Both the position numbers and the translations under genes were made by a program. A DNA stretch of 64,000 nucleotides, taken from the NCBI GenBank assembly GCA_044869275.1, contig JBIOXB010000139.1:71890-135889 (forward strand), written 5' to 3'. The DNA comes from a bacterium (GTDB lineage Bacteria > Zhuqueibacterota > Zhuqueibacteria > Zhuqueibacterales > Zhuqueibacteraceae). Positions 1 to 64,000 of the stretch are shown one piece after another (position 1 is the stretch's first letter; each line of letters starts with the position of its first letter). Under the pieces are notes generated by a model. It was not told the DNA's origin. It ran no database searches and saw only the letters and a program-made list of their open reading frames with translations.

Positions 1-1
1 T

Positions 2-1594
2 CATCTGGCACAATCGGACATTTATCGCGTGCCTATGGCGGATCTGCAAGAATTCTTACAGAAGAGCCACGAAACCAATCGCTCCCTGCTCAACCTGTTT
101 CGCAGTTTTGATGACTCCACTTGGGAAAAGCCGGTCTCGCTTGAGGGCCGCGCCACGCTCGCCAAACTATTGTCGGATTACGACAAATATCTCGTCAAAT
201 CGCGCGAGCTGCCCACCTATGCGCTGCTGTATAATTTTTTGAAAGAATCCGGCTATTTACAGGGCTTGATCAACGGCAGCAATCTCGAAGGCGACGCCAA
301 AATTCGCAATCTCGCCAAGTTTTTTTTAACCGTGCAGAATTACGCGCATTTCACCGAGAGTGGCGATCTCGCTTTTTTCGTGAAGCATCTCGATTTGATG
401 CGCGAGTTCGGCGACGACCCCGGCATGGCCGATCCTGACCTCGACGCCGAGGCCGTGCAGGTCATGACGGTGCACAAAGCCAAGGGCCTGGAGTTTCCCA
501 TCGTTTTCGTGGTGGGATTGGTCGATCAAAGATTTCCCACCGTCGCGCGCAGCTCGACGATCGAATTGCCGGAAGGCATCATCAAAGATACTTTGCCCGA
601 AGGCGATTTTCATCTGCAGGAAGAACGGCGGCTGTTTTACGTGGCCATGACGCGCGCCCAAAGCGAGCTTTATCTCACCAGCAGCCGCGATCACGGCGGT
701 GCGCGCTTGCGCAAGGTGAGCCGGTTCGTGAAAGAAGCCATCGATGCCGCGCACACGGACGAGGATTTCATTAAAATCTCGCCGCTGGAAACATTGGCGC
801 GCTTCGATATTCCCGACAAACCGCAGGCGGAGGAGCGCCACGCTCTGCCCGAAGATCAACCGCTCACCCTCGATCCGCACAAGATCGACGACTATCTCAC
901 CTGCCCGCTGAAATATAAATACATTCACGTGCTGCGCGTGCCGCTGCAGCCGCATCATTCCATCATTTACGGCCAGGCGATTCACGCCGCGATCAAGGAA
1001 TATAATCAACGCAAAAAACAGCGCCGGCCTGTGACCAGTGAGGATTTGCTGCGTGTGTTTCAGGCCAAGTGGCGCAATCTCGGCTTTATCAGCCGCGAGC
1101 ACGAGGATTTGCGCTTTGCGCGCGGCCAGGAGATTCTGCAAAAGTTCTTTGAGCAGGCGGAAAAAGAAAAACGCGTTCCGGTTTATGCCGAAGAAGCTTT
1201 TCACTTTCAATTCGACCATCTGACCATCGCCGGCCGCTGGGATCGCGTGGATGAAGAGGGCGGCGAAGTCCATATCACGGATTACAAAGCCTCGGAAGTT
1301 GAAGATCAAAAAAAAGCGAATGAGCGCGCACGCGACAGTTTGCAATTGCGCATCTATGCCTGGGCATACGAGGAACGATTTGGCCGTGCGGTGAATGGCT
1401 GGCGCATGCACTTCCTCGAATCCGGCGTGATCGGCGAAGCCGGGCGCAAGGACGTTTATTTCAACAAAGCGCGCAACGACGTGACGAAAGCCGCCACCGG
1501 CATTCGCCGGCGTGACTACACCCCCACGCCCAGCGCGTTCGTATGCCCCCATTGCGCGTTTCAGGATATTTGTCCGGCGGCGGAGCGTGAATAA
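2..1594 (+). CDS. UvrD/PcrA-type SF1 helicase C-terminal part fused to PD-(D/E)XK nuclease (AddA/AdnB-like), 5'-partial
   Basis: Frame is open from the window start. Helicase motifs V (MTVHKAKGLEF) and VI (EERRLFYVAMTRA); nuclease motifs GRWDRV...TDYK and QLRIYA; Fe-S-staple-like Cys pattern (TCPLKY ... CPHCAFQDICP). Confidence 0.9.
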   Translation, partial: HLAQSDIYRVPMADLQEFLQKSHETNRSLLNLFRSFDDSTWEKPVSLEGRATLAKLLSDYDKYLVKSRELPTYALLYNFLKESGYLQGLINGSNLEGDAKIRNLAKFFLTVQNYAHFTESGDLAFFVKHLDLMREFGDDPGMADPDLDAEAVQVMTVHKAKGLEFPIVFVVGLVDQRFPTVARSSTIELPEGIIKDTLPEGDFHLQEERRLFYVAMTRAQSELYLTSSRDHGGARLRKVSRFVKEAIDAAHTDEDFIKISPLETLARFDIPDKPQAEERHALPEDQPLTLDPHKIDDYLTCPLKYKYIHVLRVPLQPHHSIIYGQAIHAAIKEYNQRKKQRRPVTSEDLLRVFQAKWRNLGFISREHEDLRFARGQEILQKFFEQAEKEKRVPVYAEEAFHFQFDHLTIAGRWDRVDEEGGEVHITDYKASEVEDQKKANERARDSLQLRIYAWAYEERFGRAVNGWRMHFLESGVIGEAGRKDVYFNKARNDVTKAATGIRRRDYTPTPSAFVCPHCAFQDICPAAERE

Positions 1595-1794
1595 AAAAGA
1601 AAAAGGCAAAGAGCAAAAAGAATGTTCAAATCTCGTTACGGCGGCCACCGTCGTAACCCAGAGAAGACGCTCTGCGTCGCACCGCGCAAAGAACGTTTGC
1701 GAAAACAGTTTGCCAAACTGAGTTGCCTAAATTTGACGGCGAAAAAACCACCAGCATTGATTCTACTCGCCTCAACTTTTTTAAGATTAAGAAT

Positions 1795-1887
1795 AAAGCT
1801 TTTGATCAAAGAAATCAGTGTGAATCCGTGTCATCCGCGTTATCCGAGTTCTAAAAGGGGCTAATGAACAGCCTGTAAAAAATCGCC
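1795..1887. repeat. Right part of MITE/REP-like element with 9-bp ATCCGCGTY units (family also at 42.2 kb and 59.5 kb)
   Basis: AAATCAGTGTGAATCCG...TTATCCGnGTTCTAAA recurs near 42271 and 59664. Confidence 0.75.
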
Positions 1888-1902
1888 GACGTCTCGGGAC
1901 TC

Positions 1903-3126
1903 ATGACTGACACCAAAAAGGATGTACGCTTGGCTTTCTCAATACTACATTTCTCCGACTTGCACCTCGATGCCAACTTCGCGAGCAGTTATCTGCCCAC
2001 GAAAGTGGCACGGCAGTGCCGGGAGCAATTGCGGCAGACGTTGCGGCACATTTTAGAGCTGGCAAAGACGCGCAAAGCCGATGCCGTGACCATTGCCGGC
2101 GATTTGTTCGAGCGCGAGCGTTTGTCGCATGATACCGCGGCTTTTTTGTATGAAGAGTTCGACAAGCTCTCTCCGATTCCGGTGTTCATCGCGCCGGGCA
2201 ATCATGACGCCGCCGACGCGGTGTCGTTGTATCAGCGCGGCCGCTGGCCGGAGAACGTCAACATCGCCATCAAACCGAGCTTGACGGAGTGGCGATTATC
2301 GAAGGATTTTTCGTTGTGGTCGGCGGCGCATTTGTCGCCCAGCGACCGCCAGAATTTTCTCGAGAGCTTTCGCGTGCCGGAGCCGGCGGCGGGCGCGCTC
2401 AAGCCGTTTCCCATGCTATTGCTGCATGCGAGTGTCATGGCCTCGCGCACGACGGATTTGCGCGCACACGCGCCACTGACGCTCGACGACGTGCGCGCCG
2501 CCGGATTCACGCTGGCATTGTTGGGGCATTATCACACCAGCCGCGTGCTGCGCAGTGAGAAACTCGTCGCCGTGTATCCCGGCAGCCCGGAGCCCTTGGG
2601 ATTTCAGAATGAAGGCGGGCATGATGTTGCCTGGATTCAACTCACGCCCGGCGAGGCGCCCAGCGTGGAATTGTATCCGATCGCGACGCTAAATTTTGAG
2701 AACCTCGCCATCGCGATTGACGATTGCCAGCATCGCGAACAGCTGCTCGACAAGATTCTGCAGATCACGCAAGAAAAAAAGCTCGCGCATAGCATCTTGC
2801 GCCTGCAGCTCACCGGACAAGCCGCAGCCAGTTTGCAGCTCGACCTCGATCTCCTCACCACGCGCCTCGAAAAAGAATTTGCCTATTTGCGCTTGGAAGA
2901 TCTCACCCGGCCGGCGTGGGATTGGGAAAAGCTCGTCGAGGAACCCACGGCCCGCGGCGAATTCGTGCGCGACATGAGGAGCTTGAGCGAGCGCGAGCCG
3001 GCGCGCCAGGAGTTTTATCGTGAAGCCCTGCACTATGGCCTGCAAGCATTCGAACATGAAGACATTAGACTGCAATCCTTTGCAGACTCCAATGGCAAGA
3101 ATGATGAAAAAAACCAAAGTCGATGA
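1903..3126 (+). CDS. Mre11/SbcD-like DNA repair exonuclease (YhaO type)
   Basis: Metallophosphoesterase motifs SDLHLD, AGDLFE, PGNHD, LGHYH, YPGSPE; next to a Rad50-like ATPase. Confidence 0.9.
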   Translation: MTDTKKDVRLAFSILHFSDLHLDANFASSYLPTKVARQCREQLRQTLRHILELAKTRKADAVTIAGDLFERERLSHDTAAFLYEEFDKLSPIPVFIAPGNHDAADAVSLYQRGRWPENVNIAIKPSLTEWRLSKDFSLWSAAHLSPSDRQNFLESFRVPEPAAGALKPFPMLLLHASVMASRTTDLRAHAPLTLDDVRAAGFTLALLGHYHTSRVLRSEKLVAVYPGSPEPLGFQNEGGHDVAWIQLTPGEAPSVELYPIATLNFENLAIAIDDCQHREQLLDKILQITQEKKLAHSILRLQLTGQAAASLQLDLDLLTTRLEKEFAYLRLEDLTRPAWDWEKLVEEPTARGEFVRDMRSLSEREPARQEFYREALHYGLQAFEHEDIRLQSFADSNGKNDEKNQSR

Positions 3127-3141
3127 ACGGGCGTTGATGAC

Positions 3142-5925
3142 ATGAAATTGCTCGAGCTCAATCTCCAAGCCTTCGGGCGATTGTCGAACCGCAGCTTCAC
3201 GTTTCATCCCCAGCTCAACGTCATCACCGGGCCGAATGAAGCGGGAAAATCGACTCTGCAGCACGCGATTCTGGCCTTGCTGTACGGCTTTTATAACCAT
3301 GCGCGTGCGTTGCAGCGCGAACAGGAAATGCACGACCGCTTCCGGCCCTGGGGCTCGGAGAAATATGCCGGCAGTCTGAAATATCGCCTCGACGACGGCA
3401 CGGCCTTGATCGTCCATCGCGATTTCGCGCATGACGACATTTCCACGCAATTGCTCGATGCCGTCACCGGCGAAGATTTGACCCAACGCTACGCGCGTGG
3501 ACGGCACGGCAAAAGTGATTTCATCGAAAGGCAGCTCGGCATGTCGCGCGCCGTGTTTTTGAATACCGCCTTCGTGCAGCAAGGCGAACTGCGCAGCTTC
3601 AAACAACGCGACGCGGCGGGCATTTCCGATGCCATTTTGACTTTGCTGGATTCCGCCGGCACCGAAACCTCCGCCGAGCAAGCGCTCGAGCGCCTGGATA
3701 AGACCTTGCGTGAGCTGTTCAGCGAACGCTCCCCCAAAACCGTGCTCTCGCAGGCGCGCCAGCGCCTCGAAGATTTGCACGAGAAACGCGCGCTGCGCCA
3801 AGCCACGCAACGCGCGGTGCAGCAAGAAATCGAAAAAGCCGAAACGCTCTCCCTGGAAATCGACGAGCTCAAATCGCACGTTGAAGCGCTGGCGCGGCAA
3901 CTGTTGGAAACGCAGCTTGAATTGCTGCGCGCACGCTTGCGCCGCTGGCAGGAAAGCGAGAGCCGCCGGCAAAAATTGGAGGCCGAGACCGCGGAGCTGG
4001 CACACCTCGCGAATTTTCCGGTGGAGCTCAAAGAGCAGTTTTTTCAGTTGCGCGACGAATTTCTGCATCTGGAAAAATTACATCTGGTGCTGGCGGACGA
4101 GCGCAACAGCATCGAGCTGCGCTTGATGGGCCTGCAGGAAAAGAGCGGCAGCGCACCGGTGCCCGTCCGGCTCTGGCAGAATTCTTCCTTCGAAGATTTT
4201 CTCGCGTTGCGGCAGCGCTGGCAAACAGCATTTGAAGAAGTCATCGGCAGCGAGAGCGCGTGCCATGCCGCGGACGATCAACTCAAGAGCGCCGGTATCG
4301 GCGAACCCGAGCGCGCCTTGTTCGCCTCCTTGGATGCGCCGCGGCTGGAACATTTGCGCGAGTTTGAGGCGGCGCTCAACGAAGCCGAAGCGGAAGTCAA
4401 CGGCATCCGCGCTGAATTTGAGGCGCATGGACGCGAGTTGCCGCACCGCCGCCGCGTGCTCGGCTTCGTCTCCGGCATCGCGCTCTTCACCATGATTACT
4501 TCGCTGATCCATATCGGCATGAGCCCGGAGGGCACCTCCCATTTTGGCGACGCCATGCTGGTGTTTTTGAGTTTTGCGATTTTACTAGGCTGCCTCGCCG
4601 TTGAGGTGCGCGGCCAGGCCTCCGGCAAGGAATTGCGCCGCGAATTGGTGGATTCCGAAAATAAATTCATGGAAGAGCGGCGCCGGCTGCGCGACGTCTT
4701 GTTGCAATATCGTGCGGACTCCTTGAACGAGCTGATGCAGCGCCGCATGCAATATCTCGAGCTGAACGCGGCAGTGGAAAAGCACCGACAGCTCAGGGCG
4801 GAGATGGAAAAAATCGAAAAAGGCTTGCAGCCCTGGATGGCGGAATTGGGCATCGGTCACATTGCGATGGAAACCGTGACGGAAGCCGAGAAACGGCTGC
4901 GGGAAAGCCATCAACTGTATGCTGCCAACCAATCTCTGCATCAACGCCTGCAGGAAATCCAACGGCAGCAGCAAGACCTGCAAAAGAACCGGCAAAGCTA
5001 CGTGCAGCAGCTCGAAGCGATTTTGCAAAGCGCCGGCATCGACGAGCCCGCGGGAGAAAAAGCATTTCAAGCATTTTTAGCGGGCTGCCAGAAGCGCGAA
5101 TATCTCGATACCGTGCGCATGCAAAAGCAGCAAGCGGAAACGCTCAGCACGGAGATCCTGGAAAACGAACGGGTGGAGGCTTTGTCCGCACAAATCAAAC
5201 AGCTGGAAAGTGAATGGTCCGCCCTGCCTCCGCGCGTGAGCGGAGCCGCCAGCTCAAAGCGTGAGGTTTCCGAAAGCGCCATTGCCGCGCTGCGCACCAC
5301 GCGTGAAAATGTGCAACGTGAGATTCACCAGCATCAGCAGGCGCTGTCGGTTTTGCAGGAGCGCATCGCCGCGCGCTTGCAAGGCCTGCCACCGCTCGCC
5401 GAAATCGAGGAAGAAATCGCCCGGGAAGAGGCGCGCATCGCGCGGTATGAAACCGCCAAGCAGGCTTTGGAGCTGGCGCGCGAGCGCATCGCGCAAGCGG
5501 CACAACGCCTGCATCGCGATTTCGTGCCGCGCTTGAAGGAATTTACCGCCAGCCATCTGGGAAAGCTCACCGCCGGAAAGTATACCGGCTTGTTGATCGA
5601 TCCCGCGACGTTTGCCATGCGCGTGGAACGTGGCCAGCACGCGGCGCCGGTGGATTTGGAAAAGCTGAGCCACGGCACACGCGAACAGGTTTATCTCTTG
5701 TTGCGTGCCGCCGTCGCCGATCTGTTTGCGCACAATGCCGAAGCCGCTCCCCTGTTTTGGGACGATCCCCTGGTGCATGCCGATGCCGAACGCCAGCGCC
5801 AGGCGCTGGAGATTTGCCCTTTGCTGGTGGAGAAACAACAACTTTTTTATTTCACCAAAGATCAAGAAATCGTGGAATATTTTCGCGAGCGTTACGGTTC
5901 GGAGGCAATCATTCGGCTGGCGTAG
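3142..5925 (+). CDS. Rad50/SbcC-like coiled-coil ATPase with central TM pair (YhaN type)
   Basis: Walker A GPNEAGKST, Q-loop FVQQG, long coiled coils, two hydrophobic helices mid-protein, signature LSHGTREQ, Walker B FWDDPLVHAD. Confidence 0.88.
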   Translation: MKLLELNLQAFGRLSNRSFTFHPQLNVITGPNEAGKSTLQHAILALLYGFYNHARALQREQEMHDRFRPWGSEKYAGSLKYRLDDGTALIVHRDFAHDDISTQLLDAVTGEDLTQRYARGRHGKSDFIERQLGMSRAVFLNTAFVQQGELRSFKQRDAAGISDAILTLLDSAGTETSAEQALERLDKTLRELFSERSPKTVLSQARQRLEDLHEKRALRQATQRAVQQEIEKAETLSLEIDELKSHVEALARQLLETQLELLRARLRRWQESESRRQKLEAETAELAHLANFPVELKEQFFQLRDEFLHLEKLHLVLADERNSIELRLMGLQEKSGSAPVPVRLWQNSSFEDFLALRQRWQTAFEEVIGSESACHAADDQLKSAGIGEPERALFASLDAPRLEHLREFEAALNEAEAEVNGIRAEFEAHGRELPHRRRVLGFVSGIALFTMITSLIHIGMSPEGTSHFGDAMLVFLSFAILLGCLAVEVRGQASGKELRRELVDSENKFMEERRRLRDVLLQYRADSLNELMQRRMQYLELNAAVEKHRQLRAEMEKIEKGLQPWMAELGIGHIAMETVTEAEKRLRESHQLYAANQSLHQRLQEIQRQQQDLQKNRQSYVQQLEAILQSAGIDEPAGEKAFQAFLAGCQKREYLDTVRMQKQQAETLSTEILENERVEALSAQIKQLESEWSALPPRVSGAASSKREVSESAIAALRTTRENVQREIHQHQQALSVLQERIAARLQGLPPLAEIEEEIAREEARIARYETAKQALELARERIAQAAQRLHRDFVPRLKEFTASHLGKLTAGKYTGLLIDPATFAMRVERGQHAAPVDLEKLSHGTREQVYLLLRAAVADLFAHNAEAAPLFWDDPLVHADAERQRQALEICPLLVEKQQLFYFTKDQEIVEYFRERYGSEAIIRLA

Positions 5926-5982
5926 AGATTGATTGCAACTTCTATTGCGCTTTATGCGTAACTTTCATCGCTCTATCATATT

Positions 5983-6067
5983 CAGACTGTGAGAAAACGC
6001 CTGGTTTCACCGCAGGCCGAGCTTGCCGAAGGCTGAGCTTGCCGCTGGCTGAGCTTGCCGAAGCCTG
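5983..6067 (+). repeat. Truncated copy of CAGACTGTG-ended MITE with three 16-bp units
   Basis: Matches the left half of the 29985-30214 element. Confidence 0.75.
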
Positions 6068-6121
6068 ACGACCAATAAGCTGCTGCATTGAAATACCATT
6101 ACTTCCTTAAACAAGCACCAT

Positions 6122-7345
6122 ATGCGCTCTTATTTTCCTCATGCCGTTGTTTTGGTTTCGATCTTGGTGATCTCTTCGTTTTGCCGCTATCTTCTCCAGA
6201 AATACAATTCCCGTTGGTGGCAAAAGGCTTTCATCCGGCGTCTGGCCTGGCTGGGGCCGGCGGCGGGCGGGCTCGGCATCCTGTGCTGGGCGCTCGGCAC
6301 GAGCACGCAGAGCTATGTCTTGATCACGTTCGGCGCGATGCTTGCCGTCATCATCGTAATCGCGTCGTTGTCGAGCCTGGTCGCATTGCCGTTCGCGAGC
6401 TTGATGAATTTTCTCGCGCACCGAAACAGCGCTGCACCGGTGGCTGCTCTCGCCTCTGTGCCTGCGAATTTCGACGCCGAACGCCGGCGTTTTTTACAGG
6501 CCACGGCCGCGGCTTTGCCGGTGCTTTCCATTTCCGGTGGTATGGCCGGACTGACGAAATCTTTTGAAGAAATTCGCACACCGGTTTTGCGCCTGCGCTT
6601 TCCGGATCTGCCCGTTGATTTGGCGGGGCTGAAAATCCTCCATCTTTCCGATTTGCATCTCGGCTATTATCGCGGTCTGCCGGAGATGGAAAAGCTTTTC
6701 CTTCGCCTGGAAAATGCCAGCGCCGACCTGGTACTGGTCACCGGCGATGTTGCCGATGACTTGCACTTGCTGCCGGACATTCTGTGCATGATCGAGGCTT
6801 TGCATCCTCCGCTGGGCGTTTGGGCTGCGCTGGGCAATCACGAATACTTCCGCGGCATCCAGCGCGTGCGCCGGTATTTTGAGAAGAGCCCGGTGCCACT
6901 GCTGTGCGAAAGTGGCCAGACACTTGCGCGCGGCGCAGCCACGATTTTTGTCGCTGGCGCTGACGACCCGCGTGCACAGCGCGATTTGAATCCGGAAGAC
7001 TTCCTGCTGCGATCGGTGGATGCGGCTGTGCGCGAGGCCCCCGGCCGTGCTTTCAACATTCTAATGACGCATCGGCCTGGCGGTTTCGATCGCGCCGCTG
7101 AGTTGGGTGTCGATCTGACGCTCGCCGGACACACGCATGGCATGCAAATCGGTTACCGCGGCCGCAGCATGTTTGAAACTTGGGCGCCGGAAAAATACTT
7201 GTGGGGACATTATCGCAAAGGCAACAGCCATCTCTACACTTCCTCCGGCGTCGGCCATTGGTTCCCTTTCCGTCTGGGATGCCCGCCGGAAGCGCCGCTC
7301 ATTATTCTGGAGAGCGCAGACCCACCAAAGCCTCAAACGGCTTAA
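6122..7345 (+). CDS. Membrane-anchored metallophosphoesterase (YkuE-like)
   Basis: N-terminal TM helices, RRRFL segment, SDLHLG, TGDVAD, LGNHE, AGHTHG. Confidence 0.88.
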   Translation: MRSYFPHAVVLVSILVISSFCRYLLQKYNSRWWQKAFIRRLAWLGPAAGGLGILCWALGTSTQSYVLITFGAMLAVIIVIASLSSLVALPFASLMNFLAHRNSAAPVAALASVPANFDAERRRFLQATAAALPVLSISGGMAGLTKSFEEIRTPVLRLRFPDLPVDLAGLKILHLSDLHLGYYRGLPEMEKLFLRLENASADLVLVTGDVADDLHLLPDILCMIEALHPPLGVWAALGNHEYFRGIQRVRRYFEKSPVPLLCESGQTLARGAATIFVAGADDPRAQRDLNPEDFLLRSVDAAVREAPGRAFNILMTHRPGGFDRAAELGVDLTLAGHTHGMQIGYRGRSMFETWAPEKYLWGHYRKGNSHLYTSSGVGHWFPFRLGCPPEAPLIILESADPPKPQTA

Positions 7346-7529
7346 CTCGACCCTGCCATAGTCAAAAAGAACCGCCGCGTCGCCGGGCTCGCAGAGTGTG
7401 GTTGCTTTGCATTCTCAGCGCATTCTGCGACGCAGCGGTGAATCTGACAAAGTCGAACGATTGATAACCAATTCTCTTAAATCTGTGCACTGATAGCTTG
7501 ACTCATCGCGATTCTCTTTTTGGATTTCT

Positions 7530-8951
7530 ATGGCCAATCCTCCCAACAGAACTTTTGATCGTTCCCTCACCGAAGGCCCGATTTTGCAGGCAGTCTGGAA
7601 GCTCGCCTGGCCGACGATGTTGCAAAATATCATCGCCGGCTTGCAGGGTATCATTGATCATACCATGGTCGGCCATCTCGTGGGTTACGCCGCCAATGCC
7701 GCCATCGGCGTGAGCTGGCAGATTTTTCTCGTCGTCCTGGTTTTCATCAGCTCCCTGTATGCCGGCATGGGCGCGATGGTGGCGCGCTTTGCGGGCGCGG
7801 GCGAGCTGGAAAAAGTCAACCGCGTGGTGTATCAGGCGTTTCTCACTTCGATCTTTTTAGCGCTGGGGGTTTTCGCCCCGCTGGGCTATTTTTTCTCGCC
7901 GCACTTGCTGGAGCTCGTGCACGCCACGCCCGAAGTGAAAGCCGGGGCTTTGCCTTATTTGCGTACGATGTTCGGCTTCAGTTTCGGCATGTTGATTTTC
8001 TTTTTGCTCGGCGGCGCATTGCGCGCGGCCGGCGATGCCCGCACGCCGCTGCGCCTGGGCATTCTCATGACCGTGCTCAATTTGATCTTGAATATTATTT
8101 TGATTCGTGGCCTCGGCCCAATCCCCGCACTGGGCACCTACGGCGCGGCGTTGGGAACAGTGATCGCCAGCGGCATCGTTGCGGTGCTGGGCATCGGTTT
8201 GCTGTTTTCACCGCGTTCGGCCGTGCACTTTCCCAAGAACATGAGTTGGAAGCCGGACTGGGATATCATTCGCTCGCTCTTCCGTTTCGGATTACCGGCC
8301 GGGTTTCAAGGCATTGCGATGAACGTCGCTGGCGTGTTGTTGCTGCGTTACATCGGCTCCTTGCCAAACAGCGCGGCCGCACAGGCCGCATACGCCGTGG
8401 GTTACACGGAATTGTTTTCGCTGATCACGTGGACCTCGGTGGGCTTGATGGGCGCGACCGCGGCCCTGGCGGGACAAAATTTAGGCGCGGGCAAACCCGA
8501 GCGCTGCAAACAAGTCGTCCATACCGCCTCCATAATTGGCTTGGGCGTGGCCATTGCGATTGGTCTGCTTTTTCAGCTCATCCCCAGAAGTTTGCTCGGC
8601 CTTTTCGGAATGGCAGAGGGGCCCGTGGTCGATATCGGCGTGCAACTGCTGCGTTATCTGAGCGTTTCGGGACTGTTTATCAGCTGCGCGTTGGTCTATA
8701 CCGGCGGCTTGCAGGGCACAGGCGACACGCGCAGCCCGCTGTATATTTCTTTGATTTCGCAGATCGCGATTTCGCTCGGCTACTGCGCCTTGCAACAATC
8801 ACAAGGCAGCTTGCAACCCTCTGACATCTGGTTGGCTATCGTCATGGGCCACGCCGCGCGTTGTCTGCTTTCGATGTGGAAATTCCGGCAGGGGAAATGG
8901 CAGGAGATCAGAATGGAAATTCGCAGTGCCGAAAAACTCGCTGTGGAGTGA
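7530..8951 (+). CDS. MATE family efflux transporter
   Basis: LTEGPI start, about 12 hydrophobic segments, LRAAGDARTPL and LQGTGDTRSPL internal repeats. Confidence 0.92.
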   Translation: MANPPNRTFDRSLTEGPILQAVWKLAWPTMLQNIIAGLQGIIDHTMVGHLVGYAANAAIGVSWQIFLVVLVFISSLYAGMGAMVARFAGAGELEKVNRVVYQAFLTSIFLALGVFAPLGYFFSPHLLELVHATPEVKAGALPYLRTMFGFSFGMLIFFLLGGALRAAGDARTPLRLGILMTVLNLILNIILIRGLGPIPALGTYGAALGTVIASGIVAVLGIGLLFSPRSAVHFPKNMSWKPDWDIIRSLFRFGLPAGFQGIAMNVAGVLLLRYIGSLPNSAAAQAAYAVGYTELFSLITWTSVGLMGATAALAGQNLGAGKPERCKQVVHTASIIGLGVAIAIGLLFQLIPRSLLGLFGMAEGPVVDIGVQLLRYLSVSGLFISCALVYTGGLQGTGDTRSPLYISLISQIAISLGYCALQQSQGSLQPSDIWLAIVMGHAARCLLSMWKFRQGKWQEIRMEIRSAEKLAVE

Positions 8952-9087
8952 GGCGGGCTGGGGCGAGAGCTGAGTGAAGGGGCGATAGTATTAGGTGCTC
9001 TCATAGATCTCCTCGGCTCCATTTCCAACAACTGCCATTTTTAGTTTTCCGTGCTACCTCGAACGAGAACCTCGGTTACGAAACAAT

Positions 9088-9940
9088 TCATTGATTTAAT
9101 ACCATCACCGCTTTCGTTTGGGTTTGGCCGTGGGCTTGCACGCAAACGACATACATGCCACTAGATCTGCCTCCGGTGCGATCAAAGCCATCCCACTCTA
9201 GGGCATTCCGGCCTTGGGGCATCTTCTGATTCTCACACAAAGTCTTAACCAGACGCCCCGCGGGGTTGTAAACTTTCACCGCCACCGCCGCGGGCTGGCC
9301 TAGCTCGAAGGAGATCGTCACCGTTCGTGCCAAACAGCATATTGCCTTCATCATCCTGCACGATGCACTTCACGCGGTAAGGAGTGAGATACTTGCTTGG
9401 GAGCGGCCCGCAGGTGGTATCCGGCACCCAGGAAGAATTCATCCATTTGAAGTAACCGGCGGGCGTAAACTTGAACCACTGGCCGGAAGAGTCCCTCCTG
9501 CCGATGTCGGCGCTGGACATGGCGCCACACCAGAGATTGCCTTGCACATCGAGATAAAGCGAAAGCATGCGATTTTCCGCGAGTCCAGCGCCTCGCTTGA
9601 AATGCTGCCAGGTTCGGTCTTTGATATGGAAGCGAAATAGGCCGTCAATGGTGCCCACCCAAAGCACATCAGATTTGTAATCCAGCGCCAGCGCGGTCAC
9701 TTCTGCAACGACCGCGCCCTGCGAGGTCATGGGCACGAAGCTTTCGAATGTGCTGCCGTCAAAACGATACACACCGTTGAAGCCAGTTCCAAACCAAATG
9801 GTTTTGGCTCTGTCACTATAAACTATAGGATTGACGTTATTGAAAGGCAGAAAGTGCGTCCATCGTTGTGCGGCCGCCGGCCCGCAGGCACCAAGCGCTA
9901 TCAGAGCGGTAATCGAAGATAGTACTTTGATGCTCTTCAT
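9088..9940 (-). pseudogene. Collapsed secreted protein: signal peptide plus Reg_prop-type beta-propeller blades joined out of frame to a FlgD-Ig C-terminal tail
   Basis: ORF 9245-9940 has a signal peptide and WFGT/LWVGT/LWCG/LFGT blades. From about 9325 another frame reads TVTISFEL...VKVYNPAGRLVKTL...WDGFD...SGMYVV to the stop at 9088. Confidence 0.7.
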
Positions 9941-10410
9941 GGCTCATTGATTCCCTGCGGATCAATCCTAAACTTAAATTGCCCGGGGCCGGGAGCTCCT
10001 CGCGGATCACGAGGAAATCGACATTCTCGCATTTCCAAACTCGCCGGGTCAAAGCCCATCCGGTCCATGCTTACCGTCGTCCCATTGGAGACGTGTGGTT
10101 CCGCGAGGGCCGTGAACGTTGCTGCCGGACTGTCGCAGAATCTGACCTCATTCGATGAAATATAAAACCATGGTGAGAACGGATTAACCGAGGCATTGCA
10201 TAACTTCAGGTCAATCGTCAGCGTATCCGGATTATCTGCGGCTTTGGCCAGCAGATTGCACGCTGTAACGCAAACGCGGTAATTGGTTAAGACGCTAACG
10301 GGAATGAAGATCTGACCGTTGACGTTGCCGATGTGATTGCCGAAAGCTTCAGCTATCAAACCTGCGCGTTGCACACCCTCGATTTTCCCGAGAAATACTA
10401 CACACTCCAT
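9937..10410 (-). CDS. Hypothetical Cys-containing beta-rich protein, possibly a 5'-truncated fragment of a secreted protein
   Basis: Stop overlaps the start of the next gene (ATGA coupling); no clear signal peptide or RBS, so the start is uncertain. Confidence 0.4.
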   Translation of the reverse strand: MECVVFLGKIEGVQRAGLIAEAFGNHIGNVNGQIFIPVSVLTNYRVCVTACNLLAKAADNPDTLTIDLKLCNASVNPFSPWFYISSNEVRFCDSPAATFTALAEPHVSNGTTVSMDRMGFDPASLEMRECRFPRDPRGAPGPGQFKFRIDPQGINEP

Positions 10411-10481
10411 CGCAAAAAGCGTATCGAGCTTGAATTCGATGGAAATTTCCACGACTTTTTTACGTGCACGGCCAGGAAGAT

Positions 10482-12326
10482 TCAATGCCGAGTATTTTGA
10501 TACTTTTTGTAGATGTGCATGATCCCCGGCACATAGGCGGCGGTTTCCGCTGGCATCCCCTCCGCGCCACCGCCGTGAAGCTGCCATCTCCCCGCCCAAC
10601 GTTCACCGGCGTTGTACCCAGCCAGGCCGGCCTCCATGCCATACATGTCGATCAACATGGCGAGATAACGGCAGCCGAGCCGGAGGTTGTAGTTCGGATT
10701 GAAAAGAACTTCCTCCGCGCTGGTCCAGGGAATGCCTTCGGCCTCGGCCAAGTAAATGCCGGTGGCCGGCATGATTTGCATCAATCCCATTGCGCCAGCC
10801 CACGAAACCGCGTTCGGATTCCAGGAGGCCTCAAAGGTAATCGTGGCACAGATCAGCTCGATATTCAATTGGGGATATTTGCGCGTCATGCGCTCGATCT
10901 CGTCGGCCAGAGACAGCCTCAGCGCCGATTCCAACTTCGGGGCCAGGCGGTCGATCATCCTCCTCGCCCTTTCCAGATCGAGCTGGCGCAGACTATCCGA
11001 TTGTTGGATGGCCTGCAGCTTCTGGGCATGATCTTGCAGGCCATCGAGCTGTACCCGTTGGTGCTGCTGCGAGCGCTGCAGATGCTTGTGCAGTTCGATC
11101 GCAGCGGGCCCCCAAACCACCGCCAGAGTGAAGGCGGCGACTTCGATTGCCGCAACGCGAAGCCGGCGGCGCTTGGGTGTCTCTAGCTCTGCGACAAAAG
11201 GCGGCGCGGCGCTGTCGTATGCTTCCTCGTCGAGGTCTGCCACTGCCGGGTAGTCAAGGGCTTTGCGAGCGAGAGCTTCTTCCTCTGTCGCAGCCGGCAT
11301 GGTCACGGCAACTGCAGGAGAGGAAAGCGGCCATGCGGCCTCCTCTTCCGGCGCGCTGACAATATCGACCTCCAAAGCTTTCAACACCTCTGGCATGGAG
11401 AAGGCCAGGGCAAAACGAGGCGCGGTGCTGCTGGCGAAATGCAGTGCCACCGCACGCCGCGTTGAACTCTCCAGCCACCATGCACCGGAGTCTCCCGCAC
11501 CGCTGAGCGGCTGTTCTGGTGCTTCCGGCGCAATGTGGACCAGCGGACCCACCACGTGGTTGGTGCTGCCATACAAATGCATGGCATAACCCAACACCCC
11601 GGTGATGACACCGCGAGTGACACCGGTTCCTGCGCCGGATTTTATCACGCGCATTCCCAATTGCGGAATGGTCACGCCGGTCACAGGGCCGATTCCAATT
11701 TGCTCATGGCGCAGTGGCTTGAGACTGCGAAGCTGCGCCACGGCCGCGTCCAGGCCACAGTGGATGGCGCTGCGCTGGTATTCGGCGATGGTTTCCGCTT
11801 CGCCGTCCGCCGCCCTCGCGATGAGCGAGCCCAGCTGCATCTCTTGCTCCCCCGGCTCCGCCCCCGATAACACGTGCCAACTGCTGAGCAGCATCTCCGC
11901 GCCGCTTTGCCGGTCGCGCACTTTACCGCCCAAAGTTCCCCGGCGATGATCATGTGGATTCGAGAGGGCGAGCCCTCCTGCCAGAAACGGGCGCGAATCG
12001 CAAAGCTCCTCTGCACGCGTTGAAGTGGCCTGCCACCAATCCAAGCGGTAAATGGCCTCGGGGACGTCAACGGCAAAGCCCAAACGCTGAGCCTCGATCA
12101 CGCGGTGCGATTCGGCAACCGCCCATGCTTGAAAGGCCGCGTCCAGCAGTTTGCGGCGAAGGTGAATGCGCACCGCCAGCTCCGGCTCGAGCCTATGCTG
12201 GTCGGCGGAACGCGTGCGCAAACCGAGATCGATGAGCGCGACGTTCGGATCGTCGAGATACAGGACCAAGGCCTTTTCGAGCGCGCGGCGTGCAGCGCTC
12301 CAGGTTTTCGGATCAATGTTCATCAT
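10482..12326 (-). CDS. Trypsin-like (S1/Nal1-type) serine protease - acidic linker - TM - coiled coil - SLT lytic transglycosylase fusion
   Basis: Protease: GTLGG, LSSWHVL, LDAAVA, KSGAGTGVTRG, GDSGA, LHFA. SLT: ITFEASW (catalytic Glu position), AMGLMQIMPAT, NLRLGCRYL, AGYNAG, ETAAYV. Confidence 0.88.
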   Translation of the reverse strand: MMNIDPKTWSAARRALEKALVLYLDDPNVALIDLGLRTRSADQHRLEPELAVRIHLRRKLLDAAFQAWAVAESHRVIEAQRLGFAVDVPEAIYRLDWWQATSTRAEELCDSRPFLAGGLALSNPHDHRRGTLGGKVRDRQSGAEMLLSSWHVLSGAEPGEQEMQLGSLIARAADGEAETIAEYQRSAIHCGLDAAVAQLRSLKPLRHEQIGIGPVTGVTIPQLGMRVIKSGAGTGVTRGVITGVLGYAMHLYGSTNHVVGPLVHIAPEAPEQPLSGAGDSGAWWLESSTRRAVALHFASSTAPRFALAFSMPEVLKALEVDIVSAPEEEAAWPLSSPAVAVTMPAATEEEALARKALDYPAVADLDEEAYDSAAPPFVAELETPKRRRLRVAAIEVAAFTLAVVWGPAAIELHKHLQRSQQHQRVQLDGLQDHAQKLQAIQQSDSLRQLDLERARRMIDRLAPKLESALRLSLADEIERMTRKYPQLNIELICATITFEASWNPNAVSWAGAMGLMQIMPATGIYLAEAEGIPWTSAEEVLFNPNYNLRLGCRYLAMLIDMYGMEAGLAGYNAGERWAGRWQLHGGGAEGMPAETAAYVPGIMHIYKKYQNTRH

Positions 12327-12341
12327 ATGCTTCTTTGATGC

Positions 12342-13076
12342 TCAAGGGGCGACTCTTAAAAACGGTCCTCGATAAAAAGCCATCGGAGAATCGGGGCGAA
12401 GCGCAAAGGCGACGAGCTGCAATAGATAATGCCCGATGCCGGGGACTTTGAATTCAACCCGCAGGTCATATTCAGTTTGACCGGGATACATTATTTCTGT
12501 TTGCGAGCCCAGCAGCTTGCACTCGCCGGTGTTGGTGTCGGCAGCATGAATTTGAACGCAGAGAGAAATATGCGGCGGAACCGAGCTCGGGATCAACTTG
12601 CCAGCCACGCCGCAGCGAATTTCGCCGCGCAAGTATTTTATCGTTGTGGCGTTCGACCTGGCCGGCATTTCCACCGGTGCGAATCTGACCTCGTCGATGG
12701 ACAATGCCGGTTCGGGTGGGCGAATTTCCAGCATTGCTTCGCCTGCCTTCTTCTCCGCGACATTCTCTTCTTTTTCTTCACACGACACAGCGGCAATTGC
12801 CTTTTCATTGGCAAACAATTGCGCCCAATCCAACCATTCCTGACTGGCAATGCTTGTGGCCGCGATCGCAGTGCCGGCGCGTTCTTGCAGCTCGCGCGAC
12901 AGGGTTTCCGGCGTATGCCCCAAAAAGTCGGAGAACTTTCGTATGCCCACACTGTTGAGCGCCATCTCCATGGCCGGATCGATGCCGGGGATATTCAACA
13001 AGTCATCACGACCTAAAAGCAGCAGGGCTGAAGACGGCAAGACCGTCGGTTGGTAATTGTGCTCGGCTTGTTTCAT
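12342..13076 (-). CDS. Helix-hairpin-helix (DUF4332-like) protein with C-terminal beta-sandwich-like domain
   Basis: DDLLNIPGIDPAMEMALNSVGI...EWLDWA HhH-type motif; start chosen at the ATG after a GGAG RBS. Confidence 0.72.
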   Translation of the reverse strand: MKQAEHNYQPTVLPSSALLLLGRDDLLNIPGIDPAMEMALNSVGIRKFSDFLGHTPETLSRELQERAGTAIAATSIASQEWLDWAQLFANEKAIAAVSCEEKEENVAEKKAGEAMLEIRPPEPALSIDEVRFAPVEMPARSNATTIKYLRGEIRCGVAGKLIPSSVPPHISLCVQIHAADTNTGECKLLGSQTEIMYPGQTEYDLRVEFKVPGIGHYLLQLVAFALRPDSPMAFYRGPFLRVAP

Positions 13077-13279
13077 TTTCGACAATCTCCATTTTATGCT
13101 TGCGCTCTCCAAGAGATTGAAGTATATTGATTTTACCTTCTCCAAGAGAGCCGCAGAGAGCGCACACGCTTGACCAGCGATCGGACCAATGTATTGGCTG
13201 CTGACGCGTGACCTTATGCATGCTTGTGGCGCGCTTGAAAACATCCTGCCTTAACCCTTCAAAACCAGGAGAACATACA

Positions 13280-13516
13280 ATGTCTAATGTCATCAATGTC
13301 AATTTCAATCCCACACCTGACTTTGAACATCATGAAACCCAAGGCTCACGCAACGGCGACTGGATCGTTTTTCGTTGCGCGCAATGCCAGGATTACGAAC
13401 GCCGGCTGAATTGGCGCACCGGAGAAACCACGGTGCGGAATAGCAGTGCCAACATCGATCATCATGGCAAGTATTACCCGCGGGACATCATAGCCGCCTT
13501 CGAGAATGTCAATTAA
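13280..13516 (+). CDS. Small hypothetical CxxC/His protein (possible Zn ribbon)
   Basis: AGGAG RBS, 78 aa, HH...FRCAQC...HH; stop overlaps the convergent gene. Confidence 0.65.
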   Translation: MSNVINVNFNPTPDFEHHETQGSRNGDWIVFRCAQCQDYERRLNWRTGETTVRNSSANIDHHGKYYPRDIIAAFENVN

Positions 13517-14550
13517 TTAGCGAACATCAGGCCGCCATCGAGTGAAGCCGTGCAGGTCGAATGCTCTCCCTTCGTCATGGCGAGAGTCACCGTAGCATGG
13601 AGGCGATAGGCACCGGCCAGCAACGGCTTGGCGATCAAATTCAGAGTAACAATTCCTGTCGGAGTAATATGATCGTGTGCTTCAACGAGGATTTCACCCA
13701 AGTTGCTACTTAAACTTTTCGCGTAAACGATGGCTTCATAAGCCATCGGCGCCGTGCCGAACTTGTTCACCGCTTCAAGATCAAGGGTGAGACGTAAACC
13801 AAATGACCGGCCAGCTCTTACCTGGCGAGGGCCAGTAGCGTCGGCTTTCGAGATTTCCAGTTTCCGCAGATGCGGCACGTGACCGTTATTCGGGGGGGCA
13901 ACCGGTGAAGCCGCTGGCCCAACCGGCGCAGCTTGACGTTCCTTCCGCTGTAGCTTTTGCTGCAGAGCGTGAGCGGCGGGCGATTCCAGTAAAGCCGGGG
14001 GAAGTGAGCCACCGATCGATTTTTTGTCCAACGCGGATGCGGGCAAATCTATCTTTGCCTCGTATGCCGCAGCAAGGGCTTTGGGTTTTTCCAAAATGGC
14101 CAATCTTTTTTCCAATTCTTGCATTCGGCCTTCGCCATAGAGTCGTTGCCGCTCAATCTCGCTGCGATCCCCTTTTAGCGCCTCGGCCTGTTGCACGGCA
14201 TTCTCTGCCGTTGCCTTCGCCTGTTCCTGAAGGCTGACAATCTCCTCCTGCATTTTCACAATCGCGCTCTTCAGCGCCTGCCCTTCTTGTTTGATGTTCT
14301 TCAGGTCCTCGAGCACCTCGTTTCGATCAGCAGGCGCTAACGCAGACTCAGCCCCGCCCCATTTCACCGAGATTTCTTCATCTGTGATAGTCACCAGCTT
14401 TGATTCCTCTGCCGGCGCAATGACAGGCGCGTCTATTGGTTTTTCCTGCTGGCCTTGGTTGTTTCTTTTGTGTTTTCTTTTTTTATGCTGCGCCAGCGCT
14501 CGCGACTGGCTTCTGTTTTCAGCTTGCTCTTCTTTTCTTAATGCGTTCAT
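13513..14550 (-). CDS. Hypothetical coiled-coil protein with C-terminal beta-sandwich-like domain
   Basis: GAGGTG RBS before MNALRK; basic patch, heptad region, Pro/Ala linker, then a beta-rich domain ending LAGAYRLHATVTL...GGLMF. Confidence 0.7.
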   Translation of the reverse strand: MNALRKEEQAENRSQSRALAQHKKRKHKRNNQGQQEKPIDAPVIAPAEESKLVTITDEEISVKWGGAESALAPADRNEVLEDLKNIKQEGQALKSAIVKMQEEIVSLQEQAKATAENAVQQAEALKGDRSEIERQRLYGEGRMQELEKRLAILEKPKALAAAYEAKIDLPASALDKKSIGGSLPPALLESPAAHALQQKLQRKERQAAPVGPAASPVAPPNNGHVPHLRKLEISKADATGPRQVRAGRSFGLRLTLDLEAVNKFGTAPMAYEAIVYAKSLSSNLGEILVEAHDHITPTGIVTLNLIAKPLLAGAYRLHATVTLAMTKGEHSTCTASLDGGLMFAN

Positions 14551-14687
14551 AACGCACCTCATGAGATAGCGATGATAACGGGAAATTGAGTGTCGTAACC
14601 CAATTTGTGCCGATGAAAACACTGGCCCCTCGCTGCTAGAAGTTGCGGCGAGGGGCCAAGTTGTTACTTGCAGCGAACTGCCAAGCA

Positions 14688-15131
14688 TTACGGCACCGAT
14701 ACGTAGAACTGCAGGATCCCACCTTCGCAGTAGCCGGCGATAGGACCAGGCGTTCCGACGAGGTTCAGATAAGTGATGGTCGTCACCAGCTTATAGGCGC
14801 CTGCCTCAATGGTGAAAGGCGGCGTGACAATCTCGGTCAGAAACGGCAGATAGAGGTTCGGTGCGACGCTGGGCGCTAAAGGCACCAGCACATCAGCCGC
14901 GGGGAGATCGTAATCGGGGTTATTTCCCAGACTTTCGAGACGGACACGCACGCGCCATGTGCCACCGATCATGGCATTCAAAGTGCCTTCGGTTTGTAGC
15001 TTGACGCGAACACGCCAAGTCTCGCTGGTCTTGATGAGAGAGGTAGGATCGAAGATACCAGCTTCGAACACCTCACAGGTACCGCTGACGTTGAAATCGG
15101 TACCGCGGTCCTCAAAGATGAATTCAGACAT
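14688..15131 (-). CDS. Hypothetical all-beta protein (stand-alone version of the shared domain)
   Basis: GGAG RBS; alternating hydrophobic strands; ends AGAYKLVTTITY...PGPIAGYCEGGILQFY. Confidence 0.75.
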   Translation of the reverse strand: MSEFIFEDRGTDFNVSGTCEVFEAGIFDPTSLIKTSETWRVRVKLQTEGTLNAMIGGTWRVRVRLESLGNNPDYDLPAADVLVPLAPSVAPNLYLPFLTEIVTPPFTIEAGAYKLVTTITYLNLVGTPGPIAGYCEGGILQFYVSVP

Positions 15132-15275
15132 ATAAAAACTCCGTGAATTAAAGGATGAAACATTTAGTGAATTATTGATGAGCTTTGCCTCGCTGTCGAT
15201 CCGGCTGAGATGAAGTGCAAGAAGCGATCTTCAACCGATCATCACTCATCCGTGCATCTTCACTCAAAACCTTTT

Positions 15276-15291
15276 TTCAAACGGCATGCCA
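15276..15291 (-). promoter_or_regulatory. Candidate sigma54 -24/-12 promoter
   Basis: Minus strand reads TGGCATGCCGTTTGAA versus consensus TGGCACNNNNNTTGCW (GA instead of GC at -12), about 145 bp upstream of the ATG at 15131. Confidence 0.45.
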
Positions 15292-15400
15292 CTTTTCTTT
15301 TCAGATTCGAGGGTATTGCTTTAACGATCGAAATACCAAAACCATAAAGCGGCAATATTCGCGCTGCAGTCTCGCGGAGAGGAATGGCGCCAACTCGGAC

Positions 15401-15715
15401 GATTTCCAAAAAGCCTCCCGTTCTTCTTCCTCCGTCGAGAAGGCTTTGGTAGAGATTATTCAGCAAGTTGGAAAAAATAAACGGTGAGAATCCACAGCGC
15501 AAGCAAGCGGGCCTTGGAAATCGGCGCGCTCTCGAATTTCGCAGCGCCGGCTTGGAAATCGCCGCAGCTTGATTTGGAAATCCGCCAAAGCCGGCGTTTC
15601 CAAAAATTTTCCACGCAAGACGGGCATTTCTTGAAGATCCCTTGATACGCTTATGAGAATACTGTCCAAGTCATCCAAACAAAATATCTGCGCGAAAACG
15701 GAGTATTTGGAAATC
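15401..15715. promoter_or_regulatory. Cluster of five TTGGAAATC boxes, candidate upstream activator sites
   Basis: Exact copies at 15514, 15552, 15574, 15707 and inverted (GATTTCCAA) at 15401. Confidence 0.5.
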
Positions 15716-16126
15716 AATTCTTTTCCTTGGCCAGCGAAGCGATACTTGCGGGCACACGATCTCTGCAAGCGCCTGTTTTTAAAAAGAATTTCCACAACTA
15801 TGATTGTCGATCATTTTGGGAACAGTTTTTGTCAGTTGGTGGAGAGGAAATGGAGAAGAAGCAGAGAGCACTCAAAGTTAAAAGCCAAGTGAGGTCGAAT
15901 GATCATCGAACATGAGCAATAGGTTGCACGGCAAGGGAGGCATAATTGCTTTTGAGAGAATTCGTTGCCTTTGGTGTCCATATTCATAGCAGTTCATTAC
16001 TGCGAAAAGTGTTATTGCCTCGACCATCACCTTGCCTGGCCTTCTCTCCATGGCAATAGCCTGTCACCGGGTTGCTGCTTGACAAACCCTGCCCAATTGC
16101 CCGCAGGTAAAATGGAGGTAGCGTTC

Positions 16127-16441
16127 ATGGAACTTTTTCTTAATCTCAATTGCGCCGTGCTCATGTTCTTGTTGAATTCCAATTTGTTCGCCCAGGCCAG
16201 GAATCAGGTTTTTACCGGCGCAAGGCCGTTGGCGCTGGGAGAAGCTTTCGTGGCGGTCGCCGACGACGGCAATGCTATTTATTGGAATCCGGCGGGAAGG
16301 CAGCGCGTCGACGAGATATCTGACGCGGCGGTGAATGCGCAACTTGACCAAGCTTTGCGCCGCGGACCGAAACAGCCTCCCAAAAAACCAAATCGTCCCG
16401 TGCTCCGGCCGGGACGACCTAAAAAACCAATCGCGGAATAG
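16127..16441 (+). pseudogene. Remnant of PorV/PorQ-like outer membrane protein gene
   Basis: GGAGG RBS, signal peptide, GARPLALGEAFVAVADDGNAIYWNPAG signature, then an abrupt switch to an unrelated short tail; no barrel strands. Confidence 0.72.
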
Positions 16442-16711
16442 TTCGGACCGGGAGGACTGCGCCCTGGTATTGGGCATTTTGAGCATTTCACCAGGTATGT
16501 CCCCAAGGCTACGCCCTGGCGAGGCATAAACTAAAATGAGAGGCGGCACCGTTGTAAAATCATCGCTCTTGTCTCTTCAAAGAATTGTCCACGAAAAAGG
16601 AATCGCTTATAAAAAACTGAATGGACTAAACCCAGCGATTTGTCCCGAAATATTTCAAGCAAGATCATTGCGGTAAAATGATCGCCGCCGCATGCACGAT
16701 TTGACACGACA

Positions 16712-19699
16712 TTGGAGCCACCCATGCCAGCATCTGTGTTTGCCCATCATCGATTATGGGGGAGAATCACTCTCGGATTTCTTGCCGTGCTTTTGCCGCT
16801 CTGGCTTTTTGATACGGTCGGATTTCTAAAGGCTTTCGAATTGCAGTTTTTGGACAGGATGATGAAGTTGCGCGGCCATCGCGACCCGAGCCCCAATCTC
16901 ATCCTGGTCACGATCGACAATCAGGCCGCCAACGCGCTGGGGTCGCCGCTGCCGCGGCGGTACTACACACAATTGCTGCGCGCCTTGAGCCAATACGGCG
17001 CCAAAACCATCGTGCTTGATCTGCAGTTCAACACGCATCATGATGTGGAAGCGGATATCGAACTCGCAAAACTCATGCAATCGCTCGGTAACGTCATCCA
17101 ACCTTTTTTGTTTCAGTATCGTCTGGAAGATGACTTCGATCATAAAATCGAAAGGGCAACGCCGCAGAACAGCGCGTATGCACAATTCAGTATAAGGCCT
17201 AAGCAATACGCTGATCTTTCCTTTATCTTGGGTGACTCGGCGATGCTGCCGCATCGAATTTTTATTGAAACCGCGGCCAAGGCCGGCCTGGTTTTTATCT
17301 ATCCGGACGACGACGGCGGATACCGCCGGCTGCCCTTGTTGTGTAAAAACTTTGGAAAAGTCTATGCGGCCTTGAGCTTGTTAGCGATCTGCGATTATCA
17401 CAACATTTCGCCGGACAGCTTGCGCATTCAGCAGAATTTTTGGGGGTATCAACTCGCTCTCCCTTTCGCATCAACCGCGGTCAATATACCCATCAACCGG
17501 CAGGGGCAGACGCTGCTGAATTTTTACGGTCCATTTGAAGCTTTCAAATCCTATTCGATCCTTGACATTCTCGAATCGTTGCAGGAGCTCGAGCAGCGCA
17601 AAGCGCCGCGCGTGCCCTTGCGAGATTTTGCCGGCAAAATCGTTCTCCTCGGCACCAACGAGAGCCTGCGCAAGGATTTCTTCGTCACTCCTTTTGCCGA
17701 GGATTTTCCCGGCATGGGCATTCATGCCACCGCCATCAGCAATTTTCTCAACGGCGACAGCTTGCGGCAGTTGCCGCAGCGCCTCGAGGCCGGACTCGTT
17801 ATTATTCTCGCTCTCCTCCTGACCGGCGGCATGTTGCTCGCCAGCCGCCTCAACAAAGCGCGCGAGACAATTTATGCCGGGCTGATCTTTGGGGCAATTT
17901 TGCTGGCGTTCAATGCGTGTGCCTATGTGCTGCTGTTCGAAAGCTGGCATGTTGTGCCTCCCATGCTGAAAACCAATGGCGCGCTCGTACTGTTGTTTGT
18001 TGCCACGACGATTTATGAAAAAAACTGGGGCGTCAGGACGCTCAATCGCGAGGTCGGGCGCTTGGAAAGCGCCATGCAAGAGCGCTTGGCAGAAATGAAC
18101 ACGCTCAATGCCAAGATCAGCGCCCGTGATGAAGAATACAAAACGCTGGAGTTTTTAATCAAAGACTTCGAAAATCTTTTTTCTCATCCGCCGGCCGAGC
18201 TGACCAGTTTGTTGCAGAATCCGCTGGATCGCATGCGCCTTGTCAAAGAACAAATTAGATATGAATTGGATCACTTGCATGATGACAAACATCGCCTGGA
18301 GAATGAGAATAAAGATCTCGAATCACAAATAATAAGGCTCAGAGCAATCCAACCGGAACCTGCCCCCGGCGCGGCAGAAAAGAATAAGGAGGCCCCCACT
18401 CCTGGAGAAACGCCGCAGAAAAAATTGGAAGAAATGAATGGGGTGATGGAGCAATATAAAAAATTCAGGGATAAAGCCCAGGTTACGCACTATTTCGATC
18501 CGGCGTTCAACATGATCACCGCGGTGATGAATGGCCGGCCCGATGACGAGCCGAAAAAATCCAAAATGCAGGAAATCTTCTCGCTCATCGAGCGCATTAG
18601 CCCGTATGATTCCACAGTATTGATCACGGGCGCCATCGGCACCGGCAAAACGGAATTGGCCAAAGCCATCCACCATCGCAGCCGTCGCAAACAGGGGCCA
18701 TTCAAGTGCATCAACATTGCGTCGATTCCGGAGAATTTGATCGAGTCCGAGTTGTTTGGCCATACCAAAGGCGCGTTTACCGGCGCCCTGAACGATCGCA
18801 AAGGCGCGTTTGAATACCTCAACGGCGGCACCATCGTTCTCGATGAGATCGGCGACCTCAAACCGGAATCGCAAGTCAAATTGTTGCACGTGCTGCAGGA
18901 GAAAAAGTTCAGCCGTGTGGGTAGCAACGAGCAGATCGAAGTCGACGTGCGCATTATCACCGCCACCAACCAGGACTTGCAGGAGCTTATCCGGGAGAAA
19001 AAGTTCCGCGAAGATTTGTATTCCCGGTTGAATGTGATCCGCATTCAGGTGCCGCCATTGCGCGAGCGCCGCGAGGAAATTCCCCACTACGTCCATTATT
19101 TTTTGGCCAATTTCAACAAAAAATATGATCAACAAAAACGCGTAAGCGACGATGCCTTGATGGCCATGATTCTCCACGATTGGCAAAACAACATTCGTGA
19201 TCTGAAAAATGCGGTGGATAGAGCCTACGTCCACAGTGGGGACCATACCATCCGTCTGGGCGACTTGGATGAAGACATGCAAAAAAGTTATCGCGCCGTT
19301 TTTACCGAGCAATCCGCCAGCATGTGGGAAGGCTTGGTCAAAAGCGCTCGAGCAGAAATAGACAACCTGATGGACAAGTGCCGGGAGCTTCTGCATGCGG
19401 GGAATGTCGAGCAAGCTTTACAGTTGGGCCAGCTCAAAATGGGGGATTTGACTTACGAAAGCTGCTATGAATGCATCCAAGCTTATCTCGACAATGAAGG
19501 TTCATCCTTTCCGCACAACCAGAGAGAAAAGCTGGCCAAGCAAATCATCGTGGTTATGCAAAAGGAACTTTACGCCTGGTGCAAGGAGGAAAAACTCGGC
19601 AGCATGGAGGTTTTGTCCAAAGAAATCGAAAAACTGCTCGGCCGTGGCCGCCGGCAAGTGGACAATTGGGAACGCGAAGTCGGCGCGCCCGCGCGGTAA
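16712..19699 (+). CDS. CHASE2 sensor - 3 TM - coiled coil - sigma54 AAA+ activator
   Basis: CHASE2 motifs (ILVTID, PRRYY, IVLDL, DDDGGYRR, GKIVLLG, TPF..FPGMGIHA); AAA+ GAIGTGKT, ESELFGHTKGAFTGA, LDEIGD, FREDLYSRLN. Start may be the ATG at 16724. Confidence 0.9.
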   Translation: MEPPMPASVFAHHRLWGRITLGFLAVLLPLWLFDTVGFLKAFELQFLDRMMKLRGHRDPSPNLILVTIDNQAANALGSPLPRRYYTQLLRALSQYGAKTIVLDLQFNTHHDVEADIELAKLMQSLGNVIQPFLFQYRLEDDFDHKIERATPQNSAYAQFSIRPKQYADLSFILGDSAMLPHRIFIETAAKAGLVFIYPDDDGGYRRLPLLCKNFGKVYAALSLLAICDYHNISPDSLRIQQNFWGYQLALPFASTAVNIPINRQGQTLLNFYGPFEAFKSYSILDILESLQELEQRKAPRVPLRDFAGKIVLLGTNESLRKDFFVTPFAEDFPGMGIHATAISNFLNGDSLRQLPQRLEAGLVIILALLLTGGMLLASRLNKARETIYAGLIFGAILLAFNACAYVLLFESWHVVPPMLKTNGALVLLFVATTIYEKNWGVRTLNREVGRLESAMQERLAEMNTLNAKISARDEEYKTLEFLIKDFENLFSHPPAELTSLLQNPLDRMRLVKEQIRYELDHLHDDKHRLENENKDLESQIIRLRAIQPEPAPGAAEKNKEAPTPGETPQKKLEEMNGVMEQYKKFRDKAQVTHYFDPAFNMITAVMNGRPDDEPKKSKMQEIFSLIERISPYDSTVLITGAIGTGKTELAKAIHHRSRRKQGPFKCINIASIPENLIESELFGHTKGAFTGALNDRKGAFEYLNGGTIVLDEIGDLKPESQVKLLHVLQEKKFSRVGSNEQIEVDVRIITATNQDLQELIREKKFREDLYSRLNVIRIQVPPLRERREEIPHYVHYFLANFNKKYDQQKRVSDDALMAMILHDWQNNIRDLKNAVDRAYVHSGDHTIRLGDLDEDMQKSYRAVFTEQSASMWEGLVKSARAEIDNLMDKCRELLHAGNVEQALQLGQLKMGDLTYESCYECIQAYLDNEGSSFPHNQREKLAKQIIVVMQKELYAWCKEEKLGSMEVLSKEIEKLLGRGRRQVDNWEREVGAPAR

Positions 19700-19795
19700 A
19701 CGTGCCGCTCCTGATCCACGCGCCGGGAATACGGTCACGCAGCGTGGAGTTCGTGATCATCATGCGGCAGGCTGCGCCCAGTCGTTTTTCTCTTT

Positions 19796-20296
19796 TTACT
19801 TCTCCCCGATCATCGCCAAATGATTCGGCTCCACCAGCCAGCGCAACAACAAATGTCCCGTACGCAGCGGCTTTTCACCCTCCACCAGCGCCACTCCGCC
19901 CTTTTTGAAAAAAGCAATTGGAGTGTTTTTTCCGGCGACCAGAAAGGCCAGCAAGGCACTGACATGCGGCTCATGGCCGGCCAGGGCGATCGCGGCTTGG
20001 TCACCGTGCTCGCTGAGCAGCGCCAGCATCTGTGCGGGATCAGCTTCAGGCACGAGCAAGTCCGTATGCTCAATCTTCTCAATTTTCAATTCAGCTTGCA
20101 AGATCTCCGCAGTTTGATGGGCGCGCACCAGCGGGCTGGAATAGAGATGCGTGAGCTCGACCCCCAAATTTCGCAAGCCGCGTGCGATGCGCACCATCTT
20201 TTTCCGGCCCTTGTCCGTCAGCGGCCGTTGTGCATCGGGCTCATGCCAGTTTTCTCGCAATTCGGCGATCGCGTGCCGCACGATATAAATCTGCAT
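19796..20296 (-). CDS. sixA: Phosphohistidine phosphatase SixA
   Basis: IVRHAIAE, RPLTDKG, SSPLVRAHQTA, AGHEP, FKKGG; GGAG RBS. Confidence 0.9.
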   Translation of the reverse strand: MQIYIVRHAIAELRENWHEPDAQRPLTDKGRKKMVRIARGLRNLGVELTHLYSSPLVRAHQTAEILQAELKIEKIEHTDLLVPEADPAQMLALLSEHGDQAAIALAGHEPHVSALLAFLVAGKNTPIAFFKKGGVALVEGEKPLRTGHLLLRWLVEPNHLAMIGEK

Positions 20297-20387
20297 GTTC
20301 CTTCTCCTCCAAAAATACTCAATTTCTTTGGTTCTGCCATTTGTTTCGGTCGGCATGGGCAGCAGCATGCTGCAAAAACATTCAGAA

Positions 20388-20497
20388 GACAGAAAGATGA
20401 AGGACAGAAAAATGTTTGCCACCGGCTTCATCTCTTCAACGTCAACTTCCCTGACATGATGCCAACTGCAATTTTTCTGTCTCTCATTTTTCTGTCT
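20388..20497. repeat. GACAGAAARATG palindromic REP-like repeat (half copy at about 42521)
   Basis: Two GACAGAAARATG units answered by two ATTTTTCTGTC units. Confidence 0.65.
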
Positions 20498-20532
20498 TGG
20501 CTCTTATGCAAGCCAACTTCACATTGCCAAGT

Positions 20533-20689
20533 TAGAATAAAATCCAAAAGTCCGGCTCACGGAAATGAATTTCCACGGAAAGATGTATGTTCTTTTGTTT
20601 CCGTGAGCCGTTCCTATTCTGCGCGCCTTAACACCGCCGCTCGCCCGAGCTTCAGTTTTCAGCTTGCCGGAAAACTGGGGTAGGTTCTA
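20533..20689. repeat. Diverged copy of CACGGAAA palindrome MITE (family at 31.6 and 36.8 kb)
   Basis: CGGCTCACGGAAA...TTTCCGTGAGCCG inverted repeat; ends TAGGTTCTA. Confidence 0.65.
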
Positions 20690-20878
20690 CGCCACAAAAT
20701 ATAGAAATTTTCACCCAGCTTGTCAAATGCCAAAGCCTGACAGTCGCGAGGCGCTTGCATGAAAGAGCTTGTGGCCAAAGATTTTTTTTATTATAATTTT
20801 ACATTCCGTTTTGCACGGCATTCGGGCAAAAAATTACACTCCACTTTGCAAAACTTCGCGGCCGGACAACGGGTGTCT

Positions 20879-21523
20879 ATGAGGACGAACAACAATCTTT
20901 GGGCAGCCGCCGTAATGCTGGCGTGTGCAGGGGTTTGCGCATGTTCGAAGAATAACACTTCCCAAACCATCGACGAGAAAGAGCCGCCGCCACCCGCGCC
21001 GCAGGCGGAAGCACCGGCTCCGTCTGCTTCTCCCATTCCGGCCGGGCCGATTGCCGGTTCGGTATTAGACGTGGTTTCTCCCGACAGCCCGATGCCTCCG
21101 GATGTGCTCATCGCCATGGCCGCTTATGGCGTGAAAACGCAAGGCCAAACCAAATTCTGGCATACCCAAAGCCTCGACATTAACGAAGATGGCTCGAAAG
21201 AGTTGTTGATTTCCAACGTCGTGGAGTGGTGCGGCAGCGGCGGCTGCAGCTTGTGGCTGTGGCAGCGCACACGCAATGGCTTGCGCAATCTCTTGCCGAC
21301 CGAGGACATCACGGCTGCCGCCATCAACCTGGAAGACGCACGCACGGAGAGCTATCGCAACCTCAGCGTCTTTCATCGCGCCACCGGCAAGAACAAGGAA
21401 TTTTTGATGGTCAGCGATTTGTACGTGTGGAATGGCGAAGCGTACCGCAAAAGTTCCACGATCGAGCATGGCAAGTATCTCGACACACCCTTGCCCGCGA
21501 CGGTGTGGAAAGTCTTGCCGTGA
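20879..21523 (+). CDS. Hypothetical lipoprotein
   Basis: Lipobox-like VCAC, Pro-rich linker, DINEDGSKEL and WCGSGGC motifs. Confidence 0.75.
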   Translation: MRTNNNLWAAAVMLACAGVCACSKNNTSQTIDEKEPPPPAPQAEAPAPSASPIPAGPIAGSVLDVVSPDSPMPPDVLIAMAAYGVKTQGQTKFWHTQSLDINEDGSKELLISNVVEWCGSGGCSLWLWQRTRNGLRNLLPTEDITAAAINLEDARTESYRNLSVFHRATGKNKEFLMVSDLYVWNGEAYRKSSTIEHGKYLDTPLPATVWKVLP

Positions 21524-21614
21524 GCAGTTGACCTGCTAGGCTTTGTCCACTTCAGAAAATTTTTATGCGAACAGCACTGGTTGTGCAAAAGTCATTGGTC
21601 AAGCTGGAGGCGAC

Positions 21615-22106
21615 ATGGATGCAACGATGGCGTTGTTGCAAATCTTCGTGATTATTGTGGTACTGGTAGGTGGCGGTTTTTTGGCGAAAACTTACTTCCG
21701 CAAGGCTAAAATCACCAAAGAAGATAAGGAACTCTGGAAAAAGAACGCCGTCAATCACAACAAAGAGCTGGATACCGCTTTCAACAAGAAGGATGAAAAA
21801 GCGTACAACGAAATGCTGTATGCCAAGGTTTCACGCTTCATGCCCAAGATTCCGTATCGCATCGAGGGCCAGACCGAAGTCATGAAAAAGGTCAAAATGC
21901 AAATGGAGCAAGTCGGCAGCGGGTCGACCAGTCCCATGCAAAGAAGTGAAGAGTTGTTCAACGACGTCTTGGTGGTCACTTATAATTACATGACAGACAG
22001 CAAGTTGGGTGACAAGTTTGTCGAAGGCTCGGGCAAAGTGACACGGGTATGGGCACGCCAACAAAGCGGCTGGAAATTGGTGCACGAACATATCAGCGAG
22101 AACTAA
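21615..22106 (+). CDS. Membrane-anchored NTF2/SnoaL-like (DUF4440) protein
   Basis: GGAGG RBS, N-terminal TM, C-terminal TRVWARQQSGWKLVHEHIS. Confidence 0.8.
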   Translation: MDATMALLQIFVIIVVLVGGGFLAKTYFRKAKITKEDKELWKKNAVNHNKELDTAFNKKDEKAYNEMLYAKVSRFMPKIPYRIEGQTEVMKKVKMQMEQVGSGSTSPMQRSEELFNDVLVVTYNYMTDSKLGDKFVEGSGKVTRVWARQQSGWKLVHEHISEN

Positions 22107-22107
22107 C

Positions 22108-22665
22108 ATGAAGCGTCATCCGGCGATCTTGCAGCGCCAGCGCACGGCATTGTTGTTGATTGATATTCAGGCACGGGTGCATGCGGTCATGCTGCACCGC
22201 CAGCAAGTGGAGCAAAATGCGGTGAAATTGATTCGCGGCTTTCAGATTCTGCAGATCCCCATCTTCCTCACCGAACAATACCCCCAGGGCCTGGGCGCGA
22301 CAATTTCCGGAGTTCTCGCGGCATTGGGCGGGATTTCTCCTTTGCAAAAAATGTCTTTCAGTTGCTGCGGCAATGAAGAATTGATGAATAGATTGGAAGA
22401 AGGAGGAATCAAACAACTGGTGTTATGCGGGATTGAGACGCACGTGTGCGTGCAGCAAACCGCGCTGGATTTGCTGGCAAACGGCTATCAAGTGCACGTG
22501 GCGCAGGACGCAGTTTCCTCGCGCCAGGAAGCCGATCATCTCACCGCCCTCGCGCGCATGCGCGCGGCGGGCACGGTGGTCACCGGAACGGAATCCGTTT
22601 TGTTCGAATTGCTGCAGCGCGCGGATGTGGCGGAGTTCAAGCAGGTGGCGGCGCTGATCAAGTGA
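22108..22665 (+). CDS. Isochorismatase family cysteine hydrolase
   Basis: LLLIDIQ, TEQYPQGLG, KMSFSC, GIETHVCV. Confidence 0.92.
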   Translation: MKRHPAILQRQRTALLLIDIQARVHAVMLHRQQVEQNAVKLIRGFQILQIPIFLTEQYPQGLGATISGVLAALGGISPLQKMSFSCCGNEELMNRLEEGGIKQLVLCGIETHVCVQQTALDLLANGYQVHVAQDAVSSRQEADHLTALARMRAAGTVVTGTESVLFELLQRADVAEFKQVAALIK

Positions 22666-22817
22666 AATCCTGGGCTGGTCCGGGCGGCGCTGCGGCAACC
22701 TCCCCAAATGCCGGCACCAAAATCCACGGACGAGGCCCGCGGCCTCAGCGCCGAGGAGAGCAGCGCTCCTGCTCGCCTGATTCCAGGCAGCAACGCAGTT
22801 CCCACCTCCCTCACCCC

Positions 22818-23567
22818 CTACTCAAAATCCAGCAGGGTATGCGAATACGAACGCAGGGTCGCGCCGGTGGCCGTAACGTAGCGCTTCCAAAATTCCTGCA
22901 CGGCAAAAAACTTTTCAGTGTCTTTGGAATAGGCGCCGGCCATCCAAACCTCGACGCCTTCAAGGCGGGGAATGCGGTGCTTGCTGCGCAGCGTGGCGAT
23001 GGCACCATCCAGGTATTGCGAAGTGAGCTGATCTTTGTCGAAGTCGAATTCCGAAGAGCTCTCTTGCATATCGGAAATGATGATCAGCGATTTCCTGCTA
23101 GCCTTGCCGTTCTTGATCTGGTCGCAAATTAAAAAGGAATTCACAATCTCGCTTTTCTGCATTTTGACGCGGGAAGAAAGCACGCTGTCCACGGTCGCAA
23201 TCAAGCTGCGCGTGATCTCACGCAAGCTCTTGTCATACTGCGTGCGGTTGTCGTTCCACATGCTGAACGAGGGAAACGTGATGTCAAAAATCGGCGTGAA
23301 GTCCGCAATGGTGAGATCGATGATTTTGCAGACGGTCAAGCGATCGCCCTCTTCGAGTTTGGAGACGATTCTTTCGATGTACTTCTTGTAATTGTCCCGG
23401 TCCGGCAGGGTGCTGAGCGACATGTCGATGAAGATCATGACATGGCGGGATTCTTTGGGCGCGGCGTGATTGCAGCCCGTGGCCACCGCCCCGGCGATCA
23501 TCGCAGCAGCCGTCATCATAGCCAGCGCTAGCGCCGGCCGCAAAAGGTTTGCAAATCGACGATTCAT
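22818..23567 (-). CDS. vWA-like lipoprotein
   Basis: Signal ending ATGC; MIDAS-like FIDMSLS and IISDMQE. Confidence 0.72.
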   Translation of the reverse strand: MNRRFANLLRPALALAMMTAAAMIAGAVATGCNHAAPKESRHVMIFIDMSLSTLPDRDNYKKYIERIVSKLEEGDRLTVCKIIDLTIADFTPIFDITFPSFSMWNDNRTQYDKSLREITRSLIATVDSVLSSRVKMQKSEIVNSFLICDQIKNGKASRKSLIIISDMQESSSEFDFDKDQLTSQYLDGAIATLRSKHRIPRLEGVEVWMAGAYSKDTEKFFAVQEFWKRYVTATGATLRSYSHTLLDFE

Positions 23568-23629
23568 TCCTTGAACACGTTCAGGTTTTGGGTGAAACCA
23601 TGGTATGGCAGTCTTGCCGAATCGAAAAC

Positions 23630-24694
23630 TCATTCAAACGAAAAGCGCGTGCTCACCAGCGCCGTCGAGGGCTTGGTTTGGCCATTGTTGTTGGCGAACG
23701 TCTCTTCACGGAATTCCGGAATCAAGATGTCCGGCAGCATTTCGAAAGCCTTGGGCCGATGCTCGTCCTGGCGGCGCAGCAGATTATGCTGGCGATACAC
23801 GCTGATGGTTTGGTGGGCGCGATCACGAATCTGCAGAATGTGGTTGTGGCAGCCGGATTTCAGCGCGTTGCGCATGCCTTCGATGCGATGGATGCGCCGC
23901 AGCGCTTTGGTGTAATCCTGCTTGAATTTGAACAGCTTGAAATCGCGCTCGTGCGCGTACCACGAAGCATACACCGAAATCACGAAGATCAAAAAATTCA
24001 AAGATAGAAAGAAGAGCCAGGCGTTGAACATCGTCTCTTCCGTGGACGGCACTGAAGTCTTGAAGTAGCTATTGCGCACGGCAGCCAGCGCATAGAGGGA
24101 AAAAACGATCACCCCCAAGCATCCCACCGAAAGCAACACCAGGGTTTTGTCCTTTTCATCTTCGCGCAAGAAACGGCCCCAAAAATGGCCGGACACCGGG
24201 ATGGCAAAAGAAAGAATCAGCGCCATGATGATGGTTTCAAAACGGGGCGAACCAAAAATGTCGAAAACCTGCGCATTCATGGCCAGTTCCGCCACCCCAA
24301 AGACGATGATGAGCGGGATGTACCACCACGGCGTGTGATCAAACATGGCGTCGCGGTCCAGTTCTTGCTTGCGCGTCAGATAATTTTCCTCCGTCTGCCG
24401 CAGCTTATGTTCCCAAGTCTTGTGCTCGCCGATCAACTTGGCGTCCCGCGACTGCCAGCCCTGATACACTGTGCGAATGGCGCGATCCGCGACCTTGCAA
24501 ATGGTTTGCTCGTAATCCGTGGCGCAACGAACTTCGTGCCAATTCTCGCTATCGACATATCCGGACCGCCGGTTGGGATTCTTGCTCAGATAATAAGAAA
24601 TGCTGTCGTCGTTGAGAGGAGGTAAATCTTTGGATCCATCCAGCTTGCCATTAATGCGGGCATGCAGACTGGATCCAAGTGACCATGGACGCAT
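23630..24694 (-). CDS. Hypothetical 4-TM membrane protein flanked by coiled coils
   Basis: AAGGAG RBS before MRPWS; four hydrophobic helices. The longer ORF in the track is antisense overlap with the ATP-grasp gene. Confidence 0.75.
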   Translation of the reverse strand: MRPWSLGSSLHARINGKLDGSKDLPPLNDDSISYYLSKNPNRRSGYVDSENWHEVRCATDYEQTICKVADRAIRTVYQGWQSRDAKLIGEHKTWEHKLRQTEENYLTRKQELDRDAMFDHTPWWYIPLIIVFGVAELAMNAQVFDIFGSPRFETIIMALILSFAIPVSGHFWGRFLREDEKDKTLVLLSVGCLGVIVFSLYALAAVRNSYFKTSVPSTEETMFNAWLFFLSLNFLIFVISVYASWYAHERDFKLFKFKQDYTKALRRIHRIEGMRNALKSGCHNHILQIRDRAHQTISVYRQHNLLRRQDEHRPKAFEMLPDILIPEFREETFANNNGQTKPSTALVSTRFSFE

Positions 24695-24913
24695 GTTTAA
24701 CTCCTTGAAATCGAATAAAATGGCTATACCATCGCTGGCGCGGGCTTGCGGAATACATTCATGCTCAGTAGAGGTACCAACATTTATCCAAGTTTGAGAA
24801 AACGATTGCAGCCTAAATTGCATGGAAATTTTCGCTTCCATCTTTGCGTCGAAATTGTTATCTTTTTTGAATATCCAATAAATACAGGCTGAATCTGTCA
24901 AGCCAAGGGAGGA

Positions 24914-25933
24914 GTGATGAAAGTCGGGATTTTGCGCGGCGAAGAGAGTTCGTTTCCCGAAGCCTTGATCGAGCGCATCAATCAGAAAAGTAAGGAGCGC
25001 AAGCTGGGCGTGACCGCGGATTTTATCAAAATCGAAGTCGTGCGCATGGCCGAGCCCTGCGAGTATCGCCTGATCATTGACCGGATTTCGCACGAAGTGC
25101 CTTTCTATCGCGCGTTTTTGAAGAATGCCGCACTCGCGGGCACGGAAATCATCAACAATCCCTTCTGGTGGAGCGCGGATGACAAGTTTTTCAATTATTC
25201 CATCGCTCACAAAATCGGCGTGCCCATACCCAAAACTGTCATGCTCCCCCATCAAGCGCATCCTCCCTCCACTTCTTCGCAATCCATGCGCAATCTCGTG
25301 TACCCGATTGATTGGTATCACGTGTTCAAGTACGTCGGCTTTCCCGCCTTTTTGAAACCGCATGCCGGCGGCGGATGGAAACACGTGTACAAGGTGAATA
25401 ATGAAGAGGAGTTTTTTAATTCCTATCACCAAACTGGCACGTTGTGCATGGTGTTGCAGGAGGGCATCGAGTTTAGCGAATACTATCGTTGCTATACAGT
25501 CGGACGCAAAGAGGTGCACCTCATGCGCTATGATCCGGGCAAGGCATTCTTTGCGCAATACGTACCGGACAACCCCCCGCCGGCGCCGGAATTGAAGGAA
25601 AAAATCATCAAATATTGCTTGATGATCAACAATGCGCTCGGCTACGACCTCAATACCTGTGAATTCGCCGTGCGTGACGGCATCCCGTACGCCATTGATT
25701 TCGGCAATCCGGCGCCGGATTGCGATCTCAAATCCGTGACTCCCGCCAACTTCGAGTGGGTGGTGGAGGCCATGTCGAATCTGGCAATCGCACGCGCGCA
25801 ACAGCCGGCGCAAATGCCCACCGAGTTTCTGTGGTCGAAATTTTTCGGCACCGACCAAATCGGGGCCGAAACCGAAAAAAAAGTGACGCGGAAAACTCCC
25901 GGCCGTGCGCGCGCCGGTGAGAAAAGGGTCTGA
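24914..25933 (+). CDS. RimK-like ATP-grasp ligase
   Basis: IIDRISH, INNPFWWSADDKF, PKT, FLKPHAGGGWK, LQE, EFAVRDGIPYAIDFGNP. Confidence 0.88.
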   Translation: MMKVGILRGEESSFPEALIERINQKSKERKLGVTADFIKIEVVRMAEPCEYRLIIDRISHEVPFYRAFLKNAALAGTEIINNPFWWSADDKFFNYSIAHKIGVPIPKTVMLPHQAHPPSTSSQSMRNLVYPIDWYHVFKYVGFPAFLKPHAGGGWKHVYKVNNEEEFFNSYHQTGTLCMVLQEGIEFSEYYRCYTVGRKEVHLMRYDPGKAFFAQYVPDNPPPAPELKEKIIKYCLMINNALGYDLNTCEFAVRDGIPYAIDFGNPAPDCDLKSVTPANFEWVVEAMSNLAIARAQQPAQMPTEFLWSKFFGTDQIGAETEKKVTRKTPGRARAGEKRV

Positions 25934-25959
25934 GTAGTCAATAATTGCGAATGTGGTCA

Positions 25960-26015
25960 TTGCTGACTGCTGATTGACAATTGTCAATTGACGATTCACA
26001 ATTAACCATTGGCAA
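25960..26015. repeat. Degenerate heptamer tandem array (8 units, TTGACAA-like)
   Basis: ttgctga ctgctga ttgacaa ttgtcaa ttgacga ttcacaa ttaacca ttggcaa. Confidence 0.75.
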
Positions 26016-26047
26016 TCGTGCTTTTGAATCTAGAGTGGAGTCGTGCT

Positions 26048-27175
26048 TTGGATCCGCAATTCACCATTGGCATTGAAGAAGAATTTCAAATCGTGGACCC
26101 CAGTACCCGGGAATTGAAATCACACATTTCCGAGATGCTCGAACAAGGGAAAATGATCCTGCACGAACATCTCAAGCCGGAAATGCACAAGTCCGTGGTG
26201 GAAGTGGGCACCGGCATTTGCAAGAACATTCACGAAGCGCGGCAGAACGTGGTCGAGCTGCGCCGCGCCCTTCTCGAACTGGCGCACAAAAACAACCTGA
26301 GCCTTGCCGCCGCGGGCACGCACCCATTTTCCGACTGGCGCACGCAGGAAATCACCGAGCATGAACGCTACAAAGTGCTCATCGATGAAATGGGCGACAT
26401 TGCGCGCGGCAATCTCATCTTCGGCTTGCACGTGCACATCGGCATCGAAGACCGCGAGCTCGCGATCGCGCTGTGCAATCAAATCCGCTATTTCTTGCCG
26501 CACATTCTGGCGCTCTCGACCAGCTCGCCGTTTTGGCTGGGCCGCCGCACAGGTTTGAAATCCACGCGCACCGAAGTGTTCAAGAAGTTTCCGCGCACCG
26601 GTATTCCCGATTTTTTTTCGTCCTGGGCGGATTTCGATTTGTTCGTGCAAACTCTCATCAAGACCAATTGCATCGACAACGGCAAGAAAATCTGGTGGGA
26701 CATCCGGCCGCATGCGTTTTTCAACACCATTGAAATCCGCATTTGCGATCTGCCCACCTGTGTCGAGGACACCGTCGCCATTGCCGCGCTGATCCAGGCC
26801 ACGGTCGCCAAGCTCTGGATGCTGCACAAGGACAATATGAGCTTCCGCATTTACCGCCCGACGCTGATAGAAGAGAATAAATGGCGCGCGGCCCGATACG
26901 GCATCGAGGGCAAGCTCATCGACTTCGGCAAGCAAAAGGAAGTGCCCTTCCGTGATTTGTTCTACGAATACATCCGCTTTATCGACGAGGCCGTGGACGA
27001 ATTGGACAGCCGTGAAGCCATCAATCATCTCTACCGCATTTTGGAACACGGCACCAGCGCCGAGCGGCAGTTGCGCGTCTACGAAGAAAGCAACCACGAT
27101 TTGACCGCGGTGGTCGATTCCTTGATCCGAGACACAATGGAAGGGTGTTATGCTCCGAACCGTCCGGCAACCTGA
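26048..27175 (+). CDS. Carboxylate-amine ligase (YbdK/GCS2 family)
   Basis: FTIGIEEEFQ, FGLHVHIG, SSPFW, WWDIRP, TIEIRICD, ENKWRAARYG; TTG start after GGAG. Confidence 0.92.
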   Translation: MDPQFTIGIEEEFQIVDPSTRELKSHISEMLEQGKMILHEHLKPEMHKSVVEVGTGICKNIHEARQNVVELRRALLELAHKNNLSLAAAGTHPFSDWRTQEITEHERYKVLIDEMGDIARGNLIFGLHVHIGIEDRELAIALCNQIRYFLPHILALSTSSPFWLGRRTGLKSTRTEVFKKFPRTGIPDFFSSWADFDLFVQTLIKTNCIDNGKKIWWDIRPHAFFNTIEIRICDLPTCVEDTVAIAALIQATVAKLWMLHKDNMSFRIYRPTLIEENKWRAARYGIEGKLIDFGKQKEVPFRDLFYEYIRFIDEAVDELDSREAINHLYRILEHGTSAERQLRVYEESNHDLTAVVDSLIRDTMEGCYAPNRPAT

Positions 27176-28169
27176 TTTCAATCGCGAATACCTCCGGGGG
27201 GCGCACAATGCCGTCCGCAACTGCCTCCGTATCCAACCGCACGAACACGTCACCCTGATCACCGACCGGGCCACATTAGACATCGGCACCTGCATGTACG
27301 ACCAGCTCCGGCTGATCGGCAGCAGGATCACTTCTTTTGTGCTTGAAGGCCTGACGCCGCGCCCCATGCCGGCATTGCCGCGAGAGGTCGCGCACGCCAT
27401 GGCCCAGTCCAACGTCGGCATCATGTGCGTGAAGCCGCAGGCCGGCGAGGCGCGGGTGCGCGGCGATCTCATTAAGGTCGTGGAAGATCATGGTGTGCGT
27501 TACGCGCACATGATCGGCATTACCGGCGAGATTATGCTGCAAAGCATGCGCGCAAATTTCGAGGAAGTCTATGCACTCGGCGACCGCTTGTTGGTGGTCG
27601 CGCGCCCGGCAAAAAAAGCCGTCATCAAATCCGCATTGGGCACGGAGCTGACCGTGACGCTGAACCCGGCATTGCGCTGGCAAAACACCGGCGGCAAAAT
27701 TACCGCTGAAGTTTGGTCGAATTTGCCCGCCGGAGAAATTTTCACCTGCCCGGAAAGCGTGGAGGGCGTGATGGTGGTTGACGGATCGGTCGGCGACTAT
27801 TTGTGCTGGAAATACGGCTGCATCGAAGACACGCCGTTGCGTTTGGAGATTGAAGGCGGATACCTGCAATCCGCGCACTGCGCGAATAAAGAGCTCGAAC
27901 AAGAATTCCTGGAATACTGCCGCACCGCGGAAAATAGTGACCGTGTGGGCGAATTTGCCTTGGGTACGAACACCTGGGTCACGCGCTGCATCGGCAATTT
28001 ACTGCAAGATGAAAAAATGCCGGGCATGCACATCGCCTTCGGCAACCCCGCCCCCGGCCAAACCGGCGCGGACTGGACCTGCCCCACACACATTGATTTG
28101 ATTACCATGAAGCCGGATATCTGGTTTGATGACAAGCAGGTGATGGCGGAGGGGAAGTTTTTGGTGTGA
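27150..28169 (+). CDS. M29-like (leucyl) aminopeptidase
   Basis: NLPAGEIF, VVDGS, GEFALGTN, LQDEK, HIAFG, HID. Confidence 0.88.
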   Translation: MLRTVRQPDFNREYLRGAHNAVRNCLRIQPHEHVTLITDRATLDIGTCMYDQLRLIGSRITSFVLEGLTPRPMPALPREVAHAMAQSNVGIMCVKPQAGEARVRGDLIKVVEDHGVRYAHMIGITGEIMLQSMRANFEEVYALGDRLLVVARPAKKAVIKSALGTELTVTLNPALRWQNTGGKITAEVWSNLPAGEIFTCPESVEGVMVVDGSVGDYLCWKYGCIEDTPLRLEIEGGYLQSAHCANKELEQEFLEYCRTAENSDRVGEFALGTNTWVTRCIGNLLQDEKMPGMHIAFGNPAPGQTGADWTCPTHIDLITMKPDIWFDDKQVMAEGKFLV

Positions 28170-28331
28170 GACTCAAAGCAAATACCGCACGATCTAATGA
28201 TGATTCTGCTCAGGAGCTGACGACATTAAAGCAAATGAAAAGACCGTGACCATTGTGGCTCAAGCACTTCTATTGCCTGCCCCGCCGCTGCGCCAGAGCT
28301 AAAACCCGGCCTCATCACCTTAAGCAAGCTT

Positions 28332-28913
28332 ATGCTTTGCAGCAGCCTATTCGGACTCGCCCTGTTGCGCCTCGCCGAGCTCACCATGCCAATTCCGAGG
28401 CAGGACTCGTGTGCCTCAACCGCCTCTCTTTCTGCATACGCACATAACGATTATCTGAACCGCGAACCGCTTCATGGCGCGATAGCGCTTGGTTATCGCG
28501 GGGTGGAAGTCGACGTGTTTCTCGTTGGTGGTCAGTTTCTGATTGCACACGATCGCGACCGGGTGGATCCCCGCCGCACGCTCGAAGGGCTGTATCTTAA
28601 GCCGCTACGTGATCTGGTGGCGCGTTGCGGGCGCGTATTGTCTCACGGCCAACCCTTTCTGCTCAAGCTCATCAGCCTTGATTTTGGGAAAATGATCCAC
28701 TGGTCCGGCAAAGGACAGCCGCCATCGGACGCCAAGCGCACGCTGGAACGTATCATTCGGATACGCAACGCCTCTCCGGGCCGGGTCGCGCGGGTTTACA
28801 ACGTGCCTCGGAACGCGGCGATTTATCGTTGGCTGTTAGCTGCGGGAGTCGACCTGATCGGAACAAAGGATCTCACTGCCACGCGTAGACTTCTCACCCA
28901 GGCAGCTTTGTGA
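28332..28913 (+). CDS. PLC-like phosphodiesterase (AIM6-like), possibly internally deleted
   Basis: AHNDY, VEVDV, IAHD, TLEGLYLKPL, GVDLIGT; seems short for the family. Confidence 0.65.
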   Translation: MLCSSLFGLALLRLAELTMPIPRQDSCASTASLSAYAHNDYLNREPLHGAIALGYRGVEVDVFLVGGQFLIAHDRDRVDPRRTLEGLYLKPLRDLVARCGRVLSHGQPFLLKLISLDFGKMIHWSGKGQPPSDAKRTLERIIRIRNASPGRVARVYNVPRNAAIYRWLLAAGVDLIGTKDLTATRRLLTQAAL

Positions 28914-29025
28914 GGGTGACGAGCGGAAAAAGTGAAAGCTATTGCGGACCTAGCTCCGATGCCATTATCAACAAGACGAATGCCACCGAAAGCCAACCGC
29001 GAAGCGGTGGCAGGATTATAGAAAA

Positions 29026-29925
29026 TCACTCGCTCAGATTTTGCGCCAGGAATTCTTCAGAAAATCCATACGGATTTTGTTGCAACAACTGCCGCGCGCG
29101 CTGTTGAATCTTTTCATCCCTTCCCTGCAGCGCTTCCTGCAAGATCCCCGGATGTTCTTCCAAAAAACTCTTCATGCTCCCGCGCGGCTCGCGAAGATAC
29201 GCGATCAATTGCCGCGCGGACGAGGGCGTCAAATAGCCCGCCTGCACCAAATCCTGGAAAAAATCCGGCCCAAGCTGGATCACATGCCGGGCTAGAATGC
29301 CGTGCTGCTGCAATACCTCCTCCCCGCCCTGGCCGCGATCAACGACGTTGATCGCCCACAGCAATCGCCCACCGCGATTTTGAATCGCCGGCAGCCAGGC
29401 GCGCACGTAGCTCGAGGCCTCCGTAACCAAATCCGCGACATGCAAAACGCGCGCGCCGCGCAGCTCGGTGGCCACTTCGAGCCGGTCATCGCTGCGGTCG
29501 TTTTCGTGGATGATCACGGCAGACTGATCTTTGAACAGGGCTAAAGCGGGCCTTTGCAGCCGTTTCGCCACCATCAACGAAAAAAACCAATCCCGCCGTT
29601 CCCCGCCGGAGACGTAGTCAATTTGATCGGCGCCGATTTCATTCCTGGCCAGTGCCGTGGCCGTATCGATGACGGTGCGATAGCCCTCATCTTCGGCATA
29701 ATTTTTTTCGACACGCACCAACACTCCCGTCAGCAAGCGCGTTCGATCTGCGGTATTTTGATCGATGAACGCCAGCAGCTCTTCCGCCTTTTTCCGGCTG
29801 CCGTAGAGAAAATGCGTATTGAGATAAAACGGCCCGACCGTGCCGGAAGTGTACCAAAAGAGTTTACCGGGCAGCGCAATTTCCAGCGCCTGCGTGGCGA
29901 GTAAGAGCTCTGAAATTTCAGTCAT
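29026..29925 (-). CDS. Orotate phosphoribosyltransferase-like protein
   Basis: FWYTSGTVGPFYLN, VSGGERRD, PRPP-loop variant VLHVADLVTEASS, VVDRGQGG. Confidence 0.8.
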   Translation of the reverse strand: MTEISELLLATQALEIALPGKLFWYTSGTVGPFYLNTHFLYGSRKKAEELLAFIDQNTADRTRLLTGVLVRVEKNYAEDEGYRTVIDTATALARNEIGADQIDYVSGGERRDWFFSLMVAKRLQRPALALFKDQSAVIIHENDRSDDRLEVATELRGARVLHVADLVTEASSYVRAWLPAIQNRGGRLLWAINVVDRGQGGEEVLQQHGILARHVIQLGPDFFQDLVQAGYLTPSSARQLIAYLREPRGSMKSFLEEHPGILQEALQGRDEKIQQRARQLLQQNPYGFSEEFLAQNLSE

Positions 29926-29984
29926 CCGTTTCGTTTTTCCTTCTGAATGGATGCTTTTCGAAGACGATAGCGTTGACCAAGATT

Positions 29985-30214
29985 CAGACTGTGTGAAAGC
30001 GCTTGGTTTCACCGCAGGCTGAGCTTGTCGCAGGCTAAGTTTGTCGCTGGCTGAGCTTGTCGCTGGCTGAGCTTGTCGCAGGCTAAGTTTGTCGCAGGCT
30101 AAGTTTGTCGCTGGCTAAGTTTGTCGCTGGCTGAGCTTGTCGAAGCCTGATTTTTGAACTTAGCACCCTTCGACAAGCTCAGGGTGCGGCCTTCTCAAGT
30201 TTTCACGCAGTCTG
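29985..30214 (+). mobile_element. MITE with CAGACTGYGTGAAA terminal inverted repeats and an internal 8 x 16-bp tandem array
   Basis: TIRs at both ends, ATT flanking on both sides; array GGCTRAGYTTGTCGMW at 30017-30144 pairs with CTTCGACAAGCTCAG. Confidence 0.8.
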
Positions 30215-30381
30215 ATTCCTGCTGAATAACAGGCGCCATGTCTCAGAGGTGGAATTCGCAAAGCAACCTTGCCGCTATTCCTATGTCAAGCTGATTACAA
30301 AAACCATAGCAAATTTAATCCTTCTGCCTTATCTTGCAAGCATTATCAACGGACAACGAAGCCTGAAAACAAGAAGGGCAA

Positions 30382-31329
30382 ATGACGATGGCATCTTCCA
30401 AATGGTTCGACGATCTGCCGGTGGTCGGCAACATGACGCCCGAGCAGGCGGCGGCCAAGCTGCGCGAATTGGGCGAGGATGAAATGGCAGCCGCGCCGGA
30501 AACTGCCAAGCCTGCAGTGACGCGCGGCAGCGGCCCGGCGGCAGCCCGAGGCTTCGGCGATTGGTGGCCCTTTAGCGACAAGCCCTGGCAGCACGCGGCA
30601 CATACCTTCGGTTACATTGCGCCGGCTCCGCCCAACAGCCCAGAGCTGCCCATTCAACATGCCGGCAACATTCAACCGGATCACACGCTGAAAAACAGCC
30701 GCATCAAAATCACCCTGGACGGCTTGCGCGTGGCGGATTATCCGGGGCGCGGCATCCATCGCGTGCTGCTGGATTTTTACGCTCAGAACCATCGCCCGGA
30801 AGGCGTCGAGCATCTGCATTTCAACGCGACGTACCGCGTGCGCGAAAACGAGCATGCCGCGGTGTTGGGCTATCCTCTGTTTGTCGGCTTGAACGTCGGC
30901 AGCGACAGCGTCGCTTTGAAATGCTACACCGTCAACGTGAAGAATGAAGACGACGGCAGCTTCCTCGGCTTCCTGGAATCCGACGTTTTTCGGTTCGGCC
31001 TGCAATTGAGCAACTTCGCGCATCCCGCGGTGACGCTGTTTTCGGAAATGGCCTACGGTGTGACCCGGGCCATCGCCCGCCGCACGAAAAACGTGCCGGT
31101 GCAAGATTTTCACCTCGGCCTGGATTTCAGCAACATACCGACACGCGCGCGTTTGGCCCCAGGATCCTATCTTGCCGTGCAGATTCCGGAATCCCTGCAA
31201 ACCGTGTGGGATTGGAGCGCATGGGTTTTCGACCCCAATCGCGGCCGCGTGGTGAATCGCGACGATCCGGCGCAGTTGATTCCATACAATTATTTGGTTT
31301 TTGGCGTCAGCCGGTATGAAGGAGATTGA
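30382..31329 (+). CDS. Conserved-looking hypothetical protein (short helical N-terminus, beta-rich body)
   Basis: 315-aa ORF with host-like codon usage; no catalytic motif recognised. Confidence 0.75.
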   Translation: MTMASSKWFDDLPVVGNMTPEQAAAKLRELGEDEMAAAPETAKPAVTRGSGPAAARGFGDWWPFSDKPWQHAAHTFGYIAPAPPNSPELPIQHAGNIQPDHTLKNSRIKITLDGLRVADYPGRGIHRVLLDFYAQNHRPEGVEHLHFNATYRVRENEHAAVLGYPLFVGLNVGSDSVALKCYTVNVKNEDDGSFLGFLESDVFRFGLQLSNFAHPAVTLFSEMAYGVTRAIARRTKNVPVQDFHLGLDFSNIPTRARLAPGSYLAVQIPESLQTVWDWSAWVFDPNRGRVVNRDDPAQLIPYNYLVFGVSRYEGD

Positions 31330-31600
31330 CCTCAACACAAGAATCAACCGCAGGATTGCAGGAACATAATCGATAAGTGCGATGATGGTGAGCCTCGATT
31401 GGCAATTGGAATTTCCCATGGCTTTAGATTCTTAAGCGATAGCTGCACCGATTTGCCGTTCCCGCCAAGAAAAAGCTACTGCCCGCCCCCAATATCCTCC
31501 CCCCGTGACTAATTCTCCCCTGCCCCTCTGGCAAGCGCTCAGGACAATCAAATCGCGCGGCCAATCTCGAGCAGCAATTTAATAGGCCTTTAAAGAATCT

Positions 31601-31736
31601 AACATAGAATAAAATCTGAAAGTTCAGCCCACGGAAATGGAACCCACGGAAAGAAGCTTTTCATTTCAGTTCCATTTCCGTGGGCTAAAGCTTTGCTGCT
31701 CGCAGAGCTTCGGATTTGAGCTCGTCTGAAAATCCG
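31601..31736. repeat. CACGGAAA palindrome repeat, near-identical to 36819-36957
   Basis: About 135 bp direct match including AGCCCACGGAA...TTCCGTGGGCT. Confidence 0.85.
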
Positions 31737-32059
31737 AAGTAGTCGACTAACATGCCAGCTTCCAAGGAATCTCCAAATTGGATAGGCGAGAGCAAACGCC
31801 GAATCCAAATAGCGCGAGGCGTCTCGCTATACATAAAAACAAGGCTTTCTATCTCTCCAGGTCGCCTCTGAACTAGTTTTGTTGACTTTCAATCTCCTAA
31901 TGTGGGATTTTTGCAATGCCAGTGCATCTATTATAGTGAAGGCGCAATGGAACACACAACGAACGCCAGGCTGACAAGGCGTCAGGCTGGCGGGCGCGCT
32001 TCATCGTAGAGATTTTTGCCGTCACCACCCGCTTTTAAGTGGAAATTAAGGAGGGAGTG

Positions 32060-33412
32060 ATGTTAGTTCTTTTGAGCGACATTCACCTAACCGATGAGAC
32101 CACGGCCATCAACGTCAAGGCCGACGCATTCAGTGATATTTTGGGGCCCCAAATACTGCACAATGCGAAGGCCAAAAAAGCAACAGAAATCCATATCGTC
32201 CTGTTGGGCGATATCTTCGATCTGGTGCGGACAGACCGGTGGCTTCGATACGTCGATCCGAACGACCGGCCATGGAATGGCGAGCTCGATCCGATCACGG
32301 GGATGAACAAAGACACAGAAAAAATTGCAGGTCAGTTTCAAGCTGTCCTCGATGATATTCTCAAAACCGACAGCAGCCAGGCCTTCTTCAAGATGTTTAA
32401 TGACCTTCATCTCGCCGGTAAAGAAGTCAAAGTAACCTATGTGATTGGCAACCACGATCGTATATTCAACAATTTCCAATCGCTGAAAAGCAGAGTGATC
32501 AAGGAACTGCCGGGCATAAATCTCGAATTCACCAATGTCCTCGTTGCACCCGAGTATGGAGTGCTGGCGAGACACGGCCACGAGTGGGACGAAGTTTGTC
32601 ATGGTTGGGAATTCTCAAACAAGGTTCTCCGCAAAGACCGCGGAGGGAAATTCGAGCGTTTCGAGGCGGCGGCATACAAGGTCATGACCCTGGGGGAAGT
32701 GATTACAGCCGAATTGATGTCGGGCTTAATTTACGAAGTATCCAAATCGAGCAACGACAGAGACCTGCTGGCATGCTTGAAAGAGCTCAACAACCTTCGA
32801 CCTTTTGATGCGGTTTTCGAGTGGCTGGACTGGATGACAAGGGACCGTTTGCAGGAGCACAAAAAGCTGCTGCAGGACGCAACCCTGACGGCCTTGTCGA
32901 ATGTTCTAAATTCGAAGCTGGCCCAACTATGGGATAAAATCACTCCTGATCTCATCGTCATTGGAGACTTGACCGACAGGCTAGCGCTGGTGCTCAGGAT
33001 GCTCAAAGACAAAAAGAATGGTTTCGAATCATTGCGACGCGTGCTCGCGGTGCAACACATTCTTGAAAATCTGAAAAAATTCCTAAAAGGCGACGATGAT
33101 CGCTTCATGGTTGGAGCCGAAAAAGATTTTGACGGCGTCGATGCTCGCATTCAATACGTCGTTTACGGGCATACTCACGAAGCGCGGCAGGATTATCTCG
33201 AAGGCCATCCGGACGGAAGCGTCAAGATGTACATCAACTGCGGCACTTATCTTCCTCTGATTCAAGCCACTCGGAATAGGAAGGGATTTGCCACAGCGCA
33301 TCGTATGACCATGGCTTTCTTCTTCAGGGCTGATGAAGACGAGAATAGCCGCAAAGACCATGGCCCGACCTTGACATTGTGGAATGGCATCCGGAGAAAG
33401 ATGTACGTCTGA
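32060..33412 (+). CDS. Calcineurin-like metallophosphoesterase (LpxH-like motif set, with insertions)
   Basis: SDIHL, LGDIFD, IGNHD, RHGH, YGHTH, YINCG; AAGGAGG RBS. Confidence 0.85.
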   Translation: MLVLLSDIHLTDETTAINVKADAFSDILGPQILHNAKAKKATEIHIVLLGDIFDLVRTDRWLRYVDPNDRPWNGELDPITGMNKDTEKIAGQFQAVLDDILKTDSSQAFFKMFNDLHLAGKEVKVTYVIGNHDRIFNNFQSLKSRVIKELPGINLEFTNVLVAPEYGVLARHGHEWDEVCHGWEFSNKVLRKDRGGKFERFEAAAYKVMTLGEVITAELMSGLIYEVSKSSNDRDLLACLKELNNLRPFDAVFEWLDWMTRDRLQEHKKLLQDATLTALSNVLNSKLAQLWDKITPDLIVIGDLTDRLALVLRMLKDKKNGFESLRRVLAVQHILENLKKFLKGDDDRFMVGAEKDFDGVDARIQYVVYGHTHEARQDYLEGHPDGSVKMYINCGTYLPLIQATRNRKGFATAHRMTMAFFFRADEDENSRKDHGPTLTLWNGIRRKMYV

Positions 33413-33797
33413 TCTCATCAAATGAATATGAGCATAAACGCCGAAAAGATCGGCCCAGCCATGAACGATGATGCCTCGTCCGAAATTTGTCCGGGCGGCG
33501 AATGCGAATCGGAACGCGATTTATAGAATTTAAGAAATTGCTTGACTCCTTCACATATTTTTGCGTTATTAACCGCGAATTTACCGCAGTTGAGTTCTTG
33601 CTTACAGCCTTACTGCAAAGGGAAACATCAATTCTCGCCAAACCACTCTTCGAACATTTTTGACTATACGCCGCTCGGGGTAGGTCTGATCAAGTCTTAA
33701 GCGCGCAAAACTTCGTGTCGTTAATTCCCGTTGATGGCAAAACGCCTAATGGCCACGCCGTCATTTATTCCGATCTCCCTTAACTTTCGGAGGGATT

Positions 33798-35924
33798 ATG
33801 AAACTTGTGACAATTGCTCGAGGCGTAGGCCTGATCGTCATCTCTTGGCTGCTTTTCGCCTCGCACACTCCGCTGCGCGCGCAAGTGGTGCAGCCAGCCG
33901 ATCCGCGCTTCGGCACGGTTGGGCGCGAAGGCGCAGCGCGTTTGCAGATGCAAAATTATCGCGAATATCAACGCCAAAACCACGAGCCCGCGCTCGCGGG
34001 CAAACAGAAACATTTCGTCGTCGGCCAGGTGACTTACCGCAGCGATGAATGGAGCACGGATTGGGATTGGTATCTCCTCGATCTGATGGAAAAGCCGAAG
34101 TCTTTGCTGCTGCAGCACTTGCTCGATTTCACCCTGAACGTGGTGCGCTCCGATGCCCTGCCCGTCATTCGCGACACGTGGAACGCGAACCGCCCGCAGC
34201 TCGAAGCATTGTGGGCGCAAACCGTAAACGGCGCTTCCAAGACCTGGAAGAAAAAAGCCTGGGGCGTCACGCTTTACAGCTACACCGTGCGCTTGAACGA
34301 CACCCAAGTCTCCATTCCCGCCGAGCTGCCGGAGATTCAGCTCACGGTCGCGCCCAACGGCGAGGAAATCAATTTCTCGGTGGAGACCATGGTCACCTGG
34401 TCCACGCATGCGCGCGGCAGCAACGGCAGTATCCATGCTACGCCGACCTTCGACACCAAGCTCACGCTGTCGGGCACGATCGCGATGCTGGACGATGAAA
34501 AGGGCCGTTATTTCACGGTGAAAGAAGTCTCCGGAAATTCCTTGACCGACGCACAGGGCAAAATCGTCTTTTCCGTCAATATTCTCAATGTCGGCAGGGT
34601 GAATTTCACCTGGAACAAGATCGACGTTCTGGTGCAGACACAGATCGACAATGCCATTGTCGGCGGCATGGCAAAAATCAAGGATCTCGATACCAACAAG
34701 GACGGCAATCCCGATTTGGCGCAGCGTTTCTATTTCGAGGAATTTTTATCCAAGACGTTCTTCGCAGGCAAACCCATGCGCCGGCAAAGCGAGATTCTCG
34801 ACGGCATCTACGCCCAGGAGGCGGCTTGGATCACCGAACAAATCAACGTACAGCACCGCCGCGGCGCGGTGTGGGAAGTTGGCAACGAGCCCAACTGGTT
34901 TCCGCTCATGCGGCCGGAGCAATATGCCGCGGTGTACGTGCGCTATTACAACTTGATCAAAGGGCTCGATCCCACGGCGAAAATCATGCTCGGCGGCCTG
35001 TTCTTGAATGAAGCCATCGACAATCCACAGGAAATCGTGATGACGCTGATTCCGCCGCTGTTGACCGATGCCATGCGGCGGGAAGTGGCGGCCTTTATCA
35101 GCAATGTGATGTTCGAGGCCTCGGCCGTCGCGTGGTTCGAAGCCTTTCACGCCGCGCTGCCGCCCGAAGTGAAAGTGGACATCGGCAACTTCCATCTTTA
35201 TCCCATGCGCGCGGCCTCACCGGCTTTCAAGCTCGCCGAGGTCGAGCCCCAAATCACCGCGCTGTGCGCGAGTTTCAAGCGGCATCAAATCGGCGAAGTT
35301 TGGGTGACGGAGATGGGCAATATCGACTGGCGGCGCAGTGAGGTCGAGGTGGCCGCCATGTGCGAGCAGCTTTCTGCTCATTTGAAAGAAAACACCTCCG
35401 GCATCGCGAAATGGTTTTGGAGCCGTTCAGTGGGCTATGACCGGCGGTTCGACAGCATCGGACAGCAGCCGGTCACCGCGCTGTTGGCCAATGACGGGGT
35501 GACACTCACCAGAATTGGCCAGGCGTATCAACGCGCCGCCTCGCGAATTTCGGAAGATGCTCGACTTGCCGAGGTGACTGTGGACAAGGATATTGACGGG
35601 CTTCTCGAACCCGCCGTGCCGCGCGAGCTGGCGCTCTCCTCCAATTATCCCAATCCGTTTTCATTGTCTTCGGCAGCCCAGACGAACGGCATAACGCGCA
35701 TTCCTTACGCCCTGCCTCAAGCGCGCGAAGTGGAGGTGCGCATCTATGACATGCTGGGCCGTTTGACAAGGCAAATCGAACGCCGCGAGCAAAGCGCCGG
35801 CTGGCATGAAGTCGCCTGGGACGGCCGTGACGAAAGCGGAAAACTAGTGACCAGCGGCATCTACTTTTTGGCTCTGCAAGCCGGCGAGCAAAGGCTGGTG
35901 CGCAAGATGATGATTACAAAATAG
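33798..35924 (+). CDS. Secreted clan GH-A glycoside hydrolase-like protein with large beta-rich insert and FlgD/T9SS-type tail
   Basis: Signal peptide, WEVGNEPN, NFHLYP, VWVTEMG, WFW; tail NYPNPF...WDGRD...SGIYF. Confidence 0.8.
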   Translation: MKLVTIARGVGLIVISWLLFASHTPLRAQVVQPADPRFGTVGREGAARLQMQNYREYQRQNHEPALAGKQKHFVVGQVTYRSDEWSTDWDWYLLDLMEKPKSLLLQHLLDFTLNVVRSDALPVIRDTWNANRPQLEALWAQTVNGASKTWKKKAWGVTLYSYTVRLNDTQVSIPAELPEIQLTVAPNGEEINFSVETMVTWSTHARGSNGSIHATPTFDTKLTLSGTIAMLDDEKGRYFTVKEVSGNSLTDAQGKIVFSVNILNVGRVNFTWNKIDVLVQTQIDNAIVGGMAKIKDLDTNKDGNPDLAQRFYFEEFLSKTFFAGKPMRRQSEILDGIYAQEAAWITEQINVQHRRGAVWEVGNEPNWFPLMRPEQYAAVYVRYYNLIKGLDPTAKIMLGGLFLNEAIDNPQEIVMTLIPPLLTDAMRREVAAFISNVMFEASAVAWFEAFHAALPPEVKVDIGNFHLYPMRAASPAFKLAEVEPQITALCASFKRHQIGEVWVTEMGNIDWRRSEVEVAAMCEQLSAHLKENTSGIAKWFWSRSVGYDRRFDSIGQQPVTALLANDGVTLTRIGQAYQRAASRISEDARLAEVTVDKDIDGLLEPAVPRELALSSNYPNPFSLSSAAQTNGITRIPYALPQAREVEVRIYDMLGRLTRQIERREQSAGWHEVAWDGRDESGKLVTSGIYFLALQAGEQRLVRKMMITK

Positions 35925-35936
35925 GCTCAAATTATC

Positions 35937-36074
35937 TTGACAATGTTAAGTTAGCCCAAGAGCCCTTAATCCTTGTCATGCTGTAAGCATCTTCCCTAGA
36001 AACCTGCACCAAGATCCCGCAACGGCGGGATGACATGACTGAGCGTATGGCAATCAAGGTGACAGAGTACTAGC
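35937..36074. repeat. Composite repeat: TTGACAATGTTAAGTT end, GTCAT..GGATGAC REP-like arms, GTGACAGAGTACTAG end
   Basis: The same pieces recur at about 57589 (inverted CTAGTACGCTGTCACCTTGATT) and about 58014-58125. Confidence 0.6.
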
Positions 36075-36255
36075 GAGAAGGCACGTGCGGCAGCGGGAGT
36101 GTCAAAAAATTTGTGCTTGCATTTATCCAAGCGGCAAGGCAAGTTGAGGCACGCTCCGGCCATGCGTGCCTTTTCTATTTTATTCCCTGCGTGGCGGCTT
36201 GAAACCGTATGATGCAATCCAGATGTTCCAGGAAAGTAATCGGGAGAATCTTCTT

Positions 36256-36612
36256 ATGCTGACTTTATCTCGAAATCAAAGATTGGCTGTTTCCGGCATG
36301 CTGATGATCATATGGTTGAGCGCTTGTGCGGGAAGCATGAAGATTAGCGAGCTCACCGCCGACCCGGGAAAATACAGTGACAAAGAAGTCACCGTAAAGG
36401 GCAAAGTCTCGCAGGTGTATGCCATCCCCTTGCTGTCGCAAAGCGTGGTGAAAATCAATGACGGCAGCGGAGATCTTTGGGTCAAACCTTATAATCGTGT
36501 GCCCGGGGAAGGACAGGAAATCACGGTGACGGGAAAAGTGAAAATCGGGTTGACGCTGGCCAATATGGATTTTGGGGTGCTCGTGGTGGAGAATGGGCCG
36601 GGTCAGAAATAG
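36256..36612 (+). CDS. OB-fold lipoprotein
   Basis: Lipobox LSAC; VTVKGKV, INDGSG.LWV, ITVTGKV. Confidence 0.78.
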
Positions 36613-36731
36613 TGTGCGGTCTTCGCGCTTAAAGCAATTTTGGCAGGATGAATAGGACTTACAGGATGAAAAAATTGTTCCGGTAAATCTTGTCGAAAAT
36701 AAATTGTCGCGCAGCGGTTTCAATTCTCAGC

Positions 36732-36970
36732 ATAGAACCTGTCCGAAAACTTCATTGCTGCCATCCCGCCGTTGTGAGATGACATATGAGGGTTGCCGGG
36801 TAGGCGCTTAGCGAAATAAACACAGAATAAAATTCAAAAAGTTTAGCCCACGGAAGTGGAACTCCCACGGAAAGAAGCTTTTCATTTCCGTTCCATTTCC
36901 GTGGGCTAAAGCTTTATTGCTCGAAGAGCTTCAATTTTCAGCTTGTCTGAAAATCCGCTATAGGTTCTTA
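36732..36970. mobile_element. MITE with AGAACCT...AGGTTCT ends carrying the CACGGAAA palindrome
   Basis: TAGAACCTGT at left, ATAGGTTCTTA at right; internal part shared with 31601 and 20533. Confidence 0.65.
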
Positions 36971-36998
36971 ACGGAAAACGGTGCAAGATTCTGCCACA

Positions 36999-39425
36999 TC
37001 AGTAACCGAAAATCAACTCATATTTCTGCCCACCATCTCTTGCCTTCAAACTCGTCGTTCCCATTTTAGCATCAAAGGCGAAATCACTACTCCCCAGTTT
37101 CTGGCCGTTTACCGTGAGTTTCTTCGGCGCGCCGGCCTGGCCGTGCAAAACGATTTGGAAATCGCGAGGGGCGGGCACGTATTTGCCTTCGCGCGCGGAA
37201 ATACCGAGCACGAGATTCTTTCCTTTGGCAGACAGACTGAAACGCGTGAGCGCCCATTCGCCGTTTTCGTACGCGAAAGATCGGCCGTCGTCTTCATAAA
37301 GCGCTGAAGCACGATTCTCGCCTGGATAAACATGCAGTGTGATCAAGCTATCCGGTTTTTCGCCGACATACTGCTGCACCTCACCCATCGGAATCACGGC
37401 GCCGGCGTGCACGAAGAGCGGCAGTTTCTCCAAAGGCGCATCCACGTAAATATATTGCCCGCCAGCGTAAACTTTATTGTCCCAGAAGTCATACCACTCG
37501 CCCTTGGGCAGATAAACTTTACGCAAGCGCTCGCCCTCGCGCGTCACCGGCGCGACAAGAATATCATCGCCCCACAAGTACGTGGTGTGATTGTGCCAGG
37601 CAAAGGTTTCAGGCTCGCCGGGATATTCCAAAAACAGCGGCTTCATGATCGGCAAGCCGGTTGTACTCGCGCGCTGAAATTGTGTGTAGGCATATGGCAA
37701 CATGCGATACCGCAATTCGATATATTGGCGATTAATTTGCTCCACTTCTTCGCCAAAACTCCACGGCTCCTGATCCGGAGTGTTGGCTTCGGTGTGCGCG
37801 CGAAAGAAAGGCGTGAACGCGCCCACCTGCACCCAGCGCGCCATCAATTCCGTTGAAGGCGTGCCCGCGAAGCCGCCAACATCCGCGCCAACAAAGGGAA
37901 TGCCGCTCACGCTCATGGACTGGCACAATCGAATGGCAAGTTCCAAATGCTCAAAAGTGGCAATATTGTCGCCGGTCCAGCTGGCGGCATAGCGTTGCGT
38001 GCCGGAGAAGCCTGCACGCGTGAGAATGAAGGGCCGTTCATTTGGGCGATGCCGGCGCAAACCCTCATAAGTTGCCTGTGCCATCAAATGCCCGAAGACA
38101 TTATGCATTTCCTTCAAAGAAGTCTTCTTGCCGTCCTTGTCAAATTCGACCAGCAGCGGCGCCTCTCTGCCCCACACCGCGGGTTCGTTCATATCATTCC
38201 AAAATCCTGCGATGCCCTGGTCGAGAAAATCCTTGTGCAAATCGCCCCACCACTTGCGCGAGACCGTGCGGGCGTAATCGGTGAAATGGCTTTTGCCGGG
38301 CCAGACCTCGCCGCTGTAAAGCTCGCCATCGGGATATTTAATGAAATGGTTGCCGGCCACGCCGTTGTCATAAATCGCATAGCCCGGATCGACTTTGATG
38401 CCGGGATCGACGATGGTCACCACTTTGAAGCCCATGCGCTGCAGGTCCGCGAGCATTTTGGCGGGATTGGGAAAACGATTTTTGTCGAAGGTAAAGCAGC
38501 GATAGCCGTCCATGTAATGAATATCGAGATAAATCACATCTGCCGGAATTTTCTTTTCGCGAAAGGTTTGGGCCAAAGTCCGCACCTCGCGGTCGGGGTA
38601 ATAACTCCAGCGGCATTGTTGATAGCCCAATGCCCACTTGGGCGGCAGCGGCATGCGGCCCACCAATTCGGAATAGCGTGAGAGAATATATTTGCTATCC
38701 GGACCGGTGAAGAAGAAATAGCTGAGCGGCCCGCCCTCCGCGCGGAAAAAATACAAGCGCGCATTGCCCGCGCCCATGTTGAAATAACTGCGGTGGGTGT
38801 TGTTGAAAAAGATGCCGTACGCGCGTCCGGCGCGCATGCCCAGGAAAAACGGATGGGATTGATACAGCGGATCCGTGCGGTCGGTGTACGCCGGAGTGTC
38901 CGAATTCCACATGACAAATTCACGGCCGCGGCGATCCAGTCCGCCGGTTTTTTCGCCGAGTCCAAAGAAGTGCTCTTCTTCCAGCAGGGATTTGAACACG
39001 GCAACTTCATTGCCGTCCCATGCCATGCCGAATGCCTCGTCGTCCTGATTCAGCAAATTTCCTTTGGCATCATAAAACGCGAAGCGGCAAGGCGCGCGCT
39101 TGATGCGGATTTCCATATCCGTGGTTTTGAGCGTCACCTGCGTGGGGGATTCCGCCAGCACATAATTCGTTCCCGGCCAGTCGATTTTCGCGAGCGCGTA
39201 CTCCAGGCCTTCCTGCCATTTGCCTTGTCGCGCCAGTGTGAGGCGCACGGCGTCGCTGGTGAGAAAGGAAACCCGCACGAGATCCTCCCCGCATTGCAGC
39301 AATACGCCGCTGCCCTCGCGATCGAAGCGGGTCAAATTGCCGAGATATTGATACTGCGCCATGATCTCCTTTCCCGGTGCCATGCCCAGAGCCAGCAGCG
39401 CGAAAAAAATCATACCTGATCGCAT
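36999..39425 (-). CDS. GH31 alpha-glucosidase
   Basis: Signal peptide, FGLGEK, YLDIHYM, GFWNDMNEP, WTGDN, FFRAH. Confidence 0.95.
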   Translation of the reverse strand: MRSGMIFFALLALGMAPGKEIMAQYQYLGNLTRFDREGSGVLLQCGEDLVRVSFLTSDAVRLTLARQGKWQEGLEYALAKIDWPGTNYVLAESPTQVTLKTTDMEIRIKRAPCRFAFYDAKGNLLNQDDEAFGMAWDGNEVAVFKSLLEEEHFFGLGEKTGGLDRRGREFVMWNSDTPAYTDRTDPLYQSHPFFLGMRAGRAYGIFFNNTHRSYFNMGAGNARLYFFRAEGGPLSYFFFTGPDSKYILSRYSELVGRMPLPPKWALGYQQCRWSYYPDREVRTLAQTFREKKIPADVIYLDIHYMDGYRCFTFDKNRFPNPAKMLADLQRMGFKVVTIVDPGIKVDPGYAIYDNGVAGNHFIKYPDGELYSGEVWPGKSHFTDYARTVSRKWWGDLHKDFLDQGIAGFWNDMNEPAVWGREAPLLVEFDKDGKKTSLKEMHNVFGHLMAQATYEGLRRHRPNERPFILTRAGFSGTQRYAASWTGDNIATFEHLELAIRLCQSMSVSGIPFVGADVGGFAGTPSTELMARWVQVGAFTPFFRAHTEANTPDQEPWSFGEEVEQINRQYIELRYRMLPYAYTQFQRASTTGLPIMKPLFLEYPGEPETFAWHNHTTYLWGDDILVAPVTREGERLRKVYLPKGEWYDFWDNKVYAGGQYIYVDAPLEKLPLFVHAGAVIPMGEVQQYVGEKPDSLITLHVYPGENRASALYEDDGRSFAYENGEWALTRFSLSAKGKNLVLGISAREGKYVPAPRDFQIVLHGQAGAPKKLTVNGQKLGSSDFAFDAKMGTTSLKARDGGQKYELIFGY

Positions 39426-39480
39426 GTTTCGCCTCTACTTCAGTTCAAATACAGCTATTCGCACTTGCGCACTTCATTCG

Positions 39481-39729
39481 TCAAGGTTGCGCTAACAGCA
39501 GTTTGATGGTCTGCAATTCCTGCTCCGGTGCGTCCTGGGCGTGCTGCAGTTTTCCGGCACGCCGGTACCAATACAGGCTGTTGTCCGTATCGCCCTCGAT
39601 TTTGTGCAGGACGGCGTGAATCCAGCTTGCAATTTCGCTGGTCTCATGTTGCTGCACAATGTGATGCGCTTCGTCCCATTGCTGGGCCAGCGCAAAGTCA
39701 ACGGCTCTGAGCATTTCCTTTTTGTTCAT
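39481..39729 (-). CDS. Small conserved helical hypothetical protein
   Basis: WDEAHHIVQ, WIHAVLHKIEGD..NSLYWYRRAG pattern; GAGG RBS. Confidence 0.8.
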   Translation of the reverse strand: MNKKEMLRAVDFALAQQWDEAHHIVQQHETSEIASWIHAVLHKIEGDTDNSLYWYRRAGKLQHAQDAPEQELQTIKLLLAQP

Positions 39730-39783
39730 GTGCAGACCTCGATTTTAGCCAGTTCAAACAGTTTTGACCTTTGCAGCAGCCAG

Positions 39784-41979
39784 TTATGCCTTCTGTTCAT
39801 TTTGCAAATTTTGCAGGCTCAAAAAATACAGCCGCAACACCTGCAACTCGTCATAGCTCACCTTTGCTTGCAAAGCCTCGAAGACCGGCTTCAGGAAATC
39901 CGCCCCCAGTTTTTCGAAAGCAGCCAGCGCGGCGCTGCGTTCCAGGGGATCGAGATAGGAATTTTCCAGGATACCCTCGGCGCGCAACACACGGCCTTGA
40001 CGGGCGCTTTTGTATAAATGCTCGAAAATGGTGCGCGGCGTGATTTCCAATTCGCGTGCCAAATCGGATACGGATTTTCCGCCGTTGAATGCTTCGGTAA
40101 TGAGTAAAGTTTTGGGAGTGAGCGCGGGTTCTGCCAGCGGCAATTTGCCCGCCGCGGCTTCTTTCGCCGTGCGCGATTTTTCCGTCAAACCCCGCTCGCG
40201 GCAGTAGCGTGAAATCTCCAGCAGGAAGGCCGTGCCATATTTTTCCAGCTTGGCTTCGCCCACGCCGTGAATGGCCCGCAGGCTGGTGCGGGCTTGCGGA
40301 AAATACGCCGCCATCTCGATCAAAGTTTTGTCCGGAAAAACGACGTAAGGCGGAACACCCTGTTCGTCCGCCAATTCTTTGCGCCGCTTGCGCAAAAGCT
40401 CGAACAGGTCGCGGTCATATTCCAGGCTCGTCTCTTTTTCCGCGCCATAATCCGCCTGCTCGGTTTGCACCGTGCCGAGAAATTTTTCCCGTCCGCGCAG
40501 CAGTTCAAAGGCCTGCGGCGTCAGGGCCAGGCCGCCGAATTCCAAATCCTGTTCCAGCAGTCCGTTTTGCAGGAACTGGCGGGCAAGATGAAGCCATTGT
40601 CTCTTGGAAAGCTCCTTGCCGATGCCGTACGTCGAGAGATTGGCATGGCCAAATTTCAGGACTTTTTCCGATTGCGAGCCGCGCAACACGTCGACAATGT
40701 GACTGGCCCCGAACCTCTGGCCGGTGCGCGAAACACAGGAGAGAAACTTTTGCGCGGCAATGGTCATATCCACCAGGTCTTGCTGCCCGGAAAGGCAATT
40801 GTCGCACGTGCCGCAGGGCACGTGCGTGAATTTCTCACCGAAGTAGGCAAGCAAAGGAATGCGGCGGCAAGACCGGCTTTCTGCATAGCCGAGCAAGACG
40901 TTGAGATGGTAGTTTGCGACCTGGCGTTCGCTTCCGCTTTTTTGATCGATGAGGAATCTGATTTTTGCAACATCCCCATAGCCGAGCAGTAGCAAACAAT
41001 GCGCGCGCAAGCCGTCGCGGCCGGCGCGGCCGATTTCCTGATAGTAAGACTCGAGGTTTTTGGGAAGGTCATAGTGGAGAACGAAACGCACGTTTGATTT
41101 ATTGATGCCCATGCCGAAGGCGATGGTTGCGACGATGATCTGAACGTCATCGCGGAGAAAGGCTTCCTGATTTTGCGTGCGCTCCAGATCGGATAAGCCG
41201 GCATGGTAAGGCCTCACGGCAAAGCCGTGCAATTTCAGCGCCGCGGCGAGATCGTCCACCTGTTTGCGTGAAAAACAATAGATAATGCCGGATTGGTCGG
41301 GATGTTGTTGCAGGAGCTCGAGGGTTTGGCGGAGCGGCTCGGTTTTGGGCGTGACGCGGAGAAAAAGATTGTCGCGGTTGAAGCTCGCCACAAACTGTTG
41401 CGCGGCGCTGAAATGCAGTGTGGCGCTGATATCTTGGCGCACGCGCTCGGTGGCCGTGGCGGTGAGCGCGACGCACACGGCCCGCGGAAAACGCGAGCGG
41501 CAGTCCACCAATTGGCGATACTCGGGCCGGAAATCATGCCCCCATTCGGAAATGCAATGCGCTTCGTCGATGGCGAGGCAATCGACCTGGAGGGAAGCGA
41601 GCAAAGCTAGAATACTGGTTTTTAATAAAGTTTCCGGCGCGACATAGAGCAGCTTGACTTCGCCGCCGCGCACTCGCGCGAGCGTGTGCTGGTATTCTTC
41701 CAGTGACAGCGAGCTGTTCAGAAAGACCGCGGGCACGCCGAGCTGCTGCAATTGCGCAACCTGATCTTTCATCAGCGAAATAAGCGGGGAGACCACGACG
41801 GTCAAGCCCTCGAACAGCAGCGCGGGAAGCTGGTAGCAAAGAGACTTTCCCCCGCCCGTCGGCATGATGACGAGCGTGTCCTTCTTTTGAATAACATTGC
41901 TCACAATTTCCGGTTGCAGCGGCCGGAACTCGTCATAACCAAAGACATCCTTGAGTAAGGTCTTTGCGCGTGCGATCAT
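39784..41979 (-). CDS. recQ: ATP-dependent DNA helicase RecQ
   Basis: MPTGGGKS, DEAHCISEWGHDFRP, TAT, QEIGRAGRDG, Zn cysteines, RQC and HRDC regions. Confidence 0.97.
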   Translation of the reverse strand: MIARAKTLLKDVFGYDEFRPLQPEIVSNVIQKKDTLVIMPTGGGKSLCYQLPALLFEGLTVVVSPLISLMKDQVAQLQQLGVPAVFLNSSLSLEEYQHTLARVRGGEVKLLYVAPETLLKTSILALLASLQVDCLAIDEAHCISEWGHDFRPEYRQLVDCRSRFPRAVCVALTATATERVRQDISATLHFSAAQQFVASFNRDNLFLRVTPKTEPLRQTLELLQQHPDQSGIIYCFSRKQVDDLAAALKLHGFAVRPYHAGLSDLERTQNQEAFLRDDVQIIVATIAFGMGINKSNVRFVLHYDLPKNLESYYQEIGRAGRDGLRAHCLLLLGYGDVAKIRFLIDQKSGSERQVANYHLNVLLGYAESRSCRRIPLLAYFGEKFTHVPCGTCDNCLSGQQDLVDMTIAAQKFLSCVSRTGQRFGASHIVDVLRGSQSEKVLKFGHANLSTYGIGKELSKRQWLHLARQFLQNGLLEQDLEFGGLALTPQAFELLRGREKFLGTVQTEQADYGAEKETSLEYDRDLFELLRKRRKELADEQGVPPYVVFPDKTLIEMAAYFPQARTSLRAIHGVGEAKLEKYGTAFLLEISRYCRERGLTEKSRTAKEAAAGKLPLAEPALTPKTLLITEAFNGGKSVSDLARELEITPRTIFEHLYKSARQGRVLRAEGILENSYLDPLERSAALAAFEKLGADFLKPVFEALQAKVSYDELQVLRLYFLSLQNLQNEQKA

Positions 41980-42174
41980 GAGACGCCCTTTATGCAGTGG
42001 CGGTCAAATATCGCAAAAAAAATCAAAAAAGACAACCGATCGTGGCAAAGGGGCAAAAACGCGCGTGGAAGGCGCTAATTTCTTGGTCTGTCAGGGTATT
42101 CATGTTTACAATGTCGTGGTGGTGTTTCTTTTTTCAGGATGCTGGAAAACTCTTTTGTAGTGTCATTGCACTTC

Positions 42175-42355
42175 CGACGTTTCAGAATTTTTCAAAAGCA
42201 GTTTTTTGTACTCTTTTGACCACGGATGACACAGATTAGGCGGATTTTCGCGGATTTTAGTGCTTCAGAAAAATCAGTGTGAATCCGCGTCATCCGCGTC
42301 ATCCGCGTTATCCGTGTTCTAAAAGAGTCTAATAAATGTCCTGTAAAAAGTCGCC
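42175..42355. mobile_element. MITE/REP-like element with 9-bp palindromic units
   Basis: CACGGATGA/GCGGATT arm pairs with tandem ATCCGCGTC units; homologous to 59534-59698 and 1795-1887. Confidence 0.75.
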
Positions 42356-42640
42356 CTTCGCGATCGAGCAGAAAATCGCGTCCCGCCCCTTTTGATTCTC
42401 ACGTTTCAGAAACTTCATTCCGGCCTTTTCCATGACGCGGAAAGAGGCAGCGTTTGGCGCATCGGCGCTGGCAAGGCTTCATCTCGAAGCATTGGGATAG
42501 CTTTCCTGAAAACATCGGAAGACAGAAAGATGGAGGACAGAAAAATGCTTGCCTTTTGCTCCACGCAGGCCTTCCGGATTTTTCAAACCCGGAAGGCCGC
42601 TGCGCATGCACATTTTTCGGATGCGATGATCAGTATTTGG

Positions 42641-43483
42641 CTATTCGCCTTTGGCCACCGGTACGCCGACAAGATTGCCCCACTCGGTCCAAGAACCGTC
42701 GTAGTTCTTTACGTTCTTGAAACCAAGTAGATATTTCAACACAAACCAGGTGTGGCTCGAGCGTTCGCCGATGCGGCAATAGGAAATTACCTCTTTGTCC
42801 AGCGTAATGCCCTTATTGCCGTAGAGTGCTTTCAAATCATCGAAACTTTTGAAAGTGCCATCTTCGTTGCAGGCCGTAGCCCAGGGAATATTTCTCGCGC
42901 CGGGAATGTGCCCGCCACGCTGGCAGGTTTCCGGCAGTCCGGGAGGCGAAAGGATTTTCCCGGTGAATTCATCCGCCGAGCGCACGTCAACCATGGCCAC
43001 GCCGTTTTTCATCGCCGCTTGCACCTGCGGCAGATACGCGCGCAGTGATTGATCCGGCGCGCTCGCTTTGTAACCGGCGGATTTCGGCGAGGACTTGTCC
43101 TTGCTCAGCTCACGGCCTTCGGCGATCCATTTCTTGCGGCCGCCGTCCATGATGCGAACGTCTTTGTGCCCGTAGATTTTCATCTGCCATAGCGCCCACG
43201 CTGCGAACCAGTTGTTGTTGTCGCCGTAAAGCACGACGATGGTATCGTTGGAAATGCCGCTGTCGCGCATCAGTTTTTCCATTTCGTTTTTAGGAATGAT
43301 GTCGCGCTGGACGGTATCACACAACTGCGTTTGCCAGTTCCAGCCGATGGCGCCCGGCACATGACCTTCGTCATACGCTTTGGTGTCAACGTCTACTTCG
43401 GCGACGACGACATTCGGATCGGTTTTGTGTTGGGCCACCCAGCCGGTGGAAACCAACATTTCGGGATTTGCATAACTCGACAT
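42641..43483 (-). CDS. Tandem-domain rhodanese / thiosulfate sulfurtransferase
   Basis: GHVPGA, DGG, DVRS, GHIPGA, YCRIGERS, YDGSWTEW; AAGGAGG RBS. Confidence 0.95.
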   Translation of the reverse strand: MSSYANPEMLVSTGWVAQHKTDPNVVVAEVDVDTKAYDEGHVPGAIGWNWQTQLCDTVQRDIIPKNEMEKLMRDSGISNDTIVVLYGDNNNWFAAWALWQMKIYGHKDVRIMDGGRKKWIAEGRELSKDKSSPKSAGYKASAPDQSLRAYLPQVQAAMKNGVAMVDVRSADEFTGKILSPPGLPETCQRGGHIPGARNIPWATACNEDGTFKSFDDLKALYGNKGITLDKEVISYCRIGERSSHTWFVLKYLLGFKNVKNYDGSWTEWGNLVGVPVAKGE

Positions 43484-43536
43484 GGTAACAACCTCCTTGG
43501 TTTAGGGTGAAATCTGTGTTTTCTCGACAAACATTC

Positions 43537-43575
43537 TGCAACCGCGAAGCAACGCTGCCGCCATTCGCGGTTGCA
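43537..43575. terminator. Stem-loop between the propeller gene and the sulfurtransferase gene
   Basis: TGCAACCGCGAA / TTCGCGGTTGCA 12-bp stem; no clear U-tract. Confidence 0.35.
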
Positions 43576-43643
43576 TGATTTTAAGGGATGACATCTCTGG
43601 TGGTGGTGTGGACCTAACGTTGCAGTTCTAAGGCGACAGTGCA

Positions 43644-46600
43644 TTAGCGCACCAACAAAATCTTCCGCGTCGCTGCGAATGTCGGCGTTGAGCCCGTCAC
43701 CAAATCTCCGGCGTGCATTCTGACGAAATAAACTCCGCTACCCAAGGCGCCGGCGTCGAAGCTCACGCGATAGACTCCCGCCGCCTTTTTTTCATGCACC
43801 AATGTTGCCACTTCCTTTCCCAAAACATCGTACACTTTCAAACTCACTTGCACGGGCGAGCCGAGGCCCGCTCCCACGGAATACTGAATGCTGGTCACGG
43901 GATTAAACGGGTTCGGGTAATTCTGTGACAACGCGAATGCAAGCGGCGCGGCCTCGACTCGCTCGTCCACGGCCGTCGGGGTCAAATTGATTTCATACAC
44001 TCCGAGCGCTGCGGCCGGGCCGTTTTGATTCGCCCCGGGATCGAGAAAGCCCGAGAGCATGAGTACGACATAGCCGTTGGTACTGTTCGAAATGTCGAAC
44101 GCGTGGGCGCCGAGGTCAAGTTTATCGCTGCTGCGGAGAAGACGCACACGATAGCCGCCCGCAGGGAGACTGATGGGCTGGCTCGCCGCGCCGTAATTCA
44201 GATGCGACGCCAGCGTGTCACCATTCACCGTCACGAGATCAACCGCCGGTGCATCCGTCACCGTGTGCACGAACACCGTGTGCACTTCATTGGCGTTACT
44301 GCTGAGGATCGCCAAATCTTGCAAGAGCACGCTTTCGCGAATGGACAAACCTTCGGGGTTGGGCGCGTAGGCCGTGGTGTCATTCACACCGAAGAGAATG
44401 AGCGCCTGCGGATTTTCGCTGCTCACCACCAAACTGTCAAACTTTGCGACCTGGGAGTTGGGATTCTCAACATCGAAAAGAGAAAGCGAGAAAGGCGCGA
44501 GATATGGCAAGAGCGGCAGCTCAGCGGACTCGCGGAAACCGAGATCGTCGAAAATCAAATCATCCGCAAGGCTGGAATTTTTACCGAGGCCGGAGTTGCA
44601 TGGACCATATCCGCCGCTCACCGCTACAACGCCACGCGTGCGGCGCCCACCGCCGGAGCCGTTGCGGCTGCTCGAACCCTGAATCACGGTCGTATGCCCG
44701 CGACTCAAAAATGGCCGCTCGTATTTCCACTTTGCCAGGGCGCGCGCGTCTTTGTTGCCGGCAAGGTTGAATTTGCCGCCGACGAATAGAACCTCGGTTT
44801 TATTATTTCGCGGGCAGGGCCATACCGACGCGATCGCATTGACCACATCGTTCGTGCCGCTGCCGAGTGCGTCCCATTCCGAAATCACGCCCGCTGCATA
44901 CGTGCGCTCGAACACGGCGATGTGATTCGCCGGCTTCACCACGCCGTTGCTGTTGACCGCTTCCGTAAATTCGCCACCGAGATAAAATTGCGTGTGATCA
45001 TACGAGGGCACGATCGCCGTCACCGCACCGTTCACGCCTCTGCCGAGCGGTCGCCAATCTCCATAATACCACATCGCGATGCGATCAATGTTGACAAGCA
45101 TGCCATTGTCATCAACGCCGGTGCGAAAGCGTCCGCCAACATAGAGCGGCGAATAATAATCGCGGCCGGACAACGCGAGCGCGCGCACCTCATCATCAAC
45201 GCCGTTACCCATCGCCCGCCAATGGTTGTCATAACCATCCCATAACATGAGATTGCGGCAAAACACCTTGCCGCCGTTGGTATTTGTGGCCTCGGTGAAT
45301 CTGCCGCCGACGTACACGCTTCTCCAAAAGCGCGGCGAGGATAGGTTGCCGCCCAAACCCACCGCCAGCGCGCGTACTTCCGGCATGAACTGGCCATCGA
45401 TTCCGCCGCCGAGCGCTTCCCAACGTTGCGAGGAAAAGCCCCAGCGCGCAATGCGATTCACGACCGGGCCATTGACGACTTGCGTAAACGCACCACCGGC
45501 ATAAAGCTCGTATCCGGAAACCTCCATCGCATAGACCACGCTATTCAAGCCACCGCCGACGGGAAGCCAGCGCTTTTGCGTGTGGTCCCAAAACGCGATA
45601 TTTGAAACGCTCACCGTGCTGCCATCGGGATTGATGGCGGTTGAAAACGCGCCGCCCACAAACGCGCCGGGCTGATTGAAGCTGATCGGCACAATGGCAT
45701 GCACCGGACCGTTGACACCGCCGCCGAGCGCGTCCCAATTTGTGCCGTCGAAGCGCGCGACGTTGCTCGCGGGATGGCCTTCGATGCTCGTGAAATTTCC
45801 GCCGACGTAGAGCGCGCCGGGAAAACCTCGATCATCCGCGGCGAGCGCGAATACTTCGCCGGCCGCGCCGAAGGCAATCAAATCGAGCCAGCGCCGGCCA
45901 TCCCAGCGTGCGTTGTTGGCCGCTTGAACCGTGTTGATGATCGCCGGACTGTAAAAATCGCTAAACTGTCCGCCCACGTAAAGAAATTCCGCCGGATACC
46001 TCGGACTGGCCGCAATGAGCGAAGGGCTGGGGAATCCGCTTTTATACAACAGCGTCGTCCACGCCGTGCCGTTCCATGCGTCCACGATTTTGAGCCTCAC
46101 ATCGACGACGTACATGAGATAAATTTTTCCGGCGCCATCGACCGCGAGATCGTTGACTAAAAAAGACGGAACCATCGTAGCGAGTCTGCGCCATTGGCCG
46201 GCTTCCCAATAAACCAAAGGGCCGGCGACGCTCGTGCCATTGTCATTCACGGCAGCGCCGATGTCGCCGGCCACGTAAACACGATTCGAGTTGTCGATGG
46301 CGATGCCGGCAACTCTTTCGCCGTTAGCCGGACTATCAGTCAAGCCTTGACCCAATGTGGACCAACTCGCGCCGTTCCAGCGCGCCACGTAATTCGCGTT
46401 GACCTGCACGCGTCCGGGATTATACACGCCGGTGAAATCGCCGCCCACGAAAACGTTGTCATTCCCATCAACCGCGAGCGCTGTGACCGCGTTGCTGCCG
46501 GTGTTTACCACGCCTTCACCGAGCGGCTCCCAAACGGATTGCGCGGCGTTCCATTTGCCGATGCGCCAAATGCTAACTTGCGCGCCATCGGGATTGTAGC

Positions 46601-47120
46601 CGCGGGTCAAATTCCCGCCGACGTAAACATCGTTATTGCCGTCAATCGCGAGCGCGAACACGTCGTCATCAACGCCGCGGCCCAATGCCTCCCATTTGCC
46701 CGCGGTATGATTCCACTTCGCAATATTCAGCACATCGACTTCGCTGCCGTCGCTGTTGCGGACGATTTCGAACAAACCGCCGAGATAGACGTCGCCTTGC
46801 GCGTCGACGGCAATCGCATTCGCGCGGCCGCCGGAAAAGCGGTCGCCGAGAATGTGCCATTGATTGCCGCTCCATTTGGCGACGCGCAACGACAGGATGC
46901 CGTCGTCTTGAATGCTACCGGCGATATAAACATTGCCTTGAGCATCGACGCATGCCGCGTCCGCGCCATACTCCACCGGCCCGGCGCTGCCGGTGAGATA
47001 CTTTTGCCAAAATGCGTCGCGGCGTCCGGTGGGTTGCGCCTGGCTCATTCGCGCCGAGGTCAGGATGGAAAATACCGTCAAGAAGAGCAGCGCCAAAGGG
47101 AAACTGCTTTTGTCACTCAT
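43644..47120 (-). CDS. Secreted beta-propeller repeat protein (Rax2-like blades) plus DUF4397-like domain and T9SS type-A-like tail
   Basis: Repeated YVGGxF...IAxW...WxxLGxG blades; FVHTVTDAPAVDL; LSQNYPNPFNP...SGVYF. Confidence 0.85.
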   Translation of the reverse strand: MSDKSSFPLALLFLTVFSILTSARMSQAQPTGRRDAFWQKYLTGSAGPVEYGADAACVDAQGNVYIAGSIQDDGILSLRVAKWSGNQWHILGDRFSGGRANAIAVDAQGDVYLGGLFEIVRNSDGSEVDVLNIAKWNHTAGKWEALGRGVDDDVFALAIDGNNDVYVGGNLTRGYNPDGAQVSIWRIGKWNAAQSVWEPLGEGVVNTGSNAVTALAVDGNDNVFVGGDFTGVYNPGRVQVNANYVARWNGASWSTLGQGLTDSPANGERVAGIAIDNSNRVYVAGDIGAAVNDNGTSVAGPLVYWEAGQWRRLATMVPSFLVNDLAVDGAGKIYLMYVVDVRLKIVDAWNGTAWTTLLYKSGFPSPSLIAASPRYPAEFLYVGGQFSDFYSPAIINTVQAANNARWDGRRWLDLIAFGAAGEVFALAADDRGFPGALYVGGNFTSIEGHPASNVARFDGTNWDALGGGVNGPVHAIVPISFNQPGAFVGGAFSTAINPDGSTVSVSNIAFWDHTQKRWLPVGGGLNSVVYAMEVSGYELYAGGAFTQVVNGPVVNRIARWGFSSQRWEALGGGIDGQFMPEVRALAVGLGGNLSSPRFWRSVYVGGRFTEATNTNGGKVFCRNLMLWDGYDNHWRAMGNGVDDEVRALALSGRDYYSPLYVGGRFRTGVDDNGMLVNIDRIAMWYYGDWRPLGRGVNGAVTAIVPSYDHTQFYLGGEFTEAVNSNGVVKPANHIAVFERTYAAGVISEWDALGSGTNDVVNAIASVWPCPRNNKTEVLFVGGKFNLAGNKDARALAKWKYERPFLSRGHTTVIQGSSSRNGSGGGRRTRGVVAVSGGYGPCNSGLGKNSSLADDLIFDDLGFRESAELPLLPYLAPFSLSLFDVENPNSQVAKFDSLVVSSENPQALILFGVNDTTAYAPNPEGLSIRESVLLQDLAILSSNANEVHTVFVHTVTDAPAVDLVTVNGDTLASHLNYGAASQPISLPAGGYRVRLLRSSDKLDLGAHAFDISNSTNGYVVLMLSGFLDPGANQNGPAAALGVYEINLTPTAVDERVEAAPLAFALSQNYPNPFNPVTSIQYSVGAGLGSPVQVSLKVYDVLGKEVATLVHEKKAAGVYRVSFDAGALGSGVYFVRMHAGDLVTGSTPTFAATRKILLVR

Positions 47121-47270
47121 GGAGGACCTCCTATTTGACGACAACGCCATGCTTTACCTTTGTCGCGCTGCGTCTTTAGTCCAATGATTTCAAGAGTAAA
47201 ACCGACAAATCAAAACAAAAACCAGATGCAGCCTTTAGGGCTGGGTCTGCTCGTGGCCACTACTTACATG

Positions 47271-47948
47271 TTACCGTCCGACTGGAAGAGTGATGCCCGC
47301 CATCACTTGAACGCCGCTGGTCTTGATCGTTGATTCGCCATCCTCCGGGTTGTCATTGATATCGGTCAATCCCAGGGTGTAGCGGCCTTGAACAAAAATC
47401 TCGCTTTTTCCTGCGGGAAAACTCACTCCCGCGCCAAAACCGACGCCGAAATCAAGACTCTTCGTTTGATCCTTGAAATCCTCATCAACCTCCAGATTGA
47501 AGCCCGAGGCTGAGATGGAACCTGTTTGCTTCGCGCTTAAGCGGAAACCGATCACAGGCCCGGCCATGAGATAAGAATTGGCGGCGCCTGTACTCATCGC
47601 CAACTTCAACATCGCCGGAACCTCCAAATAGCTGAGTTTGGCTTTGATATTCACATTGAAGCTCAGACTGGAATCAATTTCGGCATCACTAAAGCTGCCT
47701 TCCAGCCTGGCGCCTTTTTGTAAATACATCGGCTCCAATTGCACGGCAAAATTTTCCGAGAGGCGAATTTGAACCACGCCGCCGGCGCCGAAAGCCGTGA
47801 AAGAGGAAGGGTCGGGCTCCAACGCCGGCTCAACGCTGAGGCTCGCCAGATTCAGGCCACTCATCACGCCTAACCGCACTTGTGCCTGCGCGGGCATCAC
47901 CAAGCCGAGGGCGCACAGAAATACAACCCAAAAGCCTAACTTCTTCAT
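47271..47948 (-). CDS. Outer membrane beta-barrel (PorT/porin-like)
   Basis: Signal peptide, GLNLAS, EPMYLQKG, YLEVP, DFG, RYTLGL amphipathic strands. Confidence 0.85.
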   Translation of the reverse strand: MKKLGFWVVFLCALGLVMPAQAQVRLGVMSGLNLASLSVEPALEPDPSSFTAFGAGGVVQIRLSENFAVQLEPMYLQKGARLEGSFSDAEIDSSLSFNVNIKAKLSYLEVPAMLKLAMSTGAANSYLMAGPVIGFRLSAKQTGSISASGFNLEVDEDFKDQTKSLDFGVGFGAGVSFPAGKSEIFVQGRYTLGLTDINDNPEDGESTIKTSGVQVMAGITLPVGR

Positions 47949-48022
47949 GATAACCTCCGTGATTTGATAAAAATCAGCGATCGTTTACATCGCCGCTGGG
48001 TTCATTCAGTCTCGTAACGATC

Positions 48023-48556
48023 TTATTTGTCGGCACGAGCAGTTTGAAAAAAATTTTCTGATTTCTGATCGAGAAATATTAGAAAGTCGGTCGCCACCGG
48101 CACAGCGCCAAGCTGCCGCAGCATCGTTGTCACTTGGCCGCGATGATAGGTGGAATGATTCACCAGATGCTGCATCATGTGCTGGAGCGGATAATGCCAG
48201 GTTTCGCCCTGAATATTCTCGTAGGCGACCATTTTCCTCAGCGACACTTCCGTCACGCCGCGCACGAAATCCATTTGCTCGCGCTCGATTTCATCCCACT
48301 TTGCTCGCAATGCCGCGAGGCTGGTAAAATCCGCCGGATCGAACATGGACTTGGGCGACTGGCCTTGCCAGCGCTTCAGCCATATCCACTCGCCCGACGC
48401 GAGGTGCACGAGCGTGTCACGTACGGAGCGGTGGCTGCTCCCGAGGTCGCGGGTGAATTGCTCGGCGCTGAAAGCCGACGCGGCCTCGCACAGGCGAACA
48501 TTCGCCCAGCGGTTGTATTCGTACAGCAGTTGAAAGTCGTTCTTGTTCATACTCAT
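48023..48556 (-). CDS. DinB family protein
   Basis: YNRWAN, SVRDTLVH, HLVNHSTYHRGQ. Confidence 0.93.
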   Translation of the reverse strand: MSMNKNDFQLLYEYNRWANVRLCEAASAFSAEQFTRDLGSSHRSVRDTLVHLASGEWIWLKRWQGQSPKSMFDPADFTSLAALRAKWDEIEREQMDFVRGVTEVSLRKMVAYENIQGETWHYPLQHMMQHLVNHSTYHRGQVTTMLRQLGAVPVATDFLIFLDQKSENFFQTARADK

Positions 48557-48743
48557 TCCTAATTTGTTCTCTGCTTTGATTCCACGTGCACAATTTAGTT
48601 GTCATGCGCGAAGCTTTCAACTCCATGAGCATGTAGGCCAGCGATATTTTTGTTTACCTCCAGGCCCAAAGCGCAGAACCCCCTGTACACGTGCTCCTCA
48701 TGCGCGTTATACTTACTAAGGATGGAGAATTAAATATCTATTC

Positions 48744-48830
48744 CATTTCTCAAACCGCGAATGAACGCTGATAAACGCGAATTGAGAACATATTAGCGTA
48801 CATTCGCGTTTATTAGCGGTTTCGGAAAAT
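48744..48830. repeat. REP-like palindrome with 9-bp units
   Basis: AAACCGCGAATGAACGCTGATAAACGCGAA answered by TTAGCGTACATTCGCGTTTATTAGCGGTTT. Confidence 0.65.
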
Positions 48831-49117
48831 GGGCAAATTATTTAAACGGCGATCCTAAGCACAATTTTCAGAAGCCAATCGTTTCACACAGGCCAATGCA
48901 AACTGCTTGAGTGCTGACCGAAAGATAAAAAAATTTTGCAGGAAAGCCTGACACGTACGTTTCAAAAGCGGGCAATGACGTTACATTTATGAAAACTTTC
49001 GCGTAGAATTGCGCGTGCAGCGTTTTTGGCAATGGAATGGCGTTGAACTTTCCGCATGAATTCGGTACATTCAAAAAAACTGCTCGCCTCATTTTGACTG
49101 GACATGGGAGCCGGAAT

Positions 49118-52100
49118 ATGTGGCTCACGATTACGTCGATTGGTTTTACGGCCGCCGTAGCTCTGGTCTGGCCGGATAAACTCTTCGCGCAAAAAGATCA
49201 TCTCAAATTTGAGCACATCTCCCTCGCACAAGGGCTTTCTCAAAATACCGTTTATTGTATCCTTCAAGATAGCAAAGGCTTCATGTGGTTTGGTACGCAG
49301 GACGGGCTGAATAAATTCGACGGCTATGACTTCAAGGTGTACAAACATGATCCTCGGGATCCTAATAGTTTGAGCAACAACGTCGTTAGAACAATTTATG
49401 AAGATCGCGCCGGGAGGCTTTGGATTGGGACTAATGGCGGCGGGCTCAATAAGCTTGATCGGGAAAAAGAAATCTTCACGCATTACCAGCATGATCCCCA
49501 CGACGCCAACAGTCTGAGTGACACCTATGTTTTGGCAATTTGTGAAGGCACCAGCCACGGTGGGGGCGTGCTTTGGATCGGCACCAGGTATGGCGGGCTG
49601 AATAAGTTTGAGGTGGAAACGGGAAGATTTACGCGTTACCACAACGATCCTAACGATGCCAGCAGTTTGAGCGATAATTACGTCATGTCGGTCCATCAAG
49701 ATCGTTCCGGTGTGCTTTGGATCGGTACGTACAGTGGCGGCTTGAACAATTTTGATCACGAAAAGAAGGCTTTTGCGCGCTATCAATTTGATTCCACGGA
49801 CTCCGGCGATTTGAGCCACAATCAAATTAGAGCGATCTATGAAGACCGCGCGGGAACGCTTTGGATGGGCACCAGTGTCGGACTGGACAAGCTTGTCCCG
49901 GCGGGACCGAACCGGCAGGCTGGAATCCTCAAGCATTATCATCACGGCTCCAATGATCCCACTAGCCCCAGCGCGGTATGGTCGATTCTTGAAGATGAAT
50001 CAGGCCTGCTTTGGATTGGCACCGGCAATGGCCTGATTCGATTTGATCGCACCGCAGAGAGATTTCATGACTATCACCATGATCCCAACGATCCCAACAG
50101 CTTGAGTGATAACTATGTCAGATCGATTGGCGCTGACCGCTCGGGCATGCTTTGGATCGGCACCTGGAACGGCGGCCTCAACAAGCTCGATCGCAGAAGA
50201 GGAACGTTCACGCATTATGGCAACATTCCGAATGATCCCAACAGCTTGAGCCACAATAATGTCAGAGCGATTTATGAAGATATGCGCGACGGCGGGAACA
50301 CGCTCTGGATCGGGACCAGAGGCGGTGGACTCATCAAATTTGATCGGAAGAAGCACGCTTTTAAGCAATACCAGGATGATCCCAACGATCCAAACAGCTT
50401 GCGCCACAATTATGTCTGGTCGATCTTGGAAGATCACGCCGGAAGATTATGGATCGGCACCTATGGCGGCGGATTGAAAAGATTTGATCGCAAGAATGAG
50501 CGCTTCACGCATTACCGGCCTGACGCTTCTAATCCCAATAGTTTGAGCCACAAAAATGTCATGCCGATTTGTGAAGAGTCTCTCCCGCTTCACGGGACGG
50601 GGCGGAGCACACTCTGGATCGGAACCGACGGCGGCTTGAACAGATTTGATACGGAAACAGAAACTTTCAAACATTATAAACATGATCCAAACGATTCCAC
50701 CAGCTTGAGCCACAATGGCATCTGGTCGATTTTTGAAGATTCCGTTGCTCGCAACGTGCTTTGGATCGGAACGGACGGCGGCGGACTCAATAAATTTGAT
50801 CGAGAAAGAGAAACATTCAAACACTACAAAAACGATCCCCGTAATCCGCACAGCTTGAGCAACAACCACGTTTTTTGCATTCACGAAGATTCCCGCGACG
50901 CCGGGACGCTTTGGCTTGGCACCTGGGGCGGCGGGCTCAACAAATTCGATAGCTCAACAGAGAGATTCATGCATTACCGAGAGAAAGACGGGCTGCCCAA
51001 TGACGTGATATATGGCATCCTGGAGGATGATCATCGCAATCTTTGGCTCAGCACCAATAAGGGCATTTCACGATTCAATATCCCGACTGAAACTTTCAAG
51101 AACTATAATACCTACGATGGGCTGCAGAGCTATGAATTCAACGCCGGCGCTTATCACCAGGGCAAAAACGGTGAAATGTTTTTTGGCGGCATCAACGGCT
51201 TCAATGCCTTCTTTCCCGGCGAGGTCAAAGACAACACCTACATTCCGCCCATCGTGATCACCGCCGTCAAGAAGTTCGATCAAACCGCCAAAAGGGATAT
51301 TTCTGAAGCGGGCAAAATCGCGCTTTCCTACAAAGACAAATACCTGACTTTCGAGTTCGTTGCGCTGGATTACACCAATCCCGAAAAAAACCAGTATGCG
51401 TATATGATGGAAGGATTTGATGAAACCTGGATTCACGCCGGCGCCAGGCGCTTTGCCAGCTATACGAACCTCGATCCGGGAGAATATGTTTTCAAAGTGA
51501 AGGGCTCGAACAACGACGGGGTTTGGAATGAAGATGGGGTCGCGGTGAAAATCACCATCGCGCCGCCTCCGTGGAAAACTTGGTGGGCCTATACGCTTTA
51601 TGCATTACTCATCACAAGTTTCTTTTATGGCCTCCGCCGCTACGAGTTGAATCGCCTGCATTTGAAAAACCGGTTGCAGCTTGAACACCTGCAGGCTGAA
51701 AAGCTGAAAGAGCTCAATCATTTGAAGTCCCGCTTTTTTGCCAATATTTCCCACGAATTTCGCACGCCGCTGACGTTGATTCTCGGACCCCTCGAGCATG
51801 TTGCCACGCAATTATCGGATTCCGGGCTCAAGCAGCAGTTGCAAACTGCTTTCAACAATGGCCGGCGCCTGCTGCGGCTCATCAATCAGCTTCTCGATCT
51901 TTCGAAATTAGAGGCGGGCGGCATGGAACTCAAAGCCAGCCGGGGAAATTTGCTGGCCTTTTTGAAAGGGATCGTGTTTACTTTTGAGTCCGCGGCCCGG
52001 CAAAAGCAAATCACATTGGAATTTCATTCGGACTACGATCGCCTGGAAGCTTATTATGACGTCGAAAAATTAGAGCAGGTTTTTTACAATCTGATGTCGA

Positions 52101-53362
52101 ATGCGATCAAATTCGTGCCTCCGGATTCCAACGGAAAAATTTCGGTGAAGGTGGTCAGAGCGCAGGCCTCTTTTCTCGACAAGCTTCCGCCGAATATCGA
52201 GTGTGTGCGCGTGACCGTGCGGGACACCGGCATCGGTATTCCTGCACACGAGCTGCCGCACATTTTCGATCGTTTTTACCAGGTCGAAAAAGCCCGCACG
52301 CACGCTCCCGAAGGCACTGGCATCGGCTTGGCGCTGGCGAAGGAGATGGTGGAATTGCATTACGGACAAATGAGCGTGAGCAGCGCTGAAGGGAATGGCG
52401 CAACGTTCATTGTGACTTTGCCGCTGGGCAAAGAGCATTTGCGGCCGGAAGAGGTGGTTGAGGAAGTAAGCAGCGAGCCGCTGCCAGCATTCAGTAAAGA
52501 GAGGGTCGAAGAGCAAGAGAGGGAAATGGAGATCGAGGATCGAGCATCAAGCCTCGAGCCTTCAGCATCCAGCATCGAGGAGCAAGCTTCCAGCAAAGAG
52601 ATCATTCTCCTCGTCGAAGACAATCCCGAGGTGCGCGCTTTCATCCGGCAGCAACTGGAGGGGCGTTATGCTGTGCTGGAGGCTGCCGACGGCGAAGAGG
52701 GTTTGACCAGAGCCTCGGAAGCCATTCCCGACCTCATCATCAGCGACGTGATGATGCCCAAAATGGATGGATACGCCCTCTGCGCTGCGCTGAAAACCGA
52801 GGAGAAAACCAGCCACGTTCCGGTCCTCCTGCTCACGGCCAAAGCCGGAGAGGAAAACAAACTGGAGGGTTTGGAAACCGGGGCCGACGACTATCTCACC
52901 AAACCGTTTAGTTCCAAAGAACTGCTGGCACGGATTAGAAATCTCATCGCACAGCGCCGCAAACTGCGGGAAAGATTCAGCCGTGAAGTCGTTTTGCAGC
53001 CGAGCGCGATCGCGATTACTTCTGCGGACGAACGCTTTCTGAATCGAGTGAAAGCAGCGGTGGAAAAAAATCTCGGCGATGAGGAGTTTTCCGTCGAAGA
53101 TTTCGGCCGCGAAGTGGGGATGAGCCGCGTCCAGCTTCACCGCAAGTTAAAAGCATTGACCGACCAATCAGCCGGCGAATTTATTCTGTCCATGCGCCTG
53201 CAACGCGCGGCCGCTTTATTGCAGCAGAACGCCGGCACCGTCGCCGAAATTGCCTACATGACCGGCTTCAACACGCCCAATTATTTTGCCAAGTGTTTTC
53301 GCAAGCAGTATGGGTGCTCGCCGTCGGAGTATAAGGTGAGTATCTCTCATGAGACTTCGTGA
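49118..53362 (+). CDS. Hybrid two-component system (Reg_prop propellers, Y_Y_Y, TM, HisKA, HATPase, REC, AraC HTH)
   Basis: LWIGT..GGLN blades, NISHEFRTPL, G boxes, SDVMMP, C-terminal AraC motif. Confidence 0.96.
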   Translation: MWLTITSIGFTAAVALVWPDKLFAQKDHLKFEHISLAQGLSQNTVYCILQDSKGFMWFGTQDGLNKFDGYDFKVYKHDPRDPNSLSNNVVRTIYEDRAGRLWIGTNGGGLNKLDREKEIFTHYQHDPHDANSLSDTYVLAICEGTSHGGGVLWIGTRYGGLNKFEVETGRFTRYHNDPNDASSLSDNYVMSVHQDRSGVLWIGTYSGGLNNFDHEKKAFARYQFDSTDSGDLSHNQIRAIYEDRAGTLWMGTSVGLDKLVPAGPNRQAGILKHYHHGSNDPTSPSAVWSILEDESGLLWIGTGNGLIRFDRTAERFHDYHHDPNDPNSLSDNYVRSIGADRSGMLWIGTWNGGLNKLDRRRGTFTHYGNIPNDPNSLSHNNVRAIYEDMRDGGNTLWIGTRGGGLIKFDRKKHAFKQYQDDPNDPNSLRHNYVWSILEDHAGRLWIGTYGGGLKRFDRKNERFTHYRPDASNPNSLSHKNVMPICEESLPLHGTGRSTLWIGTDGGLNRFDTETETFKHYKHDPNDSTSLSHNGIWSIFEDSVARNVLWIGTDGGGLNKFDRERETFKHYKNDPRNPHSLSNNHVFCIHEDSRDAGTLWLGTWGGGLNKFDSSTERFMHYREKDGLPNDVIYGILEDDHRNLWLSTNKGISRFNIPTETFKNYNTYDGLQSYEFNAGAYHQGKNGEMFFGGINGFNAFFPGEVKDNTYIPPIVITAVKKFDQTAKRDISEAGKIALSYKDKYLTFEFVALDYTNPEKNQYAYMMEGFDETWIHAGARRFASYTNLDPGEYVFKVKGSNNDGVWNEDGVAVKITIAPPPWKTWWAYTLYALLITSFFYGLRRYELNRLHLKNRLQLEHLQAEKLKELNHLKSRFFANISHEFRTPLTLILGPLEHVATQLSDSGLKQQLQTAFNNGRRLLRLINQLLDLSKLEAGGMELKASRGNLLAFLKGIVFTFESAARQKQITLEFHSDYDRLEAYYDVEKLEQVFYNLMSNAIKFVPPDSNGKISVKVVRAQASFLDKLPPNIECVRVTVRDTGIGIPAHELPHIFDRFYQVEKARTHAPEGTGIGLALAKEMVELHYGQMSVSSAEGNGATFIVTLPLGKEHLRPEEVVEEVSSEPLPAFSKERVEEQEREMEIEDRASSLEPSASSIEEQASSKEIILLVEDNPEVRAFIRQQLEGRYAVLEAADGEEGLTRASEAIPDLIISDVMMPKMDGYALCAALKTEEKTSHVPVLLLTAKAGEENKLEGLETGADDYLTKPFSSKELLARIRNLIAQRRKLRERFSREVVLQPSAIAITSADERFLNRVKAAVEKNLGDEEFSVEDFGREVGMSRVQLHRKLKALTDQSAGEFILSMRLQRAAALLQQNAGTVAEIAYMTGFNTPNYFAKCFRKQYGCSPSEYKVSISHETS
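52532..52594 (+). repeat. In-frame heptamer array (9 x ATCGAGC-like) in the HTCS linker
   Basis: atcgagg atcgagc atcaagc ctcgagc cttcagc atccagc atcgagg agcaagc ttccagc. Confidence 0.8.
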
Positions 53363-53734
53363 CATGGGCAGGTGCAACGCCGCCCCTTTTGCATGCGTGG
53401 TGCCGGTTTGAAGAAAAATCTGTGAAATGCCTGTGGAATTCGTATTTTGCGTCTGTTAAAAAATAGAGCGTGCTTAAGGAGAATTGTGGCGCTGAAAGAA
53501 TCGTCATTGACCGGTCGCTTAAAGCGCTTGTTCGCCATCAATCAGCGGCGTTGCAGCGACCGGTCAATAAGAAGAAGTGGATTGCCGAAGGCTATGGGGA
53601 GGTATCCGAAAAAATCGGACAACTGTAAACTGAAGCACGCGAAAATAATGTACATTTGAAAAGTGTTGTTTCAAACAGAATGCAACGTTCTGGCAGCAGC
53701 CTCACCGCTGACATAAGGTGAGCACGGAGGTTCC

Positions 53735-54208
53735 ATGATGAAGGAATACGATAATAACTCTGAAACTCGCGTTGCAGTGTTCCAAAAGCGCGAAATCCGC
53801 CGCACGTTTCACAACAACGAATGGTGGTTTGTCATCACGGACATCATCGCCGCCCTGACGGATTCCGCCGATCCTTCCGATTACTGGAAGAAGATGCGCA
53901 AACGGGATCCGGATTTGGGCAAAGCTCTCCAAGGGGGGGGACAATTTGTCCCCCCCCTTGCCTTGGAGTTTGCGACGGCCGGAGGGCTTCAGAAAATCCA
54001 GTGCTGGAACACCGAGGGTATCTTCCGCCTGATCCAGTCCATACCCAGTCCCAAAGTGGAGCCGCTCAAACGCTGGCTGGCGCGGGTCGGCAAAGAGCGG
54101 ATCGACGAAATCGAGATCCCCGAGCTGGCCATGGCCCGGATGAATGGATTGCTTCGTCGCCTCGCTCCTCGCAATGACGAACCTCAGGTTTTTTCAGCAG
54201 CCTTTTAG
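53735..54208 (+). pseudogene. Bro-N domain protein, 3'-truncated by a repeat
   Basis: IRR..HNNEWWF, DYWKKMRKR, RLIQSIPSPK.EP.KRWLA.VG.ERIDE; similarity ends at a GGATTGCTTCGTCGC..CTCGCAATGAC REP arm (about 54146). Confidence 0.8.
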
Positions 54209-54289
54209 GGAAGTTTCCGAAACAAACAGACAGTTGCATATATTCGCGCTGTAGCACAAAGGGACAATCAAACCAATTGGGGATCGGGC

Positions 54290-54619
54290 ATGAGTACGGG
54301 GTTCATTCCAAAGCATGGCGGCTACCAGAATCTGCTTTCTTACAAGAAGGCGCTGATCGTCTATGACGCGACGGTTTTCTTCTGCAACCGTTTCATTGAT
54401 AAGCGCAGCCGCACGCATGACCAGATGGTGCAGGCAGCGCGGTCCGGCAAGCAGAACATCGTCGAGGGCAGCATGGCGTCAGGTACTTCGAAGGAAACCG
54501 AGATCAAATTAATGAACGTGGCCCGCGCGAGCCAGGAGGAACTGCTGGAAGACTACCGCGACTTCCTGCGCGAGCGCATGACCCGCGCGCGGCTCGATGA
54601 GCGGCGCAAGGGAAAGTAA
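54290..54619 (+). pseudogene. Four-helix-bundle (suffix-domain type) protein with probable in-frame internal deletion
   Basis: GGYQNLLSY, RTHDQMVQAARSGKQNIVEGS, VARASQEELLEDYRDFLR joined directly to the family C-terminal ERMTRARL. Confidence 0.72.
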
Positions 54620-54733
54620 TCAACCTAAGCAACTTCGTCGGGAAAGCCATGAGTAGTTGTCCGAAAAAATCGGGCAACTGCAGTCCAGTCTGCCGATGGA
54701 GAGTCTTGTTTGACTGAACAGAAGGACCTCAAA

Positions 54734-55297
54734 ATGAACCCCCAAATATCTCACGAACGTTTTGAACAGGCCACGCTGGGAGGCGGATGCTTCTGGTGTC
54801 TGGAAACGGTGTATGCTGAGCTGCGCGGCGTGGTAAAAGTGGAATCGGGTTACGCCGGCGGCGAGACGCCGAATCCCACTTATAAACAGGTTTGCAGCGG
54901 CACGACGGGACACGCGGAAGTGGTTCAAGTTACTTTTGATCCGGCCGTGATTGCATTCAAAGACCTTCTGAGTATCTTCTTTGCCATTCATGATCCCACG
55001 ACCTTGAACCGGCAAGGTGCGGATGTGGGCACGCAATACCGCTCGGTGATTTTTTACCACGATGACGAGCAACGCCAACAAGCGCTAGCGCTTATGCTCG
55101 AGCTGGAGAAGAAAAAGATATGGGGGAATGCGATCGTGACCACGGTTGAGCCATTAGACAAATTTTATCGCGCGGAGGATTACCATCAGGAGTATTACAA
55201 ATACAATCCCAACCAGCCGTATTGCCAAGCGGTGATCGCGCCCAAAGTTGCCAAGTTCCGAAAAACGTACATGGACAAGCTCAAAGCAGCGAAATGA
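54734..55297 (+). CDS. msrA: Peptide methionine sulfoxide reductase A
   Basis: [38 protein letters not shown]. Confidence 0.97.
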
Positions 55298-55419
55298 TTG
55301 CTGCTTTTTCCCAGACGAAATTGGCCATGCAAGGCTTTGCGTCTCGTCCGTATTCACTTGACTCATTCAGTCAAAAAAGATTTCATTGCAGGCGATCAAA
55401 ACGAAACCGGAAGGATTTC

Positions 55420-56778
55420 ATGACGAAGCGGCTTTGTTTTTTTCTGCTGCTGCCCTCGTTGGCATTTTCTCAAACATCCGATTCATCTGTTGCGCAAGCC
55501 ACCGGCTACTGGGAGGGCGCAATTATACACGAGGGCGCCCTGCAAATTCTCAAACTCGAGGTGCAAGAGCAGGAAGGAAAACTGTACGCCCTGCTCACTG
55601 TGCCGGATTGGGGCATTGCAGAGGCGCGATTGCAGGGCTTGGCTTACACTTCGCACCGGCTCATCTTCAGTCTGAATCCCTATGGACCGGCGTCATTGCT
55701 CGTCGATGCCGCTGCCGGCGAGATGCGCGGAATGGTCATGACGGGCGATTCGACGCAACTGCGCATTCACCTCAAGCGGACCCTGAAGCCCGTCGAACCG
55801 AGAGTAAGACCTGAGGAAGTACGTTTCACCAGCGGTGAAACGGCAATGGCCGGAACGCTTTTGCTGCCTGCCACTCCCGGACCGCATCCGGCAATCATCA
55901 TGGTTGCGGGACGTGGATATGGCAACCGCTGGAGCAATTATTCAGAGGCTCTGCGTCTGGCGCAACGCGGCATCGCCGGTCTCATTTTTGACGGCCGGGG
56001 CGTGGGAGAATCCGGCGGCGATCGCGACAAAACCACGGCGGAGGATCGCTATCAGGATGTACTTGCAGCACTCGATCTGCTCGCCGCGCGCGCCGACATC
56101 GAGGCCAAGCAAATTGGGCTTTGGGGCATCAGCGCCGGCGGTTGGGTGATTCCGATTGTTGCGCACCGATCCGGCAAAGTTGCTTTCCTCATCATGGATG
56201 CCGGCCCGGCAGAAAGCCTGGCTGATCAACAAGGCCACGTCGTAGAGTACAACATGCGCTGGTTTGCCAAAGAGAAATTCACCGCGGCAGAATGCCAGGC
56301 CGCATTTGCTTACCAGAAAAAGCTAGTGGAGTTATCCTGGCAGGGCGCGAATTGGAAAACGTTCAAATCTCTAGCCGACGGCGCGCGCCAGCAGCGCTGG
56401 GCGAAGTACGTGGACTTGCCGGAAAACCTTGACAACTCCGAGTTGGATTATTTTCGCCGCTATAAAAACCTCGACAACACCGCGGCACTGCGGCACACGA
56501 AGATCCCCGTGCTGGCGTGGTACGGCGAGCGCGACTACGTTGTGCCGCCGCCGGCAAATGCGTCCAAGCTCGAACGACTTCTCCAAGAAGCCGGCAATCA
56601 AGATTTTAAGATTCTCGGCTTTCTCGAAGGCGATCATAGCATGGCGATTCCCGGCGGAATGCAAGGTGAAGGCGAGCAGTGGCCCGAACGCTATTATCGC
56701 TGGCGCCGCCGCGCGCCGGGGTTTTATGAAACGGTTTATGCCTGGATATTGGCGCACGTAAATCCTCCCCCAAACTAA
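55420..56778 (+). CDS. Secreted alpha/beta hydrolase (S9/S15-like)
   Basis: Signal peptide, DGRGVGESGG, WGISAGG nucleophile elbow, GERD, GDH. Confidence 0.88.
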   Translation: MTKRLCFFLLLPSLAFSQTSDSSVAQATGYWEGAIIHEGALQILKLEVQEQEGKLYALLTVPDWGIAEARLQGLAYTSHRLIFSLNPYGPASLLVDAAAGEMRGMVMTGDSTQLRIHLKRTLKPVEPRVRPEEVRFTSGETAMAGTLLLPATPGPHPAIIMVAGRGYGNRWSNYSEALRLAQRGIAGLIFDGRGVGESGGDRDKTTAEDRYQDVLAALDLLAARADIEAKQIGLWGISAGGWVIPIVAHRSGKVAFLIMDAGPAESLADQQGHVVEYNMRWFAKEKFTAAECQAAFAYQKKLVELSWQGANWKTFKSLADGARQQRWAKYVDLPENLDNSELDYFRRYKNLDNTAALRHTKIPVLAWYGERDYVVPPPANASKLERLLQEAGNQDFKILGFLEGDHSMAIPGGMQGEGEQWPERYYRWRRRAPGFYETVYAWILAHVNPPPN

Positions 56779-56796
56779 ATGAAGGAAAAGCACAAG

Positions 56797-57246
56797 ATGA
56801 AAAACTCGATCCTTGCCACCATACTGGCATGCTTCGCTCTTGCCGCCGCGCAGGCTGCCGCCAACGATGAGAAAAAGGCAGTGCAGAAAGTGGTCGAAGA
56901 GGCCTACGTCCAAGGCGTGCATGCCAATCCCAACGGCGAAGCGATGCGCAAAGGCTTTCATCCGGATTTCATCATGTTCATCCTGGACGCCGGTCAAATC
57001 AAAAAAGTCACACGCGACGAGTGGATCGGCCGGATCGAAGCCGCGCAAGCAAAAAGCAATACTGCCTCCAAACCGGCGGTGAAAAGCGATTTTCCGCTGG
57101 TGGAAGTCACCGGCAATGCCGCGATCGTGAAGGTTGAAATCCATAAAGACGGCAAGCACATTTTCAGCGATTATCTGTCGCTCTACAAGTTCGAGGAAGG
57201 CTGGAAGATCATCGGCAAGATTTTTTATCGCCATCCGGCTTCGTGA
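56797..57246 (+). CDS. Secreted NTF2-like (lumazine-binding-2 type) protein
   Basis: Signal peptide, FHPD, VTGNAAIVK, DYLSLYKF..GWKIIGK. Confidence 0.88.
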   Translation: MKNSILATILACFALAAAQAAANDEKKAVQKVVEEAYVQGVHANPNGEAMRKGFHPDFIMFILDAGQIKKVTRDEWIGRIEAAQAKSNTASKPAVKSDFPLVEVTGNAAIVKVEIHKDGKHIFSDYLSLYKFEEGWKIIGKIFYRHPAS

Positions 57247-57647
57247 TTGAATTACAACTACGTGTTAGGCCATAGGGCACTCAAAGATAATATAAAATTC
57301 CGAAAATTTTCTCGCCAACGAATGAGAAGCGACCAGCGGATGCAGAATAATCCGTTGGTCGTTTTTTAATCTGTTGGAGAGCTTTTTGTCTAGAGCTGCT
57401 CCGTAAGGAGCTTCGGTTTTCAGCTTGACTGAAAAGTGGTGCAGGACTTCAGTGCTCACAATTTCGACTCAAAAAAGAAGCGTAATCGGATGAAGCCGAT
57501 TGAGCAGATCATGATTCGGGCAAACCAATTCTTATGATCCGCTCAATCCGTTTACAAAAAAAGTAACTGTTCATCTCTCGAGAAACTACTAGTACGCTGT
57601 CACCTTGATTTTTGTAGCCACTTCATAAACTGTCTTTCAGAAGGAAT

Positions 57648-57765
57648 CAGCCTGTGTGAAAACTTGTGAAGACCGCACCCTGAGCTTGTCGAAGGGTGCT
57701 AAGCTCAAGAATCCGGCTTCGACAAGCTCAGCCGGCGTTGAAACGAAGCGTTTTCACACAGTCTG
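57648..57765 (-). mobile_element. Inverted copy of the CAGACTGTG-ended MITE with a single 16-bp unit
   Basis: CAGCCTGTGTGAAAA...TTTTCACACAGTCTG, AAT on both sides; reverse complement of 29985-30214 minus the array. Confidence 0.8.
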
Positions 57766-57787
57766 AATCTTGTGCAGCATAATCACA

Positions 57788-57880
57788 GTGCGCGAAAAAG
57801 TGCTGGAAGAGACTAAACAGCTGCCGGATGACAAGCTTTCAGAAATTCTGAGTTTTATTCATTCTTTTCGATTGGGTTGG
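57788..57880 (+). pseudogene. Remnant of small DUF2281-like antitoxin-type gene
   Basis: Translates VREKVLEETKQLPDDKLSEILSFIHSFRLG; lies between repeats; no toxin follows. Confidence 0.45.
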
Positions 57881-58593
57881 GTTGCTCTTTTTTTGAACGC
57901 AGATGACGCAGATTTTCGCAGATTGCAATGAAACCCCCTGCCGCAATACGCAAAGCAGTATGGCATTGCCGCCGGCACTCAAGCAGAGATCCTTTTTGCC
58001 ATTTGTAATTAGCTTGACAATGTTAAGTTGAGTGTCTCACCCACTGTTTGTCATCCCGCCTTGCGGGATCTTTTTCAGCATAGGCACAGTGCCAAGTGCA
58101 AAAAAGGATCCCTCCAGGATGACATGAATCGGGGAGGCCAGCTAAGTTAACCTTTCGTTTCAATCTGCCGAAGTCACGCGAAGTCGCAATTGTCGATGAG
58201 GCGCGGGGATTTTGTACGCCACCAGCGAGTCTCGGTCCGAGCGCTGGATTTCATTCTTGCCCTCTGTCAATAGAGGACTTCTCAGACACAAGAAAGCTTG
58301 ACTTCCCACGCCACAGTGAAATTTACCTTGACTTTTCTCGTGTATTTCTTTACAGTCTTTTTGAAGTTTTTGCAAGAATGGGGCTCCCCTCTTTGCGGCC
58401 GCTTGGGCGGCTCCACAGCGATCATTTTGAAAGGCAAAATTAACTCTTGTGAGCAATTTTGTAATTATCCAGCGCCTCCCGAATCAGTCGGAACTCAATC
58501 GGGAGGCGCTGAACAATTGGTCCATTTCTGCGAAAGTGGATTGCGCTAAATGCAACGCAATCGTTTGAACTCTAACCAAAGAGGAGGTACGCC

Positions 58594-59304
58594 ATGAGAA
58601 GAGCATTAGCTTGGCTGGCGGTGGCCATATCGGCCTGCGCCATTTTGGTTTTTGCGCAGACCAAAGCCACTCCCGAGTGGTCGCTCAACGCGACCATCAT
58701 CGAGGCGTGCAGTTGCCCGATGTTCTGCCAGTGTTATTTTAACCCCGCACCCTCGGCGCATCATAGCGGCGGCCACGGCGCAGCGGCCGAGCATTTTTGC
58801 CGTTTTAACAACGCCTTCAAGGTCACCAAAGGCAACTACGGCAGCGTCAAGCTCGAGGGCGCGAAGTTTTGGATCGCTGGAGATTTGGGCGGCGACTTCT
58901 CGAAAGGACAAATGGATTGGGCGACGTTGACGTTCGATCCCGCAGTGACCAAGGAGCAACGGGAAGGCATCGCGGCCATTGCGGGCCACCTTTATCCGGT
59001 GAAGTGGAACTCTTTCACGGTGGTCAAAGATGGTGCGATGGAGTGGCAGTTCACGAAGGATCGTGCCGTAGCCCGGCTCGATGGTGGTAAGACCGCCGAA
59101 GTCGTGCTCAATCGCAATCCCGGCATGACGGATGATCCCGTCGTGATCAAGAACCTGAAGTACTGGGGCGCGCCCCGTAACGACGGATTCGTCCTGATGC
59201 CCAACGAGGTCCAGGCTTATCGTGCCGGGGATAAGCCGTTTGAGTTTAAAGGTACGAACGGCTTCATGATTACGTTTGACATCAATTCAAAGGATGTCAT
59301 GTAA
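58594..59304 (+). CDS. DUF1326 family protein with signal peptide
   Basis: IEACSCPMFCQCYF, HFCRFN, GNYGSVKL; AGGAGG RBS. Confidence 0.85.
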   Translation: MRRALAWLAVAISACAILVFAQTKATPEWSLNATIIEACSCPMFCQCYFNPAPSAHHSGGHGAAAEHFCRFNNAFKVTKGNYGSVKLEGAKFWIAGDLGGDFSKGQMDWATLTFDPAVTKEQREGIAAIAGHLYPVKWNSFTVVKDGAMEWQFTKDRAVARLDGGKTAEVVLNRNPGMTDDPVVIKNLKYWGAPRNDGFVLMPNEVQAYRAGDKPFEFKGTNGFMITFDINSKDVM

Positions 59305-59533
59305 CCGCGGCGCCGAAGCAGCAATGATGGCCATCCATTCTTAATGCGGACGCGGGACGGCGCGGCATAAACTATAACCTCCGCGCGCTCAATCTTCCTT
59401 GTCGATGCGGAGGTCCGGCCTCCGCGTCCCGCGCCGCTCAACATGGCCAGCTGCAAGGCATTCATCAACATTTTCTGAAGGGTTGTTGCGTGGCAAGCTG
59501 AAAGTAGAAACTGAGGTAACTATCCAGCAAATG

Positions 59534-59698
59534 CCGACTTATTCAGAGGTTTTTCAGAGGCAGTTTTTTATACTCCTTTGACCACGGATGCCACGGATTA
59601 GGCGGATTTTCGCGGATTTTAGTTCTCTTGATTCAAGGGTAAGCATAGAGCTTTTGATCAGAAAAATCAGTGTGAATCCGCGTTATCCGTGTTCTAAA
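59534..59698. mobile_element. MITE/REP-like element, same family as 42175-42355
   Basis: Shared TTTGACCACGGATG...GATTAGGCGGATTTTCGCGGATTTTAGT and AAAAATCAGTGTGAATCCGCGT. Confidence 0.75.
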
Positions 59699-59741
59699 TC
59701 GCGACTATGAAACGCGCCGAGAAGCAGAGTTAAGACAATTT

Positions 59742-59968
59742 CCAATAAGATCCTTCCCCTTGATCCGCGGCGTTGAAGACCTGCAGCACGCCCGGCGAAC
59801 AAGAGGTTGCACTCCTGCCCGAATAGTTCCCTCCTGTAAAATCAAAATCGTTTGAAACTCTAGCGCCAATTTGAAATGCGGCAGTGCTACGAATGGGCCT
59901 CCGGAAAAGCCTTGCTCGAGGTGATATGGTTGATAGGATGTCTACATCTGGAAGCAACGCAGATTGAG
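59742..59968. repeat. Diverged ~226-bp direct repeat, copy A
   Basis: Hand alignment to 61391-61616 gives about 73% identity with one 1-bp gap. Confidence 0.85.
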
Positions 59969-60139
59969 AGAGCTGTCTGTACATAAGATTTTGCGCACGA
60001 CCACGTTTAGGTACTTGTCTGCATGGCTCAAGTCCAACGAAACGGTAATGCTCCAATGTCTCGGCATTACGTTTGATGATGCCCTTACGCAGGGGGCTCG
60101 GTCCATGGAGTTTTTAAACTTTGCTTTTGAGGATGACAA

Positions 60140-61189
60140 ATGCCCTTAGCTGAAAAAAGAACTTCCAAAAGTCGACTATCAATTGAAGCAGCTCTTTCCA
60201 AGAAAGAAATCCAGCAGCTGATAGCGGATAAGGGCCTCAGGACCCTGCAATGCTCCACACCAGTTCAACCGCAAACCTGGGACCTATTGAACAATCAATT
60301 TTTCCCCGTGCGGTCGGAGGTTGAGCTAAGAGTCTACGGGTTTTACTCGCTCGTCTGTGATCTTCGCTTTACCTCCGAAATGACGAATGTTCGTCATTTC
60401 TCCGCAGATTGTTTAGGAGATGCAGTCGGAATAGAGCAAATAACAGCGATGGAAAAGCTCGAATCTCTGGGAATAGGCATCTATCACCTGCAAGACTTCG
60501 AGTTTCTCACGCAGATTTCTCCACAATTGAAGCGGCTATTTCTTGGAGTAACCAAATCAAAACAACCCGATTTGTCGCCGCTCAGCAGATTTACTTCACT
60601 CCAGGAAATTCATCTGGAAGGGCAACAAAAGAACATTGAGGTTTTGTCGCAACTCAGAGATTTACAGCAGGTCACGCTAAGATCCATCAGCACGCCCGGC
60701 ATTGGTTATTTGACGCCGTTACAACGCATGTGGTCTTTGGACATAAAGTTGGGTGGGATCAAAGATTTGTATGCTATTGAAGGGATGGAAAACATCAAAT
60801 ATCTCGAACTATGGCAGGTGAGGGCATTATCCGATATCGGCGTCATCTCCAGCTTGACGGAATTACAGCATCTTTTCCTCCAATCACTTCGATCGATAAC
60901 GGCTTTACCTTCTTTCATGCGACTCAAAAAACTGAAACGCATTTCTTTGGAAAATATGAAGGGCCTTAAAGACGTTAGCACCCTTGAGCATGCACCGGCT
61001 TTAGAAGAATTTGTTCACATCGCTGCTGACAATATGCAACCTGAAGATTACGTGCCATTGCTGCGCAATCCACATTTGAAGCGGATATGCGTTGGATTTG
61101 GCAGCAAAAAGAAAAATAATCGGTTTAAGGATCTTTTGCAGGAATATCAAATCCAATCGTTTGTCCCGGGTGTATTTGAATTTGTATAA
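60140..61189 (+). CDS. Stand-alone leucine-rich repeat protein
   Basis: About ten LxxLxL repeats of about 22 aa (e.g. LSRFTSLQEIHL, LSQLRDLQQVTL); no signal peptide; GAGG RBS. Confidence 0.88.
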   Translation: MPLAEKRTSKSRLSIEAALSKKEIQQLIADKGLRTLQCSTPVQPQTWDLLNNQFFPVRSEVELRVYGFYSLVCDLRFTSEMTNVRHFSADCLGDAVGIEQITAMEKLESLGIGIYHLQDFEFLTQISPQLKRLFLGVTKSKQPDLSPLSRFTSLQEIHLEGQQKNIEVLSQLRDLQQVTLRSISTPGIGYLTPLQRMWSLDIKLGGIKDLYAIEGMENIKYLELWQVRALSDIGVISSLTELQHLFLQSLRSITALPSFMRLKKLKRISLENMKGLKDVSTLEHAPALEEFVHIAADNMQPEDYVPLLRNPHLKRICVGFGSKKKNNRFKDLLQEYQIQSFVPGVFEFV

Positions 61190-61390
61190 AAAGCGGCTAC
61201 TGACACGCTGAGCGATACAAAGCCGCAAAGGATCGCCAAAGCCCAAGCTTGTCATTCAGAAGGAATCCTGGTCAGTGCCGTTGACGGCGCTCGTAACAAA
61301 TAACAATTAACCTGGTTTCGACAGATCTGATGATTACCTGCATCCGTTGGGTTTTTCCCGAAGCCTCGGAACAAGTTCTATCCCTTGGCG

Positions 61391-61616
61391 CCAATAAAAT
61401 CTTTCCCGGTGAACCGCGGCGTTGAAAACCAGCAACACGCCCGGCAAACAAAATACTACACACCTCCCAAAATATTTCGTTGCCTAAAATCAAAAACGTT
61501 TGAAACGCCGGCAACAAGTCGAAATGTGGAAGTGTTACAATTAAGCCCGCGGCAACGCCTTGTTCGTGACGACATGGCAGACAAAATACCCAAATCTGCA
61601 AATTACGCAGATTGAG
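61391..61616. repeat. Diverged ~226-bp direct repeat, copy B
   Basis: Aligns to copy A at 59742-59968 (about 73% identity by hand). Confidence 0.85.
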
Positions 61617-61667
61617 TGAAATGATTATATGTAGAAATTTGGTGACTATTCACCTTAAAAAAAAGAA

Positions 61668-61756
61668 ATGTACACGGATTTAGCGGATTAAACGGAAGTG
61701 ATTCACACAAAAAGGTTTTTGAAATCCGCTTTATCCGTTCAATCCGCTTACAAAAA
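61668..61756. repeat. REP-like palindrome with 9-bp units (related copy at about 57480-57560)
   Basis: CACGGATTTAGCGGATTAAACGGA answered by ATCCGCTTTATCCGTTCAATCCGCT. Confidence 0.6.
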
Positions 61757-61999
61757 CTGGAGCTGAATTGTTACGAAATTTGCATATGGTTACATTTGGA
61801 AACTTGTCCGAAGAAGTTTCCATGTATAGAAATAAGTTTCTATATCTGGCCATGTGCGAGGAAAGAAGTATCTTCGTCGGAACCGCGTTAGCAGCAGCCA
61901 TATACAGCGTTATTGGGGTCAAGCCAAGTAACCGGTCCTCGAGAATTCCAATAAGGTGTACCTCGAGGTTGATTGGATCAATCGTAAGCGAGGAGAGTC

Positions 62000-64000
62000 A
62001 TGAAGTTACAATTTGATTCAGATACATTCCCGAAAGCAATTAAACACCTTTTCGAGCTAAATCACTATGAAGTGACTGGGCCGATTCAAATTCATGGCGC
62101 TGAGATCGACTTAGTGGCAGAACCCCAATTTGACCCTTTTGCCAGTCCGATATATATTGAAGCAACCATTGAGTATGTTGATAATGAAAAATATGGAAAG
62201 GATGTTGGTAAACTCGCCATGATAGGAGAGTTGAAGCCTAACGCTCAAAGACTTATAGTGTCTGCAAAAGGCTTTTCTTTGCCAGTACGTGAGCGTGCGC
62301 AGCAAACCCGTATCCTTACGCTTACTTACGATGAGTTATTTTCGAAATTTGAAAAATTCGAGCCATATATAAACCAATTGGGCGATGCCGCAACCCTTGG
62401 CCAAGAGCTCTTGAAATTGAATATGGTTTACGAGGAGCCCTATTTTGATGATACGCTGGGTAAAGACCAAGCGACTCAATACCTAACCACTTGGCGAGAT
62501 CAACCGAAACCTGATAATAGGTGGCTTATAATTATCGGCGAGTATGGTACCGGTAAAACCGCCCTTACAAAGGTACTTCAGTATCGATGGTTAAGTGAAT
62601 ATATAAAGGATCCGTCCAAGCCTATTCCTTTTCGGATGGAACTTAGAGACTTCACCAAGCAATTTGACGCCAGTGGTTTGTTACACCATTTCCTGGACCA
62701 CAACAAACTTGGACATATTCCAATTGATTTTGTTTTTTCACTTATTCGTTCTGGTCGCGTCGTTTTGCTTCTGGATGGCTATGATGAGATGGCTCAGTAT
62801 CTTCATGCCAGAGAACGCCGTATTTGCCTCGAAGCATTGGCACAGTTGTCGGCTGAGGGTGCGCGTGGAATTCTTACCAGTAGACCAAACTACTTCACTG
62901 AAGCCGAAGAATTACAGGTCTTTGAAATACTCTACTCATCCCTCGATTACGGCAAGTACTACTTATCTTCTGCCGACCAAGATCTTGTTCGCCGCGAAGC
63001 CGAGGTTGATCAATTACTCAAGATTTTTTTAGACCGATATGAGAGGAATCTTAAGGACTTAACCCCCGAGCAAACTGAAGCGTTGGTAAACCGAGTGTTA
63101 GAGCACGATTCTAAAGGACGTGAAGTTGTTCTAAATGTTTTACATCGCATTTTTAGAGGCGTGGAAGTAGGGGCTGAACTATCACTATCTGGGAAGCCAG
63201 TTATAATCAGTTATCTACTGGAGGTTGTTGAAGGACTGAAGGAGCAAGTTGGTAAAGAGCCCAAATCACTACCCTCTATAACTGAATGGGGTATCTACAA
63301 ACTGATAGTGGATCAACTAATGCTCCGCGACTATAGACGCTCAAGCTTTATTTTGCCTGGCGCGAGGCGTCGTTTTTTGCAGAAAATGGCTGTCATGTTG
63401 TCGCACAAAGATAAACCATACATTGACCAAGTTTCTTTCTATGATTTGATCCATCAATCATTTGGGCAACAAATTCGTCGGCTACCTCAGGAATCTCGTC
63501 AACAAGAAACCGAACGATATTTTGCTGACCTACGTACTTCTGCTACGCTGACGCGAGCTGAAATTTTATCCGGAGCTGCGTGGAAGTATTCACACAATTC
63601 TCTACGAGAATTTCTAGCTACGGAGCAATTGATTCATAATCTTGAGAGCGGAGTGATTGTCGAAGATCATGTTCCTATCTCAGATCCAATGAGGCTTTTT
63701 GTACGTTCAAAGGAACAAAAAGAAATCGCAAATTTGGTCTTAGCCCTGAAAAAGCACTGGGCAGACCGGAGCAATTCCAGAGGTTTTGGTCAGTTGCTCA
63801 CGCTACTTTTTGACGCTGCGGTTCGTCTACATGCATCATCGAATGATCCTATCAGAGATGCAATAGCGAACATAACTGGGTCAACAATTAGCTTAAGCGG
63901 CATCGAGATTGCTCGCCTCACATTCTCAACCGAGCAGAAACCGACCGACCTATCTGGTGCTGTTTTTTCGGATAGCTCCATTTATGACTGCAGTTTTATC
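62000..64000 (+). CDS. REase-like domain - NACHT NTPase - pentapeptide-repeat protein, 3'-partial (not in ORF track)
   Basis: Translated by hand from ATG 62000 (AGGAG RBS), open to the window end: EIDLV..YIEAT and IVSAKGFS (Mrr-like), Walker A GEYGTGKT, Walker B LLLDGYDE, LTSRP, YSHNSLREF, then DLSGAVFSDSSIYDCSF. Confidence 0.88.
   Translation, partial: MKLQFDSDTFPKAIKHLFELNHYEVTGPIQIHGAEIDLVAEPQFDPFASPIYIEATIEYVDNEKYGKDVGKLAMIGELKPNAQRLIVSAKGFSLPVRERAQQTRILTLTYDELFSKFEKFEPYINQLGDAATLGQELLKLNMVYEEPYFDDTLGKDQATQYLTTWRDQPKPDNRWLIIIGEYGTGKTALTKVLQYRWLSEYIKDPSKPIPFRMELRDFTKQFDASGLLHHFLDHNKLGHIPIDFVFSLIRSGRVVLLLDGYDEMAQYLHARERRICLEALAQLSAEGARGILTSRPNYFTEAEELQVFEILYSSLDYGKYYLSSADQDLVRREAEVDQLLKIFLDRYERNLKDLTPEQTEALVNRVLEHDSKGREVVLNVLHRIFRGVEVGAELSLSGKPVIISYLLEVVEGLKEQVGKEPKSLPSITEWGIYKLIVDQLMLRDYRRSSFILPGARRRFLQKMAVMLSHKDKPYIDQVSFYDLIHQSFGQQIRRLPQESRQQETERYFADLRTSATLTRAEILSGAAWKYSHNSLREFLATEQLIHNLESGVIVEDHVPISDPMRLFVRSKEQKEIANLVLALKKHWADRSNSRGFGQLLTLLFDAAVRLHASSNDPIRDAIANITGSTISLSGIEIARLTFSTEQKPTDLSGAVFSDSSIYDCSFI

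What the first reader, a model, noticed from the sequence alone, without database searches (positions are those of the whole stretch)
10482..12326. Serine protease-TM-lytic transglycosylase fusion spanning the membrane
Seen: an intact H/D/S triad context (SWHV, LDAA, GDSG) in a domain with no signal peptide, then an acidic Pro/Ala linker, a KRRRLR patch, one hydrophobic helix, a Gln-rich coiled coil and a complete SLT domain. Positive-inside logic puts the protease in the cytoplasm and the SLT in the periplasm. I do not know this architecture from characterised proteins. Inference: self-cleavage or partner binding in the cytoplasm could gate a wall-degrading enzyme.
Basis: partly seen in the sequence, partly recalled or inferred. 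Interest (0 to 1): 0.78.

Follow-up and report, generated by a model that had tools for sequence, protein, structure and literature searches.

The report
Protease joined to wall-cutting enzyme
One real, conserved membrane protein of uncultured KSB1-type bacteria joins an inside-facing protease of the plant NAL1 type to an outside-facing cell-wall-cutting enzyme, and it is an add-on to an unstudied protease gene cluster found in many bacterial phyla.

Summary
Confirmed. The 614-aa ORF (10482-12326, minus strand) has a NAL1-like serine protease without a signal peptide (residues 5-332 align to rice NAL1 88-455, Z 28.2), a variable linker, one hydrophobic helix, a coiled coil and an SLT domain. 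It is not a chimera: 65 of 91 other homologues carry both halves, and a second sample bridges the junction. The fused proteases form one clade beside KSB1 stand-alone proteases.

The gene extends a widespread, uncharacterised operon (regulator, unknown gene, NAL1-like protease, small NAL1-N-domain protein, HhH-Ig protein). An SLT lies in only 6 of 80 such loci.

The SLT glutamate is invariant (67 of 67). The protease triad is lost in 13 of 71 fusions, while N-domain residues D33, G35, R53 and H55 stay in 69-70 of 71. The linker has no conserved cut site, so obligatory self-cleavage is unlikely.

Best reading (0.45): the cytoplasmic module docks the lytic transglycosylase onto the operon's protease assembly for regulated wall remodelling, and can supply the protease activity itself where no second copy exists. 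Function is untested; topology is inferred.

The parts
10482..12326 (-). Fusion gene, 614 aa: NAL1-like N-domain, serine protease, linker, membrane helix, coiled coil, SLT
   Evidence: conserved in 65 of 91 other hits
12027..12326 (-). N-domain (residues 1-100), homologous to the NAL1 ATP-binding domain; R37, R39, K59, D87, V88 align with NAL1 R120, R122, K139, D166, V167
   Evidence: profile alignment (weak, E 0.001), structural range, residue roles from PMC12012508 section 5
11352..11990 (-). Chymotrypsin-fold protease (residues 113-325); H151 at 11874-11876, D193 at 11748-11750, S280 at 11487-11489
11157..11351 (-). Acidic Pro/Ala linker (326-384), ending in the basic KRRRLR patch (385-390); length and sequence not conserved
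   Evidence: 15-213 aa in the 53 of 63 fusions that could be parsed
11097..11153 (-). Single hydrophobic helix (392-410), probable uncleaved signal-anchor
   Evidence: lies about 92-106 residues before the SLT Cys-Ala motif in most relatives, as in stand-alone TM-SLT proteins (95-100)
10944..11096 (-). Gln-rich coiled-coil stalk (411-461), continuous with the membrane helix in the model
10482..10943 (-). Lytic transglycosylase (SLT) domain (462-614); catalytic E499 at 10830-10832
   Evidence: Z 17.5, rmsd 2.0, 140 aligned to 6fpn
12342..13073 (-). Upstream operon gene: helix-hairpin-helix domain plus Ig-like beta-sandwich, no signal peptide; stop lies 15 bases before the fusion start
   Evidence: relatives in 58 of 80 protease loci
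13280..13516 (+). Small conserved His/Cys (zinc-ribbon-like) gene on the opposite strand inside the cluster
   Evidence: antisense to the cluster in all 8 loci where it was found among 21
13513..14688 (-). Coiled-coil protein with a C-terminal domain weakly related to the HhH-Ig protein (true start probably further in)
14688..15131 (-). 147-aa protein of unknown function at the head of the cluster; occupies the place that other unknown genes (F4, F16) take in other loci
16712..19699 (+). CHASE2-sigma-54 activator gene, a recurrent neighbour; regulation of the cluster not shown
   Evidence: 8 of 21 loci

Best explanation
A membrane-anchored family-1 lytic transglycosylase was recruited as the last gene of a NAL1-like protease operon by fusing a duplicate of the operon's protease to a KSB1 TM-coiled coil-SLT protein. 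Shown: the architecture, its conservation, a single origin of the fused protease and the operon context. Inferred: the protease module stays in the cytoplasm and the SLT sits in the periplasm on a helical stalk. Inferred, less firmly: the cytoplasmic module works first as a docking or oligomerisation handle, through its NAL1-type N-domain, that ties the SLT to the operon's protease assembly and clusters or positions it. The wall is then cut where and when the operon's programme (differentiation, remodelling or controlled lysis) is switched on. Proteolysis is needed once per locus: the fusion supplies it when it is the only copy, as in this window, and can lose it when a stand-alone protease lies next door.
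For: (1) SLT core invariant: E499 67 of 67, G514 and Q517 67 of 67; dN/dS 0.12-0.16 in three gene pairs. (2) Triad kept in 58 of 71 fusions against 96 of 96 stand-alone proteases; K59 40 of 71 against 96 of 96; but D33, G35, R53, H55 kept in 69-70 of 71 fusions. (3) In-frame deletions with different breakpoints remove the His/Asp barrel and keep N-domain, helix and SLT (P0032, P0042, P0047, P0068, P0126, L044). (4) Among 18 genome loci the triad is lost in 3 of 7 with an adjacent stand-alone protease and 0 of 10 without; one lost case lies at a contig end (Fisher p 0.051, kin not independent, one of the 7 inferred from two contig ends). (5) The same N-domain occurs alone as an 80-residue gene in the operon (about 55 of 80 loci by my count). 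In NAL1 this domain makes the trimer contacts with the protease domain (PMC12012508). (6) In four matched loci the fused protease diverges faster (identity 0.53-0.66) than its stand-alone neighbour (0.76-0.85) yet stays under purifying selection (dN/dS 0.13-0.36). (7) Distant members of the protease family are fused to other wall hydrolases (P0200, P0202, P0207, P0215), on branches far from the KSB1 clade.
Against: No binding, oligomer or activity was shown. Most fusions (58 of 71) keep the triad, so catalysis may matter more than this reading gives it. The stand-alone set was limited to near-full-length proteins, and 71 of its 96 rows were found with patterns that include the His and Ser motifs, so its perfect score is partly built in (D193 and K59 lie outside those patterns). 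These loci are prone to deletion generally (truncated neighbours), so barrel loss may be plain decay. NAL1 trimers without the N-terminal strand are inactive, and this protein lacks that strand. The helix is less hydrophobic in fusions (mean 2.03) than in stand-alone TM-SLT proteins (2.48). 74 of 80 operon loci show no SLT within the flanks held, so the operon's core job does not need it. The window protein has Ala after the catalytic Glu, which could lower its activity.
Confidence: 0.45

Rival explanations
1. Proteolytic gating: the protease cuts its own linker, or a neighbour's, freeing a short basic tail, a weak helix and the SLT, which then becomes active or leaves the membrane and opens the wall, working like a signal-arrest-release endolysin or like pro-SleC activation by Csp proteases.
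For: Triad intact here and in 58 of 71 fusions; disordered linker; helix weaker than in stand-alone TM-SLT proteins; other family members are fused to signal-less amidase, GH19 and M74 domains. A stand-alone protease could cut triad-less fusions in trans.
Against: No shared linker motif: the commonest 3-mer occurs in 15 of 53 linkers, and shuffles reach 15. Linker length runs from 15 to 213 residues. A cut on the cytoplasmic side leaves the SLT anchored, like the stand-alone TM-SLT proteins. No phage context (1 distant hit in the viral scan).
Confidence: 0.22
2. Two independent enzymes on one anchor: the helix tethers an active protease to the inner face of the membrane, where it processes cytoplasmic operon products (the 147-aa protein, F4, HhH-Ig), while the SLT works outside without any signal crossing the membrane.
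For: In 10 of 18 loci the fusion is the only protease copy and all 10 keep the triad. One locus has F4, HhH-Ig and the fusion with no stand-alone protease (L036). A long flexible linker transmits conformation poorly (inference).
Against: Does not explain why N-domain residues outlast the triad or why triad-less fusions keep the N-domain in frame.
Confidence: 0.2
3. Passenger decay: a tandem duplicate of the protease fused by accident to a TM-SLT paralogue; only the SLT is selected and the N-terminal half is slowly eroding.
For: Faster divergence and repeated barrel loss in the fused protease; P0069 has the operon's Ig-like domain in front of the same TM-SLT; many neighbouring genes are truncated.
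Against: dN/dS 0.13-0.36 in the protease domain; triad kept in 58 of 71 across a clade diverged to 34-55% identity and 5 of 15 families; N-domain motifs kept in 69-70 of 71.
Confidence: 0.12
4. Assembly chimera or a private deletion joining two genes.
For: Collapsed genes lie nearby (9088-9940, 15965-16441).
Against: 65 of 91 other hits carry both halves; 15 of 125 genomes of the class hold a fused frame; a 993-base contig from a second sample covers 10982-11974 without differences.
Confidence: 0.01

Closest known systems
Rice NARROW LEAF 1 (NAL1) serine protease (PDB 8pmi, 7y77; Pfam NAL1_N PF25608, Nal1_C PF25819; PMC12012508)
   Same: Residues 5-332 align with NAL1 88-455 (Z 28.2, rmsd 3.4, 305 aligned, 18% identity): ATP-binding domain plus protease domain, same triad order, no signal peptide; five ATP-site residues line up.
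   Different: Lacks NAL1's N-terminal region 1-88, which builds the active hexamer; is joined to a membrane helix and an SLT; this protein itself does not reach the Pfam NAL1 models (Nal1_C in 2 of 67 relatives at E 0.027).
Family-1 lytic transglycosylases (PF01464; Slt70, LtgA, MltC catalytic domains)
   Same: Fold (Z 16-17.5), catalytic Glu, GLMQ, YN and ET..Y motifs (motif names recalled).
   Different: Anchored by an internal helix and a 50-residue stalk behind a 390-residue cytoplasmic part; Ala instead of Ser/Thr after the Glu; below the NCBIfam cut-offs of all named LTs.
Stand-alone TM-coiled coil-SLT proteins of the same class (e.g. G000:C24:43716-44462)
   Same: 40-50% identity over stalk and SLT, same helix-to-SLT distance; a match in 122 of 125 genomes, nearly all to this half.
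   Different: Only a short basic tail precedes their helix; they are themselves uncharacterised; they form their own branch (98*) apart from the fused SLTs.
Protease-activated or programmed wall hydrolases: clostridial Csp/pro-SleC (seen only as a reference title in PMC2605481, otherwise recalled); Myxococcus LtgA/LtgB sporulation (PMC13739271, abstract); SAR endolysins (recalled)
   Same: A wall hydrolase used in a timed programme, in the first case under protease control.
   Different: Separate proteins, different protease family, no membrane-spanning protease-LT chain; analogy only.

Membership tests
Chymotrypsin-fold (clan PA) serine protease | Two beta-barrel fold | tested here: met
   Z 24.1, rmsd 2.2, 181 aligned to S. 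griseus protease B over 115-323
Chymotrypsin-fold (clan PA) serine protease | His, Asp, Ser in order with GDSG | tested here: met
   H151, D193, S280; family-invariant N149, P165 and G299 are changed in this protein
Chymotrypsin-fold (clan PA) serine protease | Proteolytic activity | not testable with these tools
   needs an assay
NAL1-like proteases | NAL1-type N-domain (ABD) directly before the protease | tested here: met
   model 5-332 aligns to NAL1 88-455; NAL1_N hits in relatives P0177, P0192, P0207
NAL1-like proteases | ATP-contact residues R120, R122, K123, K139, D166, V167 | tested here: inconclusive
   5 of 6 identical by a weak profile alignment; K59 and D87 are near-invariant in stand-alone proteases, the two Arg are not; binding untested
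Plant NAL1 hexameric cage | N-terminal strand 48-53 that stacks two trimers | tested here: not met
   the protein starts at the equivalent of NAL1 residue 88; not filed as a NAL1 cage
NAL1-like proteases | Trimer through ABD-protease contacts | not testable with these tools
   needs SEC-MALS, cross-linking or a structure
Family-1 lytic transglycosylase (PF01464) | Pfam score above cut-off and lysozyme-like fold | tested here: met
   66.4 bits against 21.3; Z 17.5
Family-1 lytic transglycosylase (PF01464) | Catalytic Glu, GxxQ, YN, ET..Y motifs | tested here: met
   E499, G514/Q517, Y571/N572, E594/T595/Y598
Family-1 lytic transglycosylase (PF01464) | Ser/Thr right after the Glu (typical, recalled) | tested here: inconclusive
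   Ala here with Ser one place on; 60 of 67 rows have Ser/Thr, 2 have Ala
Type II bitopic membrane protein (N-in, C-out) | One hydrophobic helix, no signal peptide, positive inside | tested here: inconclusive
   helix present and conserved; charge bias in 47 of 72 fusions; only hydropathy and charge counts, no topology predictor
SAR endolysin | Anchor at the very N-terminus and a phage lysis context | tested here: not met
   helix starts at 392; viral scan gave 1 distant locus
Known anti-phage systems (PADLOC 2.0) | Match to a system protein model | tested here: inconclusive
   9 of 10 proteins without a hit; one weak coiled-coil hit (PbeC, E 0.001)

The most novel reading that the evidence does not exclude
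The gene marks an undescribed system spread over many bacterial phyla and related to plant NAL1. A nucleotide-binding N-domain licenses a NAL1-type protease assembly that processes co-encoded beta-sandwich proteins during differentiation or programmed death. Several lineages have separately bolted wall hydrolases onto the protease, and in KSB1 the link crosses the membrane, so that a cytoplasmic protease assembly directly switches a periplasmic lytic transglycosylase.
Probability: 0.25. Interest if true: 0.85.

Novelty: new variant of a known kind. Interest (0 to 1): 0.62.

Why it matters
Lytic transglycosylases are usually controlled from the periplasm. A chain that places a protease or scaffold module inside the cell and the hydrolase outside would be a direct inside-out control route. 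The protein also gives a compact bacterial model of NAL1's ATP-binding domain plus protease, a yield-relevant plant enzyme, and points to a conserved operon in Chloroflexota, cyanobacteria, heliobacteria, actinomycetes, acidobacteria and others for which my searches found no description. Cultured members of those groups would make the operon testable even though KSB1 is not.

Tried and rejected
Complex prediction of three copies of residues 1-325 returned 'no answer'; no evidence either way. No RNA holder was listed among public runs. phmmer of residues 1-325 against the PDB found nothing; only the profile and the model reached NAL1. Pfam has no hit on the protease half of this protein. The HhH-Ig model gives only generic Ig-like matches (best Z 10.3). 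Sigma-70, terminator and sigma-54 scans gave nothing above chance in the window; of 16 upstream regions one reached a shuffle fraction of 0.04, which I count as chance. No conserved linker motif (10 of 63 fusions could not be parsed). The SLT tree did not place the fused clade firmly: the outgroup was not one side of a branch and long branches met. Literature searches for the fusion or for bacterial NAL1 relatives found no relevant paper; PMC2605481 has no occurrence of 'transglycosylase' or 'SLT' in its main text; PMC11683472 none of 'protease', 'peptidoglycan', 'spore' or 'filament'. Subscription papers and all supplements were not seen. Look-ups of earlier findings by sequence, by place and by NAL1 words were empty.

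Full report
Observation. The frame 10482-12326 on the minus strand encodes 614 residues. H151, D193 and S280 sit in SWHV, LDAA and GDSG contexts, KRRRLR is at 385-390, the most hydrophobic 19-residue window is 392-410 (1.77), and Pfam SLT covers 484-582 at E 2e-18. An AlphaFold2 model from a 67-row alignment (pLDDT 86.4, pTM 0.59) shows an alpha/beta N-domain, a two-barrel protease, a disordered linker, one helix from 384 to 461 and an SLT fold.

It is a real gene. A search of 8000 scored candidates of 337-1075 residues returned 92 proteins. Of the 91 other than the window's own, 65 carry both halves and 57 of these cover at least 270 of 328 protease positions. Where a source names a taxon it is candidate division KSB1, so I take the window to be KSB1 (Zhuqueibacterota; inference). 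Among 125 genomes of the class, 15 in 5 of 15 families hold a fused frame, by my reading of the listed matches and 20 fetched regions. Four more have the operon-type protease at contig edges. A contig from a second sample spans 10982-11974, protease to stalk, with no difference; the run that holds the whole stretch may be the source of the window and is not independent.

The N-terminal half is NAL1-like. phmmer found nothing in the PDB, but a profile of 34 close proteases ranked rice NAL1 first (E 0.001). The model matched NAL1 best by Foldseek (E 2e-15) and by VIA-align (Z 28.2, rmsd 3.4, 305 aligned; residues 5-332 on 88-455). By PMC12012508 (passages; section 5 whole) that range is the ATP-binding domain plus the protease domain. 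The ATP-binding domain makes the trimer contacts, and a strand further upstream, absent here, is needed for the active hexamer. Using the alignment, whose numbering I checked against the residues named in the paper, R37, R39, K59, D87 and V88 correspond to R120, R122, K139, D166 and V167. That alignment is weak, so nucleotide binding is a lead only. The family is large: 11,992 representatives at E 0.001, and the Atlas look-alikes carry NAL1 Pfam families in a minority of members.

The C-terminal half resembles a common protein of this class. 122 of 125 genomes match the query, nearly all through a stand-alone TM-coiled coil-SLT of about 240 residues; the window's genome has one on C24. In 12 such proteins the helix lies 95-100 residues before the SLT Cys-Ala motif, with net charge +4.0 before and +0.2 after. 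In 72 fusions the spacing is similar, the bias weaker (+2.8, +1.4; 47 as expected, 18 reversed) and the helix less hydrophobic (2.03 against 2.48). Cytoplasmic protease and periplasmic SLT is therefore likely, about 0.8 in my estimate, resting mostly on the missing signal peptide.

Origin. In a FastTree tree of 207 protease domains, all 64 fused ones fall in one set of 68 rows (support 99), next to KSB1 stand-alone proteases. The four other rows in that set are cut-off sequences; one still shows helix and stalk. Deleted forms were left out of this tree by a coverage filter, and no clade test was run. One fusion after tandem duplication is the simplest reading.

Context. A scan of GTDB genomes gave 140 confirmed loci, of which the best 80 were kept; titles include Chloroflexota, cyanobacteria, Heliobacteriaceae, actinomycetes, Blastocatellia, Deinococcales and Gammaproteobacteria. 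The order is strikingly constant: an unknown gene F4 (69 of 80), the protease, an 80-100-residue protein made of the N-domain alone (about 55 of 80, my count), and an HhH-Ig protein (58 of 80). A regulator cluster lies in 46 of 80 loci, and all 8 members tested carry BTAD. An SLT occurs in 6 of 80, titled KSB1, Zhuqueibacter, Calditrichaceae, Caldithrix or just 'bacterium'; my SLT profile was built from this family and flanks were at most 6 kb. In the window the cluster is the 147-aa gene, a coiled-coil gene, an antisense His/Cys gene, HhH-Ig and the fusion, near a CHASE2-sigma-54 activator (8 of 21 loci). A second copy on C53 has F4, an intact stand-alone protease, HhH-Ig and a fusion lacking the protease core. 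The family is practically absent from viral contigs and has no PADLOC match of note.

What selection says. The SLT Glu, Gly and Gln are invariant in 67 of 67 rows. The triad is complete in 58 of 71 fusions against 96 of 96 stand-alone proteases; seven losses are deletions and six substitutions. K59 holds in 40 of 71 against 96 of 96, while D33, G35, R53 and H55 hold in 69-70 of 71. The stand-alone set was length-filtered, partly motif-selected and may contain duplicates, which flatters it. dN/dS in three gene pairs is 0.13-0.36 for the protease and 0.12-0.16 for the SLT. Triad loss occurs in 3 of 7 loci with a neighbouring stand-alone protease and 0 of 10 without (p 0.051, kin not independent). 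The window's protein is of the sole-copy, intact type. Linkers share no motif.

Recurrence. Of 64 longer family members scanned, four carry other wall-hydrolase domains without a membrane helix or signal peptide: amidase, GH19, M74, with PG-binding or LysM domains. They lie far from the KSB1 clade, so this protease has been joined to wall hydrolases at least twice. Most of the other extensions have no Pfam match.

Mechanism. Shown: architecture, conservation, origin, operon and unequal constraint. Inferred: topology; a docking role for the N-domain; activity of both enzymes; a developmental or lytic purpose. I put docking with optional proteolysis at 0.45, gating by cleavage at 0.22, two independent tethered enzymes at 0.20, passenger decay at 0.12 and chimera at 0.01. 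The purpose is the weakest step; Myxococcus sporulation by lytic transglycosylases (PMC13739271, abstract only) is an analogy, not evidence.

Novelty. Both domains are known folds, so this is a new variant, not a new kind. My literature searches found no report of the fusion or of the operon; subscription papers and supplements were not covered.

Noticed in passing
L051-L130 (80 GTDB loci); e.g. L052:3622-8407: Conserved uncharacterised operon across many phyla: BTAD regulator, F4, NAL1-like protease, N-domain-only protein, HhH-Ig. F4 (210-290 aa) has no Pfam, PHROG or PDB match and a conserved E-x-A-E-P stretch before its folded part. Worth its own study.
   Followed up: partly
L050:8965-10146 (G000:C53:12964-14145): Second fusion copy in the same genome with about 200 residues of the protease core deleted in frame, next to an intact stand-alone protease.
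   Followed up: yes
window 13280-13516 (+): Small His/Cys gene always antisense within the cluster (8 loci); similar small CxxC genes flank the operon in Chloroflexota loci (clusters G6, G23), relationship not tested.
   Followed up: partly
L038:6011-8407: A relative of the 147-aa gene with a Tyr/Pro/Asp-rich N-terminal extension is followed by a tyrosinase gene, then HhH-Ig and the fusion; suggests a cross-linked coat. One locus only.
   Followed up: no
window 9088-9940 (-) and 15965-16441 (+): Collapsed genes: a propeller-repeat protein cut short and out of frame with a FlgD-like tail; a PorV-like start whose relatives run to about 840 aa (L034, L041).
   Followed up: partly
proteins P0200, P0202, P0207, P0215, P0206, P0188, P0201, P0069: Other fusions in the family: protease with amidase, GH19, M74, LysM, KAP NTPase or subtilase; protease with the operon's Ig-like domain; that Ig-like domain in front of TM-SLT.
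   Followed up: partly
L045:3-7444, L036:1047-9028, L032:46-7453: ECF-like gene, zf-HC2 anti-sigma with TPR, and TPR-CHAT (caspase-like) genes lie directly upstream of the operon in several KSB1-class loci.
   Followed up: no
L047:7912-9746: Two identical tandem copies of F4; recent duplication or assembly artefact.
   Followed up: no
G000:C4:46440-47096 and 98 of 125 genomes: More distant NAL1-like proteases are common across the class, beyond the operon-type clade.
   Followed up: no
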